In this document: piece after piece, positions 1-64,000 of the stretch
Layout: each line of letters begins with the position of its first letter
Numbering within the stretch: position 1 is the first letter of the stretch
Source of the DNA: Octopus vulgaris
Taxonomy: Eukaryota
Length of the DNA stretch: 64,000 nt
NCBI GenBank assembly: GCA_951406725.2
Contig: OX597816.1
Coordinates: forward strand, 59,706,001 to 59,770,000
Direction: 5' to 3'
Program-made: the position numbers and the translations under genes
The notes under the pieces: generated by a model
What the model was told of the DNA's origin: nothing
Databases searched by the model: none
Seen by the model: the letters and a program-made list of their open reading frames with translations, nothing else

Positions 1-3000
1 CAACCACTCACTCTTTTTGTGGGCCATAATAAAGTATATAAGCTGACACAGCTTATGCAGTTGATTACCTTGCTGATGTCTTATTCATTATTATTTTTAT
101 TTTTGTTCTTTCTGTAAATAGAAAAACTTACACATGTATCATGTTGGTTGTTCTGATATGTCTTCACTGTTTGCAACAGATCCAAGCAGAATCGCTGTAA
201 TCTCTAGAGTACATTTTGTTAACAACCTTAGAAAGAAAAGTCGGAGCTCGTTCTTTCTGTTCCCCCCACTCTCCTCCTCTCTCTGTGTACAAAAGTGTGG
301 GGTTTTGAAATTGATAGCACCCTGCTGCTTTTTACACTCACCCCTCGCCCTACTGCCCCACATTTCTGAAATTGGTATAAAAACGTGGTAAGTTGAATTT
401 GTTCATGCATGCTAAAACTGTGGTAAAATTGTTAAAATGTTGGACAAAATGCCTTGCAGTGTATGAAGCTGTGCTTTTCCACTTTTGGGGTTGATAAACT
501 GAAGTGCCAGTCAAGTATGGTGCTGGTGCCCTAAAAAAAAAAAAAAGACACCTGGTACACTCTGTGGTTGGTTTTATGATGGACCTCCAGATGTTGCAAG
601 TGGAGGAGATGCAACATGCACAAATCCAGTACCATCATCTTCAATAATACCAATATTGTTTTCAAATGTTGATTTGAAGTCCCTTTTAACTTTTTTGTTC
701 CCATATTTTTATTGCAACCTACTGTATTTGTTTCAATTATTTCGAAAATAATGAAGTATTTAGTTAAATATAACTTAAGCTAGTGTTTTGGAACATAAAT
801 TAACACAATGTTGATAGGTTTTAATTTTGATCACTTTAACCATTTTTGTTTCAATATTTCTGTTTAATACACTCTCCATTTCAATTATTTCAGTAACGAA
901 GAATTTATCAAAATAAGTTTGTCACCATTAAGCTAGTGTTTGGAACATGAATTAACTTGAAAGATTTTACTGGAAGGCTTTTATTTTATATAATTTTACA
1001 ACGGATTTGTATAACAGAACTAGGGGTGGCCCCTGGTGAGTTGATGTGAAAAGCATTATCAGTTAGCATTTTTGGTTGTTACCTCAGCACCCCTGTCAGA
1101 AATAGCTTATTTGAGGTGTATTTTCAATTTGGATAGCTGCTATTCTTATATTAAAGGGTGGTGAGTTGCCGGAATCTTTAGTACACCAAGGGGCATTTCA
1201 CATGTTTTTACATTCTGGGTTCAAATTACATCAAGCTTGATTTTGCCGTTCATCCTTTCAGGCTCACTAAAATAAGTACCAGTATAACACTGGGGTTCAT
1301 GTAATCAACTTACCCCTCCCTTAAAATTGCTGGCCTTGTGCCAAAATTTGGAACCCATTATTATAAGGCAGTAGTTTATGGCTTTCTTCCATAAAGTATC
1401 ATATTGGTATTCTTTTCATCATGCAGTTCTCAAAGCTAAATATCCCCTTTCAAATGAGTGGGGTTGTAAGGAAGAGCAAGGCAGTTTTATGTTAAGAGAT
1501 GATGGTTTAGTGTAAGAGAAGGGGCCAGAACAGGTTTCTTGCTGTAGGGAAGCTACTCACATTATAAAAGAGAGGAGGGTAAAAGTGGCCAATGTAGGGC
1601 TAGAAAGAAATAATAGCAGGGGTGGGGTAAAGGTATCTGTGTGGACCCTCAAGATATAAGGTAAGTAAATGTAGCTGATGGCAGAACAGGAAACATGACA
1701 AGGTAGTGGTTATAAGATTGTATGGGAGAGGGTGAATATAATTATTTCTTTATTGCCCACAGGGGGGACAAACAAAGGGATTAAGTTGATTACATTGGCC
1801 CCAGAGTGTAACTGGTACTTATTTAATCAACCCTGAAAGGATGAAAGGCAAAGTTGACCCTGGAGGAATCTAAACTCAGAACATAATGGCAGACGAAATA
1901 CCGCCAAGTTTTTTGCCGTTTGCTAACAATTCTGCCAGCTCACCGCCCTAAGAGGATGAATATAATGAAGAGTGATATAGGGAAGAATAGGGGACAACTG
2001 TAAAGATTGGATAGGGTTGAGGTGGGGGTGACCCATGATACATATTAGTTGGGGTATTGGGGAGAGGAGATGACTGACAGTGCAGAAAGAGGATGGTGGA
2101 GAGATGCAGAATAGGAATTGTGTGGTGTGTATGAGAACTTCCATATAAACTCAGCATGGAGGGTAATTTTATTTAATTTTTTTTTTTTTTTTTTTACTCT
2201 TTGAATACTTTTTAATTTAATTTTAAAGTAATAAAGGTTTTTCATTTTGAAAGTTAGTATTTGTTTCATTTTGTGTAAATATGAAATAACTTGTTAAAAG
2301 TTAATTTATAATTTTGGAATTGTGGGTTTTTCGGCACATCATAAAGCTCTAAAGAATAGCATCTAAATATTGGATATATTTCACATTCTCTTAAAAGTTT
2401 ATAAAATTCTTAGATTATAATTATTGTATGCCATATTTCTTTTTATTCGTATGATAGGAAAAGTATATTTCTAAAGTTACCTGTTATATGATGGGTAGCA
2501 CCCTGTTATATTTAAATTCCGCTACAGTTTTGACGTTTGCTGTTCGTGTTTCTAAGAAGTATAAAATCTAATAGCTAAGTCTGTTAATAGAATCTTTTAA
2601 ATTTAAACTTTTTTTGAGCTTAAAACAGGAAATACTACATTCTTTGAAACCATGGAAATATGTTTGGGTGATCATTCCAAATGGGAAGGCTAATTAGAAC
2701 TTTTGTTTACATACCATGATCTGTTATTTCTGTTACTTTAATGGACAAAGGCATTTAATTTGACCGTTTGTAGGAATTTTGTGATTAGTTAATTTAAATT
2801 ACTGTCAGGATTTAATTATGCCATTTAACTGACCAAAGTATCGGAGTGAGTCTTAGAATTTTTAATGTTGACTGAAAATTTCCCATAAATACAATGGAAT
2901 TTCACTTCATCGCTGGGTAAAAACAATTTATGGCATTGTGTGTTTAATGTTCAATTATAAGGTAGTAAGAAAGAGTTGAATTGGAAAGAAAGTTTAATGC

Positions 3001-3400
3001 AATTTTGTAATGGTGGTGGTGGTGGATGGTTGAATTGCAAGAGGATCAGATTAAAGGTATCAAAGAATTTGGTTACAGAGTTGAAATTCCGCCAAGCTTC
3101 ATTTCGCCTTACTTTCTTCCAGATATAAAATATCTGGTAGACAGATACTGCAAGAAGCCTACCTTATATACATACTTGTGTGTGTGTGTGTGTGTACCCT
3201 TGCTTAGATGTTACCTGATGATTGTAAATGACCCTCATTGTCGTACAAGTGAGGTTGTTTCAAGTCCTCTGTGAAAACCTGTCTGGCCATGGGGGAATAT
3301 TACTTTGCTTGCGAACAGGTGAGGGTTGGCATTAAGAAGGGCATCTAACCATAAATCTACCTTAATGTTTTGACTCATGCAAGCTTGGACATTAAATGGC

Positions 3401-3438
<38 letters not shown>

Positions 3439-5006
3439 CATAGTATCTTGATAGGGTCATTATACCAGTTAAGTAATCGATTATTTGATTAATCCATAGG
3501 TCAATCAATCAGTTAAGTTCGTCACTCCTTTCGTTGCCATTTGTGACCTCATCAATATGTTCCCTTTACTTGGTCTGTCTGTCACCTCTTAAACACCAAA
3601 TACAAAACCAGCACGCAAACAACTTTTTTGTTTTAAGTATGTGTATATATACCCATGTAGTTATGCATGGTTGTACTGGAGCGTTTGTATGTTTGTGTAT
3701 ATATATATATATACATAAATTTGTCTTTTAGCGACAACAGTTACAGTTTGATACAAGACTAAAAAAAAAAATCTATTTATTATAGATTGTGTGGAGAGAG
3801 GAAATCTATGTACTTAGTGTGTTCTATTGCACAGCTATATTTACTGCAGGCTATTATTAATACTCTATGCATAATGTATTTGACCTATTTCCACATACAC
3901 ACACACACACATATATATATATATACATACATATATATATTATATGCACCAGCTGGCGTCAGCTTCACTAAATTTTTATTTATTTTGTTTTTTGTTATTG
4001 TCAATGCAAGTAGGTAATTCTCATGTGATGATTTCTTTGTTCCATAATTTTCTGCATCCTTGGTTGTTTGGTTCTAAGAAAGTCAAGATATATTATTCTG
4101 CAGTTAGTCTGGTTTAGCATTTTAGATATTTGGTCTAAGAGACAGATTAATCCCTTTGTTAGTATATTTCTATTGAAATACACAACCTTTGTAAATTAAC
4201 GAAGAATTTTAGTAGAATAACATTTGTCCTGATTAAGTTGGTGTTTGGAACTTAAATTTTGATGATCTTTAGCCCTTTTGTTACCGTATTTCTGTTGAAA
4301 TACGCCGCCTTTGTTTCAATTTCGAAAATAATCCAGATTTTAGAAACCTGTCTGCCATTGAATGGTTTCGTAATACGAAATTTTGATGGAAGATTTTAAT
4401 TTAGAATAATTGTAACCCTTTAGCATTCAGATTTCTTTGTCAAATATAATGCTTATTAGTTATTCACATTGTTTTTAATTAACCTTGCATCATCTTCTAG
4501 CTTTCAGTGATGTGATTCTTTTATTTGTTTGTCATTTGGCTGCGGCCATGCTGGAGCATCCCTTTTATATTTTTAGAATGATATTGTAGGGGGTGCAAGA
4601 GGCCAGATCTGGTCAATTTTCACATGAAACAGGTAGAGTATTTGGACCAGATATGGCCAATTTAAATTCTAAATGGTTAAAGAGAAATTTTTTTATCGTA
4701 GAACCGTGGGGCAGTCTGAGGAAAAGTTAAGACTAGAAATTTATGATGTAGAACCAAAAGTGATTTCAAGCAGATTGCTATTACTTTTCTCAATGTTGTT
4801 TTAAACTCAGATTAGTCTTAATCAATCTGACCTATGATCTAAGGCATGCCAACTGTGACCACTCTTCAGTTTTGTTAAAGTATATACCTAGGACTACTTT
4901 ATTCAGTCATTTTTTAAGGTTTATCTCTACAGATTTTCTATAGAAATTTAGCCAGCATCTGCATATGTCTAATGTTAATAATGCCATCAAAGATGGAAAA
5001 ATAGGT

Positions 5007-5072
5007 AATGGGGGTATATGCATATTTCAAGACTTATTGCTCTTTCGTCAGCACCACAAACCCATTGCTTAA
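5007..5072 (-). ncRNA. Minimal type I hammerhead ribozyme motif (degenerate helix I)
   Basis: Minus strand reads GGTG-CTGACGA-AAGA gcaataag TCTT-GAAA-TATGCATA-TA-CCCC: intact core, 4-bp helix II, palindromic helix III ATATGCATAT, AUA cleavage triplet. Confidence 0.65.
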
Positions 5073-5764
5073 ATAGTTACTAGAAGATATTGCAGTATAA
5101 CATTAGGGGATAGACCAATTTTACATGACAGCTGGTATGTACATATTTATTACTTGTAGGGACACTGTGTTTTGTTATGCAGCCATAATATGCTACAAAG
5201 TATATTAAACGCTTTATAAGAAAACACTGTGCCTTACCACATTAAGAACAAATTAAATTTGTAAACTGAGGTTCCACTGTGTGTGTGTGTGTGTATGTAA
5301 TTATAATCATGGGGAAATTGTAATTTTTAATCTAACAGTAATATTTCTCCTTTTTACTCGAGTTTTCCTTTTTTTTCACAGTATTTGGTTGTTACTTGGC
5401 TTAACAGTGGCACCTCTGTTAGATTTGAATTTGAATTAACATCCATAAACTCAATGTTACCAATCACAAATCTTTGTCAGAAATTGGAGTATACAAACGT
5501 ATTGATTATAGCATCTGAGAGAAAATTATTTTGTTACTCTCCTGTATATATTAATTTTAGTTTCGTAGGTAGGCACTGGATTTGAAATATTTTAAAGGCA
5601 AAATAGAGGATTTCATATTTCTTGTTCCTTTCTTGGGGTCATGAATGACCTCAGTCAAGTAGTTGTCTTGGGATCAAAAACCCTATCTTGTTGAAGCTAT
5701 TATTTGCTATTATAAAGGACAAATTGTTTTAGATTTATGAAGTTGTAACATCTTATATTTTATA

Positions 5765-5955
5765 GAGAAAAACAACTTGTTTTAAATCTCTGAGTGAGAG
5801 ATATACAATAACAGTACAAAATAGTAATGTTTATATGCCAACAGAACATGGCAGTCATAAAGGACGATATTACTGTTGTTATAGCCCCCAGGAAAATATT
5901 TTTTCCAGCTAGCTATCAACACAGTCCGTATTCATATAGTATTCGCAAGGGAGGT
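5765..5955. mobile_element. Single diverged arm of the fold-back element family seen at 47.6, 48.4 and 61.4 kb
   Basis: TAAATCTC...AACAGTAC...GCCAACAGAACATGGCAGTC...TAGCCCCCAGGA...TCCAGCTAGCTAT is colinear with 48431-48570. Confidence 0.6.
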
Positions 5956-6401
5956 CATTGCTCCCATTATATTGTAGTTTATTACAAATCAAAAGTTTTC
6001 ATTTAGTTGTTTCAGTCATAGGACTGCAACCATGCTGGAGCAACACCTTGAAGAGTTTAGTTAATTATATCTTCAGTATTATATTTTTAAAGTCTGATAC
6101 TTATTCTGTTGGTCGCTTTTGGCGAATTGCTAAGTTACAGGAATCTAAACAAACTAACACCAATTGTTATGAGATGTGAGGACAAATGGATGTGTGTGCA
6201 CATGAATATATGATGGGCTTCTACAGTTTCACTCACATGGTATTTTTCAGCCTGGGGCTATATTAGAAGTCAGTTGCCCAAGGTGCTATGCTGTAGGACT
6301 AGATCCAAAACCAGACAAATTTTTTCCCATTTCCCATTTTTATTTCTATACTGTTGTAATATCTTTATGACTAATGAGGTTTTTTTTTTTTTATTTTTCA
6401 G

Positions 6402-6475
6402 GGCAACCATCTTGAGCGAAGTTCAGTCAAGTTCAGCTTCTAAGTTATCCAACATTAAATCAGTCCTTGTAATTG
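6402..6475 (+). CDS. DYNC1LI: Dynein-1 light intermediate chain, first coding exon identified in window (internal exon)
   Basis: Poly-T tract + CAG acceptor at 6399-6401; encodes (W)ATILSEVQSSSASKLSNIKSVLVI(G), matching the LIC N-terminal WxxILSEV...KxVLxLG motif; GTTTGT donor at 6476; 74 nt, phases 2/1. Confidence 0.93.
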
Positions 6476-6699
6476 GTTTGTATCCTTTATTATATTTACT
6501 GTCATAATTGAAACTTTTGTTACATGCTTTTTTTTTATATATAAGAATCTATTATTAGTTTGTTTGACGATGACCAAGGACATCACATGGGAGAAAATAA
6601 CTAGGCATGCTGTGTCCAGCTGTGACCAATCGGTCCAATGCATGCTCAGAAGGTTCTGGTCTTAAAGTAATTTGTGTTTTCTTTGCACCTCTGCAATCC

Positions 6700-6800
6700 T
6701 GTCCTGTGTTGGTTTAGGAGAGGTATTAAGGCTGGCTGCCAAGGTGTACCAAGCAATTGTACTGCCTAAGCTACTGTACAGTCGGCAAGACTTGAATGAT
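6700..6800 (+). mobile_element. Short RTE/BovB-like LINE remnant
   Basis: LAAKVYQAIVLPKLLYS resembles the RTE motif KxKVYxAxVLPTLLYG. Confidence 0.5.
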
Positions 6801-8355
6801 TTACGAATCCCCCCCCCCCCCGGAAAAACCCCAAAGAATCTAAAGAAGTATCAATTACAAATATCAGTTATAACTTTCAATGTTGTTGCGTTGGTTAATA
6901 AAGCAGCAGACATTTGTATTAGTAGTGTAATGTTGAATTAATTCTGGCTAGAAAAAAAAATTTGTAGATCATCTTCACTTTTCCATGCTAGCATGGGTTG
7001 AATGGAGTTTATTGACAGATTTTCTATGGCCAGATGCCATTCCTGTCACCATTGCTCACTTGTTTCTAAATAACATTTCTTCATGGCTGGGCATGTTTGT
7101 GCAGACTATTGGAATAAGTGACACTGCTTGTATGATGGTGACACTGACAATTATCAAAACTATCACATAATGTCTAGTCAAGGAGATGCAAACATACATA
7201 CACACATGCACCAAAATCATTTGTCTGTTTTCCATGCTGGCATAGGTTGGACGTTTAACAGGAGCGGGCAGGGCCAGGAGTCACACCATAGTCTGTTTTG
7301 GCAAGGTTTCTACAGCTGTATGCCCTTCCTAATGCCAACTACTTTACTGAGTGTACTCGGTGCTTTTTTACATAGCACCATCATTGACAGGTTCACCAAG
7401 TCCCTTGTTAGACAAGAACCCCTCAACTGGGAATGGGGGAATACTATTGAGTGCCATTTGAGGTCTTTGAAGTAGAGAGGGGACAGATATAGATATCTTG
7501 CTATAGAGTAGGTACATAGATACCCCAGATGGAAACGTATGTATGATGGACTTCTTTTCAGTGTCTGCCTTCCAAATCCGCTTATAGGGCTTTGGTCAGT
7601 TGGGACTCAGGGTTAGTGGAAGACGTTACTCTAATGTATTCACATGGTGGGAGTGAACCGAAAACCATGTAGTAAGGAAGCAGACTTCTTAACCATGCCT
7701 GTGCCTATAGATGAAGGCCTAAAAATGCTTGTTTCTAAGCAACACTATTAAAATCTAACAGAAAAACAAATGTAAAAGAAAGTGCACAAAAATGCTTTAT
7801 CTTAGGAGTGTTTGTTAAACCGGTTTGCTTGGTATCACATTTTGGCATTCTTCCATATATAGAGCATACCGTATTGAAGTAGGTGAGCTTTCTTATGTTG
7901 TCGAGAGTATAAACTGGTGGTAATATTTTATTATCGAAATAGATCTGCTCTTAAAGACTTATCTGACCCAAAGTTAAAGCAATCCCTCTTTTCTCTGCCA
8001 TTCAGTTTATTAGTTCTCCCAATTCTAACTTTATATATGACAATAGATAAGAATTTAGATTTCAAGTCTGAGGTTTGTGTCTGAGGAAATTGCTGGAGTA
8101 GTAAAGCTTTCTTTCTAGTTGTTTTTTTCTTTTTTTTTCTCTGTCTATTAACCTCATTTTTTGTGTACTATTTGTTATTATTTTGGTGAACCATCTCCTG
8201 AATATATATAGAGGCACCAACACGACTGTGTGCTTAAGTTTGCTCCCCACCCATAAGGCTTTGGGTTTAATCCCACTGTGTGGCACGTTGGGCAAATGTC
8301 TTCTCCTGCCCCTTTGTGAATGGATTTGATAGATGGAAACCGAAAGAAGCCCATC

Positions 8356-8390
<35 letters not shown>

Positions 8391-9215
8391 TATTTGTCTC
8401 CTTGTCCTGACACATGATAGTTATAAATAAGTGTCACTATCTTACAAGCTGTATCATTCATTTCCAGTATTCTGAGAAAATGGGTGTGGGTTGGTGACAG
8501 GAAGGGTATCCAGCCATAGAAAATATGCTTCAACAAATTCCATCAGACTCTTGTTGGCATAGACAATGGATGTTGAAACAATATCTTTTGGCTACAATTG
8601 AACTGAGACACAAGATAGTCTTAAAAATCTTAGGCTAGACAGAACCATTCTAGGTTCCAACTTTTCGTAAAAACAATATATATTGATTTATGTAGATCAC
8701 ATGTCTTTTATATATAGTTTCATCATTGTTTTAACTTCCACTTTTCCATGCTTGCTTGGGTAAAACAGAATTCTTTGAGGTAGAATTTCTACATAATTTA
8801 TAGCATTGCCACAAGGTCATATTTGGTGAAAGGTTGTAGTTGAGAGATCTACCTTGTATTTATGTTATCAATTCTGAAAGAATGAGAAGCAAAGTCGAGT
8901 TTGGAGAAGGATTTGAACTTGGAATGTAACCAAATACTTTAGATGATTAAGGAATCGATCACAGTATATTGTGGATAGAAATAACATAAGATCAATAACC
9001 TGGAAATCAGTACTACTTACAGTATTAACTCCTTGCTAATTTGTATATGGAATCTAACTTCACAAAATATGTTTTTCTTAATATATCTGAAAATGAATGG
9101 AGTTAGAATCATGAAAATTTGTGAAAATGGCAGTAAAATGTTGGTATTTGGGTGTGGTTTGTCAAAATTAGGATTTCATCTGTATATTTAATGCTTTTTT
9201 TTTTTTATATTTCAG

Positions 9216-9332
9216 GTGACACAGAATCTGGTAAAACCACATTAATTGCAAAATTGCAAGGCAATGAGGACCCTAAAAAAGGTGCTGGTTTGGAATATTA
9301 CCATATTGATGTCAAAGATGAATACAGAGATG
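9216..9332 (+). CDS. DYNC1LI: Dynein LIC exon with P-loop (Walker A GDTESGKT)
   Basis: TTTCAG acceptor; GDTESGKTTLIAKLQGNEDPKKGAGLEYYHIDVKDEYRD; GTAATG donor at 9333; 117 nt, in frame with neighbours. Confidence 0.97.
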
Positions 9333-9550
9333 GTAATGTCTTGGTTGTTTTGTTTCAATTTTATGAAATTAATATATTTTTTTTGTGTAGTCTTTTGTTC
9401 CAAGTTAATTTCTAATTAGCACAGAGACTGTATTAAATGTCATTAATTAAAACAAACTATCGCACTGGACTTCTATGACTGTTATGGCAGGATTTTTACA
9501 GCGGGATGCCCTTCCTAACACCAACCACTCAGCAGATTGGACTTAGTGCT

Positions 9551-9650
9551 TTTCCCCAAGACACCTGAAGAAGGCTGGAGGGTATATCAGCTGAAACGTG
9601 TTAACAACAAACAAGATAAGGACAAATATCTGTCGAATGTAAATACTGTA
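9551..9650 (+). mobile_element. 5'-truncated copy of the tRNA-headed hammerhead SINE
   Basis: CCCCAAGACAC-CTGAAGA-AGGCTG...CAGCT-GAAAC-GTGTTAACAACAAACAAGAT..., same 3' half as the copies at 32.1, 40.8 and 51.3 kb. Confidence 0.85.
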
Positions 9651-11726
9651 AATAAAGATGGTGTATTTCAACAGAAATAGGGTTATGGAGGAGATAAATT
9701 GGCTTTGTAAGCTAACCTTGGCTGTAGTTGCTATTTTCATTTATTTGTTTATGCTATTACACTTAGAGAAGGCATGAACATCTCAACTTGTAACCATTTA
9801 TAAAGTCCTAGAAATGGCTCTAATTGTCATCAGTAATATCTTGTTTTCAGGTGGCCCCACAATGAAGCAATAGCACTCGTTTGACAGTAAAACAAAGTAA
9901 CATTGTTATAAGTATTATATGTATGTGTAATTTATATCTTGAAGATATATTTCTTTGTAACATGAACAAGTTGCAAGTAAAAGAATCTAAGTTATCTGGG
10001 TAATTTGTATTGATGGAAATATGAAGAAATAAACAACTGTTTGTTTATGGTCAGCAAAAACATGAATCTATTTAATCATCATCATTTAACATCCGTTGTC
10101 CATGCTGGCATGGGTTGGATGGTTTGACTGGGCTGGCACACTGGAAGGGTGCACCAGTTTGATTTGGCATGGTTTTCTACAGCTGGGTGCCTTTCCTAAT
10201 GCCAACCACTCTGAGAGTGTAATGGGTGCTTTTATGTGCCACAGGCATGACACTGGGTCACATTTATGTGCCAATTTGCATGACACCGGTATGTCTCGAC
10301 TGCTATTTTGCTCAGCTTGATGGGTCTTTTTCTCAAGCACAACATAATGCCAAAGGTCTTGGTCATTGCCTCCATGAGGCCCAACGTTCAAGATATTCTT
10401 TATGTGCCAGCATGGGTGTACTTGGCTTGACAGGCCCTCTCAAGCACAGCATATCACCAAAGGTCTCGGTCACTAGTCATTGCCTCCATAAGGCCCCAAG
10501 TTCAAAGATTATGCTTCATCACCTTGTCCCATGTCTTCTTGGGTCTACCTCTACCACAGGTTCCCTCCACAGTTAGAGGAGTGACGGAGAGAGGCAATAA
10601 AAGCAGGGTTATAGTGAGAGCCAGTTATGAGATAATGGGGGAGAGAGGTACTAATGAGAGCTATAAATTTACTGGTAAGAGAGAAAGAGATAGAACAAGT
10701 GGTGGATAGTTGTAGAAATGGTCGCTGAGATGACAGTGACAGTAAAAGTGTGACTCTAGATGGAGATAGGTGGTAGGCAGCATAGACAGGTATATTTGCT
10801 GGTAAGAGGAAGTGGATGGGTATTCATATAAATGTTTGATGCTAAGATACTGTGGAAATTGGTGGTTTTGGTGTAGTGAATAGAGATGAGAGGGTATTGA
10901 ATAGGTTAGAGGGTCAGAAGATGGAGACATAACTCTTCTGTTACCATATTTTTATTGAAATACACTGCTTTCATTTCAATGATTTTGAAAATAACGAATT
11001 TAATAAACTATTAAGCTGGTATTTGGAACAGACTGTTGCCATGCCCCAGCATGGCCACAGTCTAATGACCAAAAACAAGTGAAAAAGAATGAAATCTTGA
11101 AAAGTTTTAATTCAGATGACTTTACCAGAAGTTATCAAAGAATATGGGGTGATCTCAAGCAGGATAATATAAAAAATATTGTGTTCAAACTGGACTAGAG
11201 GCTCAGATGTGTGTATATAGAGACCCCCTTCAATCATGAATGACCATGGAATTGCACCTAGAAAGTTCCCTCCCAAGGCACAAGCCCGAGCAAGGTTGTT
11301 TATGGAGGACCAGCAGTCACACATGCATACCAGCCTCCTTTCTCCATGCCACTGATGTTGTTAAGGCAAAGGCCAATACAGCTTGGCACCTGTAATGTTG
11401 CAATTAATTCCTTCAGCTGAGTGAACTGGAGCAAAGTGAAATAAAGTGTTTTGCTCAAGAACACAGCACAGAGCCCGGTCTGAGAATCAAACTCACTACC
11501 TCATGATTGTGAGCCTGATGCTCTAACCACTGAGCTATGCACCTTAATGTGTGTGTTTGTGTGTGTCTATCCCACCTTCCATCATGACCTCCATTCTGAT
11601 GTCATTTTTTATAACCCAGACATATAGGTTCTAAACACTGGGGTACATATGGCATTAACAAAAATTTAAATATCCCTATTTTTGATCTGACATAAATGTA
11701 AAGTTGAAGATCTAAATGTTTATAGT

Positions 11727-11981
11727 AGTGCCGGTGGCACGTAAAATGCACCATCCGATCATGGTTGATGCCAGCCCCCTCTGACCCCTGTGCTGGTGGC
11801 ATGTAAAAAAGCACCCACTATACTCTTGGAGTGGTTGGTGTTAAGAAGAGCATCCAGCTGTAGAAACACTGCAAGATCAGACTGGAGTCTGGTGCAGCCT
11901 CCTGGCTTCCCAGACCCCAGTCAAACCATCCAACCCATGCCAGCATGGAAAATAGACGTTAAATGATGATGATGATGATGA
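11727..11981 (+). mobile_element. Representative of the very abundant (GAT)n-tailed SINE-like family (many copies on both strands, e.g. ~10078, 13030, 15009, 15841, 16456, 21723, 25040, 34275, 35475, 36470, 46830, 50960)
   Basis: Recurrent GTGCCGGTGGCACGTAAAA..CACCCACTACACTCTCGGAGTGGTTGGCGTTAGGAAGGGCATCCAGCTGTAGAAAC...CCAACCCATGCCAGCATGGAAA..GACGTTAAA(TGA)n consensus. Confidence 0.88.
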
Positions 11982-12447
11982 TAAGCCAGTGATTATAGTT
12001 TGTTACTGCAAGTTAAGTTTGAATTTCTAATGAATTAGATTAACTGTTATTTAGTGTTTGGATGGCATTTTAAATTGACAACTTTCACTTTCAACAAAAG
12101 TATTATTTAGGTATATAATTAGTGATATTGAAAGACTTGACATTTAATTAGTTCTATGGTTATATTCTGTATCATTGAGATTTAAATTGAAGAGTTTCAC
12201 CAAATTCTCAGTGATAGAGAAAAGGTTTTCTTTTCATAGAACTTTGGACTTAATATATTTAAATAGTTGTAATAATAAGAATGTACAATTATTTTTTAAT
12301 TAATCAAACTATGGTATAACACTTGAGATGGATTTAAAATATGAATTTAAAGCATGCTAGCCAATAAGTTGATAAAAGTCGAATAAGTTTAAAATTTTTT
12401 TAAATGAGAATTATGTACCATTAAAATAGTATGTTGTATATTATTGT

Positions 12448-12815
12448 GGCACTCCATCAGTTATGACAACAAGGGTTCCAGTTGATCCAATCAATGGAAC
12501 AGCTTGCTCGTGAAATTATTGTGCGAGTGGCTGAGCACTCCACAGACATGTGTATCCTTAACGTAGTTCTCGGGGGAGATTCAGTGTGACATGGCTGGCC
12601 TTTTGACATACAGGTACAACAGAAACAGGAAGAAAGAGTGAGAGAAAGTTGTGGTGAAAGAGTACAACAGGGTTTGCCACCACCTCCTGCTGGAGCCTTG
12701 TGGAGCTTTAGGTGTTTTTGCTCAATAAACACTCACAATGCCCGGTCTGGGAATTGAAACCGCAATCCTACAACTGCGAGTCCGCTGCCCTAACCACTGA
12801 GCCATTGCGCCTCCA
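12448..12815 (-). mobile_element. tRNA-derived SINE, second family
   Basis: Minus strand GGAGGCGCAATGGCTCAGTGGTTAGGGCAGCGGACTCG...GGTTTCAATTCCC (A and B boxes); same family as 37397-37773. Confidence 0.88.
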
Positions 12816-13968
12816 CTATATTGTATATCAATAATTTATAATCAGCTATGTGGTGAAAGTGTCATGGTAGCCTATTTGAAATGTGTACATTTACATTCAA
12901 TGAAACAATTGTAATGTATTGGAATTGTGTTAATGACCACATCATAGATATACAACACTTTCTGGCTCTTTAAATATGTCACCTGCTTTTCTTCCTAGGT
13001 GCATCATTTCTTTGATTAGCTTCCTGTTAATCATCATTGTTTAATGTCTGCTTTCCATGCTGGCATGGATTGGACGGTCTGATATGGAGCTGTCCAGTCT
13101 CCAATTGTCTATTGTGGCATGGTTTCTATGGCTGGATACCCTTCCTAATGCCAACCACTTAACAGCGTGTGCAGGGTGCCTTTTACTTTCCACCAGCATG
13201 GGTGTGCTGCTTCTTTCCTTGAACTGTTGCTCTCTGCAACATTGTCTTCTCCTCCTCTCATCTATGATATTTAGTCTTTTAAGTTTTCTGTCAGTTGGCA
13301 ACTTCTGAATTTGTAGGCCCCTTCTTACAAAGTAAATCTATGAATGTAAAGGTGTGTATGTGTCTGAGTTTAAAATTGGTAGGATGTTGAGCATTACAAA
13401 TATAAAATTATGTATTCAATTCTTGGACTGGATAATACAAACAATGTGTCCTTGATCAAGGCATTTCATTTCACATTATTCTGATTCACTCAGATGAAAT
13501 TCATACCCGCCCAATGGTGGTGTAGCGTTCTCTTCAGCTGTTGCATCCTGATTGTTCTGTTGGGTGAAGGGTAGGAATGCCATGAGTGTGTCCGTCTACT
13601 TGCAACAACACAGGCACTTGGAAACAAAAACATCATCATTTAACATTTTTCCATGGGTTAGAGATAATTTGACCAGAGCTGTGCCAGGTTCCAACCTGAT
13701 TTGACTTAGTTTCTATGGATAAATACCCTCCCTAACACCAATCACTTCACAGTGTGCCAGGTGCTCCTTATGTGGCACCAGCACCAGTGTTTTTTACGAA
13801 AGCTTGTTACATATTTACCAAGTCCTCCTTGATTCCAAGTGATGGTTGTAGAAATGGTTTCATGATGAACTCTTGGTTTCAGATAAGTGATTTATCAAGT
13901 AATTGCAGCTCAGAAATAATACCCTTAATTTTTGTGTACTAATTTTCATTTTGTTCTTTTGTCTTCAG

Positions 13969-14199
13969 ATCAAACACGTCTTGGTGCCTGGATCCTTGAT
14001 GGGGACACACAGCATATAAATTTATTGAAATATGCTCTCACGGAAGAAAACTTCGCTCACACCTTAGTACTGTTGGTTGTATCAATGGCTCAGCCATGGA
14101 ATATTATGGACTCGTTACAAAAATGGATTACAATACTTAGACAGCATATTGAAAAACTAAAGATTCCAAAGGATACTCGACACAAATATGAACAAAGTT
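13969..14199 (+). CDS. DYNC1LI: Dynein LIC exon (Ras-like domain)
   Basis: CTTCAG acceptor; DQTRLGAWILDGDTQHINLLKYAL...SMAQPWNIMDSLQKW...; GTAAGT donor at 14200; 231 nt. Confidence 0.97.
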
Positions 14200-15159
14200 G
14201 TAAGTAGTGATGGTCACTTTCACTTTATTCGTTTGAATTTTATGCAATCTATCATTTTATATCCAGGTGTGACTGTTAGGGTTTAGAAGTTTGCTTTCTA
14301 ACTTCATGGTATTTTGGCCAGCCTAAACTTTGTGAAAGGATTTGGTAGATGGAAACTGAGTGAAGCCACTGTGTGTGTCTCCTTGTCTTGACATTGTATG
14401 ACAGTTGTAAATGAGTGTCTTCATTTCCAAACATCATCATCATCAAAAACAGAAGTAGTTTCTTGTTATAGGGTAGATACATAGCTTCTTGCATTATAGA
14501 TGAGAGAGTGAAAGTGTCCAGGATTGAGTTGAAAAGAGAGAGAAATAGCAGCAAAGGTATGAAGTAAGAAATGAATGGGGTAGAACAGCAAGTGTGGGTG
14601 GGTAGTGGTTACAAGAGTGTATAGTAGAGTGAGTAATGGTTAGAAATGAAGAACGGGTGAGAGAGGAATATAATGAAGCATAAATATTGAAGGATGATTA
14701 ATAGGTCCTAACATTTCAAAAGCCACTTTAAAACAAATATAACAAAAGACAAAAAATTATGTGTGCAACAGCTTAATGCTTCGTATATGTTAATACTACA
14801 ACCTGTAAAGACATATTACAAAGACATTATATGAAGTACAAGGCAGCCCTCATGTTGATGCAATGAAAGAAAAAATACCCAATCTGTGCAGTCTGTAAGG
14901 TGGTTGGTGAATCAAAACAAATAACTTTGGGTAAAGAGGCCCCTTTAATCTTGTCATGAACATAATCTATTTAGAACTGGTTGGCTGACAAAATGCACCT
15001 ACTGTAAATCATCATCATCATCATTCATTTAGCGTCCGTTACCCAGGTTCAACTGGGGTCTGGGGTGCCCGAAGGCTGCACCAGGCCAGTCAGATCTGGC
15101 AGTGTTTCTACAGCTGGATGCCCTTCCTAACGCCAACCACTCCGAGAGTGTAGTGGGTG

Positions 15160-15345
15160 ATTTTATGTGCCACCGACACAGGTGCCAGACGAGGCTGGTG
15201 AACGGCCACGCTCGGATGGTGTTTTTTATGTGCCACCGACACAGGTGCCAGACGAGGCTGGCAGACGGCCACGCTCGGATGGTGTTTTTATGTGCCACTG
15301 ACACAGGTGCCAGATGAGGCTGGCGAACGGCCACGATCGGATGGT
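15160..15345 (+). repeat. About three tandem ~60-nt units inside a SINE copy
   Basis: TTTTATGTGCCACCGACACAGGTGCCAGACGAGGCTGG..ACGGCCACGCTCGGATGGTG repeated from ~15161, ~15224 and ~15286. Confidence 0.9.
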
Positions 15346-17692
15346 ATTTGTTACGTGCCCGCAGCACGGAGGCCAGTCGATGCGGTACTGGCTACGGCCA
15401 CGTTCGTATGGTTTTCTTGTGTGCCACCGGCACTGGTACCACAAAGATACAAATTCCATTGATGTTCATCTATTTTGGTTGATAATAGAAAGGTTCTACC
15501 CCTGCATGCATGTATCACTGGCACAAGTGCCGTCATGTATACATGACGGCACTTGTGCCGGTGACATGTAAGAGGCACCCATTACACTCTTGGAGTGGTT
15601 GGCATTAGGAAGAGAATCCAGCTGTTGAAACCAAGCCCAAATCAGACTGGAGCCTGGTGCAGCTCTCTGGCTTACCACTTCCATTCAAACTGTCTAGCCC
15701 AAAGGATCCCAACCAGGGTCCACAGAAGCTTTAAGGGGGTCCATGAGTAAAAAATTATTTGTGGGTCCATGTATAAATTTTGTTTACTAGGAGAGGTATA
15801 CCTATATTTATTGAAATTTTCAAGATATGTATTTGGAATTTCATCATCATCATCATCATCATTTAGCGTCCGTTTTCCATGCTAGCATGGGTTGGACGGT
15901 TCAACTGGGGTCTGGGGAGCCCGAAGGCTGCACCAGGCCAGTCAGATCTGGCAGTGTTTCTACAGCTGGATGCCCTTCCTAACGCCAACCACTCCGAGAG
16001 TGTAGTGGGTGATTTTATGTGCCACCGACACAGGTGCCAGACGAGGCTATTATGAATATAACAATTGTTTCATTACTACTTTTTACTAACCTACAAACAT
16101 TGTATTTCAAAAATTTACATGTGCATATATGGGGTCCACAGATAAGATAGCTCTCAAGGGGTCCACAAGCAAAATAAGGCTGGGAAGCCCTGGTCTAACC
16201 CATAAATAGTTAATACTTCATTAATTTACCATATCTACTTCATTTGCTTTTTTAAATTTGAAGTTTAGCACTTTATTTTTATTGAAATATCATTTTACTG
16301 TCCAACTTGCACCAGTATTGAAACCTGGACATTAAATGATGATGGTATGTTATACTCAGCATAATAATCTAGAGCAACAGGGTTTCTCAACAAGGGAATA
16401 TAATTTTGGTAGGGGTAAGTATAAACTAGGTCCAGAGGGAGTGAATTTACTAGTTTCATCATCATTCAGTGTCCATTTTCCATGCTGGCCCTGGGTTGGA
16501 TGGTTTGACAGGAGCTGGCAGGATCAGGAACCACACCAGGTTCCATAGTCTGTTTTGGTTTCTATAGCTGGATGCTTTTCCCAACACCAACCACTTTAGT
16601 GTACTGGGTGCTTTTTACATGGCACCAACAGGATCACTGGTGGAGGGAGTGGTATTGAGGAGTGTGATTTTGTGCCAGTTGAGAGATCTCTTTATAACAG
16701 CCAAACAAATTTTGCTGGATCATGTAGATTAGTTACCCGATATCATTCACTTAGCAGAATACCTGAATAGCTGTCCTGACCACCAGTACAGTTGCTTACA
16801 TATGGACCATTAAGACTTTACTGCAGGTCATTTAAATTAACAAATGCTTCGACTTTGGCTTTTTTTTAATTTACTTCATTTAGCAACAGAAACTAATTTT
16901 TCTCACAAGAAAATATTTAGAAACTACCTGTGTTGGTGCCATGTAGAATGCATCCTATTATATACAGTAACCCCTTGCCATATTGCAGTTTATTATTTAA
17001 GCTTACGTCTATTCCTCTGGTGTTGTTTTGTATTTATAATAAAATAAATATATACAAATTATAAAAATAATTTTTAAAAAATGCAATAATGTTTCTACTT
17101 TGTGGATTCACACCTATCGTGGGGGGCTTTGGAATGTAACACCCGTGATAGGCAAGGGCATCCAACCATAGAAACTATGCTAAATCAGATGGGAGCCTAG
17201 TGCAGCTCCCCAACTTGCCAGTCCCTGTCAAACTGTCCAATCCATGTCAACATGGGAAACATGCTCAGTGATGATGATGATTTTAAACAAATTATAAATA
17301 CACTGAATACTAAAATATCCATTCTATAATGTGTTGAGAAATATTTTTAGTAAAAATGATTATTTAATAATAAATTTAAAATGAAAAAGTGAAGTTAAGA
17401 AACAATTTTTCCAAGTTTGTCTGTGGTGGAAAGTAGGATTTTAGCCATGTGCTAAAACAAAGAATCCTTTTGAACATAGAACATGATGATTTGCAGTTCA
17501 ATATAATATTTGTGATCTTATCCATTCCTACTGTGCCTATCCTTCCTATTAAGAATCAAAAAAAATCATGCATTAAAGGTTTTTGTATTTACTAAGAATT
17601 TGCTTGCATTCTATAATAGCTAATTTGTTTTTGTTTTTTTTTTTAATATATTTTTTTCCGTGCTAGCATGGGTTAGATAATTGTAGTATTAA

Positions 17693-17912
17693 CCCATTCG
17701 TTACCAACCTGGTTGAAACTGGCTCTGGATTTAAATACAAATGTCTTGTTTTCACAAGTTTTGAATTAAAATCTTCCTCCAAACCTTAGTCACAATTTAT
17801 GTTCCTAACACTAGCTCAATGGTAACTAAGTTATTTTACTAAATTCTTTGTTATATTTAAAGTAATTGAAAGAAACAAAGAGCATCTCAAAATAAATATG
17901 GTAACGAAAGGG
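17693..17912. mobile_element. piggyBac-type MITE (family A)
   Basis: TTAA|CCCATTCGTTACCA ... TGGTAACGAAAGGG|TTAA; TTAA TSD at 17689-17692 and 17913-17916. Confidence 0.88.
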
Positions 17913-18856
17913 TTAAGGCATTGTTTTACACAGCCATATGCTTTTCTTGTCACTAATCCTTATGTTTTACTAAAAAAAAGAAAAGGAAAAAAAAAGATAT
18001 TTCTCATTTTACGCATCTTCAAAAGTTCAGTTTCCATCTACCCAGTTCACCGAATGCTTTATTGTCAGCCTGGGACTGGAATAGACTCTTGTCCAAAATG
18101 TTCTGTAGTGTTTCAAAAGAAAACTACACAGTTATACCAGCCCCTATTTGTAAAAATTTTATTCTTGAAGTTGTATGATAATCCCTTCTATCACAGAATT
18201 AAAGCTTTTTTTTTTTTTTTTTATAATTCTTTTGTAGTAGGAATAACTCAACAGATCTGTAAATGAAGAGATTTGCATGTGTCTCTGCATGACAAAGCAT
18301 ACAATTTTGTAAAACTAATTAAATGAAGGATCATTTACAAAGAATCTCTCTTTTTTTATGGTTTAGTTATTTCAAGCTTTGGAGAACTGAGACTTGTAGG
18401 ATTGACTTGGTTTATATTAAATCCTTGGAAACACGAAAACATGGGTGGGAATGAACTCCCAGAGTTTGAGGTGATTAGTGTGGAGTCTTAGTGATAGAAG
18501 ACAGATGGGAGAGGAGTGTTGTGTAGGGCTTTCAGGTGAACATAATCTGCAAGGAATGGAGGTCATTATAGTAGTGATAGAATAAGCAAACAGGTCATTT
18601 GTGTTGGATGTTGCTGTGGAGGAGTCTTTACCAATACCTTGGAAGACTTTTCAGATGCTGTCTAGGATGATTGTATGTGTAGCAGTAGCAGCATTCTAGA
18701 TACCCAGTGTGTAGTAGTCCTGGCATCATTTAAGGTACCTGTGTGTGCGGTGACACCATTCCAGATTTGGTAATAGTATTTTGTTGGGGCTCTTATTTGT
18801 TCATTATTTTCTGATCCTGAAAATGCCCAGTATTATCTGTTATACACTTTATTTAA

Positions 18857-19074
18857 CCCTTCAGCATTTAAACTGGCTTTTTCCAGCCAAATTATTCTTC
18901 CTGTTTTATGTTCAAACTGGCCAAATTTGGCCTCTTGAACCTACCCTACAATGTCATTCTTAAAGTAAATGACTGTGTCATCAATATCTCAGAGCTACAA
19001 GATAATACATGAGTAATTCAAAACAATGAATAAATAAGCATCACACTCGACAGAGTAATCTAAATGCTAAATGG
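18857..19074. mobile_element. piggyBac-type MITE (family B); related copies ~4416-4676, ~24510-24710, ~35420-35905
   Basis: TTAA|CCCTTCAGCATTTA ... TAAATGCTAAATGG|TTAA. Confidence 0.78.
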
Positions 19075-20259
19075 TTAACTCTTATTAGTATTATCTCTTG
19101 TTATGGACCTTATTTGACTTCTGTTTCTATCCAATCCACTAAAAGCAATATATTTTGTCTTTCTCTGAAGATCGTAATCTCTTACCATGTGTTTGATCTC
19201 AAAAGGTGTAAATTTCCTAGTTGCTTCTTCTCTCCACTATCTCATTTTGTAATTGCTTTTTTGTGAAATTACCTCTAATTTAGTCTTAGGTGATAAAAAA
19301 AAATACCCACTTAATGACAGGTGTGTTGGAATTTAGGAAATAACGTACCATTGGTAATGAAAAGCAATGTCAAGATATTTCATGTTGATTTAGAATAGAA
19401 ACAGGCGCAGTCATTTAGAATCTACATTGTAGGTTAAAGCAGATTTATTTCATTACTATGTCCTGTATTTTACTAATTGTTCAGTTAATTGCTGCCAATG
19501 TCTATCATTTGTCTTTCACAATTCCTGCTGCTGCTGCTCTCACCAATCAATATAAATTTTACTACTTTTGTTTTATTATTAAACATATATTTCATTTGTT
19601 TGTTTCCACCTCTTTTGTAAACAGTATTTTATATCTTATTTATTTAAAACTTCTGTCATTAAATTACTGGTAAGCAATGAAATACTAAACAAATATATAA
19701 TATCAGATCAAGAAATTGATATTTGCCAGTGTCCTGGCCACATAACCAATAGTGAGGTACTAAAACAGTACCAACTGGTAATATTGATATTGTAGATGAT
19801 AAAGATTTTTTTTTTCAGTGATCTTCTTTGTCAGGGGGTGATTATCTGTCCACCAATGTTTGATGCATTAAGTCAGTGGTTCTCGACCATTTCGTTTATC
19901 CTATGAACCCCCATGGTTCCAGTTTTACTTGGATGAACCCTCATAACCATTTGATGTTTAAAAAAATTCTATTTTCATAATTAAATATTATTATTAAGAA
20001 TTATATAAAAAAAAAATTTTAATTTATGAGCAATAAATTAGTTCTACAATGCGCAAAAGATTTTAACAAAACCTTTTGTGGACCTGAATCAGATGGATTG
20101 GACTGGAATGTTCTTTTTTTATGCATTTATTACTTTATCCTTTGGTGGATGGGGATTATAAATTTAGCTACTTCATTTCTTTCCCTGTTTTTCCCCCATC
20201 TTTTATCTTTTTGCTTTGCCACCCAATCCTCCTCATCATCATTTAACATCCATATAGTG

Positions 20260-20700
20260 TACATGCTGTGAACTGTGTGCATAAGCAGTATACTGGGATC
20301 ACAAGCAGGTTTGACAGTGAATAAAGATTTCAAATGTGGCAGGTGTACAGGAGTAGTTAGCAGAGCAGCAGTGAAATATATTGTTTTCAATACTTGGAAG
20401 GATTTACTGGAGTAATTGATAGCCTCTGTTACCTAGGTAACTTTATCAGTAGTAGATGAGGGTGCTGTGAAAATATAGTAGCCAGAATGAAGAAAATTCA
20501 GGGAGCTATTAGCTTTACAGGCAGCTAGGGGATTCTCTCTTCAAGCAAAGGGCAGATTGTTTGTTGCTTGTGTATGGAGTGCAGTCACTGCATGGTAGTA
20601 GAACATATGCACTGAATGCAGGTGAAGTGAAATGAAGCATGTATATTGTGTGTGTGAATGTCATGGCAGAGACAAGCTGAGAGATAAACTGGGTGTCGGA
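20260..20700 (+). mobile_element. Decayed RTE-like LINE fragment
   Basis: GFSLQAKGRLFVACVWSA..HGS resembles the RTE RT C-terminal region; boundaries approximate. Confidence 0.55.
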
Positions 20701-21669
20701 GGAAAAGAAAGCTTCAACTTAACACGCTACATGACCTCAAACCTGATAGAATTGGATTGTTATACATGTCGTCATAAACCCCTGCCGATCAAGGGAATTG
20801 AAACCTTATCAAGTCTGATATTATCTTAGTTAATTTAAATTGTTGTCAGTTTAAATGTTTATTGTCAACTGTTGAAACAACTGACTTAACTGTAGTAAAA
20901 TTTGAGCTGGTTAATTTGAAGCTATCTAAATTTAGAAGTGAAATTTCAATCCCGTCACAACACATTTACTTAAAATTGCTTGCTTCCTCTTTCTCTCTCA
21001 GTTCAGCATTTGCAAAGTCGGTGAAACTAAGCAGCTTGTCTGAGTCATTGCTGTGGACAGATCAATGATTATAGCTCTCTTTCCTGTGTGTTATGTCAAT
21101 ACCTCACCCAGCATACATGGCAACAGACGGTCACTGTTTCTTCTGAAATGGCCAGTTTAAATCTATTTTCTCAGTTTGCCATAGATTTTATTACTAGCTT
21201 TCTTCTACATATTTTTACTTTTTTTTTATTTTTTGGGTGGTGTCTCATTTGCAATTGTAAAAACTTTGTTTATTTTTACTGAATAGTTACTTTCATTTTT
21301 TTAACTTATTGTACTGGCCATGCTGGGGCCTTGAAAGGGTTTAATTGATCAAGTCAACTCCAGTATTTTTTAAAGTCTGATTGTATTGATCTTGTTTTGT
21401 CAAACTGCTAAATGCAAAGACATAAACCAACCAATACCAGTTATCTACTGGTGAAACATCCATGCATAAACAGTCTTTTACATAGTTTTTTGACTACCAA
21501 ATTAACCAACAAGGCATTTGTCAGCCAGGGGCTATAGTAGATATTGGCCCAAAGTACCCCACGGTGGGGGTCTTAATCTGAACTCGTCTAGTGGCAGATT
21601 GAACTTATTGCATGCATGCACCTACACAGGGTATTATTAGGAAACATTTTGGGATTTTCAATGCATTAA

Positions 21670-22190
21670 TCCTTTCGTTACTGTATTACTTTTGAGATGC
21701 TCTGTGTTTCTTTCAATTATTTTGGCATGTGAAAAACAACATTCAAGCATGGTCATTGCCAGTGCCGCTGAACTGACTCTCGTGCAGGTAGCACGTAAAA
21801 AAAACCCTTTTGAGTGTGGCCGTTGCCAGAACTGCCTAACTGGCTCTCGTACTGGTGGTACATAAAAGCAACCACTACACTCTGAGTGGTTGGCGTTAGG
21901 AAGGGCATCAAGCCATAGAAACTTTGCCAGATCAGATTGAGCCCGGTGCAGCCCTCTGACTCACCAATCCTCAGTCAAACTGGCCAACCTATGCCAGCAT
22001 GGAAAGTGAACGTAAAACTATGATGATGATGATGATAACAAAGAATTTAGTAAAATAACTTAGTTATCATTCAGCTAGTGTTAGGAACATAAATCACGAC
22101 TAAGGTTTGGTGGAAGATTTTAATTCAAAACTTATGGAAACCAGACATCTTTACTCAGAGCCAGTTTCAGTTGGGTTGGTAATGAAAGGG
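21670..22190. mobile_element. piggyBac-type MITE (family A) interrupted by a SINE (~21723-22036)
   Basis: TTAA|TCCTTTCGTTAC ... GTAATGAAAGGG|TTAA; internal SINE ending in (GAT)n. Confidence 0.85.
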
Positions 22191-23567
22191 TTAAGTTAAA
22201 CTCTTCAAGACAGATACTGTATTCAGTGAGCCATCATTCTAATGAATTAGCCAGTTATAAATTTTTGCTTCCCTACCACATGGTTTTCGGTTCAATCCTA
22301 TTGTATAACACCTTGGGCACATATTCTAATATAACCTCTAGGCAGCTAAAGGCTTGTTAGTGAATTTAGTAGATGGAAACTGGAAGAAGCCCCTTGTGTG
22401 TTTGTGTTTATTTCTCATTGTCTTGGTATTTGTAAATGAATGTCACTGTTATACAAACAGTGCCATTCATTTCCAGTATTCTATGGAAGCATATTTGGCT
22501 AAGGGAAAATATTACCTTGCATTGAAACAGGTGAGGGCTGGCAATAAGTAGGGCATTTGGCCTGGCAAATCTGTCCAGTCCATGCAAGCTCAAAAAAGTG
22601 GATGATGATATTGGAAAAAATTTTCAGGATCCATCCTCCCCATGTCTCTTGGCATTACTTTACATGGTCTTCAGTAATTTGAGTAAATGTTTTAATTTGT
22701 GCAAGAAATTATTTTCTACTTTTGACTTCATCATTTAATGCCCACTTACCCATGCTTGCATGGAGTGGTGTGGTTTCAGTGAGACAGATTACTACTACAG
22801 CCAGTTGCCTTTCTTGTTGCCAACCCCATTTTCAGCTAAAACTATATTCACCAAAGACTGGCCACAACACCATTTGTATGGTGCTGATGCTCATTCACAG
22901 CTATTAAGCAATGTTAAAATAAGGTCACACAGTACATAAGATGGGTTTCTTTCAGTTTTCTCCTCCTGCATCCACTCTCAAGACTTTGGTTGGTCTAAAT
23001 CTATAGTAGAAGACATTTACCCAAGGTGCCCAAGTGAGCCTAAACCTGAAATCATGTGGTTGGGAAGTGAATGTCTTCACACAGCCAAACCTGTACCAGT
23101 GGTTGGCATTGGGAAGGATATCCAGCTGTAAAAACCATACCAAAATAGACAACTGGAACCTGAACATCTATCAAACTGTCCAACCCATGCCTGCATGGAG
23201 AACAGACACTAAATGTTGATGATATACATTATATTTCAAATTCTGATTGTCATCAAACACCTTAATCAAGGATTGAAACCTCTACATCTGTCTGTGGTTT
23301 AATAGATACGAGCATGACACTCTTTTAAGAAATATTGGTACCTTGTTTCTGTCCAGTTTTGAGATCTTGTATATGAATAATAAGATGTTGAAACTTTGAG
23401 ATTTCGATGATGTGATTGTATATCTTAAGAATGACATTGCAGGGCAGGTGTAAGAGCCCATATCTTGACAGTTTGAATATAAAACTGGTAGAATATCTGG
23501 GCCATATATGGCCTGTTTAAATGCTGAAGGATTAAACACACCAACACCGATTGTCAAGCAGTGTTGT

Positions 23568-23601
<34 letters not shown>

Positions 23602-26418
23602 ATAGGCTTCTTTCAGTTTCTGTCAACCAAATCCACTCACAAGACTTTGGTCAGCCCAAGGCTCTAGTAGAAAATACTTGTTGAAGGTGCCATACAGTGG
23701 GACTGAACCTGGAACCATATGGTCAGGCAGCTAACTTCTTACCACACAACCACAATTTTCTAAGACCTAATTTCTTTTCCTATCAAATTCCAATATTCCA
23801 TTCTCTTTGAATCTATAGATGAGTGGTTCTCATTTATGTCTACTGACAAGTGTCTAACAGCAGTTGCTTTCATTGTTCTCTTAAATACCAGACTGTAAAT
23901 ACCCTTGGGTATTTTTTCCAGAGAGTATTGAATAAAATGTCTTGAATCTGTTCTGAGTTCAAATCCCAAAGAAGTCAGCTTGGCCTTTCATTCTTTTGGG
24001 GATCAATAAACAAACTACTAGTCCTGTACTGGGGTCAGTTCATCCTTATTTCTCCTATTGGTATTTCAAAGGTCCAGACTTGTCTCGTAGTGCCACCCTG
24101 ATTCAACTGGAGAATTAAGGGTATGTGATTCTATGGAACACTTGACTACAGTAATTTCTTACCGTATCACAGTTCCCCTATCATGGCTTATTATTTAAGC
24201 TTACGTCGATTCCTTTGTGGTGGTGTTTTGCTTTTATAATTAGATATATACAAATTATAAAAATATCAAAAACAAATATACAGTGCTGTTTCTACTTTGG
24301 ATTTTTGTTTATCACAGGGGGTTTTGGAACATAACACCTGCAATAGTCGGGGGTTTACTGTACTTGGATATTAATTTCACAATTAAAAGTCCAGTTAATC
24401 TAACACCTGAATGTTCATTGTTGAGACCAACAGTAGGGAGGTGCGAGGAAGAAGCATTTCTACCAACTGGACATTCTGCACCACACCTTTTATATATTGT
24501 CTACCAATTCCATTAAGTTAAATGTAATGCTTATTCATTTATATTGTCTTGAATTAGTCCTGTATTATCTTGTAGCTGCAGGATTCTGTGACTTGGTAAT
24601 TTTTTAACTACATTGTAGGGTTGGTGTGAGAGGTCAGATCCCGCCAGTTTGAACATTAAATCAGGTAGAATATCTGAGCCACATACTGGCCAGTTTAATT
24701 ACTAAAAAGTTAAACATGACCCAGCTTTCAGATGTTTTGGCCCAGTCTTTCCCACTTCAAATATTTTCTAAAACTTTCACACTTAATTTTTGCCAGTCTG
24801 TAGATTGTTTAAAAAAAAGTACAACTTGGCATTGATACTAATTCCTACTCAGTGTTTCAAGCACAAAATGGATATTGTCCCTAGTTCTAAGAGACAAACC
24901 TCTTGTTTTAACCCTTTTCCTACATTTCTGTTGCTGCCCTTGTTTCATAATTTTTTAAATGATGAATATAGTAAAGTAACTTTACCATTATTAAAATGGT
25001 ACTTGTAACTTAAAGGAACATGGAATTTGAACTGAAATAATCATCGTTTGATATCTGTTTTCCCTGCTGGCATGGATTGGATGGTTTGACTGAGGTCTGG
25101 AAAGCCAGCAGCTACACTGGGCTCCATTCTGACCTGGCAAAGTTTCTACAGCTGGATGCCCTTCCTAATGCCAACCACTCTGAGAGTGTAGTGAGTACTT
25201 TTTTTGTGCCACTGGCATGGGAGTCAGTCAGGGGACACTGGCATCAACCATGTTTGGATGATGCATTTTACATACCGCTGGCATGGGAAAAGTTTTTAAT
25301 TTTAAAAACAGTTTGTATTAGCAAACCAGGGGCAATTTCAGGCAGATTGGTATCAAAAAGGTTTAAGTGACCTAAATTAAAATCTATCAATTTCTTGTTA
25401 ATTTATGTTCCAGAGACCAGCAACAGAGTATTTGAAAAGAAATATGGCAATAAAAGGTTAAATGCTATACTTATTCCTAAATTTGAAATTTTGGGAAATC
25501 TCTACAATAAAAATACACACTTTTGTATCTGCAGCCCCTTAGTAAATAGTAAATGACCTATGTTTAGTGAACCAGTTGTTGCTGTTAATGCGGCAAGTTG
25601 TTTCTAGGTTTCATTGATTTTAGTTTGTTTATCCGCTGTGACCTTTCCAGTGAAAGGAACTACAGGTTGATTGAATGTTACAAAGCTAATAGACTCTAAT
25701 TAATAATATTTTACTGTGTCTCTCTTCTTTAAACAATGCATGTTAATTGCATTTGTTAAAGAATTTGATTTATGGTGAATTTGAAGGACAAATCATTAGA
25801 AAGACTAGTCCCTGGAAATTGGCCAATTTATTGATATATTTTTTTAATCAGGCGTGGCTGTGTGGTCAAGAAATCTGCTTCCAACCACATGGTTTCAGGT
25901 TCAGTCCCATTGCATGGCACCTTGGGCAAGTGTCTTTTACTATAGTCTGGGCTAACCACAGCCTTGTGAGTGGACTTGGTAGGTGGAAATTGAAGATTTG
26001 TGTGTGTTTGGGACTCCTTGTTTTCATGTTTTATAATGGTAAATGAGTGTCATTGTCATACAAATAGTGTCCAATATTCTTCAAAGACCCGACTGACCAA
26101 AGGGGAATATTATTTTACTTGGAAGGTGAGGCTTGGTGTCAGGACATTTGGCCCAAAGAAAATTTGCTTCAAACTCCGACTCCTACAAGAACAGAAAAGT
26201 AGGCATTAAAAGATAAAAAAAAAAAAAAATTCAAAGTAACCTTAAGTCTTGTTAGTGAGGAAGGAGAGAGACTAAACTATAGAATCTTAAAATGCAAAGG
26301 CCATTTGGTGGTTTAGTCCCAAAACAGTAACAGCAAACACCACCCATTGTTCATCTAGTGACTTTTTTTTATGACAAATGTAATTATACGTGCGCGCACA
26401 CACACACACACACACGCA

Positions 26419-26835
26419 TACTGGGTGCAGTGAATAAACTGTCGTCTAAATTATGCAGAAATGAAAATAACACTAACATTTCAGTTTAACAGTTATATTT
26501 ACCAAAATTACATTAAAATATCTTGAAATACTAAAGAGTAAATTTATTTGATAAAATTACCATTGGCTTCAACCACGGCTTCCAGAGGACTTGAGAATCT
26601 CCTGCAACTCTTCTGGACGATCTTGTTTAAGTTAGTAAATGCTGCCTTAATCCTTGCCTTTAGTTCATTGTTGGTGTTACAAGGAGTTTTGTTGGTCTCT
26701 CATTCAACTACACCCCACACATGATAATCAAGGGTGTTGCAGTCTGGGCAGTTAGGTGGCCAGATGTTAGGGGTGATGTGGTCGCAGAAATTGTCTGACA
26801 ACCATGACTGGGTTCTCCTGCTTGTGTGGCATGTT
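26419..26835 (-). mobile_element. Tc1/mariner-superfamily transposase 3' fragment
   Basis: ORF track: HTSRRTQSWL...IWPPNCPDCNTLDYHVWGVVE (WPPNSPDLNPLDY motif); TIR-like TACTGGGTGCAG at ~26419. Confidence 0.8.
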
Positions 26836-27089
26836 ATTTCTTGGTGGAAGTTTTTTTTTTGTTGTGAAAACTGACAGAAAACACTGTTATTGTGGAATGA
26901 GAATGCATAGTGTGAGGTTAAGCTACTAGAAGCTGTGTCACCCATTCCTCTCTGTGTGCTGGTTCCCTTCCATTGGTGATTGCATCTTCCAGTTAACATA
27001 TTTTGGTTGAAATACACTGCTTTTATTGAAATTAAAGTTAAATTAACTTTAAATGAAAAAGATAATGAATTTGTTGAAATAATTATTAA

Positions 27090-27296
27090 CCCTTTCGTTA
27101 CCAACCCGGCTGAAACTGGCTCTGGCTCTTTAGTATAAATGTCTTGTTTTCATAAGTTTTGAATTCAAATCTTCCACCAAATCTTAGTTAAAATTTAGCT
27201 TAATGATAACAAAGTTAATCTACTAAATTCTTTGTTATATTTAAATTAATTGAGAGAAATACAGAGCATCTCAAAATGAATACAGTAATGAAAGGG
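27090..27296. mobile_element. piggyBac-type MITE (family A) nested in a TTAA site of an older related MITE
   Basis: TTAA|CCCTTTCGTTAC ... GTAATGAAAGGG|TTAA; flanks continue an older GAAATACACTGC...TTAAGCTGGTGTTTG element. Confidence 0.85.
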
Positions 27297-27809
27297 TTAA
27301 GCTGGTGTTTGTAACACAAATTAACATGGAATTTTGGAGGATTTTTATATTTAATTTATTTCATCTTCATTGTGGATCTTGACAAGGTTGTTTAATAAGG
27401 CTTACAAGTTTTGGAAGAAGGAAATTCTCTGTGGCTTCTATGATGGTCAGCACTTTAACTGGTGGTAGTGGTGGTGGGGTACTTCAGGAACATTTCCCTT
27501 GGAGCTGGTTTTAAAAAAATTTTTTTATTGTTCTTTGAACCAGGATTTCTTTATATCACTAGACATTGGTAGCATTGTGGAATAATCTAGTCTAAGTAGT
27601 TTGTTCTTCACACAGTAAAATGTTGGCTCAGTTGCTTGATGGTTTAACAGATTATCTAAGTCTTCTTTAACCCTTGTCAAATGTTTTTTTGACAACAGAT
27701 TAGTATTTCAGAACAGTTCTACTGTTTATGCCAGTGGTTCCCAACCCTTTTATTAAAATGAGTTTTCCCACGGACCCCTTTTAGTATGCCTGTCCTGATG
27801 TGTGTGTGC

Positions 27810-27860
<51 letters not shown>

Positions 27861-28820
27861 ATTGCAGTGTGGAAGGTGTTTATAAGCCATTTAAGAAACA
27901 CAAAATCCGTTAGATTAACTTTAACATCTAAATTTAATTTGTCAAAATATTTTGACAAATTAATAGGTAAGACCTATTACAAAAATGGTTGGTCGTAGCC
28001 TTCACATGTGTGGGGCTTTCGAGCATGAGTTTGCAGCCATCATACACACACATCATCATCGTTTTACATCCGCCCTCCATGCTGGCATGGGTGAGACTAT
28101 ATATGAATATATATATATACGCACACACACACATTTTTTCTTTTGTTTCTGTCATTTGACTGTGGCCATGCTGGAGCACTCTGTAGCCTAACAATTCGAC
28201 CCCAAGACTTATTCTTTGTAAGCCTAGTACTTTATTGATCTCTTTTGCCAAACTGCTGTGTGATGGAGATGTAAATGCACCAGCATCAGTTGTCAATCAA
28301 TGGTGGGGGAACAGGGACACACACACGCATATATATATGATGGGCTTCTCTCAGTTTCCGTCTACCAAATCTGCTCACAAGGCTTTGGTTGGACCAAGGC
28401 TATAGTAGATGATACTTGCCCAAGATGCCACACAATGGGACTGAACCCAGAACCATATGGTTGATGAGCAAGCTACTTACCACAAGTGGTGCTGGTTTGT
28501 TTACATTCCCAAAATCTAACAGTCTGACAAAAAGACTGATTGAACAAGTACCAGGCTTTAAGAATTAAGTACTAGGATTGATTTATTTGGCTAAAACTTC
28601 AAGGCTGTGCCCCAGCTTGGCCACAATCTAATGACAAACTTTTTCTTGTTAACATTTAATGAATGGACTGTCTTCCATAAGATGGCCATTCAGTTTCTGT
28701 GAACCACAGGTTTACAGTGGTTCGGATTTGTCCCAGTTGGTCATCCATAGTATTCTACATTCTATGGTAGCCTTACATTTTAACTGTTTCTTCGAAGGCC
28801 ACCAATATAATTGAACTGAC

Positions 28821-29051
28821 GGCGGCGAGCTGGCAGAAATGTTAGCACGCCAGGCAAAATGCCTAGTGGTATTTCGTCTGCCGTTACGTTCTGAGTTCAA
28901 ATTCTGCTGAGGTCGGCTTTGCCTTTCATCCTTTTGGGGTCGATTAAATAAGTACCAGTTAATCACTGGGGTCGATGTAATCAGCTTAATCCCTTTGTCT
29001 GTCCTTGTTTGTCCCCTTTATGTTTAGACCCCTGTGGGCAATAAAGAAATA
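28821..29051 (+). mobile_element. tRNA-derived SINE, full length (further copies ~1157-1360 +, 1745-1946 -, 29696-29915 -, 44612-44812 +, 62894-63121 -)
   Basis: GGCGGCGAGCTGGCAGAA head, B box GAGTTCAAATTC, central GCCTTTCATCCTTTTGGGGTCGATTAAATAAGTACCAG domain, A-rich tail; TSD AATATAA(T/C)TGAACTG at 28804-28818 and 29052-29066. Confidence 0.9.
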
Positions 29052-32000
29052 AATATAACTGAACTGTTAATCATGTGATGTATTGATGATGGGGTTGGGG
29101 TCGGAGGATTTACTCTGTTGAATCCTCCCTCAGTGAGTTTGTAGTAGTAGCAGTAGCATCATTGAATGGAGTGAGTATAAGAACACCAAACTTTACATTT
29201 TACTTCTTCTCTTCACAACAATTGAATTTGACATTCCTACATTCCATAAACTCTCTTCAGGTTATTGACCAGCTTGGTTGCTGTTAATTGGTTGTCTGTC
29301 CATTGACAAGGGGAGAAGAAAGGGCAGGAGACAGCTGTTTTGACAGACTAGTTGATTTGTGTTTTTCTGACTCAAGCAGCTTCTACTTTTAAAAAAAAAT
29401 TATCATATGAGAGCATCTTGGAGTACATTCATTGAAAATCACAAGGAAGGAATGGTTTTGTACTGGTCTGAAGAGTTTTGACCTTTCACCAATATTCTCT
29501 TATAAGAAAGGTCCCATTTGTTTTATTCAAAATATTACAGTTGTTTTGCTGAATACTCGAATGTTGTCTTTGAAAGGTTCATCAGCCCTTAAGGGGTTTT
29601 TGTATTTTTTTCAGGAGTTGTTAACAGATCTGTTTATATTGTAATAAAATTCCACGTATTACTTATGGTTATAGATAGGTATATATATATATATATTTCT
29701 TTATTGCCCACAAGAGGCTAAACAGAGAGGGGACAAACAAAGGTATTAAGTCGATTACATCAACCCCAGTGCATAACTGGTACTTATTTAATCAACTCCG
29801 AAAGGATGAAAGGCAAAGTCGGCCTCAGCAGAATTTGAACTCAGAAAGTAATGCGGTACGAAATACCGCTAAGCACTTTGCCTGGCGTGCTAATGATTTT
29901 GCCAGCTCACCACCCTAAATATATATGTAGCATAGGTACATAGCTATATCACGTGATCAACCAGACTCGGATGTTACACCTTGCTGGTCACAATGTGCTT
30001 CCTATTGTTTTGGCTTTCAAATGATGCCATTCCTGGCTAGGCAAACAGGCCAACATTTCCCCTGATCAGAAGGCTATTATTCTGTTACAGGGGTAACCCA
30101 TTTACAGCTGAGTAGACTGAAGCAACATGAAATGAAGTGCTATCTCAAGAACGCAATGTGTTGCTTGGCCGGCCCAAGAATCAAACCCATAATCTTTGCA
30201 TCATGAGTGCAATGCCCTAACCAGTAGAACGGACGCCTTTATGTATAATTATATAGCATAGATTAATTAAGCCTCCAAAAATGGATATATATATATATAT
30301 ATATATAAATAAAAGATTTCTTTTTTTTTTTTTGTTTGCTAATCTATTCTGGCAAAGACAGGTTTTAAAGATATTTCTGTTTATTTTAGTTGTTTTCATT
30401 GTGAAATAGACTTGCATCAAGCCTTACAAAATATATTCTGTCTAAAATTTATATTTAATTTAGAACAGGTTGCATTTTTAGATTTCAAATTTATTTTGTG
30501 TGTATGTATGTGTATTTTATAGATGTTGCCCATGATGATGTATGGAGTTAGCAAGGCATTTTCTGATGCTATATAATTTTTATATTGCTTATTGGGAGCT
30601 TTCCAGTTAGGTGTCTCTTAGACATTTTTTTTCTATGTGTAATATATAATATGGTGTGTGTGTGTGCCGAAATATCAGTTACTAAATATAAATAGCATGA
30701 TCAGATTCTTGGCTAATTATAATATTTTGTTATTGATCTATTTCATTTTGCAATTATTTGCTGTAGACTAGTTTAGCAAGCTTCAGTACATCTCTCAATA
30801 TTCACAATATTAACTAGGAAACGAGTTGATGAGTTCCAAGCATGTAGCAAGTTCCCAATTTTTGCTGTCATAACTTTGAATCTTGGCATTTGAAAAGACA
30901 TTTTTACCTTCTGTCAGTTTGATACAAAAAGAAAGAAAAAAGAGAATCTGGCTCAATGAACTCCATCTGACCCATGCAAGCATGGGAAAGTGGACGTTAA
31001 AACAATGCTTTTGTGAGTTAATTTAATGTCCACATTTCGTTACTATGCTTGTCTGGATCAGGGGCAGTTTGTTGAGGCAGATTTTCTACAGCTAGCTTCA
31101 GCTTCTGTCTTCCAAACCCACTTGCAAGGTTTTTTTGTCAGCCCTTGACTGTAGTAGAAGATACTTGCCCAAGATGTCTCACAGAGGAGCTGAACCTGGA
31201 ACCATGTAGGTGGAAAGCAAACTTCTTACCCATACAGCCACTTCTGCATGTGCTTGGATGTGCATGCACACACACACACACACACGTAAGTGTGCATGTC
31301 TGCTTGAGTTAAGCGTCAGTGTAAAGGCAGACTGTCTTGTTTAGTCTGCAACAGGTTTTTTTGGTTCTGGTGGGGTTTTTTGTTTTTTTTTTCTGAATTT
31401 TTTAATAGAAATACCAGGTTGAGTGATCTAGAACCTTAAAAAAAATGGTTTGTGTTCGTTCAGTAATTGTGTAGACAAGGAAGATAGTGTATGTGGTCAT
31501 TGGTGGAGAGAATGTGATGTTGTGGCTTTCAGTTGCTTTACTAGTTAGATAATTCATGTCAGTGCTAAAATTATTTTCTTGTTCCAAAACCCAACAGTTC
31601 TTTGTATCAATAAGCTCTGGTATCTGTGAGCCTTTTCTAACTAAATTTCTATTGAAATACTCATTTTAATTTTGAAAACATTGAAGAATTTAGTAAAATA
31701 TCTTTGTCACTGGTGCTGGTGCCACGTAATAAACACCCAGTACACTCTAAAGTGGTTAGCAGTAGGAAGAGTGCCAAAAGACTTCTTGATCCTGAGAAGA
31801 CTTCCAGTCTTCCCAGCTCCTATCAAACTGTCCAACCCATGCCAGCATGGGAAACTGACATTAAATGATTTTGATGAATTAACATGAAATTTGGAAGGTT
31901 TTTTTGATCACTTTAAAATGGGAAGTTTGTATCACAATGAAAGGTGGCCATGGGTGGGTTTATAAGGTTAGATGTGATTTTTTTATAAGGGTTAGAAGTG

Positions 32001-32095
32001 ATTTTTATGTAGGGAAATAGAATTGGTTGAATCAACAGGGTTTGTTCTTCTGTGATTGTCAAATCTTTGATATTGTATTAAATCTTGGGAGCTTT

Positions 32096-32357
32096 TACAG
32101 TTCTATATTTAAGAGATGAGGAATTATTTATATTTGATGGATATGGTGTAGTGGTTAAGAGTAGGCTACTAATCCCCAAAATTCATAGTTCGATTCCAGG
32201 CAGTGACCTGAATAATAACATCGAAAAATACCTTATGAATGAGAACCCAGGTTTGAAATTTCCCCAAGACACCTGATGAAGGCTGGAGGGTATATCAGCT
32301 GAAACGTGTTAACCACAAACAAGATGAGGACAAATATGTCAAATGCAAATAATGTAC
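32096..32357 (+). mobile_element. tRNA-headed hammerhead SINE with an inverted copy of its own 3' tail in front
   Basis: 32096-32144 is the reverse complement of the family 3' terminus; A box TGGTGTAGTGG, B box GTTCGATTCC; CTGATGA 32273-32279, GAAAC 32301-32305; flanked by CTTGG(G/T)AGCTTT at 32084-32095 and 32357-32368. Confidence 0.88.
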
Positions 32358-34951
32358 TTGGTAGCTTTGTTAGGTATCCTTAGAGATGTACTCTTTATGA
32401 AACTCTTTCTACCAGTTTTTATAATTACAACCACTACATGTGGAATTGATGGAGCGGGGGTGGTGGAGTGGATACTATTGTTTCAAGTGCAAAAGAGATT
32501 TCTTTCTTATCTAAGTACATCCAGTGTGTTTGACATAGTTTAAGAGAAGCTAATACTAAATTAACAACATGCAATAGTTGTAGTTAATTCATTGGTCTTA
32601 CCCCAAAACACTTTCAACTTCCTCTCAAACCTTCACACACCTCACTGGAGAAGAAAAAAAACCCCGCAAAATTTGAGTAAAAATGAACAGAAATTCTCTC
32701 CATTTTGTGTTATGTCTGAAAGAATATCAGTGTTTTTTCATCCCAAAGCCTCAAACTGACCAGAACTTTGTGAGTGGAAAACTGAAGAAGTCAGTCATCT
32801 GTAAGTCTGTCTGTCTGTCCCCTAACTCTGCCTGACAACCAGTGTTGGTGTGTTTACATCCCTGTATCTTAGCAGTTCATCAAGAGAACCAATAGCATTA
32901 GAACCAGACTAAAGTACTGGGATTGACTTGATTGACTAAAATTCAAGTCAGTGCTCCAGCATGGCCACAGTCTAATCACTGAAACTAGTAAAAGAAAGAT
33001 AAGTCAGTATTTAATGTTGGAACCTAATGGAATGCCTTGCCAATCTTTTACTTGGTTCAATCATTGGAACGTGGCCATGCTGGGGCTCTGCTTTGACAGG
33101 TTTTACTCTAACAAATCAACCCAAGTACTCATGTTTTTTGTTTTTTTTAAAGTCTAGAGCTTATTTTATTTGTCCCTTTGCTAAACTGCCAAGTTACAGG
33201 GGATGTAAACAAACCATCACCAGTTGTCAAGCAGTGAATGGGTGGGTGAGAAATGCAGGTACAAAGACATCATCAATTTAACGTCCCCTTTTCCATGCTT
33301 GTATGGGTTAGACAAGGCAAATTTTCTATGGTCAGGCCTCCTCCTGGTTACCAACCCTCACCTGTTTCAATGTAAAGTCACTTTTCCCCATGCTAAAGTC
33401 ACAGCAAGCACTCCATGCAAAATGCTTAGTGGCAGCATTTCACCTGTCTTTACATTCTGAGTTCAAAATCTGTCAAGGTTGTTTTTGCCTTTCATCCTTT
33501 CAGGGTCGATAAAATAAGTACCACTCGAGCACTGGGTTCAACTTATTCTCTCTGCCTAAACAGCTGGCCTTGTGCCAAAATATGAAATCAATATGTCCCC
33601 TGAAGGTCAGACACATTTTTTCATGAAAGACCGAAAATGAACACTGCTTGTATGACTGACACTTGTTTACAGCCACCATGTGATGTCAGTAAACACATAC
33701 ACACATGCCGGGCTTCTTTCTGTTTATATCTACCAAATCCACTCTTAAGGTTTTGGTTGACCTGGGGCTAAATTAAGACACTTGCTCAAGATGCCACACT
33801 GAGACTGAACCCAAAACCACATGGTCGCAGAGCAAGCTTCTTAACCACAGCCATTATTCCAGTTAAAGAGAAATGTCCACACTTTTATATTGTTTCTAAT
33901 GTAGACACAAGGCCTGAAATTTGCAAGGGCCAGGAACAGTTCACTGCTACTTTATTGACCCTTGAAGCGTGAATGGTAATGTTAACTTTGGTAGGATTTG
34001 AACTCAGAGTGTAAAGGGTTGGAACAAATACTACTGTAAGGTAATTTGTCCGACAGTCTTCACAGTTTTGCCTCTCTACTTACTGGACAACCATTGATGT
34101 AACTGTAAATAGGTGTAGGTGTGACTGTGTGGAAGAAGATTGCTTCTCAACAGCATGGTTCTGGGTTCAATCCCACAGCGTGCCACTTGGGGCAAGTGTT
34201 AGAGGATTTGGTAGACAGAAACTGAAAGAAGCCTCTCTCTCTCTGTGAGGGAGAGAGAAACTATCATTTATTGTTCATGCTGGCATGGGTTGGCTGGTTT
34301 GCTCAGGGCTGGTAAGCTGGAAGGCTGCACCAGACTCCTTTCTGATTTGGCACGGTTTTCTATGGCTGGATGCCCTTCCTAACACCAACCACTCCGAGAG
34401 TGTAATGAGTGCTTTTATGTGCCACCGGCATGACACCAGGGTGCATTTACATGCTACCAGCATGGGTGCCAATTTGCACGACACCAGTATCTGCCACAAC
34501 TGCCGATTTTGCTTGGCTTGATATATGTATAAAGTGTGTTTTTGTGTCTGTCTGTCCTCGAACTCTGCTTGAAAACTGGTATGGGTGTGTTTATGTCTCT
34601 GTAACTTAGTGGTTTGTCAAAAGAGACCAATAGAATAAGTACTAGACTTTAAAAAAACGTACTTGGGTCAATTTATTTGACTTAAATTCTTCAAGGCCAG
34701 CATGGCCACAGTCTAGTGAGTGAAGCAGCAAAATTTTTTTATTTAAATTACTACTAAAATGTTTTTTTTTCTTCTCTAAGATATTTCTTAAAAATGCTGT
34801 TACTGATTTGATTTTGTTGGTGCTAATTAGACTGCAGAGTCACCATTAGTTGCTATATTTTAATTTAGCATTCCTTCTTCTCTTCATTGTTTAAATATTA
34901 TTATTGCTTAACAGAAATTTGATTTCTTAGCACAATTTTATCTCTTGCGCA

Positions 34952-34984
<33 letters not shown>

Positions 34985-37396
34985 TCCATCTCCCCAGTGG
35001 CTGTTCCAGTGTGCCTCCCTTACCATCCTCCAGGGCAACATCTTTTCCATTTCAGCTGCAGGAGACATGGGACAGACTGACAAGTCAGATGTCTCTGAAA
35101 TATAATGTCTATTAGTACAATACTCTCCAGTAACATTTCACCATTGTTTTAATGTCATTTTCTCATACTTGAAATCTCATGATTGGGAAGTAAACTCCTT
35201 AACCATATGACCATACCTGCTTCTGTACTGATGTATTTCAGCATATTTATATTCTCCCATTCCACTCATCTTTCCTTATATATTGGAATTTTTTTTTTTT
35301 TTTTGTTTTTCATTGCCAGTATCTGTTACTTATTTTACACAAGTAGTTCTCCATGGGACAGTGGAGGTCAAACAACATATTTACCGATGCACTTTGCATA
35401 GTTAAAAACAAAGACAAAACACTCTTTTAGTATTTAGGTTATTCTGTCAAATCTAATGCTTATTTATTCACATTCATCATCATTGTTTAACATCTGCTTT
35501 CCATGCTGGCATGGGTTGTACAGTTTGACAGAGGACTGGCAAGCCAGAAGACTGCACCAGGCTTCAATCTGATCTGGCAATGTTTCTATAGCTGGATGCC
35601 CTTCCTAACGCCAACCACCCTGGGAGTGTAGCAGGTGCTTTTTACATGCCACCGGCACAGGAACCAGTCTGTGGGTACTAGCATCAGCCGCATTCAGATG
35701 GTACTCTTTATGTGCCACCGGCATGGGAGCCATTCAGGTGGACTGTTTTGTATTAATTTTGCACTATTTCATAGTTGTGAGATTTCAGTGATGTGATTAT
35801 TTTTAGAATGACTTTGTAGGGTTGGTGTGAAAGGCCAGATCTGGTTAGTTTGAACATAAAACAGACTATTTTGGCCAGATATGGCCATTTTAAATGCTAA
35901 AGAGTTGAAGTTCAACATTTAAAGCGAAGAAATATTTAAAATGACATGGAAAACAGATGTTAAACGATGAAGATTAACATTTTCTTAAGGTGCTCAACAA
36001 TATGGATTATATAAAGCTTAGAATATTTTTTTTAAAAAAACCACTGCTTGTCTACATACTCTTTGTAGCCTCTTTCTATCTCTCTCTTTTCTCCCTCTTA
36101 CTGACGTAGCCATGTCTCTCCTTTGTTCATTCTCTAACCGCTCATCACCTGGCACAAAGCCGCCTCCTTTGATACTACTCTCCCCCACCTCAGTTGAGAA
36201 GTCCTGTCTTATAAGTTACTTGGTGACTTTGCTGGTACCATGTAAAAAGCACTTAGTACACTCTGTAAAGTGTGTGGTTTTAGGAAGGGCATCCAAGGAC
36301 CATGCCAAAGCAGACAGTTGAACTTAACTCTTTTGATTTACCAGCTCCTGTCAAACCCTCTTTTTTAAACTTTGTACAGTCAGCTATTTCTATAGCATAC
36401 AAACACTTACTGTAATACCAGCACAAATATTCAGTTATTTGAAGCTGTAATATTTATGGTCTTGGTGACCCTGTCAGTGCTGATGTCACACAAAAGTACC
36501 TGGTGATGGTGCCATATAAAAAGCACTGGTACTTGTACCACATAAGTACCCATTACACTCATTACATAAAACAGTTAGCATTAGGAGGGGCATCCAGCTG
36601 TAGAAACCAAAGTAGGCAAAAGAACTTGGTGAGGCCCCTGGCCTTGCCAGCTTCTGTCAAACTGTCCAACCCATGATAAGTAGTCCATTGGTGTCCGATG
36701 ATGCAAAGTCTGTGCTCTCAGCGATGAGAGTGCATGCAGATCCACAATCTAAAGCTGGCAGCACACGGGTGTCACAGCGATAATCTGTTGACTAGATTGA
36801 AGGAGGTGCTGCATTGAGACCTTGTCGCCGGTTCTCTTCGAAGGCAGCTGCTGCTTGTGAGGTGAGAGAACGTTGAATGATGATGATGTGTTGATGGGAG
36901 TTCCATTTCTTAATGTAACTAGAAACTCAAGAGTGTTAAAATCTTCTCAACATAAAATATACAGGGTTAAACTGGATAAGTAGATAATATATTTGGTTAC
37001 CAGTTCATCTTATCCTTATGCCATACTCCACTCTTGGTTTGTGTAGCTGGTTCTAATCCTCTATAGATTTTCATTGAACAAGACAATATATTTTATGTCT
37101 CAACCCATATTCCACTGGAAAGGGTAAATCTGTTTTGGTGGGGTAAGATCAAGTGGGCTGATCCCCTATTTTAATGTATGTGATATTGTCCAGGATCCTA
37201 AATATAAACCTCAGATATCAGTAATGTTCTTTCAGGAAGAAGCTCTACCAATAGCAGGCCATCATCATAAAGTTAGAAATCTATGTTCCCTAGGACATAA
37301 TTTATCAAAATAATTACCACAGGTCTCTCCTGAGATACTGCACATCAAAATATCTAGGGCACAGTGCATTTTAGTATATAGTATAGGTCTGTACTG

Positions 37397-37773
37397 TGGA
37401 GGTGCAATGGCCCAGTGGTTAGGGCAACAGACTTGTGGTCATGGGATTGTGGTTTCGATTCCCAGATAGGGCATTGTGAGTGTTTATTGAGCGAAAACAC
37501 CTAAAGCTCCATGAGGCTCCGGCAGGGGGTAGTGGCAAACCCTGCAGTACTTTTTCACTACAACTTTCTCTCTCTCTTCCTGTTTCTGTTGTACCTGTAT
37601 TTCAAAGGGCCAGCCTTGTCACACTCTGTGCCATGCTGAATCTCCCCGAGAACTACATTAAGGGTACACACGTCTGTGGAGTGCTCAGCCAGTTACATGT
37701 TAATTTCACAAGCAGGCTGTTCCATTGATCGGATCAACTGGAACCCTCATCGTCGTAACTGAATGAGTACCAC
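37397..37773 (+). mobile_element. tRNA-derived SINE, second family
   Basis: GGAGGTGCAATGGCCCAGTGGTTAGGGCA...GGTTTCGATTCCC; colinear with the minus copy at 12448-12815. Confidence 0.88.
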
Positions 37774-39266
37774 AAGGTCTGTACTATGAGAACTATGGCA
37801 CATGTTGTAGTGTTAGTTATGACAATGCCTTATAACAGCAGTCCTCTTTCCATTCTGCGACCCTCATTCTAGATATCAGCAAAACCATTTACTGCAAGGT
37901 GAGGAGGAGGCAGAGTCAGTGAATGGGAAAGTGGACAGTGGGGTGGGGGTCAGCATGCTCCTCCTCTCCCAGTGGGTGGGGTGGTACTAGAAAGAAAACT
38001 AAAGATGAAACTGAGGGAGCAGGACAAACCTTCAAAGTAACATGTAAAAAAGGTTGCAAGAGGAGACAGGAGGTAAGAGATAGAAGTAGGGGCTGAAGTT
38101 AGTCAATTGTAAGTGAGGATGGAGTGCAATGGAAGTACAAGGCTTAAAAAAATACTGGGATCAATTCATTTAGCTAAAAATCCTTCAAGGTGGTGCCCCA
38201 GCATGGCCGCAGTCTAATGACTGAAATTAGTAAAAAAATAAATAAAGAATAAAAAAAGTAATGAAAATTAAATGGTGCTGGAATAAATCTTTGTGAAATA
38301 TTTTTGTGTAAATAATGGTTCTTCTTGGTTGCTTTTTTTCTACAGCAACTATTTTAAACTTATTGCTAATAACATATTTCGGTATGGCTGATGGCTCCTA
38401 TACATCGTGGATCTAGTTCTGTTTTATCTCACCATCGCTTATCTTTAGATTTAATCAAACTGTTGTTGTGGAACATTAGTTATATTCTATATTTTGATAT
38501 GATTTATATCTCCATTAAATAAACCAGATATTCCAATATTATGTTCACACTATTTGCTCCTGTTATCTGATTTAGCTAATGACTGTCTGGTTTGCTTTTC
38601 CCTCTATTGTTATACAAACCTGCAATAATTGTATAAATTAGCTTAAATTATCCAAATTGCTTGGTTTTGTTTTGCCTTTGCTTTTATAAAAGCAAGAAAT
38701 TATTGCATAAATTCGTTTAAATTACCCAAATTCTCTTTTCTACATCATGATTTTCATTATATTTTTTATGCCTGTTTTTCCATCTACTATGGGTTCGATG
38801 AGTATGCTGTTGAGGCATTGTTTTACAATCAGGTTTCCTTCCTACTGCAAATCCTTACATGCTTTTCAAAGAAGGGATTTCTTATTTTACTTGTCTTCGT
38901 AGGAGTAGGGCAGACAGGTTATTGTCAGAAGTGACAATGTCACTGATAGCAAAAGTAGCTTTCACAGAGCACATATGAAGGTAAATGCACACATGCATGT
39001 GTTTGCATGTATTTGATGACTTGTCAGTCTCTGTACCAAATTCACAAGGCTTTGGTCATGCTGGGGCTATAGTAGGAGGCAATTCTCCAAGGTGCGGTGC
39101 ATTGGGGCTGAACTCCAAACCATAAAACAGTTGGGAAACAAATTTCTTGACCACCCAGCTATTTCTAAACATGTATTAATTAGGTTAAAATATTTACTAT
39201 TGCTATGAAATGTTTGTGTGTGTATATAATTATTTAATCATTAATGTTTTTTTTTCTTCTTTTCAG

Positions 39267-39460
39267 TGGTTAGGTTTTTCCAAGAATATAGTGAACCAGA
39301 AGAAGGTGGAGAAACAATCAGCCAGCCACCTTCTCGTCGGGACATCAATCCTCTCCATCCTCCTCCGGCTGGTCCCTCTGAAGAAAACGTTTTGCTTCCT
39401 CTGCCAGAGAGCACACTCAACTGTAATTTAGGGATCCCTATTGTAGTACTTGTAACAAAA
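39267..39460 (+). CDS. DYNC1LI: Dynein LIC exon
   Basis: TTTCAG acceptor; LVRFFQEYSEPEE...VLLPLPESTLNCNLGIPIVVLVTK; GTAAGT donor at 39461; follows a ~25 kb intron; 194 nt. Confidence 0.96.
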
Positions 39461-39499
39461 GTAAGTACCCTATTCTCTAAGTCCTTCATGACTATATTC

Positions 39500-41030
39500 G
39501 TCTGAGACGCAGCTTCTTAATGCTGACTAGGGGTTGGCAAGGTAGTTAATATTGACTCCTGTGGGTGGGTCTTTGTGGCCATGCAAGCATTTGATAAACA
39601 CCTGGAATGTTTTTTAGCACTGAGGGTGCTGAATTGTTAAACCTGGAAGTGTCAGGTTATCTAAGGCTAAAACTCACTAGTTTCCAGCTAATACAATAAC
39701 TATTCATCCATTTTCTCCACCTACTATTCTAGAGATGGTCATTGGGGGTAGCATCCTTGGGTATCTCGCCCATGGGATCCTTTCAGAAGCAACTGGCTGG
39801 ATTCTCAACTGAGATGAAGAGTATTATCCAACCATTTTGTTCTTGATCTAATCACATGTTCATCATACTGGAACTGACCTCTCATTGTGGAGAAGTGGCA
39901 ACTCAACCTGGAGAGACTCCTTGATCTTCAAGTTATGCGCTCTATCGTTACTCCAGAGATCCTTCTGTGGAATCCCATTTTGGCTGCTTGTATTCACAAT
40001 TGTACTCTTTCAGTCTTTACCTAATATTTGTGACCAGAGGTGAGGACAAGCATGGAAACTGAATTGAAAATAGTAAGCTTGGCTTTTTTACCAACCACTT
40101 CTCTTTTGAGGATTGAATGCCAGAATTGGCACATTACTGAGCATCCAGTTTAGCCTCCTGCTTCCCATCACTTGTGTATATAACCCTGAGATACTTAAAC
40201 TTTTCCATGTCTTATTGATGTCACTAATATGCAGTGCACTCTAAGATGAGGTTTTTGAGAGGACCAGTGTCTCAGTTTTTGCAACATTAATTCTTGTTCC
40301 TGCCTTGCATCACCTGGCAATAAAATCATTCAATGCATGTTGGAGATCACCTTCTGAAGAGCTATGTTTGTTACACCATGTCGTTTGCTGATATCACTCA
40401 ACTGGTTCTTCATCCATCAATTGTGACACCACTTCTACAATGTCTGTGCATATCTGTGCAGTTCATAAAAATTCTGAAAAGGAAGGGTGACAATACACAC
40501 CCTTGCTGAAGTCCAACATTCATCTTCAAAGGTTTAGACTAAACTCCATTTGTACTCCATATGTACATTATTTACATTTGACGGATATTTGTCCTCATCT
40601 TATTTGTTGTTAACACAACGTTTCGGCTGATATACCTCCCAGCCTTTATCAGGTGTCTTTGGGAAATTTCAAACCTGGGTTCTCATTGCTAAGGTATTTT
40701 TCATCTTTATTATTATTATCATTCAGGTCATTGCTTGGAATCGAACTCGGAATCTTGGGGTTAGTAACCCGTGGCATAGTGGTTAAGAGCACGGGCTACT
40801 CACCCCAAGATTCCAAGTTCAATTCCAGGCAATGACCTGAATAATAATGATAATAATAATAATAATAATATTGAAAAATACCTTAGGAATGAGAACCCAG
40901 GTTCCCCAAGACACCTGATGAAGGCTAGAGGGTATATCAGTCGAAACGCTGTGTTAACAACAAACAAGATGAGGACAAATATCTCTCAAATGTAGAACTG
41001 TATTAAACTCCATTTAGCTAAACACAAACA
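39500..41030 (-). mobile_element. Decayed RTE-clade LINE reverse transcriptase fragment
   Basis: Minus strand around 40480-40551 reads NGV*SKPLKMNVGLQQGCVLSPFL (RT QG motif) and continues across the insertion; further FKYLR-like motif near 40190; stops and frameshifts; boundaries approximate. Confidence 0.75.
40552..41003. mobile_element. Head-to-head inverted dimer of the tRNA-headed hammerhead SINE
   Basis: Minus copy 40561-40772 abuts plus copy 40773-41003; exact 12-bp TSD TAAACTCCATTT at 40540-40551 and 41004-41015; interrupts an RTE RT fossil. Confidence 0.92.
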
Positions 41031-43464
41031 TCTGGTAAGATGATTGGGTCTGATCTGAGGGAAATGTCACTGTTCTTTGTAGCAGGTTGAGTAACCACAC
41101 ACAGGTTACTTTGTTTATAGTATTGTAGTTTAAAACTAAGACTGGGTCAGTACTTTAGAAATTTGAACTGTTCCTCTAATTTCTCTCATAGATTATAACA
41201 TTGCTCTGTCTGTCAATGTGAATATTACAACCATATTAATTACCGATGGCAAAATTAACAATGAATCAATAATACATCTTTTTATGGTCCTTGATCTCAA
41301 TTCATTTCATGTGTAGGATCTTGCTTTGTTGGGTATTGCTCTATCTTCTTAAGCCTACCTCATCTACAGACACAAACAAATGAGAAAGCTATGTTATCAC
41401 TCAACTGGTGAAACCTAGTAGCCATATTAATCTCTGTAAAGTCATACTTCACTGTCTGGACACATTAGATAATGTGGCCCTACTTGTTTTTAAATAAATG
41501 GTTCTGACTGGAACACTTTCGATCAGATGTTTGTTTGGTCTAGGTTGACTTGGAGTTAAACTACAGGTATTTTATCATAATTTTAGACAAAAATAAGAGA
41601 ACTAACTTAGTGACCAGTGGCATGTTTTTGAGCAACAGATTATTACAAGTTTATCAAATAGCATATTACATAGATTCTTGATTTATTACACATTATCTCT
41701 GCCTCTAAGAGATGTCTCATAATTACCAAAAGGCAGTTAACTTCACTTGAGAAAGGGAGATAATCTCAAGATTGAAGAATTCTCCAAAATTGACATGTCA
41801 TTAAAGAAAAGAAGACTGGTGGACAATTGTGAACATGTTTCTCTGACCTTTTGCTGTTCATTAAATTTTCATTTGAAAACAATTATTTCGCGCATTCTTT
41901 GATAATACATTTCAGTTCTACATGTGTTTTTCTCATCTCAGAGATTCTAACCGGCAAGAATGGCTGAAAACAACTAAGACAGTAATTGCCATTTTCTAAC
42001 TGCTTCAAAACAGAACTTCCTCAGAGATGGAAATCTTTTAGTCATTTCGATCATTATGTCCAACATAATGTATGAAAATTGTTGCAGTATTATCTGGTCC
42101 CTTAATGTTGTTTTCTGTCTGTAAAAATTGAAGTAGCAATGATAGCACACTGCGTGAATAAGATTTACAAGATCAAGATTTATCAGGAATAATTACAAGT
42201 TCAGCACATCAACTTGGTCTTTGTGTATTTTGTTTGTCATGCAAAGACAAGAATCCTGATATCTAGATGAAAATATTAAATTAATGTAATTGTAGATGAG
42301 TGGTTTGTGTTTAATGTTGGCCTTTACATGCATGTAATGTTGAGGCATAAATGCGTGGGTATGTTGGGAACACATCTTCTTGAGTGGTAGTTGTTTAGCT
42401 CCAGGTCAGTCTTCATCATTTGATGTGCCTCTTGTCTGCTGGCATGGGTTGGATGGCTTCATAGGATCAAGCAAGCCACAGGACTGCCTCGAGCTCCATT
42501 GCCTGCTTAGGCATGGTTTCTATGCCAACCACTTTGCAGTGTCTATTGGGGGCTTTTTCCTCATTCCACCAGCACTAGAAAGTTACTTGCAAGACAGAAA
42601 AAAGACTAGAGTGGGAGAAAGGGAAAGGTAAGCTCACCCTACTGTAGGAGGTGGGGTTGAGGCAGAGGTAGTTTTATGCTAGATGTTTGAGAGGCTAAAG
42701 TATGATAGAGGTGTTTGGCGATTGAGGTGATGCATAGCTACCCCACATTATATATAAGAGTGGGTGGTTGTAGCTGGGGGAAGATAAAGATGGTAGTAGT
42801 AGGGGACAGAGCAGACTCTCAAGGTACAAGGTAAGCATCAGAGTGAATGGTCGTGACTATCCTGTATTTTTAATAGTATCTAGGAGGGGTTGAGGGAAGT
42901 TTGGCTGTTGTTTCTTGCAAGTAAAGGTTCCCTTATTGGTTCATTCATTATATTTCAGTTGATGTTATGTCGTTCATGGCCCATGGTGGTTTCTGCAATC
43001 AATTATATCAGTTACTGTCCTTTTATAGGAAACTAATTTCCTGTTAGTCTGTAACATAATACTCTTCCCTGTATTCCTGTAACTTTAGTCAATGACAAAA
43101 GATGTTTGAGATAAAATGATTGAAGTATTTTAGATTGTGTGGGATTGAAGAAAGATGTTGGCTGGCTTCTTGCACAATTGTGAAACTTGTTTATTCCAAT
43201 TATCTGCATGAGATTAAGACGTTGGACAAGAGGTTCCTTTCGTCATCACTTCATCATTGCAATTGAATAGGACAAATAACCTGTGTGTCAGGCTGCTTGC
43301 CTGACAATGAGGTTCCACTCTCATTTCACAATTGAGTATTTAGAAGAGAGAGAAATATCTTGGAAAAAGAAAAAAAAATGCCCAACCCATTATAGTATGA
43401 TGGAGGGGATGGAAATCAGTTAAAAATTAATAATTAAATTATAATTCTTTCTTTTTTTTTTCAG

Positions 43465-43558
43465 ACTGATACTATTTCTGTTTTGGAGAAGGAACATGAT
43501 TATAAAGAAGAGCATTTTGACTTTATCCAGCAACATTTGAGGAAATTTTGTTTAAACT
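43465..43558 (+). CDS. DYNC1LI: Dynein LIC exon (ends at U12-type donor)
   Basis: Poly-T + CAG acceptor; [31 protein letters not shown](Y); donor GTATCCTTC at 43559; 94 nt; not in ORF track. Confidence 0.96.
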
Positions 43559-45299
43559 GTATCCTTCAACAAGAAATATGCTTATCAATGTGGTAGTTGG
43601 GATATTTTAAGGGCTTTACATACAGTTTCAGGGGAAGTGTCTTTAACTGTAGTCATGGACCAGCCAAAGCTTTGTGAGTGAATGTGGTAGATGGAAACTG
43701 AAAGAAGCCTGTTTGTGTATGTACTCTCCAAATATTGTGAGTTACGAGCAATTGTCTTATGATAACAACTCATCTGCCAGCTTTACACCTTTTGAATATG
43801 TGTAAAAATGAAGGGTTACTGAGAGAAAGGACATCTGGTTGTAAAATTAAAACCTTTTTTTCAACTTGAAAAAAAACACAAAAAAACTGGCACTCCTTCA
43901 GTTACGATGACAAGTGTTCCAGTTGATCCGATCAGTGGAACAGCCTGCTCATGAAATTAACATGCAAGTGGCTGAGTACTCCTCAGATATGTATACCTTT
44001 AACGTTGTTCTCTGGGAGATTCAGTGTGACACAGAATGTGACAAGGCTGGCCCTTTAATTGTCAGTTGAATGGACTGCAACAACATGAAATAAAGTGTCT
44101 TGCTCAAGGGTAAGATGCTCTGCCGGAAATCAAACTCCTGACCTTATGATCTTGAGTCTAATACCTTAACCACTAAGCTAACATGCTTTTCACTTTGTCT
44201 AACTTATGCTGGAAAGGAATAACAGATATAACATTGAACAAACGGAGTTAGATCTTTGTGTATTTAGGTCCACAAGGACCTTTTGTGGAGAGCTTGGGAT
44301 AAGGTTTGAACAGAACAATTTCATTGTCTTCTATCATTCTTTAGGACTAAATCCCTATGGATATGAGTCCTTATATAAAACCCACAGTGTATTCTGCCAA
44401 AAAGGTCCTTTGTGAGCCAAATTTCACTGTAGACCAGACGTATTGTTGTGACTCCATTTATATTTATAAAAGTTAGATGTCTTCCATGTTCAAGATGATA
44501 CAGTCTCAGTTTATACTTCCTTACTTTCAAATTCTAATGTCCTATAATTTGTGTATAACAATTTACTTTATTGATAATTATCATCCTCCTCATTGTTATT
44601 GAGAGAGAGAAAGGCAGTGAGCTGGCAGAATCATTAGCACACTGGGTGAAATACTTAGCGGTATTTCATCTGACACTACGTTCTGAGTTCAAATTTTGCC
44701 AAGGTCGACTTTGTCTTTCATCCTTTCGGGGTCGACAAATTAAGTACCAGTGTAATCGACTAGTCCTCCTCCCCCAGAATTTCAGGCCTTGTACCTCTAG
44801 TGGAAAGGATTATTGAGAGATAGCAGTGCATGCCATCAAAGTGACACTGGGGTATAAATATATGAAGCCCAATATACTCATCATGACTACCCATCTGATA
44901 AGGGTACGTCAAGCATTTGCATCACAACCTCATGTGCACGACATGATGACTTCATATCAAGATAAATGGCACATTCTGCTCAAAAGGTCCCTGAATAAGG
45001 GTTGTTTGAGGATAGTGAATGAAAAACCCATGTTTCCAAGGATGAATTCTTTGAACCCTAAAGAACCCCTGTCAACACATGGCTATTGAGACTTTCCTAC
45101 TACTTCTGCCTGTGATCAGAGATGCACATATTGTCAGCCACTAAGGGACATGCTCAACTGGTTATGTTCAAACAACTGACAACCAAATCTGGTATTTAGC
45201 AGTATATTTTCTGTAGCCCATCTTTTACACCAATACAAAACCTGTACATAACCCTTCCAAGATCAGAACTCTGAGGGCCACTGCACTAGTATTATTATT

Positions 45300-46131
45300 A
45301 GGAAGAGGTTCGTTTGGAGAAAAAGAATCTTCGTTTTCAACACAGATGGCAGCACTCGTTTGTGTGTGCAATGAGAGCTAACAGTGACCTTCACTCAGCA
45401 GTGTACCAAGTGACATCACTGTGTTTACTTTTCAAGTAGTGAACTTTGTGTTTTTGTGTTCACGTGTGTCTACTGTAGTCTGTGATTTTATCATGGACAA
45501 GAACAAAGAGCCAACGTGAATTTCGTGTTAAACTACAGAGACATTGAGCATGCCTCAGCAAGTTTACAGCGACAAGGCAATGGGTCATAGGCAATGTTTT
45601 GAGTGACACGGGTGCTTCAAAAACAGAAGACCTGTCACAAGTGTCACCCCCAGAAATGTAGCATTGTGCATCAAGAATTCATCCCTCGAGCAGGCCATCA
45701 ATCTAGAATTCTACTGCGGCATTTTGAAGCATTTGAAGGAGGACATTCGACAAAAGCGACCAGATCTGTGGAGTATGAAGAATTGGTTTCTTCATAGAGC
45801 CCTTCTCACTTATGAGTTTTTCGGCAAAAACAACTTGTCTACCTGCCCTATTTCCCAGATTTAACACCTGCGGACTTCTATCTCTTCCCCAAGATGAAAA
45901 TGTAGCACTAAGGTCACCATTTTAACACAGTTGTCAAGATATAGAGAGACTCACAGAAGATCCTCAACTTGCTTCTGGAAAATTACTGCCTGGCCAGATT
46001 CCAAAAATGGCAGGAACACATGGACTGGTGTATTGCTGTGCAAGGTTGCTATTTCGAAAGAGATGATGTTAAAACATAGGCAAATGATTTATTTTTTTAA
46101 ACATAACTAGTCTGGGAACCTTTTGATACCA
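45300..46131 (+). mobile_element. Internally deleted mariner transposase fossil
   Basis: Fragments IVHQEFIP, QAINLEFYCGILKHLKEDIRQKRPDLW..KNWFLH, YFPDLTPADFYLFPKMK (YSPDLAPxD motif) and WCIAVQGCYFE; frameshifted. Confidence 0.88.
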
Positions 46132-46256
46132 TCTCAGACATTCCAATATCCAAACTATTACAGTCATTATTAGCATGGTAAAAAATAAATGTAAAGTGAT
46201 TTTCCAAGATATTTTACTATAAAATGATGTACTATTTGACCAATGTATTTTATATA

Positions 46257-46479
46257 TTGGTTAGGTGCATAATTATTGTGGCTTTTTTCAACAAATTTTA
46301 TTCAACAAAAACAGCTTTAAATGATTATTCCGAAGCATATTCACCATCTACTTCAATTACTGCTTCCCATTTGCTTGGCAGATGGTCAGGCCGTCATTTA
46401 AAAATGTTTTTGTTAAATATTGTTATTGTTGAATAAAATTTTTTGAAAAAAACGCTGCAATAATTATGCACCAGCTCAA
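46257..46479. mobile_element. Mariner-type MITE
   Basis: TIRs TTGGTTAGGTGCATAATTATTGTGGC / reverse TTGAGCTGGTGCATAATTATTGCAGC, resembling mariner TIRs; TA at both ends (46255-46256, 46480-46481). Confidence 0.85.
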
Positions 46480-46560
46480 TATAAAATGGTGATGTACTAT
46501 TTGATCAATGTATTTTATCTATAAAATATGAGATGTCGTAAGCTTTCTTTAACCCTGAAG

Positions 46561-46696
46561 ATGGTACTGCCCTAATATATACATCTGTGAAAGAGGAAAA
46601 GAACTGTGATCTTTTGTTTAAGTATTTGGTCCACAGGATATATGGATTTTCATTCTCAATGCCTGCATATGTGGTAGAAAAAGATTCTGTGTTTGT
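46561..46696 (+). CDS. DYNC1LI: Dynein LIC exon (follows U12-type acceptor)
   Basis: (Y)[44 protein letters not shown](V); preceded by TTTCTTTAAC-CCTGAAG; GTAAGT donor at 46697; 136 nt. Confidence 0.96.
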
Positions 46697-47571
46697 GTAA
46701 GTGTTTATTTGGTTTTTCTTTCCCTCCCCCTCTTAAAATGTCTTCTATAAAAACTGTTTTATATTGTTGTGATTGCTGGAAAGTCTAGATCACTTCTGAT
46801 TATGTATATGGTATTTTATGATTTAGAAGTGCTGGTGCCATGTAAAAAGTACCCAGTACACTTTTTGTAAAGAGGTTAGCATTAGAAAAAAACATCCAGC
46901 TGTAGAAACCATTCCAAAGCAAAGGAACCTGGTACAACTCCTGGCCGTGCCATTTCCTGTCAAACTATTCCACCCATGTCAGCATGGAAAACTGACATTA
47001 AATGATGAACTTGTCTTGCTTAAAAACGCCATTTTACTCCATGGGTTGGAAGGTCAGTTCTTATTTGGGACCACTACCCTCCATAGTGTGGCGAATGGCC
47101 TGTACCCTTCTCATTTGTTTTCTTTTTGACATAGTTCCTACAATAGGACACCCTTCCTGACACCGACCACTTTATATATTGAGTGCAACTGTTTTTTCAT
47201 TGCTATTTATGCTACAGTGTCACTGTTTTAAAATGGAGTTTCTTTTGGAGGAGACTTGTTGACAAAGAAAAAATAATAAACCAATTGTTTTAATTCTCAG
47301 GTTTTACTCTTGTGCCTGGGAAGGCTTCTATAGTTTACTTGTTAATATAAGTTGGCATAGGATCCTGTAACCTGTTAATTGCTGTTTAATCTTTTGACCT
47401 CCTTGAATCCGTCTCTGTTAAACAGCTTATTTGTTGTACAAAGCTAAAGTTGTTATCTGAAGGTAAAACTATTGGACCTCTGCCAGTAAATAGCAGTTTC
47501 AGTGACAGAAAGTCGGTGAGCCATTTCCCAAGATGTTATTAAGTTGTTATCTTTTAACTTAACCTCCATTA

Positions 47572-47965
47572 TTGGTTTAGGACGAATATTGCAGTCATTT
47601 AGCCTTAGGAGACATTGTCTCCAGCTGGCTATATGACATGATCTGTGTCCTTATATTTTCGAACAAGGGAATTTTGCACTCCCCACTCAGCTCAAAACAA
47701 TATCTGTGTATTGTTATTTCCTGGAAATTGTGATACACAAATATTGTTTTGAGCTGAGTCGGGGTGCTAGATTCTCTTGTTCGAAAACAATAAGAGCACA
47801 GATTGTGTCATATAGCCAGCTGGAGACAATGTCTCCCGGGGCTAGATTACAGCAACATCTGTCCTAAACCAAGACTGCCATGTTATGTTGGCAAATAATC
47901 TTTACTCTAAAGTACTGTTGTTGAATATCTCACATTGTGAGATTTAAAAATAGTAATTTTCTAAT
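47572..47965. mobile_element. Asymmetric fold-back element upstream of exon 48080
   Basis: 47573-47720 is the imperfect reverse complement of 47724-47872, with an unpaired extension to ~47964; 13-bp direct repeat TTAACCTCCATTA at 47559-47571 and 47966-47978. Confidence 0.88.
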
Positions 47966-48079
47966 TTAACCTCCATTAGGTAGAAATTTGTTGTTTTGGT
48001 CACGCTTTTCTTTTAGATTTCTCTTGAGGAATTTCAGATTTCAACCTTGAATTCTTTCTCTGTTTTTCTTTTAATCTAG

Positions 48080-48191
48080 TCCTGCTGGTTGGGATACAGA
48101 AAAGAAAATATCTATTCTAAATGAAAATCTTGCAAACATGAAAGCTGAGGACCTGAGTGAAGATATTCCCAGTAAACCAGTTGTAAGAAAG
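48080..48191 (+). CDS. DYNC1LI: Dynein LIC exon (PAGWD motif)
   Basis: TCTAG acceptor; [37 protein letters not shown]; GTAAGC donor at 48192; 112 nt. Confidence 0.96.
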
Positions 48192-48412
48192 GTAAGCTTG
48201 CCTCCCAGCTCCTTGGCTTCGGGTTTAGCCTCACTGTAAGTGGGCAAATGTCTTCTATTTCAGCTGTGGCTGACCAAAGACTTGAGTGGATTTAGCTGAT
48301 GGAAATTGAAAGAAACCCATCATTGTGTGTGTGTGTGTGTGCCACCCACTCTACAGAGTGTACAGGATGCATTTTCCTTGGTGCGCCTTGTAACTTTCAA
48401 GACAAAAGCCTC

Positions 48413-48813
48413 TTAGAAAATTATTATTTTTAAATCTCAGATATTCAGCAACAGTACTTTGGAGTAAAGATTGTTTGCTAACATAATGTGGCAGTCCTGG
48501 TTTAGGACAAATGTTGCTGTAATTTAGCCCCAGGAGACATCGTCTCCAGCTAGCTATACAACACGATCTGTTGTGTTACATTTTCGAAAATATCTGGTGC
48601 TACATATAAATGAAGGGAGATAACCCGTAAATCACAATACACAGATATTGTGTTGAGCTGAGTGGGGGTGCTAGATTCCCTTGTTCGAAAATATAAGGAC
48701 ACAGATCATATCGTATAGCCAGCTGGAGACGATGTCTCCTGTGGCTAAATTACAGCAACATTAGGCCTAAACCAGGACTGCCATGTTATGTTGGCAAACA
48801 ATCTTTACTCCAA
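48413..48813. mobile_element. Asymmetric fold-back element downstream of exon 48080 (same family)
   Basis: 48458-48590 is the imperfect reverse complement of 48684-48814; direct repeat CAAAAGCCTC at 48403-48412 and 48811-48820. Confidence 0.88.
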
Positions 48814-50115
48814 AAGCCTCATACTTGAGAGGGGAGTGGAAGAGGGGGGAAATGATTGTAAGCCAGGTGAGAGGGACAGAGATAGTTGCCTTTTTCTATA
48901 GAGGAGATTGTTGGCCACCCCAGTAGGATGAGGAAAGAGAAGGAACTGGGGGAGAGATTGTGTTGGGGCCTACCCACACTGAACAGTAGGGTGGGGTATA
49001 AGTAGTACAGAGGAGGATGTTCAATAAGAGTGTAAGGGGATGGAGTTAAATCCCACAGACATTTACTAGATTGCTTGTATTCCCTTATTCTTATCTTTTC
49101 ACAATATATTTTGATATTTGCAGTTTCCATTATACATCTATCCTCATTTGTCGTGGGTGCCTGGTTCCTCAAAAAATACAATGGTGAATGAATCCTCTCC
49201 AGTCACTTAGTAAATGGAACAAATGATAGATTCAGTGACTTCAAACCCATGGCTCACAGTAGCAAAGCTTCCAACATCACATAGTTTCTTGCTCTTGTCA
49301 ACCGTTTTCTGAAGAAAATGCAGTTGTCTGTGTTGTTTGTTAGGATCTGGTACCTTCATGTTTTCTCTGTTCACTCATCTTGTGTTGATGGCTAAAAGCA
49401 GCTGAGCACTGTGGATGGTCAGCATGGTATGCTTTTGTGATAAGTGGAATCTTCAACTGATCATTAATCCATGTTATTACAGATCAATCAGTGATAAACG
49501 GAGCTACATATATTTTCTTCCATCTCAAAGAATGGAAATATTTCAATGCCTTATATGTCTACATTTCCTTCCTGTTACCTTAGACACAGAAAACTTTGTT
49601 TTATTACTGTATTGCACTAACCCTCCTCCCCCACAAGTACATTTCAGGAATTTTAAAAATTTATCAGTTTTATAATCTTTAAGTGTAGATAATTTTTTTT
49701 TAATATTGAAGAAAGGAAAGGAAAAAAATCTAGAAAATTCAATTTTTCTGAAATATGGGAATGCAGTGATAAATGTTTTTTTTAAAGTATTTGACCCCAA
49801 GATTTGCTAAGGGAAAAGTGAAAAAGTAGCATTGATTTAAATGGGTTTCATATAAAGGAAATGGATTCCAATAACTTGAAATGGGTGAATTAAATTGCTG
49901 CTATCCGAGCGTGATCATTGCCAAGAACACGGATTGGCTCCTGTGCCAGTGACACGTGGAAAGCACCATTCGAGCATGATCGTTGCCAGTGTTGCCTTAC
50001 AGGCACATGATAAACAACATTCAATGCCAGCATGGAAAGTGGACGTTAAACAATGATTATGATAGATTATTGTCAGCAGTTTCTTTTGTAATAATTCTTT
50101 TCTGTATATTTGCAG

Positions 50116-50217
50116 CCTATCCAGAAAGATGCAGAAATTGTTGCTGAAGATGAACAAGTCTTTCTTATGCGTCAACAAAGCCTACTTAACAGTCAACCTG
50201 CTCCAGGTTCCACACCG
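50116..50217 (+). CDS. DYNC1LI: Dynein LIC exon
   Basis: TTGCAG acceptor; PIQKDAEIVAEDEQVFLMRQQSLLNSQPAPGSTP (conserved EIxAEDEQxFL); phase-0 donor GTCTGT at 50218 is weak, so the 3' boundary is less certain. Confidence 0.88.
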
Positions 50218-51262
50218 GTCTGTATCTCCTGACAATCCAATTGACTTTTCATGTTACTGCCACCACCAGCCCCTGCAATAAACATTGGTTTCTTTTTGCT
50301 ATTTTCAAAAGATTTTTATTTTATGCCCCTAACAAATGAACATCTTTACTAATAGCATGTTAAGTATGTCAGAGGTCACCAACCTAATTCTTATTGATCT
50401 CCAGAGGTTGGAGTGGGGCTCTTCTTCGATGGGGAAATTATGTAATGTGTTCTATTTTACTGTCAAACCCAGATATTTGAGACTTAGAAATAATTACTGG
50501 AGAAGTGATTGTCATCATTCGTTAATCTTATTCTACAAAACAGAATATAAATTTACCCTTGTAAATTCTTTCTTTTTAGATGCAAATCATTTTGCTAAAT
50601 TATTTTAGGCTCTCCAACATGAATTCCTGCAACAACAATGAAGAATCAATATTTTTGCTGATCCCTTGCCAGATTTGTTTAATAAGAACTTGGAATGCAA
50701 TTTTATCTCGGTTGCTAAACAAAGAACAGAAACGGCAAAGCCAAAGATTATTTTGTACTTTTTTCTCCAGTTTCTCTTATTTTTACAAGAATGACCTGCC
50801 CTGCATACAGTGTCGTCTCATTGATGCTGTAAATATAGTCATATAATATCTGATGCTGCAAATGCAATGTCATACATCTCATGTTATAAATATAGCATCA
50901 TGTCTCCATTGATGTTATAAATAGAGTATCATACCACTTTGATTTGGAAATGCAACCGGTTGCACATAAAAAGCACATTTCGAGCGTGGTCAATGCCAGT
51001 ACCACCTGACTGGCCTTATGCCAGTGGCACGTAAAAAACACCCACTACACTCTCGGAGTGGTTGGTATTAGGAAGGGCACCCAGATCATATTGGAGCCTG
51101 GAGTAGCCTTCGGTCGAACCATCCAACCCATGCCAGCATGGAAAGTGGACGTTAAATGACAATGATGATGTGTACCATGTCTCATTGCAATATCTTTGCT
51201 AACGTGACAATAAACTGATGGAGAGAAATTACATAAGATCATATTCTATACAGATTCCTGTG

Positions 51263-51512
51263 TATGGCGTAGTGGTTAAGAACACGGGCTACTAACCCCA
51301 AGATTCCAAGTTCGATTCCAGGCAGTGACCTGAATGATGATAATAATATCGAAAAATTCCTTAGGAATGAGAACCCAGGTTCGAAATTTCCCCAAGACAC
51401 CTGATGAAGGCTGGAGGGTATATCAACTGAAACGCTGTGTTAACAACAAACAAGATGAGGACAGATATCCGTCAAATGTAAATACTGTACATAATTACTC
51501 ATAAATATAGAT
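51263..51512 (+). mobile_element. Full-length monomer of the tRNA-headed hammerhead SINE
   Basis: A box TGGCGTAGTGG 51265-51275, B box GTTCGATTCC 51310-51319, hammerhead 51396-51441; possible TSD AGATTCC at 51252-51258 and 51515-51521. Confidence 0.9.
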
Positions 51513-51690
51513 CTAGATTCCAGCTATCTTAGCCTTGGTATTTACATTTTCTAGTGATAGGGCTGACTATAATTTCTTCCAAGTCTTTCTTTACCAGATG
51601 TTATCTAATTACAACAATTATTTAAATCTTCGTAGAGGGTTTACTTCCTGTTCTCTTCTTAACTTTCGGTACGTTTTTATATTCTGCTAG

Positions 51691-51798
51691 GAAACCCCTA
51701 TACGTTCATCTGCAGGCGTCGCTAAGGGATCTCCATCTTCCCGATCATCACCAGGAGGCACTGGTTCTCCTACTTCAGGATCAGCTAGAAAAGTTCCA
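51691..51798 (+). CDS. DYNC1LI: Dynein LIC exon (Ser/Pro/Gly-rich disordered linker)
   Basis: CTGCTAG acceptor; ETPIRSSAGVAKGSPSSRSSPGGTGSPTSGSARK(VP); two phase-0 donors (GT at 51793 and 51799); frame-compatible with flanking exons. Confidence 0.8.
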
Positions 51799-53618
51799 GT
51801 GAATATCACCGATTTTCTTTCTACTTCTTTCTCTACCTGTACAATGTTGTATGAAAGGGAGTGTGGAGTGTTTGGACTTGTTTAAAATAAGCATGTCTTT
51901 ATTATTTCATTTGAGGTGTTCACTTGACAGTCACTACTTTGGTTAGCATGACAACACATTGTTCTGCCTGGAAGCTGGGCTGATTTTTTGTTTTCTTTTG
52001 GTCAGCAGTTTTTTTTGTTTTTTTTTTGTGCTGCCAATGCTAACATTGTTTCAAAGATCATGTACACAATTCTAACAATATCCTGCCTCAGTGGCTATTT
52101 TCATTTTATAGAAGTTAGCTTTTTTTTCCTTTTTCTTACTTACCGAGTTTTTTTTTCTTCTTTCCCCACTGCTTATCTGTTATAATGAGCCAATCAGGGG
52201 TTCACTGCATTCTTTATGGTGAAGGTGCCAAGGGAGTGTTTGTACCTGAATACAGAACAAGTCTCAATCCCTTGTCAGTATCCATTCCAGAAATATATAC
52301 ACGTTTATCTGTGCGTGTGTGTATACACATATACAGTACTTTTCTGTTCACAAGATTTTGGTTAACCCAGAGCTATGGTACAAGATGCTTTGTATGCCAT
52401 GCTGGAGAATGCAAACTTAGAATCCCGTACTTGTAAATTGAACTTGTTAACCACACAGCCATGCTTATACCCAAGTAACTGTCATCACCTCCTCGTCACC
52501 TCATTTAACTCTGTTCAGTGTTGGCAATTATATTATTAAAGATAATCATATTAGATTTATTTCATAACATTACCAATAACCTGTGCAATTTGGTTAACAT
52601 TTTAAAACTATTTATAAGGATTATTAATTTAATTCCTACATTTGTTTGTGTTTTACTCTTAGAAGGATAATATTTATTATATCCTGTCAGTTTTTCAGTC
52701 CAATAATTATTAATAATTTTTTTTTTTTTCTGACCATCCAAGTGTTATTATAGATATTGGTACAGTTTATCATTTCTTTCCACAGTTCTTTTCATTTTTA
52801 TTGAACTCTGCCAGGTTTTTTGAGCTGCAGAGGTTGGGTAGTGGAGAGCAGGCAGTGCAGTGATCCACATTCACAGGAAGTTGAGCTGGTCTTGTAGCCC
52901 CATCTAACCAAAGAAACTTGTGATCGTCCTTTTCTCATTCTGAGGTTGTCGAGTGTCTTCTCTGTTGCTTTTGTGCCTGAGAGAAGCCTTTAGCTGGGTA
53001 GAATTCCCATATCAATTGGAGGTGGGAATTGTTCTCAGGTTTCCATCCAGACCTGGAGTCTGGATTCCTCTTAAGTCATTGGCCCAGGAGTTGATACCTC
53101 AGGGCAAGGTGGCATTCATCACTAATGAGCTTTTATCATTTTGATTTAACTCTCCACTTTTCCATCTGATACCAGCAGTGGCAATGCCTGCTGGGAAGTT
53201 CTGATAATGTCAGCTATTTAAATATTACTCCTTAAGCATCAGTCCAAGGAATGATATACATTTATCTGTTGGGTTCCCTGAAAATAAAAGGCAGTTATTC
53301 TGGTAATTCTAGCATTTCTGATGAATTATTATCATTGTTACTGTATCAGTGTTGGATTGAAGTCTCATTTGATAAGCAATATAAAGTTGTTTTATAATTT
53401 TAAACTAGTGTTTAATAAGAAAGAGAATTATAGACTGAAATAATTGTTCTGAAGATGATTCAGAGATAAATTTCACAAAACTCAGAGATACTATGACAGT
53501 AATTAGTGTGTATCAGGTGTGAAAGGTGTCAGGTTGCAATAGTAGTTGTAGTATTATGTAGTGAGACAATTCAATCAGGCTTCTGTTTTTTGCTGATTTT
53601 CTTTGATCTCTCTTTCAG

Positions 53619-53709
53619 CTTGATTCCAAAACAGCTGGCACTGAAGGGATGTTGGCTAATTTCTTTAACAGTCTTCTCAGCAAGAAAACAGAGGCAGGTA
53701 ATAAATCAG
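53619..53709 (+). CDS. DYNC1LI: Dynein LIC exon with adaptor-binding helix 1
   Basis: CTTTCAG acceptor; LDSKTAGTEGMLANFFNSLLSKKTEAGNKS, containing the conserved EGxLANFFNSLL helix; phase-1 donors at 53698 and 53710. Confidence 0.95.
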
Positions 53710-53837
53710 GTAAATGAATTGCACCATCTATTTCAGACTTTTATCCATTTCATTGTCAAACTGTATTGTCATGATGTTTTCAATCTGGGCTGGTGGGAGG
53801 GATGACCGAGTGATCCCCCTCAAGTAACCACAATATT

Positions 53838-54455
53838 ATATAATAATAATAATAATAATAAAACATTGTGTACAGTGCTCAGGTGCTCTACAACTCATCT
53901 AAAGTGTATGTATAGTACATAGGGTAATGTACAAGCATCAGGAAAAGAACAGTGCACGAGTCACGACATACACATATGTGTATGAGTATGGAAGGGGGAC
54001 AATCAGGTGTAGTTTCGGCGGATTTCAGAAAGCATGAGGGCCTTAAAGGATGCAGTGTCATGGCAGTCAACAACTGACGCAGTCTGTTTGTTCCATGCTT
54101 CAGCAACTCTGAGCGTAAAAAAATGTTTCCGAAAGTCATGGGAGCTGTGCTGTTTTCTGACTTTGTAGGCATGTCCACGTGTGTTGGACACATGGAGATC
54201 AAAAAGGTGTTCAGTGTTGTTGTTGGTGAGGTGGTTGATAACTTTGTGGGTGTTTACCAAGTCCATCGCCAGACGCCGGAGCTTCAGTGAATCCATGCCC
54301 AGGGAAACAAGGCGCTCAGTGTATGGTAGGTGTCTGATGGAGGGTATGCGTTTGGTTGCACGTCTCTGAACAGATTCCAGGAGGTCAATGTTCTGAGCAA
54401 GATAGGGGTTCCAAACTGATGATGCGAATTCCAAATGTGGTCGTACCATAGCTGT
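53838..54455 (-). mobile_element. CR1/L2-type LINE 3' fragment
   Basis: 148-aa ORF MVRPHLEFASSVWNPY...LESVQRRATKRI...TRGHAYKV...RKHFFTLRV; (ATT)n tail at ~53838-53860. Confidence 0.92.
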
Positions 54456-55839
54456 ATTGCTCTGAGAAGCAGCAATACCCCTGAGTATTACACATCTGAC
54501 AGCAAGTACAAGTTTATAATCGACAGAAGCTGTGATGTCATCATTTATAACAACACTGCATGAATTTCCTAACCTTGTTATTTAGATATCCCTGTCAGAT
54601 ATGTCATTGTGGTCCCTCCCGCCCATCCCCTACTGTATCCGCACTTTGTATCTCTAATCTCTGCCTCTTCTCTCCCCTTCACCTCATCCACCTACTTCTC
54701 ATCTATCTACAGCTTTATTATACTTTTGTTCTCCAGCTCACCTTACCAACTCCTCCTCCTCTATATTTCTGTACACTTCCCCCCTCCACCACCTTCACCT
54801 GTGCCCACCACTCACTGGATTTTCCTTTATCCTTATCTCTACTGTGTCACTTGCCTTTCACACATTTGCAAACCTACCCAACCAGCCACCCTTCATTCTT
54901 TGTCCCCATTCTTTCTTTATACCCTTTTAGGGTGTTCCCTGACACCTCATCCCCACTACCCTTTCTCCTTTTCCTGTGGAACAAATTTTCAGTATTTAAA
55001 AGAATGTTATTTCATGTTGTATATTCTTACTGCTGAATTCTCCTGTCCACCCCTGCCAACCTGTCTCCCCCACTGCACCTCTTGTGCATTCATAGCTTAC
55101 ATTCTGTATGGAAATCCTACTACCACCTTTTCTGCATATCAACTATAACCATTTCCGTGACAGTCAAAGAATCTTTTCTTTACTACCTACTCCTCCTACT
55201 ACTACTACTTTAGTCTTTGCTAAGTTTACTGTAAGGCCTCTTGATTCTAGGCCTTGCTTCCATAATTCTAATTCCGTCAGCTGTAAGAATTACATCCAGC
55301 ATAAAGAGAGTTCTTATTGACAGCCAATCTTGACATCCTACAAAATTCTAACAAACGGGGAAGGTGCTGAAAGCTGATTTCTGGTGGATGCCTTTGCATC
55401 TCACAAGCCATTCACTCACCATTATATGTCTCTCAAACCATTCATCTACTCTTAGTTTCCTAGTAACCGCAAAGTTAAGTGTGAAAATTTATGAAACGCC
55501 TTTGCCAAATTGATGAACGCAAGGTAGGGGTGCACACTCTCACCAAACTAAAAGCTCCTGCAGTTGTCTTTTAGAAGACATCAGTAGCCCTTCACTCTGC
55601 CACAGAACCAAGATGTATCTCATCTATGCTAATTCTGTTCCTAATTGTATTTATTACTCTTTTTGCGGCTTTCATGACCTGTGTGTGTCTGTATATGTGT
55701 ATATGTAGGCAGGCATGTATGTATTTGTTGGTAATTTTATCTTACTAAATATGAAAAGCGTAAAGGAGCGGGGTTGGGTACACACCAACAAACCATTTCT
55801 CCTCACTCCCTTCATCCTTCTCCACTGACTTTTGTCTAA

Positions 55840-56060
55840 TCCTCATTGCCTCTTTCTCTCCTTCCCCTATTCCCTCATTGCCTCTTTCTCACCTTCACCT
55901 CTTCCCTCATTGCCTCTGTCTCTCCTTCCCTGCTTCCCTCATTGCCTCTGTCTCTCCTTCCCTCATTGCCTCTGTCTCTCCTTCCCTCATTGCCTCTGTC
56001 TCTCCTTCCCTGCTTCCCTCATTGCCTCTTTCTCTCCTTCACCTCTTCCCTTATTGGTCT
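55840..56060 (+). repeat. Pyrimidine-rich minisatellite (~24-33 nt unit)
   Basis: TTCCCTCATTGCCTCT(G/T)TCTCTCC repeated about 6-7 times with insertions. Confidence 0.92.
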
Positions 56061-56328
56061 CTCCTCTGATTTCTTATTCTTCCCACTAACAGTGATGTTT
56101 CCTCAATGATTGCCATGTGAACTTCATAAATTGCTATTTACCAACGTAGGCCAGCTTTAACTTTCTCAGTTTCTACTGTTTAATAATAACAACCATGTGT
56201 AGTTTAATGAGGGACCCTCATAAATTAGATGTAACTTTCCAGTTATTATAAAGCCGATTGTAGATAAAAAGTGTCTTATTTGTTAATGTTTTGTTGTGTA
56301 CTATAATGGATTGTGTCTTAATTTCCAG

Positions 56329-56450
56329 TTGACAAGGCTGCCGTAACTCGTGATGCTGCTGCCGAGCTGGACCGATTAAATCGAACTAAGAAAACAGTAA
56401 CTGCGGATGGTTCTCCCAGAGGTTCTAATGAGCCAGGCACGCCGACATAG
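56329..56450 (+). CDS. DYNC1LI: Dynein LIC terminal coding exon (helix 2, stop)
   Basis: TTTCCAG acceptor; VDKAAVTRDAAAELDRLNRTKKTVTADGSPRGSNEPGTPT*, containing the conserved DxxAELDR; TAG at 56448-56450. Confidence 0.94.
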
Positions 56451-57065
56451 AGGTCTTCTGTAGTCAATATGGCTTTGTGCGGCAGCCAACAGGATTATAA
56501 GTATGCATGGATGAATGAATGCTTACCAGAGAGGACTCTGTCTAGTCATCAGACTGTCTGTTGCAAACCATTACAGTTGCTGGTTATTCATGCCCCATCA
56601 TGTCAATGTTAACATGTTGATCTTGCCACAAATCACCTGTTAACAGCTCTATTCTGAGAAATCTGGCTCTCTCTCTCTCTCTCTCTCATTTTCTTTTTTT
56701 TTTTATATTGCTTGACCTATTTTTTTTTTTCAGCTCTGCCAATTCCTACAAAAGTCTCCTCCACCCATTGTTGCCTTGCCACTCCCTTGTAGGAAATATG
56801 TGTGTGTTTATGTATGTATACACACATGTACATATGTCTGCATATATATATATGTATTTGTATATACATGTGTGTACACATACACACACATATATAGATT
56901 TATATATATATTAATAATAAAAGGGTAAAATTTATTAATTAAATTAATTAATCAATCAATTAATTAATAATTTCACCAAGTAGATCGGTACATTAAAATA
57001 ACCTTTATAGGTAAAATTATACGAATATTTTATAATTATAAACATAATTATAATTATAAAATATT

Positions 57066-57120
<55 letters not shown>

Positions 57121-60100
57121 CACCTCCAATTGTGTAGGATTATCTTACACTTTCCAGCCCATTTGTCTAAATCTTCTCTCCCTTTCTAACTGTTTTGGTA
57201 ATCTATAGGTCCCTTCTTTTTAATCCAAATTCTTCCAATTTCTTTTCTACATTCTTATCATAACTGCAGCCAATTATTGTCTGCTAGCAGGAGGGCTCTT
57301 ATATTTTCAGGTTAGGTACATTAGTTTAAAGATGGCCTCCTCACTATGTTTGACAGTTTAGAAATAGTAAATGTAAGCAGTTATTGTCAGACTGGGGCTT
57401 GCCATCTTCTAGCTTCGTTGCTGAAACCAGATGGGATTAGAAGGATAAGAATGCATGGACTAGTCTGTACACAACACTTGGATATTGAGTTCATTTTCAA
57501 TGGTTTAAACATATTGGTTTAAGCTAGATTTATTTATTCACCTACTGCTCCCCTTCCCCCACCACTTCCCCCCACCCAAATTCAACAGCAGTCCAGAATA
57601 ATCTTAGGTTCATTAGAAAACCATTTTCGTTTCTTTCTAATGAATGGCATAAAGATTTTTTGAAAAGCTGAAACTGACTTTGTGCCAGAGATCCCAGCGC
57701 TGTAAAGGCAGGGACCGAGTATTCCTCTACTTATTGTGTTCTAACATTCTTCTGCAATGCATTCATCGTGAATTCTAGGCCCAGAGCTAACCCTGAAGCC
57801 GCAGGCCCTGTTGTGTCAAGGAGAATCTGTTTTTCTGCTCTCCCCCCTCATCTTTGCTGACAGCAGTGGACTATGTGTCAACCTTGTACAGAACAACACG
57901 TTGACTTTTTCAAAAGATAAATTTTGAGAAAAAAGTATAAAAATAAACACAGTGAAATATACTAAAACACCACATCCTCCTTGAAAAAAAATGTAAGAAT
58001 GTTTTTATTATATAATTTATTAACATAATAATTTTAAATATTATTGTACATCGGTCTTGTTTGAAATACAATACATATACATGTGTGTGTATATATGTGT
58101 GTATGTATGTATGTATATATATATGTATATATATATATGTATATATATATGTGTATATATATGTATATATATACACACACACATACACACATAAATATAT
58201 AAAGTGTTTCATTTAGGAAAGAAAAAATACAAATTATAAAAAATTTCCAATATTCAATGTGTATCCTTAGATGCTTGTATTTTATTGCGGCTGAAAATAT
58301 ATATTTTTTAAACCTGAGTTATTTCTGTTCCCCGTCCCACCACATCCATTCTTAATATCTATCAACACTCCTTTTTATGTATGTCCATGTTCCTTTTTTC
58401 TTTTCTTCTCTGTCTGTAATAAATTTCTTCACAACATCTCTACATTTTCTCTCTCGCTGTCCTAGTTTGGAATCTCTCTGTCTGTCTCTCTCTCTCTCTG
58501 TTATTTTTAGTCTTTAGCTTCCACTCCCAACTTCCCTGCTGCCGCCACTACCTTCCGTCTCCAAAATATTTGTTTTATTACTTCTGTCAGTGGTGTTCCT
58601 TACATATTTGTAATTAAAGCAAAATCTACATCATTAAACCATTAAAACGTTTTGCTTTGTGTCCAGCAGCCAGTGATGTTAACCCTAACCCTAACCCTCA
58701 ATACTGTGATCCTTTACATTGTTGCCAGACACTGCAAAATATGTAACCCTGGCTCTGGGAACATTGCTACTATCAATCTTTAGGGAGTTTGCATGTCCCC
58801 TCTCCTCCTCATCGTCCTGCCTCTCCTATGAATATTCCATAATATGGTAAGTTACTCTTTCTCTCTAACTTTTTTTTTTTTTTTTTTTTTTACTTTTGAG
58901 ATTGTTTAATATTTTTTTAACCCCATTTAATTATTAACATTATGAAAAATTAAAATTAATGGAGACTTCTTCACTAACAGTGAGTTACAGTATCTGATTC
59001 ATGAAATGCAATGTTGTGTATTGAATTTCTGTTTGACTTCGGGTATCAATAAGCATTTGGTAACAAACTGAAGTCTTAACAACCCAGTAATTTATACCTT
59101 TAAATTATTTCCAATAATGATTCGGTGCCAAGCAGCAAATCATTTGCTTTCCAGTTTAGTAGTAAACCAGATTATTTTAATTTTCCCTTCCTTAGTCACT
59201 CCCCAAACCCTTTAATAACTTGGTCCCCCTTTTATGTCTCACTGGCTTCATTAGTAAATTAGACCTACAGGTTTTAGGCTTAATGATATGCTGAAATTGT
59301 TAAACCTTTGGTGTGCTTAATGGAACAAGGCGTCAACAAGAGTTTGTGTCCCTAAATTAACCTAAATATTTTAATTGGTAACCTTGATGATGGTCATTAC
59401 ACCATCCCCTCTTTTTTCCCCACAATATAACAAAGGCTAAAAATCAAAACTATAACTGGCCCCAAAGAGGGACATTCTTCAGGCCACAACATTTGTTTCC
59501 ATTCAGAAAAAGTCAGTGCTTTCTCAAAGTGTGTACATGTGAGTGTGTTTGTATGTATGTATGTATGTGTGTGTGTGTGTATCTAAGTATATACACATAC
59601 ATTTGTGTCTTTCTTTGTTAAATCACTTTCAGGGACTAATGTCTTTGAAATCAGAAGCGAAATGATTTCCATGTTTACTCTGGGATGTTAGTTATTTGAG
59701 GATTATATCACCATTTTGTGTGTGTGTGTATATTTTAGTAGCATATCTTCCTTATTGCAGCACCCCCAACCCTTCTTCTGCCCTGCCCCTCTCCCTCACC
59801 TCTCTCGACCATTTTACTAGTTATAAACCATCTCTCTTTGTGGAATGACTAAACAAGTCTCTTAATTATGTTCAAGGCATCTTCAGACCTTTTAGTGTTG
59901 CAGTTAAATGCGGCCCATTTGTTTGACTGTTCAAAATCAAGGCTGATTTGCCTTGCTTTACTTATTTTCTTTGGTGCCGCCACAATCTCTGACCAAAATT
60001 TATAATTGGTTAATGTGCTTGTGAAGCTTTCGGACCAACTGATTGTGCCTCAGCTCAGCAAGTCATTTATTATTAAAACAAATTTTTTTTTTAATTTTAA

Positions 60101-61302
60101 TTTTTTTTTCCTGTTTCTGTTTTACAAGAAATTTGTTATCAGATCTGTTCAAGCTATTTCTCGTCTTTGGTTTGCCAGACGGAGTTTGATTGCTTGTGTA
60201 AATGGTATTGTGATAACTCTGATTGTGAAGTTCTCAAATATTTAGATATTGAGCCAACATCATTATCCCAAATATTTACTTAAAACAAAACAAAACAAAA
60301 CAACAAAAAAAAAAAAGAAACAAAAAAATCCTGTCTTAAATTAACAAGAAACAAAGTAAATTTCTTTAAAGCATTATGTAGCTTCAGGGAGTCTCTCTCT
60401 CTCTCTCCTCATTACAAATATATTTCATTCAGTATCAAGCCACTGATATGGTGAGTATCACATCCTGTGATCTTAGCGTCTCCTGACAAAGGCTTCAACA
60501 AACCCTAGCAGCTGGTCTCTCAATATTCTCATCAATGTCAATAGAAACCCAACTGCTCTCATTTCAAAGACACAACTACACTGTAAATATCTTTATTTTA
60601 ATTAAAACAAATAATCAATTATATATTCTCAGTCTTTTACTTCTACAGCTGCTTTAAGGGGTTACTCTATTAAACACAACTGCGGGGAGCTTACTCTTTA
60701 TCTCAAAGGTCACCAGAGTCTAGAAGTGTGTATGATTTATTCCCATAAACCACAAAACTAACGGGGCTTTTTAATTTTATTTTTGATTTAATCCCCTGCA
60801 GACATTGCTAAAATTTTGGGGACATTTAAAATGCAATTTGAAATATGCACTCAGTGGTTTTACCTATTCAGTTTCACTTGTGTTTGTGTATACATATGTG
60901 TGTGTGTAGGTATATATATGTATATATATAGACACATACACACACACATACATACTCACACACATCTAATTTGTGATTTAAATTGTTTTGATTTCAAAAG
61001 AAATAAATCTGAATTTTTTTTTTCAATTTGTGACATTTTCATTAATGTAGGCTTAATTTCATAACTTAATTGACACATTTTAATAAATTTAGCCTTCAAG
61101 TCAAATTGCCCGGTAATAATTCTAACCTTCGTTTCGTTCTCCTGTTAATTGGCCTTCTAATTGTACTTTGATAGCTAAACCTTTAGATCATGGCTCTAAT
61201 TGCTAATAAGGCTTCTGTAAGCCACTCTGAATTTTTGTTCTTGTTTCCCCCTTTATACTTGTGTAACATTGTAACTGGGTTTGGCTCAACATTTAAAATA
61301 AA
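56451..61302 (+). other. Putative long 3' UTR of the dynein LIC gene
   Basis: About 4.9 kb after the stop with no recognisable copies of the SINEs that fill the introns; AATAAA at 56916, 57942, 58418, 61082 and 61297; true end unknown. Confidence 0.5.
56790..58200. repeat. Clusters of (TA)n/(CA)n/(TG)n microsatellites
   Basis: Runs at ~56798-56910, 57067-57114 and 58070-58200; similar runs occur throughout the window (e.g. 3406-3436, 27800-27858). Confidence 0.9.
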
Positions 61303-61377
61303 GAATTCTTCACAAAGAATTGCCTTTTGTTTTTTGTTTTTCAATTGTTTGCTCATTACCAATAACTTCACTTTGAA

Positions 61378-61800
61378 AATAGAAATAATACATTTCTAAA
61401 TCTCTCAGAAAGATTTATGCAGTAGCAGCACGGTAAAGTGATAGTATGTTGTCAACTTAATGTGACAGTCCCATGAAAGGGAAGATTCTACTGTTATTTA
61501 GCCCTGGGAAGCACCATTTCCTGTTGGACTTGACACATTTCCTTTGTCCTTATGTTTTCACAGGCAGATAAGCATCGACAGCTAGTAAGCCATGCTACTA
61601 CAGACTGATGATGAGCAATGACTCTGAAACTAGTCTCTGGATGATGCTGGCTTTGGTAGGTGGAGGTGCTTGTCTTCACTTTGAAAACCTAAGAAAATAT
61701 GTCGAGTCCAACAGGAAACTGTGTTTCCTAGGGTTAAATAACAGTAGCATTCTTCTTTCATGGGGCTGTCACATTAAGTTGACAATATACTTTCACTTTG
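61378..61800. mobile_element. Fold-back element with hammerhead ribozyme in its loop (diverged relative of the 47.6/48.4 kb family)
   Basis: Arms ~61435-61576 and ~61665-61799 are inverted; arm motifs CAACTTAATGTGACAGTCC and TATTTAGCCCTGGGA resemble CTAACATAATGTGGCAGTCC and AATTTAGCCCCAGGA of the 48.4 kb copy. Confidence 0.8.
61601..61639 (+). ncRNA. Minimal type I hammerhead ribozyme
   Basis: CAGA-CTGATGA-TGAG caatga CTCT-GAAAC-TA-GTC-TCTG: helix I CAGA/TCTG, intact core, helix II GAG/CTC (closing pair T-T mismatch), palindromic helix III ACTAGT, GUC cleavage after 61635. Confidence 0.8.
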
Positions 61801-62131
61801 TCATTTTTTCAGTTGTTATTGTCATCTTAACGTCTACTTTTTCCTGCTTGCATGGGTCAGATGGCATTTGTTGAAGTAGATTTTCCACTGCCTAAACTTC
61901 ACCTATTTCCAAGCCAGGTAATATTTCCCCTTCGTCATATGCTTCCTCGGAAGATTGGAAACGAGCAACTTTGCTTGTTTGATGCTGATGCTGCTTTACA
62001 TCAAAAGAAGGGAATGTGTATACAGGTTGGTTGGGCTAAACTTGATGACTTTTTACGTCTTCTTTTTACAAGAACAGCTTGGTGCATTGGTGAACTGTCA
62101 ACAGCATTGGCGAGCATGACGATTAAAGTTG

Positions 62132-62456
62132 TACAGTTCTATATTTAAGAGATGAGGAATTATGTACATTTGATGGATATTTGTCTTCATCTTGTTTGTT
62201 AACACGTTTCAGCTGATATACCTGTCATATCTCTCAACTTGTCTTTCTTCCTTATTGCATACCTTGTTGTCAGCTGGGCATGCTATATCTATGATCCAGC
62301 ATAGTTTGTTCTCTTTCTCAATTAAGACTATGTCTGGCTTCCTATTCTCTATCTCATGGTTGGACTGAATCATGAAATCCTATAGGATCTTTGCATTTTT
62401 ATTTTCGACAATGCCTTCGGGTTTATGGTCTGCACTCTTAACCACTATGCCATATG
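62132..62456 (-). mobile_element. Chimeric hammerhead-SINE copy with internal R4/Dong LINE fragment
   Basis: Minus strand: SINE head ATGGCATAGTGGTTAAGAGTGC (62431-62456), then HKPEGIVENKNAKIL*DFMIQSNHEIENRKPDIVLIEKENKLCWIIDIACPADNKV (62224-62430, REL endonuclease PD..D motif), then SINE 3' half from the hammerhead loop II to the terminus (62132-62223). Confidence 0.8.
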
Positions 62457-63194
62457 CCATATGCTCTGAATAATGTGGTTGGGAGACGAGTTCCTTAACC
62501 CTACATCCATCCCTGTGCCCAAGCAATCCTAAACACATTCCCATCAACATTAAGTAGGGGTTTCTAAGTAAAAACAATATTTGTTGGTCTGGGTTCACCT
62601 GCCTGAACACACCCCTTCTTCTAGAATGACTTCCTGTTTAAAGGTGATCTCAATTTAAACCTTCCATTAAAATTTCATGTTAATTAGTTCTTTGCACCAT
62701 CTTAATGATGACAATAGCGATAATAATTTGGTGTGCTAATTCACTAAATCCCTTATTTACAAAATTAATTGAAAGAGAAATGGACTAAGGTAACCTGTTA
62801 AACCAGCTCAACACTAATGATAACAAAACTTAGTTTTAACTAATATCTTTTCTCGTCTTGGTACAAGGTCTGGACCTCTACCATCATCATCTGTTTCTTT
62901 ACTACCCACAAGGGACTAAACATAGAGGGGACAAACAAGGATAGACAAAGGTATTAAGTCGATTACATCGACTCCAATGCGCAACTGGTACTTAATTTAT
63001 CGACCCCGAAAGGATGAAAGGCAAAGTCGACCTCGGCGGAATTTGAACTCAGAATGTAGCGACAGACGAAATACAGCTACGCATTTCGCCTGGCGTGCTA
63101 ACGGTTCTGCCAGCTCGCCGCCTTACCACCATCATCATCATCATCATTGCTTGCTGTCCATGTTCCATACTGTGATGGGCTGGACAGTTTATAA

Positions 63195-64000
63195 CTATAA
63201 TAATAATAATAAAATTGTGTATTGTGCTCAGGTGCACAACTCATCAAAGGTGTATATACAGTAAATAGAATTATGTACAAAAGTCAGGAAAGTGAACAGT
63301 GTATAAGTCATGATACACATGCGAGCATGCTTATGGAGTGGGTGGGGAGATATCAGGTGTAGTGTTGGTGAATTTCAGGAAGCATTGAGGTTTTGAAGGA
63401 TGCAATATCTCAGCAACTAACAACTTATGCAGGTAGTTTGTTCCGTGCTTCAGCAACTCTGAGTGTAAAAAAATGTTTCGGAGAGTCATGGGAGCTGTGC
63501 TGTTTTCCGACTTTGTAGGAGGCATGCCCACGTGTGTTAGACAAATAGAGCTGAAAAAGGTGCTCAAGGTGGTTGTTGGCACGATGGTTAACAATTTTGT
63601 AGGTGTTTACCAAGTCTGTTATCAGGCATCAGAGCTTCAGTGTATTTATCATCTTATATGGATTGGATGAAGCAAGGTGTTCAGAGTATGGTAGATGCCT
63701 GATGGAGGGTATTCGCTTTGTTGCACGTCTTTGAACAGTTTCCTGGAGGTCAATATCCCGAGCAAGATAGGGGTTCCAGACTGATGATGCAAATTCCAAG
63801 TATGGCCACACCATAGCCATATACAGCCTTGAATAGATCGCTGGAGAGTGGCAGACAAAGTCTCTTGTTGAGTGATGCCAAGACACCCTCGTCCTTCTTG
63901 ACTATTTTAAAGATGGGCTTTGTGCAGTGCAAATCACTGTGGACAGTAATGGCCAGGTCACGTCCACATGAAAACATCTTGATACCAGTGTTGGTGAGAG
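63195..64000 (-). mobile_element. CR1/L2-type LINE 3' fragment (same family as 54 kb copy; runs off window)
   Basis: LYMAMVWPYLEFASSVWNPYLARDIDLQETVQRRATKRI, frameshifted continuation, same 3' UTR and (ATT)n tail. Confidence 0.92.

What the first reader, a model, noticed from the sequence alone, without database searches (positions are those of the whole stretch)
32084..32368. Hammerhead SINE inserted with an inverted copy of its own 3' tail at its 5' end (Penelope-like architecture)
Seen: 32096-32144 (CAGTTCTATATTTAAGAGATGAGGAATTATTTATATTTGATGGATAT) is the antisense of the family 3' terminus and is fused directly to the tRNA head of a sense copy. The sense copy stops short of that terminus, so the extreme tail is present on only one arm. 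A 12-bp duplication CTTGG(G/T)AGCTTT brackets the whole unit. Established: asymmetric inverted terminal repeats with a one-sided tail are characteristic of Penelope-like element insertions, not of ordinary LINE-mobilised SINEs.
Basis: partly seen in the sequence, partly recalled or inferred. Interest (0 to 1): 0.75.

Follow-up and report, generated by a model that had tools for sequence, protein, structure and literature searches.

The report
Penelope retrotransposon end with tRNA head
This is not a SINE but a leftover end-repeat of a protein-coding Penelope-type jumping gene, inserted with the inverted tail typical of that class; what is unusual is that the repeat begins with a tRNA-like sequence that likely acts as its promoter, so the element has spawned an estimated tens of thousands of short SINE-like copies of its own end.

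Summary
In detail: a 49-nt antisense copy of the family 3' end (32096-32144) is joined through a shared ATAT to a sense copy that lacks the last 33 nt, inside a 12-bp duplication (11/12). But the 'SINE' is the pseudo-LTR of an autonomous Penelope-like element: it follows an RT + GIY-YIG ORF in 30 of 30 loci and runs in frame into the ORF start in others. The architecture is routine for this family: 11 of 20 randomly sampled copies have inverted arms, 51 of 56 classifiable two-armed units have one tailed and one tailless arm, and 44 of 62 have a flanking duplication (control 8 of 400). Two points go beyond what I found in print. The pseudo-LTR begins with a tRNA-like head (A and B boxes), and most copies start there (head 21-mer 4,006 hits against 826 just upstream), which suggests a Pol III promoter in an autonomous PLE; this is untested. 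And the strict long/short pairing implies that the two reverse-transcription start sites are used together in one insertion.

The parts
32084..32095 (.). left target-site duplication (12 bp)
32096..32144 (-). inverted arm: last 49 nt of the pseudo-LTR, ending at the long 3' end (carries the 33-nt tail)
32141..32144 (.). ATAT shared by both arms (junction microhomology)
   Evidence: sequence
32141..32208 (+). tRNA-like head; A-box-like 32144-32154, B-box-like 32187-32197
   Evidence: family copies z up to 7.5 against host tRNAs; this copy best z 5.0; box consensus as quoted in PMC8969392
32211..32219 (+). short (AAT)n tract, widely expanded in other copies
32268..32310 (+). minimal type I hammerhead motif (helix I 32268-72/32306-10, CTGATGA 32273-79, helix II, GAAA 32301-04); 3 nt at the cleavage site missing, so predicted inactive
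   Evidence: descriptor in PMC4209133
32311..32356 (+). 3' core of the pseudo-LTR, ending at the short 3' end; in full elements it codes for the ORF N-terminus
32357..32368 (.). right target-site duplication (12 bp, one mismatch)

Best explanation
The unit is an ORF-less insertion of the pseudo-LTR of an autonomous Penelope-like retrotransposon (RT plus C-terminal GIY-YIG endonuclease), likely made when the element's protein nicked both target strands about 12 bp apart and primed two cDNAs on its RNA, one from each of two start sites 33 nt apart, which likely joined head to head through a 4-nt microhomology. Shown: the sequence flanks the ORF on both sides, has two 3' ends, pairs one long with one short arm, and sits in a duplication. 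Inferred: the cDNA from the short site ran to the RNA's 5' end (sense arm) and the one from the long site stopped after 49 nt (inverted arm). Inferred, about 55%: the tRNA-like head is an internal Pol III promoter; an RNA starting there and copied from inside the ORF start gives exactly a pseudo-LTR-sized, SINE-like product, which would explain why ORF-less copies outnumber ORF-linked ones about fivefold. This copy is a decayed, likely inert relic.
For: 30 of 30 loci fetched with RT-EN DNA carry the unit directly behind the ORF; 15 of 30 loci fetched with the ORF's 5' part carry it directly in front, same strand; a 309-aa open frame runs through hammerhead and tail into the ORF (L062) and a database relative shares this peptide (45% over 260 aa). 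RT: Pfam RVT_1 E 4.3e-9. Endonuclease model (pLDDT 87) matches I-TevI, Z 9.2, top three rows all GIY-YIG nucleases. One long plus one short arm in 51 of 56 classifiable units, p 6e-11 against a free choice; 25 of 27 in sets not chosen by score. Duplication score of 8 or more in 44 of 62 units against 8 of 400 mismatched flank pairs. 5' ends within -14..+10 of the A box in 29 of 42 and 18 of 23 head-bearing arms; exact 21-mers 826 just upstream of the head, 4,006 in it. PAc nicks and extends both strands and starts at two internal sites that bound the tail (PMC11167929).
Against: No transcript data on the start site. Absence of T4 terminators on the sense strand (0 of 12 shared TTT sites) is matched by G runs (0 of 12), so it is weak at best. 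A 12-nt palindrome lies just where the 5' ends pile up and could cause the pile-up by itself. A Pol III RNA would hardly be translated, and no in-frame ATG precedes the conserved N-terminus (ATG GCG TAG in the A box; a TAG/TAA stop in 43 of 45 copies read). Rfam and ARAGORN do not call the head a tRNA. The empty site was not seen. In vitro, PAc showed no strand difference in start-site use; coupling of the two sites is my inference from genomic copies.
Confidence: 0.8

Rival explanations
1. The unit is the PLE's pseudo-LTR, but the 5' boundary is not a Pol III start: reverse transcriptase stalls or folds back at the palindrome and tRNA-like structure, or RNase P cuts a longer Pol II transcript there. 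The tRNA piece would then be a captured passenger.
For: Palindrome TGCCCATGGGCA spans -13..-2 and many inversion points lie in or beside it; the 5' ends spread over about 25 nt; D. virilis Penelope has a LINE-like TATA-less internal promoter (PMC2377424); an mRNA is needed for the protein.
Against: Copies without an inverted arm also start at -13..0 (for example L252, L132, L141, window 51264, L395, L381, L392, L396), so fold-back alone does not explain it; the distance to the A box fits the 10-15 nt quoted for SINEs. Stalling and RNase P are not excluded.
Confidence: 0.35
2. One reading: an independent SINE lineage, derived from this pseudo-LTR, amplifies from its own ORF-less master copies with the PLE protein acting in trans.
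For: ORF-less head-start copies are about five times the ORF-linked ones, and the tail-into-ORF junction is rare (72 exact hits against 6,542 for the tail). tRNA plus hammerhead occurs in a non-autonomous Schistosoma retrozyme (PMC4918200 Fig. 7 legend).
Against: The same sequence is the terminal repeat of the coding element; PAc needs ORF sequence downstream of its start sites, which ORF-less copies lack. Subfamily markers were not tested.
Confidence: 0.12
3. Two independent insertions, or a later inversion, put the two arms together.
For: The arms differ in their short shared part (one 9-mer unit, a 2-nt gap, substitutions).
Against: One duplication brackets both arms and none lies at the junction; the arrangement recurs in over half of random copies.
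Confidence: 0.02

Closest known systems
Penelope/Poseidon clade PLEs (D. virilis Penelope; PAc of Anolis carolinensis, PMC11167929)
   Same: One ORF with RT then GIY-YIG; pseudo-LTRs; inverted 5' arm; 30-40-nt tail on one end; hammerhead in the pseudo-LTR overlapping the ORF start; tail inside the ORF's 5' part.
   Different: tRNA-like head with A and B boxes at the start of the pseudo-LTR (Penelope's promoter is LINE-like, PMC2377424); most copies are ORF-less and start at that head; no in-frame ATG found.
Schistosoma mansoni tRNA-Glu/hammerhead retrozyme and other non-LTR retrozymes (PMC4918200; PMC7761336; bioRxiv 10.64898/2026.07.22.740005)
   Same: Short, hammerhead-bearing, high-copy units linked to PLEs; the Schistosoma one also holds a tRNA sequence.
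   Different: Those are non-coding tandem repeats thought to spread through circular RNA; here the unit is dispersed, head-to-head, tailed, and is part of the coding element itself.
tRNA-derived SINEs mobilised by LINEs
   Same: tRNA-like head with A/B boxes 10-15 nt from the 5' end, about 220-260 nt long, high copy number.
   Different: No LINE-derived 3' end, no poly(A) or simple-repeat tail, two fixed 3' ends, inverted duplicated arms, and the body codes for the PLE's N-terminus.

Membership tests
EN+ Penelope-like elements | RT domain in a single ORF, telomerase-related | tested here: met
   Pfam RVT_1 E 4.3e-9. The alignment profile hits telomerase RT at E 4.1e-5, behind two bacterial RTs at 9e-6, so telomerase kinship is only suggestive.
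EN+ Penelope-like elements | C-terminal GIY-YIG endonuclease | tested here: met
   Model matches I-TevI (Z 9.2, rmsd 2.7, 86 aligned), UvrC and T4 EndoII; invariant Y, Y, T, R, H, H, R, E. Pfam GIY-YIG missed our copies and hit relative P0003 only at E 0.23.
EN+ Penelope-like elements | Pseudo-LTRs, direct and inverted | tested here: met
   30 of 30 behind the ORF, 15 of 30 in front; inverted arm within 1.5 kb in 14 of 30 ORF loci.
EN+ Penelope-like elements | 30-40-nt tail on one end | tested here: met
   33-nt tail; one-sided in 51 of 56.
EN+ Penelope-like elements | Minimal hammerhead in the pseudo-LTR | tested here: met
   Core boxes and helices I and II present by reading and folding; no Rfam hit; cleavage not testable; this copy lacks 3 nt.
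Penelope/Poseidon clade | RT phylogeny with named references; no Neptune-type cysteine linker | tested here: inconclusive
   The tree (22 of 56 hits used) had no named clade references. The linker shows no extra cysteine cluster; that criterion is recalled.
tRNA-derived SINE | tRNA-derived head with A and B boxes | tested here: met
   0 of 300 shuffles reach the score against host tRNA-Arg(TCT) or (TCG) in 5 of 5 family copies, 1 of 300 for the window copy; only 10 tRNA sequences compared, so the parent tRNA is uncertain.
tRNA-derived SINE | Non-autonomous family separate from its partner, with LINE-derived 3' end and A-rich or repeat tail | tested here: not met
   It is the terminal repeat of the coding element and ends at two fixed sites without such a tail.
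tRNA-derived SINE | Transcribed by RNA polymerase III | not testable with these tools
   Indirect only: 5'-end pile-up; T-run test weak.
Non-LTR retrozyme | Head-to-tail tandem repeats with a hammerhead in each unit | tested here: not met
   Copies in the random sample are single or head-to-head.

The most novel reading that the evidence does not exclude
An autonomous Penelope-like element that took a tRNA gene as the promoter of its pseudo-LTR: Pol III transcripts from that head, copied by internal initiation, flood the genome with SINE-like units, so that one sequence is both the coding element's end and a SINE; and every insertion is twin-primed, one subunit of the RT-EN dimer using each start site, which accounts for the one-sided PLE tail.
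Probability: 0.45. Interest if true: 0.72.

Novelty: new variant of a known kind. Interest (0 to 1): 0.5.

Why it matters
The insertion itself is an ordinary dead PLE fragment. The family matters for three reasons. If the head is a Pol III promoter, it shows a direct route from an autonomous PLE to a SINE and a promoter type that my searches did not find for PLEs. The tens of thousands of copies make the open question of how PLE tails and inverted ends form testable by counting: strict long/short pairing and a roughly 12-bp stagger are predictions for the existing in vitro PAc system. And repeat pipelines would likely file these copies as tRNA-SINEs, understating PLE content.

Tried and rejected
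Rfam on the window at gathering score: 0 hits; at E up to 5 on five loci: no tRNA or hammerhead. ARAGORN on 11 loci: none. Folding z-scores of head and hammerhead pieces were not significant. Pol III terminator depletion: T4 runs 0.29 per kb in our ORF copies against 0.63-6.6 in relatives and 0.95-3.6 in other elements of this genome, none shared by 30% of copies; but synonymous shuffles were not significant and G runs behave alike, so not used as support. My combined A+B-box pattern failed on its own positive controls; only the B-box pattern was used. First 5'-end tally was broken by AAT tracts and the strict pattern caught only 18 heads; both were replaced. Sequencing runs: no RNA holder listed. 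Empty site: no such joint among the rows shown, 471 rows not shown, and the run with the smallest share had almost no cover of the right flank. Earlier findings of the scan: three look-ups, nothing. One row of alignment A2 (L066_check) was a wrong stretch and is ignored; a hammerhead pair count on A2 was not obtained. The sample selected by head motif stayed at 20 loci.

Full report
Observation. The stretch 32084-32368 reads: 12-bp duplication, 49-nt antisense arm, sense arm, 12-bp duplication. The duplications agree at 11 of 12 bases; one other place among 63,988 on the window's + strand does as well. The antisense arm ends exactly at the family's long 3' end, the sense arm at a short end 33 nt earlier, and the two share ATAT at their junction.

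What the unit is. The window holds five more loci of the family. Among the 30 best genomic matches (of 40 scored, 2,913 candidates), several had upstream DNA that translates into a reverse transcriptase and an endonuclease. A search with that DNA gave 30 loci (of 40 scored), and all 30 carry the unit directly behind the ORF. A search with the ORF's 5' part gave 30 loci, 15 of which carry the unit directly in front on the same strand, its tail running on into the ORF. In L062 a 309-aa open frame passes through hammerhead and tail into the ORF; an unnamed database protein shares this N-terminal peptide (45% over 260 aa). The RT meets Pfam RVT_1 (E 4.3e-9). Pfam missed the endonuclease, but its model (pLDDT 87) matched I-TevI at Z 9.2 with UvrC and T4 EndoII next (Foldseek ranked I-TevI first at E 0.17). 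The unit is therefore the pseudo-LTR of an autonomous Penelope-like element. The clade is probably Penelope/Poseidon, but my tree had no named references.

How common the architecture is. In 140 evenly placed 10-kb stretches (1.4 Mb) I found 21 loci, 20 with pseudo-LTR sequence, 11 of these with arms on both strands; a plain extrapolation gives about 40,000 loci, uneven along chromosomes. 3' ends are bimodal. Of 61 non-redundant two-armed units, 51 have one long and one short arm, 2 two long, 3 two short, 5 could not be classed; p = 6e-11 against a free choice at each arm. In the sets not chosen by alignment score the count is 25 of 27; 20 further loci added 3 of 3 and one unclassed. The tail sits on the shorter arm in 31, on the longer in 14, equal in 6. 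A flanking duplication scoring 8 or more was found in 44 of 62 units (one insertion counted twice) against 8 of 400 mismatched flank pairs; at 11 or more, 25 of 62 against 1 of 400; 12 bp is the commonest length. Contigs of three runs with other organism labels cross the left junction, two cross the right one, so the insertion is shared with them; an empty site was not seen.

Mechanism. Inverted 5' arms and a 30-40-nt one-sided tail are described PLE traits (PMC8557442, passages; PMC8969392, passages). Purified PAc nicks and extends both strands, starts reverse transcription at two internal sites that bound the tail, needs ORF sequence downstream of them and is predicted to be a dimer (PMC11167929, parts 1-2 of 4). 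I infer twin priming: nicks about 12 bp apart, one cDNA from each start site, joined head to head by microhomology. The inverted arm cannot be a fold-back copy of the sense arm, because it holds a tail that the sense arm lacks. The strict long/short pairing says the two sites are used together; I did not see this in the parts I read. The tail can pair with a sequence upstream of the short end (about 11-bp stem, z -1.4), a possible RT landing structure.

The unusual part. The pseudo-LTR starts with about 75 nt that align to host tRNAs: z up to 7.5, 0 of 300 shuffles against tRNA-Arg in five copies; only 10 tRNA sequences were compared. A- and B-box-like motifs are in place. A B-box motif lay within 450 nt behind the endonuclease in 0 of 48 distant relatives that reached that point (of 80 fetched; few families, 30-47% identity) against 7 of 9 own loci; the closest relatives could not be examined as DNA. 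Head-bearing arms begin within -14..+10 of the A box in 29 of 42 cases (7 later, 6 earlier) and 18 of 23 (1 later, 4 earlier); one 'earlier' case in each set looks like an artefact of the palindrome. Genome-wide exact 21-mers number 826 just upstream of the head, 4,006 in the head, 6,542 in the tail and 72 at the ORF start. A start site at the head plus internal initiation would give such ORF-less units directly. Against Pol III: no RNA evidence; a palindrome at the same place; the T-run test is weak; translation needs another RNA, and the start codon is unexplained. I put Pol III at about 55%.

The hammerhead fits the minimal type I form of PLEs (PMC4209133, parts 1-2 of 4): 5-bp helix I, an unpaired base before helix II, palindromic CG. 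This copy lacks 3 nt at the cleavage site, as do at least 23 of 105 motifs counted; it is predicted inactive.

Literature. Nine searches showed no PLE with a tRNA-derived pseudo-LTR head. Nearest: a Schistosoma retrozyme with a tRNA-Glu sequence (PMC4918200, figure legend); retrozymes as PLE derivatives (bioRxiv 10.64898/2026.07.22.740005, part 1 of 5 and passages, no mention of tRNA; its supplements are closed; PMC7761336, passages); Penelope's LINE-like promoter (PMC2377424, passages). Passages of PMC13282606 and PMC8967140 list Penelope and SINE totals only; I chose them from a recalled likeness of neighbouring repeats, and the host is not established here. No supplements were read, and Repbase, Dfam and subscription journals were out of reach, so a curated entry may exist.

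Verdict. A real, single, decayed PLE pseudo-LTR insertion with the standard architecture; the family is a new variant through its tRNA-like head. Interest 0.5.

Noticed in passing
window 62129-62460 (-): Chimeric copy: tRNA-like head, then about 211 bp of a different, abundant LINE (restriction-like endonuclease type by my reading), then the 3' half of the hammerhead and the tail. The join was unique among 40 scored matches; likely a template switch.
   Followed up: partly
window 40540-41015: Head-to-head pair of near-full pseudo-LTRs inside a perfect 12-bp duplication TAAACTCCATTT; the right arm's tail is deleted internally. The notebook's coordinates for it are a few bases off.
   Followed up: yes
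window 51263-51514 (+) and 9551-9655 (+): Two single-orientation copies, one starting at the head, one 5'-truncated just before the hammerhead.
   Followed up: partly
L070 1155-1560 (oriented); family-wide: The reading frame is open from the A box through the AAT tract, hammerhead and tail into the ORF, but its only ATG is followed by GCG TAG; no in-frame ATG precedes the conserved N-terminus. An acceptor-like TTTCCCCAAG ends at hammerhead helix I, where the D. virilis intron ends. Start codon unexplained.
   Followed up: partly
family 3' core (window 32340-32356): A 9-nt unit varies in number between copies (tract lengths 19, 28, 37 in 43 of 46); the short 3' end falls inside it.
   Followed up: partly
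L176 (G000:C12:25267077-25270148): Cluster of seven tRNA-Cys-like genes within 3 kb, two with changed anticodons.
   Followed up: no
L055 and L057 (G000:C4:66.16-66.18 Mb): The same PLE insertion with the same 15-bp duplication occurs twice about 10 kb apart, so a local segmental duplication.
   Followed up: no
window 54006-54581 (-): 192-codon open frame that reads like the C-terminal part of a CR1/L2-type LINE protein (my reading, not tested).
   Followed up: no

Follow-up and report, generated by a model that had tools for sequence, protein, structure and literature searches.

Penelope-like elements (PLEs) are among the closest described systems to the octopus repeat analysed here. As far as the available text of the reports goes, PLEs with inverted 5' copies and a tail of 30-40 bp have been described (PMC8557442), and Adineta Pen2 and Pen2a carry inverted terminal repeats (pLTRs), target site duplications (TSDs) of 8-10 bp and signs of self-priming, with fold-back at pLTR 5' palindromes of 18 and 38 bp (PMC3846280). 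Reverse transcription of anole PAc, in which a hammerhead lies at the ORF start, initiates internally at two sites in vitro, and no reads end at the hammerhead cut site (PMC11167929). Minimal hammerheads also occur as opposed pairs 100-700 bp apart (PMC4209133). According to these partial sources, the octopus element shares with the Penelope/Poseidon PLEs anole PAc, Adineta Pen2/Pen2a and D. virilis Penelope a single ORF of ~830 aa with an RT and, at its C-terminus, GIY-YIG, a pLTR lying over the ORF start, a hammerhead at that place, an optional tail of 30-40 nt that stems from two RT start sites, an inverted 5' pLTR, a palindrome at the junction, TSDs of 8-10 bp and a promoter or start within the pLTR. 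The inverted pairs, TSDs of 8-15 bp, 40-nt tail and ribozyme reported below are already published PLE traits. The pLTR promoters described for these PLEs are TATA/Inr-like or LINE-like, whereas the octopus pLTR has a tRNA-derived head with A and B boxes followed by (TAA)n.

The TRIMp3 elements Cassandra (5S), Helenus (tRNA) and Ajax (5S) likewise have small-RNA-derived Pol III boxes in a terminal repeat, for which the available text of PMC10886601 proposes an origin by SINE insertion; they differ in being non-coding LTR elements with PBS/PPT and TSDs of 4-5 bp, whereas the octopus element is a coding PLE. In the available text of PMC6765202, PMC7229834 and bioRxiv 10.64898/2026.07.22.740005, the SINE-like repeats Sm-alpha of Schistosoma have a Pol III-type promoter and then a hammerhead, an order shared by the octopus pLTR with its putative Pol III head, and animal non-LTR retrozymes are described as hammerhead repeats of PLE-pLTR origin. 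Both, by these accounts, are head-to-tail tandem, non-coding repeats cut to unit length by the ribozyme. In contrast, the octopus pLTR forms head-to-head pairs, has an ORF attached and ends away from the cleavage site, and unlike in retrozymes we found mostly inverted pairs, a few short tandems (L177, L196) and no ends at GUU.

The fold-back insertion at 40540-41015

The insertion lies in the window (the whole 64,000-nt stretch of Octopus vulgaris DNA analysed) within a decayed LINE RT fossil on the minus strand (approximate limits 39830-41100), which we take to be RTE-like. It is bounded by the 12-mer TAAACTCCATTT, read from the sequence at 40540-40551 (left TSD copy) and 41004-41015 (right copy, both on the plus strand) and absent from the rest of the window on both strands, and the left copy is followed by 8 nt of filler (40552-40559, plus), which reads mostly as another, incomplete copy of the target. 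The flanks rejoin as a single frame (...CV*LNGV*SKPLKMNVGLQQGCVLSP...) with stops present, and a 42-aa piece of the fossil matches RVT_1 at a sub-threshold E of 3e-4. Between the duplications an inverted pLTR arm (40560-40772, minus) and a direct arm (40772-41003, plus) meet head to head with 82% identity.

The direct arm comprises the tRNA-derived head, with an A box at 40772-40782 and a B box at 40817-40826, a (TAA)n spacer whose length varies from copy to copy (40840-40869), a decayed stretch of the PLE ORF that covers its first ~55 codons (40889-41003, ATG at 40889, by homology to the N-terminus of the PLE protein P0005) and a partly deleted tail; the coding part contains a minimal type I hammerhead motif with a damaged helix II and the cleavage triplet GCT (40910-40955, plus). 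The inverted arm ends at the upstream tail site and has a B box at 40737-40746 and a minimal type I hammerhead motif at 40612-40657 (both minus), the latter with G8>A in the core and an MFE fold that has helices I and II (z -1.65). It lacks an A box because it starts ~26 nt into the head. We infer that the junction is that of a fold-back pair whose centre was deleted between short repeats. The first-pass annotation had described two head-to-head copies in one exact 12-bp TSD, splitting an RT fossil whose frame rejoins, together with A box, B boxes, (TAA)n, two hammerhead-like stretches, the G8>A change of the minus arm and the GCT triplet at 40948, all of which stood on re-reading; of the tRNA-like head that it assigned to the family, the plus arm has both boxes and the minus arm the B box alone.

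Its list of further copies in the window was right in part. The 9551 copy is a headless 3' fragment (9551-9655, plus), and that at 32096 is an inverted tail (32096-32144) beside a direct pLTR starting at 32149 and ending at 32357 (32096-32357, plus). A near-complete solo pLTR lies at 51257-51514 (plus). In the copy at 62132 (62132-62457, minus), ~200 nt of foreign, LINE-like sequence (62223-62434, minus) separate the start of the head from the 3' part of the pLTR. This foreign piece gave no match in tblastn with the LINE ORF of locus L121; its translation resembles what we take to be a restriction-like LINE endonuclease region, and a template switch or capture is possible. The window also contains a MITE-like cluster with long hairpins, made up of nested inverted repeats that are 110-146 bp in length (47573-48814), a tandem array with a period of 8 nt (55810-56088) and other abundant repeat families in two orientations (e.g. 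at 10065, 11885, 15842, 23587, 28821 and 62889).

The proposal that the pair arose in a single insertion event was borne out across the family. In 23/30 loci the copy has an inverted partner on its 5' side, and this fold-back layout, the rule in the family, is also published for PLEs. TSDs of at least 10 bp were found in 24/90 loci, against 1.2% of 600 mismatched controls, and TSD lengths range over 8-15 bp. In 47 pairs, derived variants shared between arms amounted to 0.75 per 100 nt within a pair and 0.41 between loci (0.39 and 0.14 for non-CpG variants), a 1.8-fold excess (2.7-fold for non-CpG) reached in none of 2000 permutations; gene conversion between arms could be an added source of such variants. 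At -5..+4 the element is a small palindrome, GCCC-NN-GGGC, with an asymmetric two-base centre. In 21 short fold-backs with an intact head this centre reads GT in 13, AT in four, AC in one and otherwise in three, and the letters past it mostly match the head and not the spacer, which places the switch at about -5. One monomer (L016, 1480-1500) bears second-arm letters at its 5' junction and is possibly a second-generation copy of a solo fold-back pair.

The terminal repeat of a coding Penelope/Poseidon-type element

Family positions are numbered from tRNA position 1 of the head. A first-look search gave 4909 family candidates in the genome (2.8 Gb, 227 contigs), and the first hint of a coding partner came from one of the first 30 loci, in which the last 49 GIY-YIG codons lie just upstream of the head. 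A query made only of the GIY-YIG end, the spacer and the first four letters of the head then gave 2311 candidates, and the head directly followed the GIY-YIG end and spacer in 30/30 fetched loci, a set that includes the query and one duplicate pair; extension of eight of these loci yielded a near-complete element at L121. When DNA of the ORF N-terminus was used for the search, the tail was seen to continue into the ORF in 27/30 loci, and the order endonuclease (EN) end, pLTR, ORF start was read through in three (L137, L142, L152). The unit consists of the ~2.3-kb rest of the ORF (RT, GIY-YIG), a ~45-nt spacer, the tRNA head, (TAA)n, the ATG, the hammerhead and the tail, and the tail leads into the ORF of the next unit.

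The majority-of-copies ORF opens with an ATG just after (TAA)n and spans 825 codons, interrupted by one internal stop. Over 830 aa it shares 57% identity with P0005, a PLE protein of 847 aa; its closest protein relatives (P0002-P0010) are 50-63% identical. Its first 58 residues, which span the hammerhead, align to the N-terminus of P0005 (24/49 identical, pairwise E 3e-11). The RT domain matches RVT_1 of Pfam (E 6e-8); Pfam gave no GIY-YIG match, so that the endonuclease domain is assigned from the VYSIPCSCGRLYKGET motif in the ORF. In the available text of PMC8557442, EN+ PLEs are defined by a CCHH motif with two cysteines between GIY and YIG, and the Penelope/Poseidon type by the lack of a Zn-finger between RT and EN. 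The octopus ORF has two cysteines between GIY and YIG (CSC) and downstream histidines, which make up the CCHH motif, and contains no CxxC linker, which fits the Penelope/Poseidon type. The other EN+ PLE features, a partial-tandem pLTR overlapping the ORF start, an inverted 5' copy, a tail of 30-40 nt and a variable TSD, were likewise found. A metagenome scan with P0005 and a viral scan gave no matches. A second PLE family in this genome (L123, oriented 2297-3421, minus) has a cysteine-rich linker before GIY-YIG, which makes it Neptune-like by the definition in the available text of PMC8557442, and contains six TTTT in 1125 nt.

The putative SINE is thus almost certainly the pLTR of a coding PLE. 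The link to Penelope suggested by the first-pass annotation was correct, and the autonomous Penelope with RT and GIY-YIG that it proposed to search for, sharing the hammerhead and 3' tail, was found in the 825-codon ORF. With SINE2 elements the repeat has in common a tRNA-related head with A and B boxes; it is not a separate non-autonomous lineage sharing only its 3' end with a partner, and it has no 3' poly(A) or simple-repeat tail. The lack of such a tail had been recorded earlier, and copies indeed stop at the PLE tail sites.

The family is large. A copy was present in 20 of 120 evenly spaced 10-kb stretches (1.2 Mb), or about one site per 60 kb, and extrapolation from 20-21 sites in 1.2 Mb gives roughly 45,000-50,000 solo pLTR sites. 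The pLTR (TAA)n at L097 (oriented 1870-2050) contains a LINE 3' end; this LINE is a relative of the ORF in L121 (tblastn E 4e-10), and its placement fits a TAA-targeting Dong/R4-like element.

The tRNA-derived head, the hammerhead and the ends of copies

The earlier view of the head as tRNA-derived was upheld. Its A and B boxes are exact in the family majority, and comparison with ten tRNA genes of eight kinds from this genome gave z values of 2.7-7.4, the best match being tRNA-Arg(TCG) (49/75 identity, z 7.4); the head of another SINE-like family here matches equally well (49/80). Pairing of the acceptor stem is gone, as judged by eye, and ARAGORN found no tRNA at the window heads and no tRNA in 33 of 80 foreign loci. 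A pattern of A plus B box 3' of the ORF occurs in 7/29 own loci against 0/37 other PLE loci, although the pattern detects only 24% of the family's own decayed copies, which makes the 0/37 weak per locus. Two further tRNA-headed families, with 55 and six matches, were seen in the fetched loci, and at L224 seven tRNA-Cys-like genes are clustered within 3 kb.

The 5' ends of copies concentrate at the head. In 58 loci chosen by their 3' half only, a script placed the ends of 14 of 18 head-reaching copies at -8..+12, and after hand correction of eight loci (six with long or interrupted TAA runs, two with an inverted partner that mimics the spacer) 21/24 ended at the head, the remaining three at -25, about -32 and -66. 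In the random 1.2-Mb sample 5/7 copies stop at -13..+4 and 2/7 continue into the ORF, and one further match is ORF only. An RNase P cut at tRNA +1 was considered as the source of the 5' ends and rejected because the acceptor stem is unpaired (by eye).

In the literature searched, including the available portions of PMC6962438, PMC4758252, PMC4824008, PMC7761336, PMC7229834 and PMC6765202, we found no pLTR described as starting with a tRNA-derived head. The word tRNA does not appear in the accessible text of the 2026 retrozyme preprint, PMC4209133 or PMC3846280, nor are hammerheads mentioned in that of the 2026 octopus repeat annotation (PMC13282606). Partially available sources place OR1 and OR2 among the CORE-SINEs, and the pLTR family may already be named as OK, OR1 or OR2 or be present in Repbase or Dfam. 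Reportedly, the octopus tRNA-SINEs OK, OR1 and OR2 were described by Ohshima and Okada in 1994.

On its sense strand the majority body is free of TTTT over 2361 nt, where 4.3-4.7 would be expected (P 0.012 and 0.005), although a dinucleotide null expects only 2.2; the pLTR majority has none either. Single copies contain 21 TTTT in 46.8 kb, compared with 2.87 per kb for 25 further PLE lineages whose T content is similar, and 49 other PLE lineages (from 52 clusters, three of less than 1 kb being dropped) contain 374 against 252 expected, two of them having none. Three of ten other retroelement groups of the genome show an observed-to-expected ratio of 0.16-0.42, on 1-3 kb each; a LINE group at L287 (7509-8429) has one TTTT against 6.1 expected in four pieces. 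The TTTT gap is suggestive of Pol III transcription but not decisive. In three RNA-seq runs from one study both strands were covered about equally, read begins and ends showed no peak at the pLTR head or the GUU site, and depth at the endonuclease end was about one third of that of the pLTR 3' half, a pattern that fits passive intronic copies and is uninformative on the promoter.

The majority hammerhead has a CUGANGA core, an unpaired base before helix II, a short helix I and a palindromic helix III, and as a minimal PLE-type hammerhead, which the first-pass annotation had called it, it agrees with the motif in the available text of PMC4209133. Its core is intact in 66/162 arms and the whole motif in 25/162, and a similar core lies 3' of the ORF in 26/37 other PLE loci. 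Rfam gave no hammerhead or tRNA model match on the window and three loci with good copies, and the folding of single copies (z -1.65 to +0.9) was no better than that of shuffles and gave no energy support. The GUU site, earlier seen in only one copy, proved to be the family majority, with T at its two positions in 79% and 92% of aligned copies. The cleavage triplet is GCT in 19/131 arms (family position 189; window 40949 and 51435), more than expected from decay at a non-CpG site, and this variant perhaps marks a source lineage with a dead ribozyme.

The 3' ends of 208 arms, those not fixed by the query, fall into two groups ~40 nt apart, 85 at 240-259 and 95 at 280-289, the latter bin also taking longer copies. 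None of the 208 ends at 180-199, within 20 nt around the GUU site, and the ends sit 50-100 nt further on; the suggestion that the ribozyme makes the RNA ends was not supported. Hammerhead-made 5' ends were also considered and rejected: two 10-nt bins past the cleavage site hold 16 and 11 arm starts, against 1-9 elsewhere, and these were not counted as support because the loci were a pre-selected set and many of the starts fall within AAC repeats or a palindrome of 6 nt. By its motif the hammerhead is an ordinary PLE ribozyme, with no apparent role in setting the ends of copies. Copies at six loci (L132, L136, L139, L149, L156, L018) continue beyond the tail for ~240 nt of the ORF, stop at a common A-rich spot and are then joined to another pLTR piece; the spot is possibly a third RT start site or an RNA end.

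A putative cycle and its alternatives

RNA polymerase III is the enzyme that produces tRNAs, and since the pLTR begins with tRNA-derived promoter boxes, the element is likely to be started by it. The whole reading, a head-to-head pLTR pair of an abundant Penelope/Poseidon-type PLE with the tRNA-derived head as its likely Pol III start, is in our judgement probable. Its parts differ in strength, for on sequence grounds Pol III use of the head is favoured on balance, and Pol III transcription of the whole ORF is put forward only tentatively.

Transcription would begin ~5 nt upstream of tRNA position 1, from an upstream pLTR or a solo copy. The PLE protein would nick AT-rich DNA, and reverse transcription would initiate inside the RNA at two sites ~40 nt apart; as these lie only ~250 and ~290 nt from the start, the commonest cDNA would be SINE-sized. 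The cDNA end made at the RNA 5' end would be the GCCC-NN-GGGC palindrome, which could fold back and self-prime, copying a second and often incomplete arm, and the arm pair would be joined into a single staggered cut, leaving one TSD of 8-15 bp. Reverse transcription from a downstream pLTR would give longer copies. This cDNA fold-back differs from the scheme in the available text of PMC3846280, in which head-to-head pairs form by self-priming on an antisense template. Less surely, Pol III may also read through the entire ORF, as the missing TTTT terminators suggest. It is doubtful, though worth stating, that all this amounts to an autonomous coding element with a captured tRNA promoter in its terminal repeat, transcribed end to end by Pol III with a 2.6-kb sense strand free of TTTT, its uncapped RNA translated and its SINE-sized, promoter-bearing copies arising by internal priming.

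Against a Pol III reading, the 5' peak is not absolute, given the two of seven random copies that continue into the ORF, and Kojima argues in the available text of PMC10886601 that autonomous elements need Pol II. The head may instead be a passenger, a SINE or tRNA copy once inserted in a pLTR that is transcribed by Pol II or read-through, with copies stopping at the hairpin. Published pLTRs begin at palindromes without a tRNA head (PMC3846280, in part), so that the 5' peak may mark the hairpin and not a Pol III start, and the D. virilis Penelope promoter is internal and LINE-like (PMC2377424, in part); the spacer above the head is itself a decayed inverted copy of the head, and some control elements are also depleted in TTTT. 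However, the pLTR boundary lies within ~6 nt of tRNA position 1, the majority sequence keeps exact A and B boxes while the cloverleaf is gone, copies without a full inverted arm (L167, L177, L192, L212) also start at -5..-7, and there is no TTTT across the unit. A passenger head is unlikely, but deserves to be kept in mind.

The view of the first-pass annotation, taken here as a tRNA-SINE lineage of its own that borrows the PLE enzymes in trans and spreads from separate master copies, has become improbable. Short copies do far exceed ORF-linked ones (coverage in the 1.2-Mb sample is 21 at the tail against two at -200), the monomer at L016 looks as if it came from a solo pair, and non-autonomous PLE derivatives are described in the available text of bioRxiv 10.64898/2026.07.22.740005 and PMC8557442. 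Yet the head belongs to the coding element, the whole unit being that PLE's own pLTR, and the 3' half is PLE coding sequence. Nor do the short copies form a subfamily of their own: between 21 ORF-linked and 125 other arms there is no diagnostic base (best p 0.014 of 258 positions), and both groups carry identical polymorphisms. Some head-starting copies extend ~240 nt into the ORF, and so were copied from a longer PLE RNA. Solo copies could well serve as templates again, but within the PLE family. A fold-back DNA transposon (MITE) with terminal inverted repeats of ~250 bp, which the many long palindromes within one TSD might recall, was rejected and can virtually be dismissed, as the ends are variable and bimodal, the TSDs span 8-15 bp, the arms are often unequal and the RT ORF is continuous with the unit.

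With the pLTR of a coding PLE as the favoured identity, tens of thousands of octopus repeats are PLE ends, though pipelines would label them tRNA-SINEs. If the head is a working promoter, the element would be a coding retrotransposon driven by Pol III, a case that current thinking judges unlikely, and it would lead directly from a PLE to a SINE-like family that needs no LINE partner. The start of the transcript, being sharp and predictable, would then make questions of the PLE cycle, namely the origin of the inverted copy, the role of the hammerhead and the translation of the RNA, testable on one abundant family.

Follow-up and report, generated by a model that had tools for sequence, protein, structure and literature searches.

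The window, that is, the whole 64,000-nt stretch of Octopus vulgaris DNA analysed here, carries at 61367-61800 an inverted repeat with a hammerhead ribozyme in it, and this locus raises the question of what the element is and by which route it entered the genome. The segment belongs to a dispersed 348-nt repeat with a type I hammerhead, i.e. a non-LTR retrozyme, of which it is an old copy and probably a weak one. As regards the route, it is likely that we see an old, fixed copy of this non-coding unit, inserted in trans by a Penelope-like RT-endonuclease. The single window copy is ordinary; the interest is carried not by this copy but by a rule on insertion ends at the family level and by a LINE inserting before the hammerhead. 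The features of the locus are given below in window positions, together with positions in the 348-nt monomer; A and B denote two priming sites within the unit.

61297..61302, + strand: AATAAA, a weak candidate for a distal polyadenylation signal of the dynein light intermediate chain (DLIC) gene that lies upstream.
61367..61375, + strand: TTCACTTTG, the left-hand repeat of the probable target-site duplication; its last 4 nt are found in the element as well, as microhomology at site B.
61376..61563, - strand: antisense arm, monomer about 160-347, with its 3' end at priming site B and a tail of about 57 nt.
61551..61563, no strand: head-to-head junction, 13 nt common to both arms.
61551..61799, + strand: sense arm, monomer about 34-288, with its 3' end at priming site A; tail-less, holding the ribozyme.
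61579..61591, + strand: site at which a LINE has inserted in other copies (monomer 62-74, duplicated upon insertion); empty in the window copy.
61601..61639, + strand: type I hammerhead, with helix I at 61601-61604/61636-61639 and the core at 61605-61611.
61626..61635, + strand: hammerhead, continued, with GAAA at 61626-61629, the palindromic helix III at 61629-61634 and the predicted cut after 61635.
61792..61800, + strand: right copy of the probable duplication, mostly overlapping element sequence at site A.

The RNA fold of 61367-61800 is one long rod (-213 kcal/mol, z = -18), equalled by none of 100 shuffles. The first-pass annotation had described a fold-back with two inverted arms, and the arms are borne out: 61435-61544 pairs with 61691-61799 at 85-93% in two ungapped blocks. 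Their limits, however, have to be redrawn. The antisense arm, previously extended to 61576, spans 61376-61563, and what had been taken for its full terminus is priming site B, beyond which the unit continues round into the ribozyme. The sense arm, placed earlier at 61665-61799 and called truncated, begins at about 61551 and includes the ribozyme. The junction between the arms (61551-61563) corresponds to the self-complementary base of the element's long stem (monomer 34-46 with 160-172). The copy thus described ends at B on the left and at A on the right, with a duplication of 9 nt. The duplication suggested before is supported: TTCACTTTG is present at both 61367-61375 and 61792-61800, and a duplication of at least 9 nt appears by chance in 1.7% of 1500 mismatched-locus controls. 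Its right copy, however, is largely element-like (TCACTTT). An exact 14-nt repeat (61366-61379/61674-61687) has been rejected as the duplication, its second copy being internal element sequence.

The window copy is 89-94% identical to the consensus, like its sister copies. Of three other organisms, two have its left junction and one of these also the right, and the insertion is therefore old. No empty site was found among the joints listed for four contig sets.

The hammerhead string at 61601-61639 is confirmed, with a predicted cleavage site at GUC 61633-61635. The exact 39-mer occurs in 85 genome copies against 0 for the reversed control, so the string is not due to chance. Core conservation in the homologues, a set selected by similarity, is 94-100%, with CUGANGA ... 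GAAA ... UH present, and a search for the core together with the palindromic helix III gave 868 genome matches against 6 for the control. The earlier wording, a near-intact ribozyme with only the helix II closing pair mismatched, overstates this copy while misreading the mismatch. Helix II consists of a U·U followed by 3 bp, and the U·U is the family consensus rather than decay; the first pair varies among relatives (C·A, A·U or U·A). Helix III is the palindrome ACUAGU, i.e. 2 bp round a 2-nt loop, and cannot close alone. Position 61600, which provides the fifth pair of helix I, is A in the window copy and C in about 97% of the family depth, so that helix I is shortened to 4 bp as against 5-6 in the family; a 3-nt insertion follows helix I. 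Diverged families keep the same hammerhead layout in other letters. As its only ribozyme has a damaged helix I and lacks a partner, the window copy probably cleaves poorly and probably cannot release a monomer. Rfam scans of the window and of 61540-61720 matched no hammerhead model, and the C/D-box and microRNA matches in the window are below the gathering scores. The axolotl hammerhead HHR_Amex2 has the same U·U at the base of helix II and is described as a weak cleaver on its own that gains from dimerization (PMC7229834); a short palindromic helix III is a reported mark of hammerheads acting as dimers (PMC4209133).

The family has been characterized in the genome of 2.80 Gb, assembled in 227 contigs. 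Two DNA searches gave 1,369 and 1,388 candidate places, with 40 scored in each; the loci were picked by similarity, not randomly, and 80 have been used after 10 of 90 were dropped as duplicates. Two arms are present in 53 of these 80 loci, which, with about 1,370-1,390 candidate places, bears out the claim of many hairpin insertions in this genome. The suggested large source of dsRNA has to be weighed against arms that diverge from each other by about 14% within a locus. The consensus unit converged from 29 loci and has a length of 348 nt and a GC content of 40%. It possesses no true terminus: the arms pass the unit end into its start and on through the ribozyme, and 16 arms in the 80 loci are longer than one monomer, the longest with 643-740 nt (about 2.1 units). 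No long tandem array was found among the loci examined. The circular fold of the unit (-122 kcal/mol, z = -8.9, 60 shuffles) places the ribozyme atop a long stem. As far as the sequence allows it to be classed, the element is a non-LTR retrozyme by its testable features: (i) a 348-nt non-coding unit; (ii) one type I hammerhead; (iii) head-to-tail reading. A MITE with terminal inverted repeats has been rejected, since the arms are of variable length and do not end at one common site but at two.

Two relatives of the unit were compared with it. In a subfamily 85% identical, 6 of the 117 pairs are compensatory, 5 are kept by one-sided changes and 8 are broken, in a comparison of two consensuses. 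A second family, of 347 nt and 63% identical to the 348-nt unit, has the same layout; here 30 of 117 pairs are broken, 10 are gapped and 13 are compensatory, in an alignment that is imperfect round the ribozyme. Contigs of the family are abundant in runs of three other organisms and also occur in a single run guessed to be RNA. Common A/G variants outside CpG are seen across loci at monomer positions 278 and 332; they might mark subfamilies or reflect A-to-I editing of the RNA template. At one locus (L128:707-5728), a 2.3 kb segmental tandem repeat, 98% identical, carries one retrozyme arm per unit.

The insertion ends follow a strict arrangement. In all 53 two-arm loci the antisense arm precedes the sense arm (0 opposite), and both 3' ends face the flanks. 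These ends fall into two clusters, site A at about 277-293 and site B at about 340-348, about 57 nt apart. Both ends could be classified in 43 of the 53 loci; 42 are A/B or B/A, one is A/A and none is B/B, which has a P of about 1e-11 if the ends are independent. Single-arm loci end at A (12), at B (13) or at neither (2). The rule is replicated in the 85% subfamily (7/7; 13 two-arm loci among 30) and in the 63% family (18/18; 21 among 30), so that the three families pooled have one end at each site in 67 of 68 classifiable loci, beside 19 loci left out of the count with an end at neither site (10/53, 3/21 and 6/13 for the main, 63% and 85% sets, respectively).

A duplication of at least 8 nt, with a mode of 12, borders 34 of the 53 two-arm loci, as against 3.0% of 1500 mismatched pairs. 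In the 63% family a duplication of at least 9 nt is found in 13 of 21 two-arm loci; the 85% subfamily, with C·A at the base of helix II, shows one of at least 8 nt in only 4 of 13, three of them simple repeats. The copies sit in unrelated AT-rich flanks. Priming by homology has been set aside as weak: the mean match is 1.4-1.5 nt versus 0.4, with a control that understates the null about twofold.

Head-to-head arms, a one-sided tail and duplications of 8-14 nt support mobilisation of Penelope type. Inverted copies, a tail at one end and duplications of 8-10 bp are described for Penelope-like elements (PLEs) in the accessible parts of PMC3846280 and PMC8557442, and a purified PLE protein reportedly cuts both strands and extends them, with priming at two internal positions by which the tail is delimited (PMC11167929). 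According to the same source, ribozyme cleavage is not needed by this protein. In an arm-selected set, 2 of 49 arms end no more than 10 nt from the cleavage site, 14 read through it and 33 break off before reaching it; there is no pile-up of arms at the site, in keeping with a PLE protein that does not need ribozyme cleavage. A cleaved linear monomer as the main template has been rejected, only 2 of 49 arms stopping near that site. The proposal of a shared Penelope-type pathway holds for its Penelope-type part, which the family anatomy supports; the hammerhead family at 32.1 kb may share it.

The retrozyme appears to insert like a PLE, yet is not itself an autonomous PLE. No ORF with RT plus GIY-YIG was found in the unit or joined to it in the loci examined; two PLE queries revealed no PLE ORF tied to a retrozyme copy in 128 loci, and eight other loci with core plus palindrome have no PLE ORF nearby. 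One young intact PLE family, examined as autonomous partner, has no similarity to the unit. That the unit is instead the pseudo-LTR (pLTR) of an autonomous PLE, the copies being truncated insertions of that element, is unlikely. The anatomy is indeed that of pLTR insertions, and Xenopus retrozymes are described as homologous to pLTRs (bioRxiv 10.64898/2026.07.22.740005); however, the long arms run from the unit start into the unit's own end and not into an ORF, none of the loci examined has a PLE ORF attached to a copy, and a short helix II with a long helix I is the retrozyme type rather than the minimal PLE type. The PLE family examined as partner is a very young one, reached with a PLE RT fragment (L159:1643-4291, L160); it has intact frames of at least 883 aa in tandems of 6.2 kb, and those of its loci that were scanned revealed no canonical hammerhead core.

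Many retrozyme copies are interrupted at monomer 62-74, and this target is duplicated round an insert of 1.7-2.5 kb with a zinc-knuckle ORF. Both insert junctions are visible in three loci, and one locus carries two tandem inserts with the target between them. The insert is a LINE, which together with its shorter derivatives lies 22-32 nt upstream of the hammerhead core, with duplications of 12-18 nt and tandem arrays (examples: L125:6377-9436, L126:7031-9172, L127:6789-9176, L293, L289). The copy L293 has zf-CCHC, Exo_endo_phos, RVT_1 and zf-RVT domains above the cut-off. A related intact LINE has a 1140-aa frame with APE endonuclease, RT and zf-RVT; it forms a tandem array with an 18-nt duplication and ends in a retrozyme relative 59% like the unit. 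From its resemblance to known elements, the LINE may belong to the Tx1 clade; its Atlas hits bear generic names only.

A search with the LINE 3' end gave 201 candidates, from which 30 loci were taken, 3 of them already known. Downstream of these 30 ends lie this family (11), the second family (6), other hammerheads (3), the target plus another insert (5) or none of these (5, two of them with the 13-nt target), so that 25 of 30 are at retrozyme targets (20 at hammerhead families and 5 at the target plus a copy). As a mark of target specificity, PMC4494074 uses more than 20% of flanks, and here 20 of 30 ends adjoin a retrozyme hammerhead family. One of the ends (L290) lies in unrelated sequence, and in the 5' flank of one array (L292) the target was not seen. 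Genome-wide, the LINE end motif is present 22-40 nt before a hammerhead core in 145 matches versus 20 in the control; about 89 of 100 matches listed out of the 145 look, by eye, like family hammerheads, and among the matches listed 7 lie about 1.1 kb past RT matches on the same strand. Some of the 145 may be later copies of one insertion. The targets comprise several retrozyme families only 59-66% alike. In a tree of the 30 LINE ends, 2 of 27 branches are well supported; the target labels cluster in part, and the tree is of little informative value.

An APE-type LINE, possibly the retrozyme-inserting one itself, could be imagined to mobilise the retrozyme by L1-like twin priming, 5' inversion through twin priming being known for L1. 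The retrozyme-targeting LINE is abundant, has intact copies and makes duplications of 12-18 nt. We nevertheless regard this origin as very unlikely: the LINE goes to retrozyme sites whereas the retrozymes lie in unrelated AT-rich flanks, the two arms have overlapping sequence and stop at two fixed positions inside the unit, and the retrozyme has neither poly(A) nor a shared 3' tail.

The preferred reading is insertion by a PLE protein, and it remains to account for the two arms. Of 39 two-segment loci, 20 have a tail-less A arm that extends upstream beyond the B arm by more than 15 nt (89 nt in the window copy), and in those loci the A arm cannot be a copy of the B arm. At shared sites, divergence is 14.1% between the arms of one locus and 13.5% between arms of different loci, and an origin of both arms from one RNA molecule is not supported by these values. 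At two common variant sites the arms of one locus disagree in 13/34 and 12/34 loci; rare variants are common to both arms in 0.76% within a locus versus 0.28% between loci (2.7 times). We read this as pointing to two primings, mostly on different templates from related sources. A single primed cDNA that folds back or primes itself, so that the second arm copies the first, has been proposed, in the form of self-priming, for PLE palindromes (PMC3846280); the arm starts lie within 25 nt of each other in 7 of 39 loci, and the 2.7-fold sharing of rare variants would also fit. This origin is nonetheless highly improbable in view of the longer tail-less arm, a within-locus divergence as large as that between loci and the disagreement at common variants.

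With two primings by a PLE protein, the sequence of events would be as follows. The source RNA would be a tandem transcript or a circle, processed by paired hammerheads. A dimer of the PLE protein would nick both target strands about 12 nt apart, and cDNA synthesis would start from one free end at B and from the other at A, mostly on separate RNA molecules or units. The two cDNAs would then be joined where they are complementary, in the window copy at the base of the RNA's own stem, with repair filling the gaps. We lean towards the combined view that a superfamily of about 350-nt retrozymes is subject to asymmetric PLE insertion, with two fixed primed sites and mostly different templates, and that a LINE lands preferentially 22-32 nt before hammerhead cores of families about 60% alike. 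If this is true, the LINE transcript might be cleaved by the ribozyme of its host element, at about 55 nt beyond the LINE 3' end.

The genomic neighbour of the window copy is the DLIC gene on the + strand, for which 4 of 139 scanned frames match PF05783. Its exons lie at 39245-48236, and the last coding exon is presumably, by resemblance, 56330-56451. In one run guessed to be RNA, a single contig has its end at 61311, which is 9 nt beyond AATAAA. The gene may include 56330-61311, with a possible 3' UTR of 4.9 kb that would end about 55 nt before the retrozyme copy; this assignment is weak. That the copy has been kept, its sense hairpin and ribozyme past the DLIC polyadenylation site affecting 3' end formation or termination, is extremely improbable: its sense orientation, its place about 55 nt past the end of that contig and the sharing of the left junction with two other organisms and of the right with one would suit such a role, but its identity to the consensus (89-94%) is like that of the sisters, a helix I pair is lost, sharing with close relatives needs age alone and the RNA end rests on one run.

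Compared with known systems, the octopus family resembles the animal non-LTR retrozymes, for which the accessible text of PMC7229834 and bioRxiv 10.64898/2026.07.22.740005 gives a non-coding monomer of 150-450 nt (348 here), one type I hammerhead, a strong fold and duplications larger than 4 bp. In contrast to them, the octopus copies are dispersed, mostly partial and often inverted, and do not form long tandem arrays. Active retrozymes are defined by tandem copies with at least two complete ribozymes; the longest octopus arms span about two units, and the window copy has a single ribozyme. The link between retrozymes and PLEs in these two papers, in the parts available, relies on co-occurrence and pLTR homology and not on insertion anatomy; no mollusc is included in the accessible part of the survey of bioRxiv 10.64898/2026.07.22.740005.

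With the endonuclease-bearing PLEs the family shares the head-to-head inverted copy, the tail at one end, duplications of 8-14 nt, two internal priming sites, a hammerhead with a palindromic helix III and read-through across the cleavage site (PMC3846280, PMC8557442, PMC11167929, PMC4209133). Unlike the PLEs as there described, it has no ORF, and its tail measures about 57 nt rather than 30-40. In contrast to the PLE accounts, the rule of one end at each site has here been counted (67/68), and the arms look like products of different templates. Neither an octopus retrozyme nor such a count for PLE twin priming was found in the open-access literature; published supplements may list such families. 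The entry of animal retrozymes into DNA and the formation of inverted copies and tails in PLEs are both called unresolved in the accessible parts of bioRxiv 10.64898/2026.07.22.740005 and PMC8557442, respectively. The retrozyme families offer a natural template that is short, has its two priming sites mapped and obeys a strict rule, one site per end; this rule predicts an asymmetry in the PLE protein dimer, and the insertion scars tie retrozymes to PLE machinery.

LINEs of the Tx1 clade are described as targeting multicopy loci, such as U2 genes and DNA transposons (Keno in U2, Tx1 in Tx1D, and Tx1-Mar; PMC4494074). The retrozyme-targeting LINE is similar to them in its zinc-knuckle ORF1, APE endonuclease and RT, tandem arrays and fixed place of insertion, and differs from Keno, Tx1 and Tx1-Mar, as described there, in that its targets are hammerhead retrozymes, entered 22-32 nt before the core. 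No hammerhead-targeting LINE was found in the open-access literature. If a LINE does follow hammerheads from one diverged family to another, this would extend the range of targets by a new class, and the question arises of how an APE endonuclease finds sites that share little but a ribozyme core at a near-fixed distance.

Other hammerhead elements have been noted in the window and the genome. Two two-arm copies of the 347-nt family lie at 47573-47968, which is the Rfam MIR841 match, and at 48413-48814, which has B/A ends and the probable duplication AAAAGCCTC. A single arm at 5769-5952 on the - strand, 72% like the second family, probably represents a third related family. Eight loci (L094, L098, L100, L102, L103, L104, L109, L112) contain older, diverged hammerheads with the same palindromic helix III but a longer helix II, all of them dissimilar to the unit; in L102 and L104 there are spaced repeats of 315 nt and about 800 nt. 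A tRNA-headed hammerhead family is present at 32093-32357, 40563-40992, 51263-51490, 9551-9650 and 62129-62222. The copy at 32.1 kb had been said to share the layout of the locus at 61367-61800: inverted copies do occur in both, but the tRNA-headed element is, by eye, a linear one and not a self-closing unit. For the ribozyme of this family the genome contains at least 1,268 exact matches, and inverted pieces and two 3' end positions are frequent among the copies.
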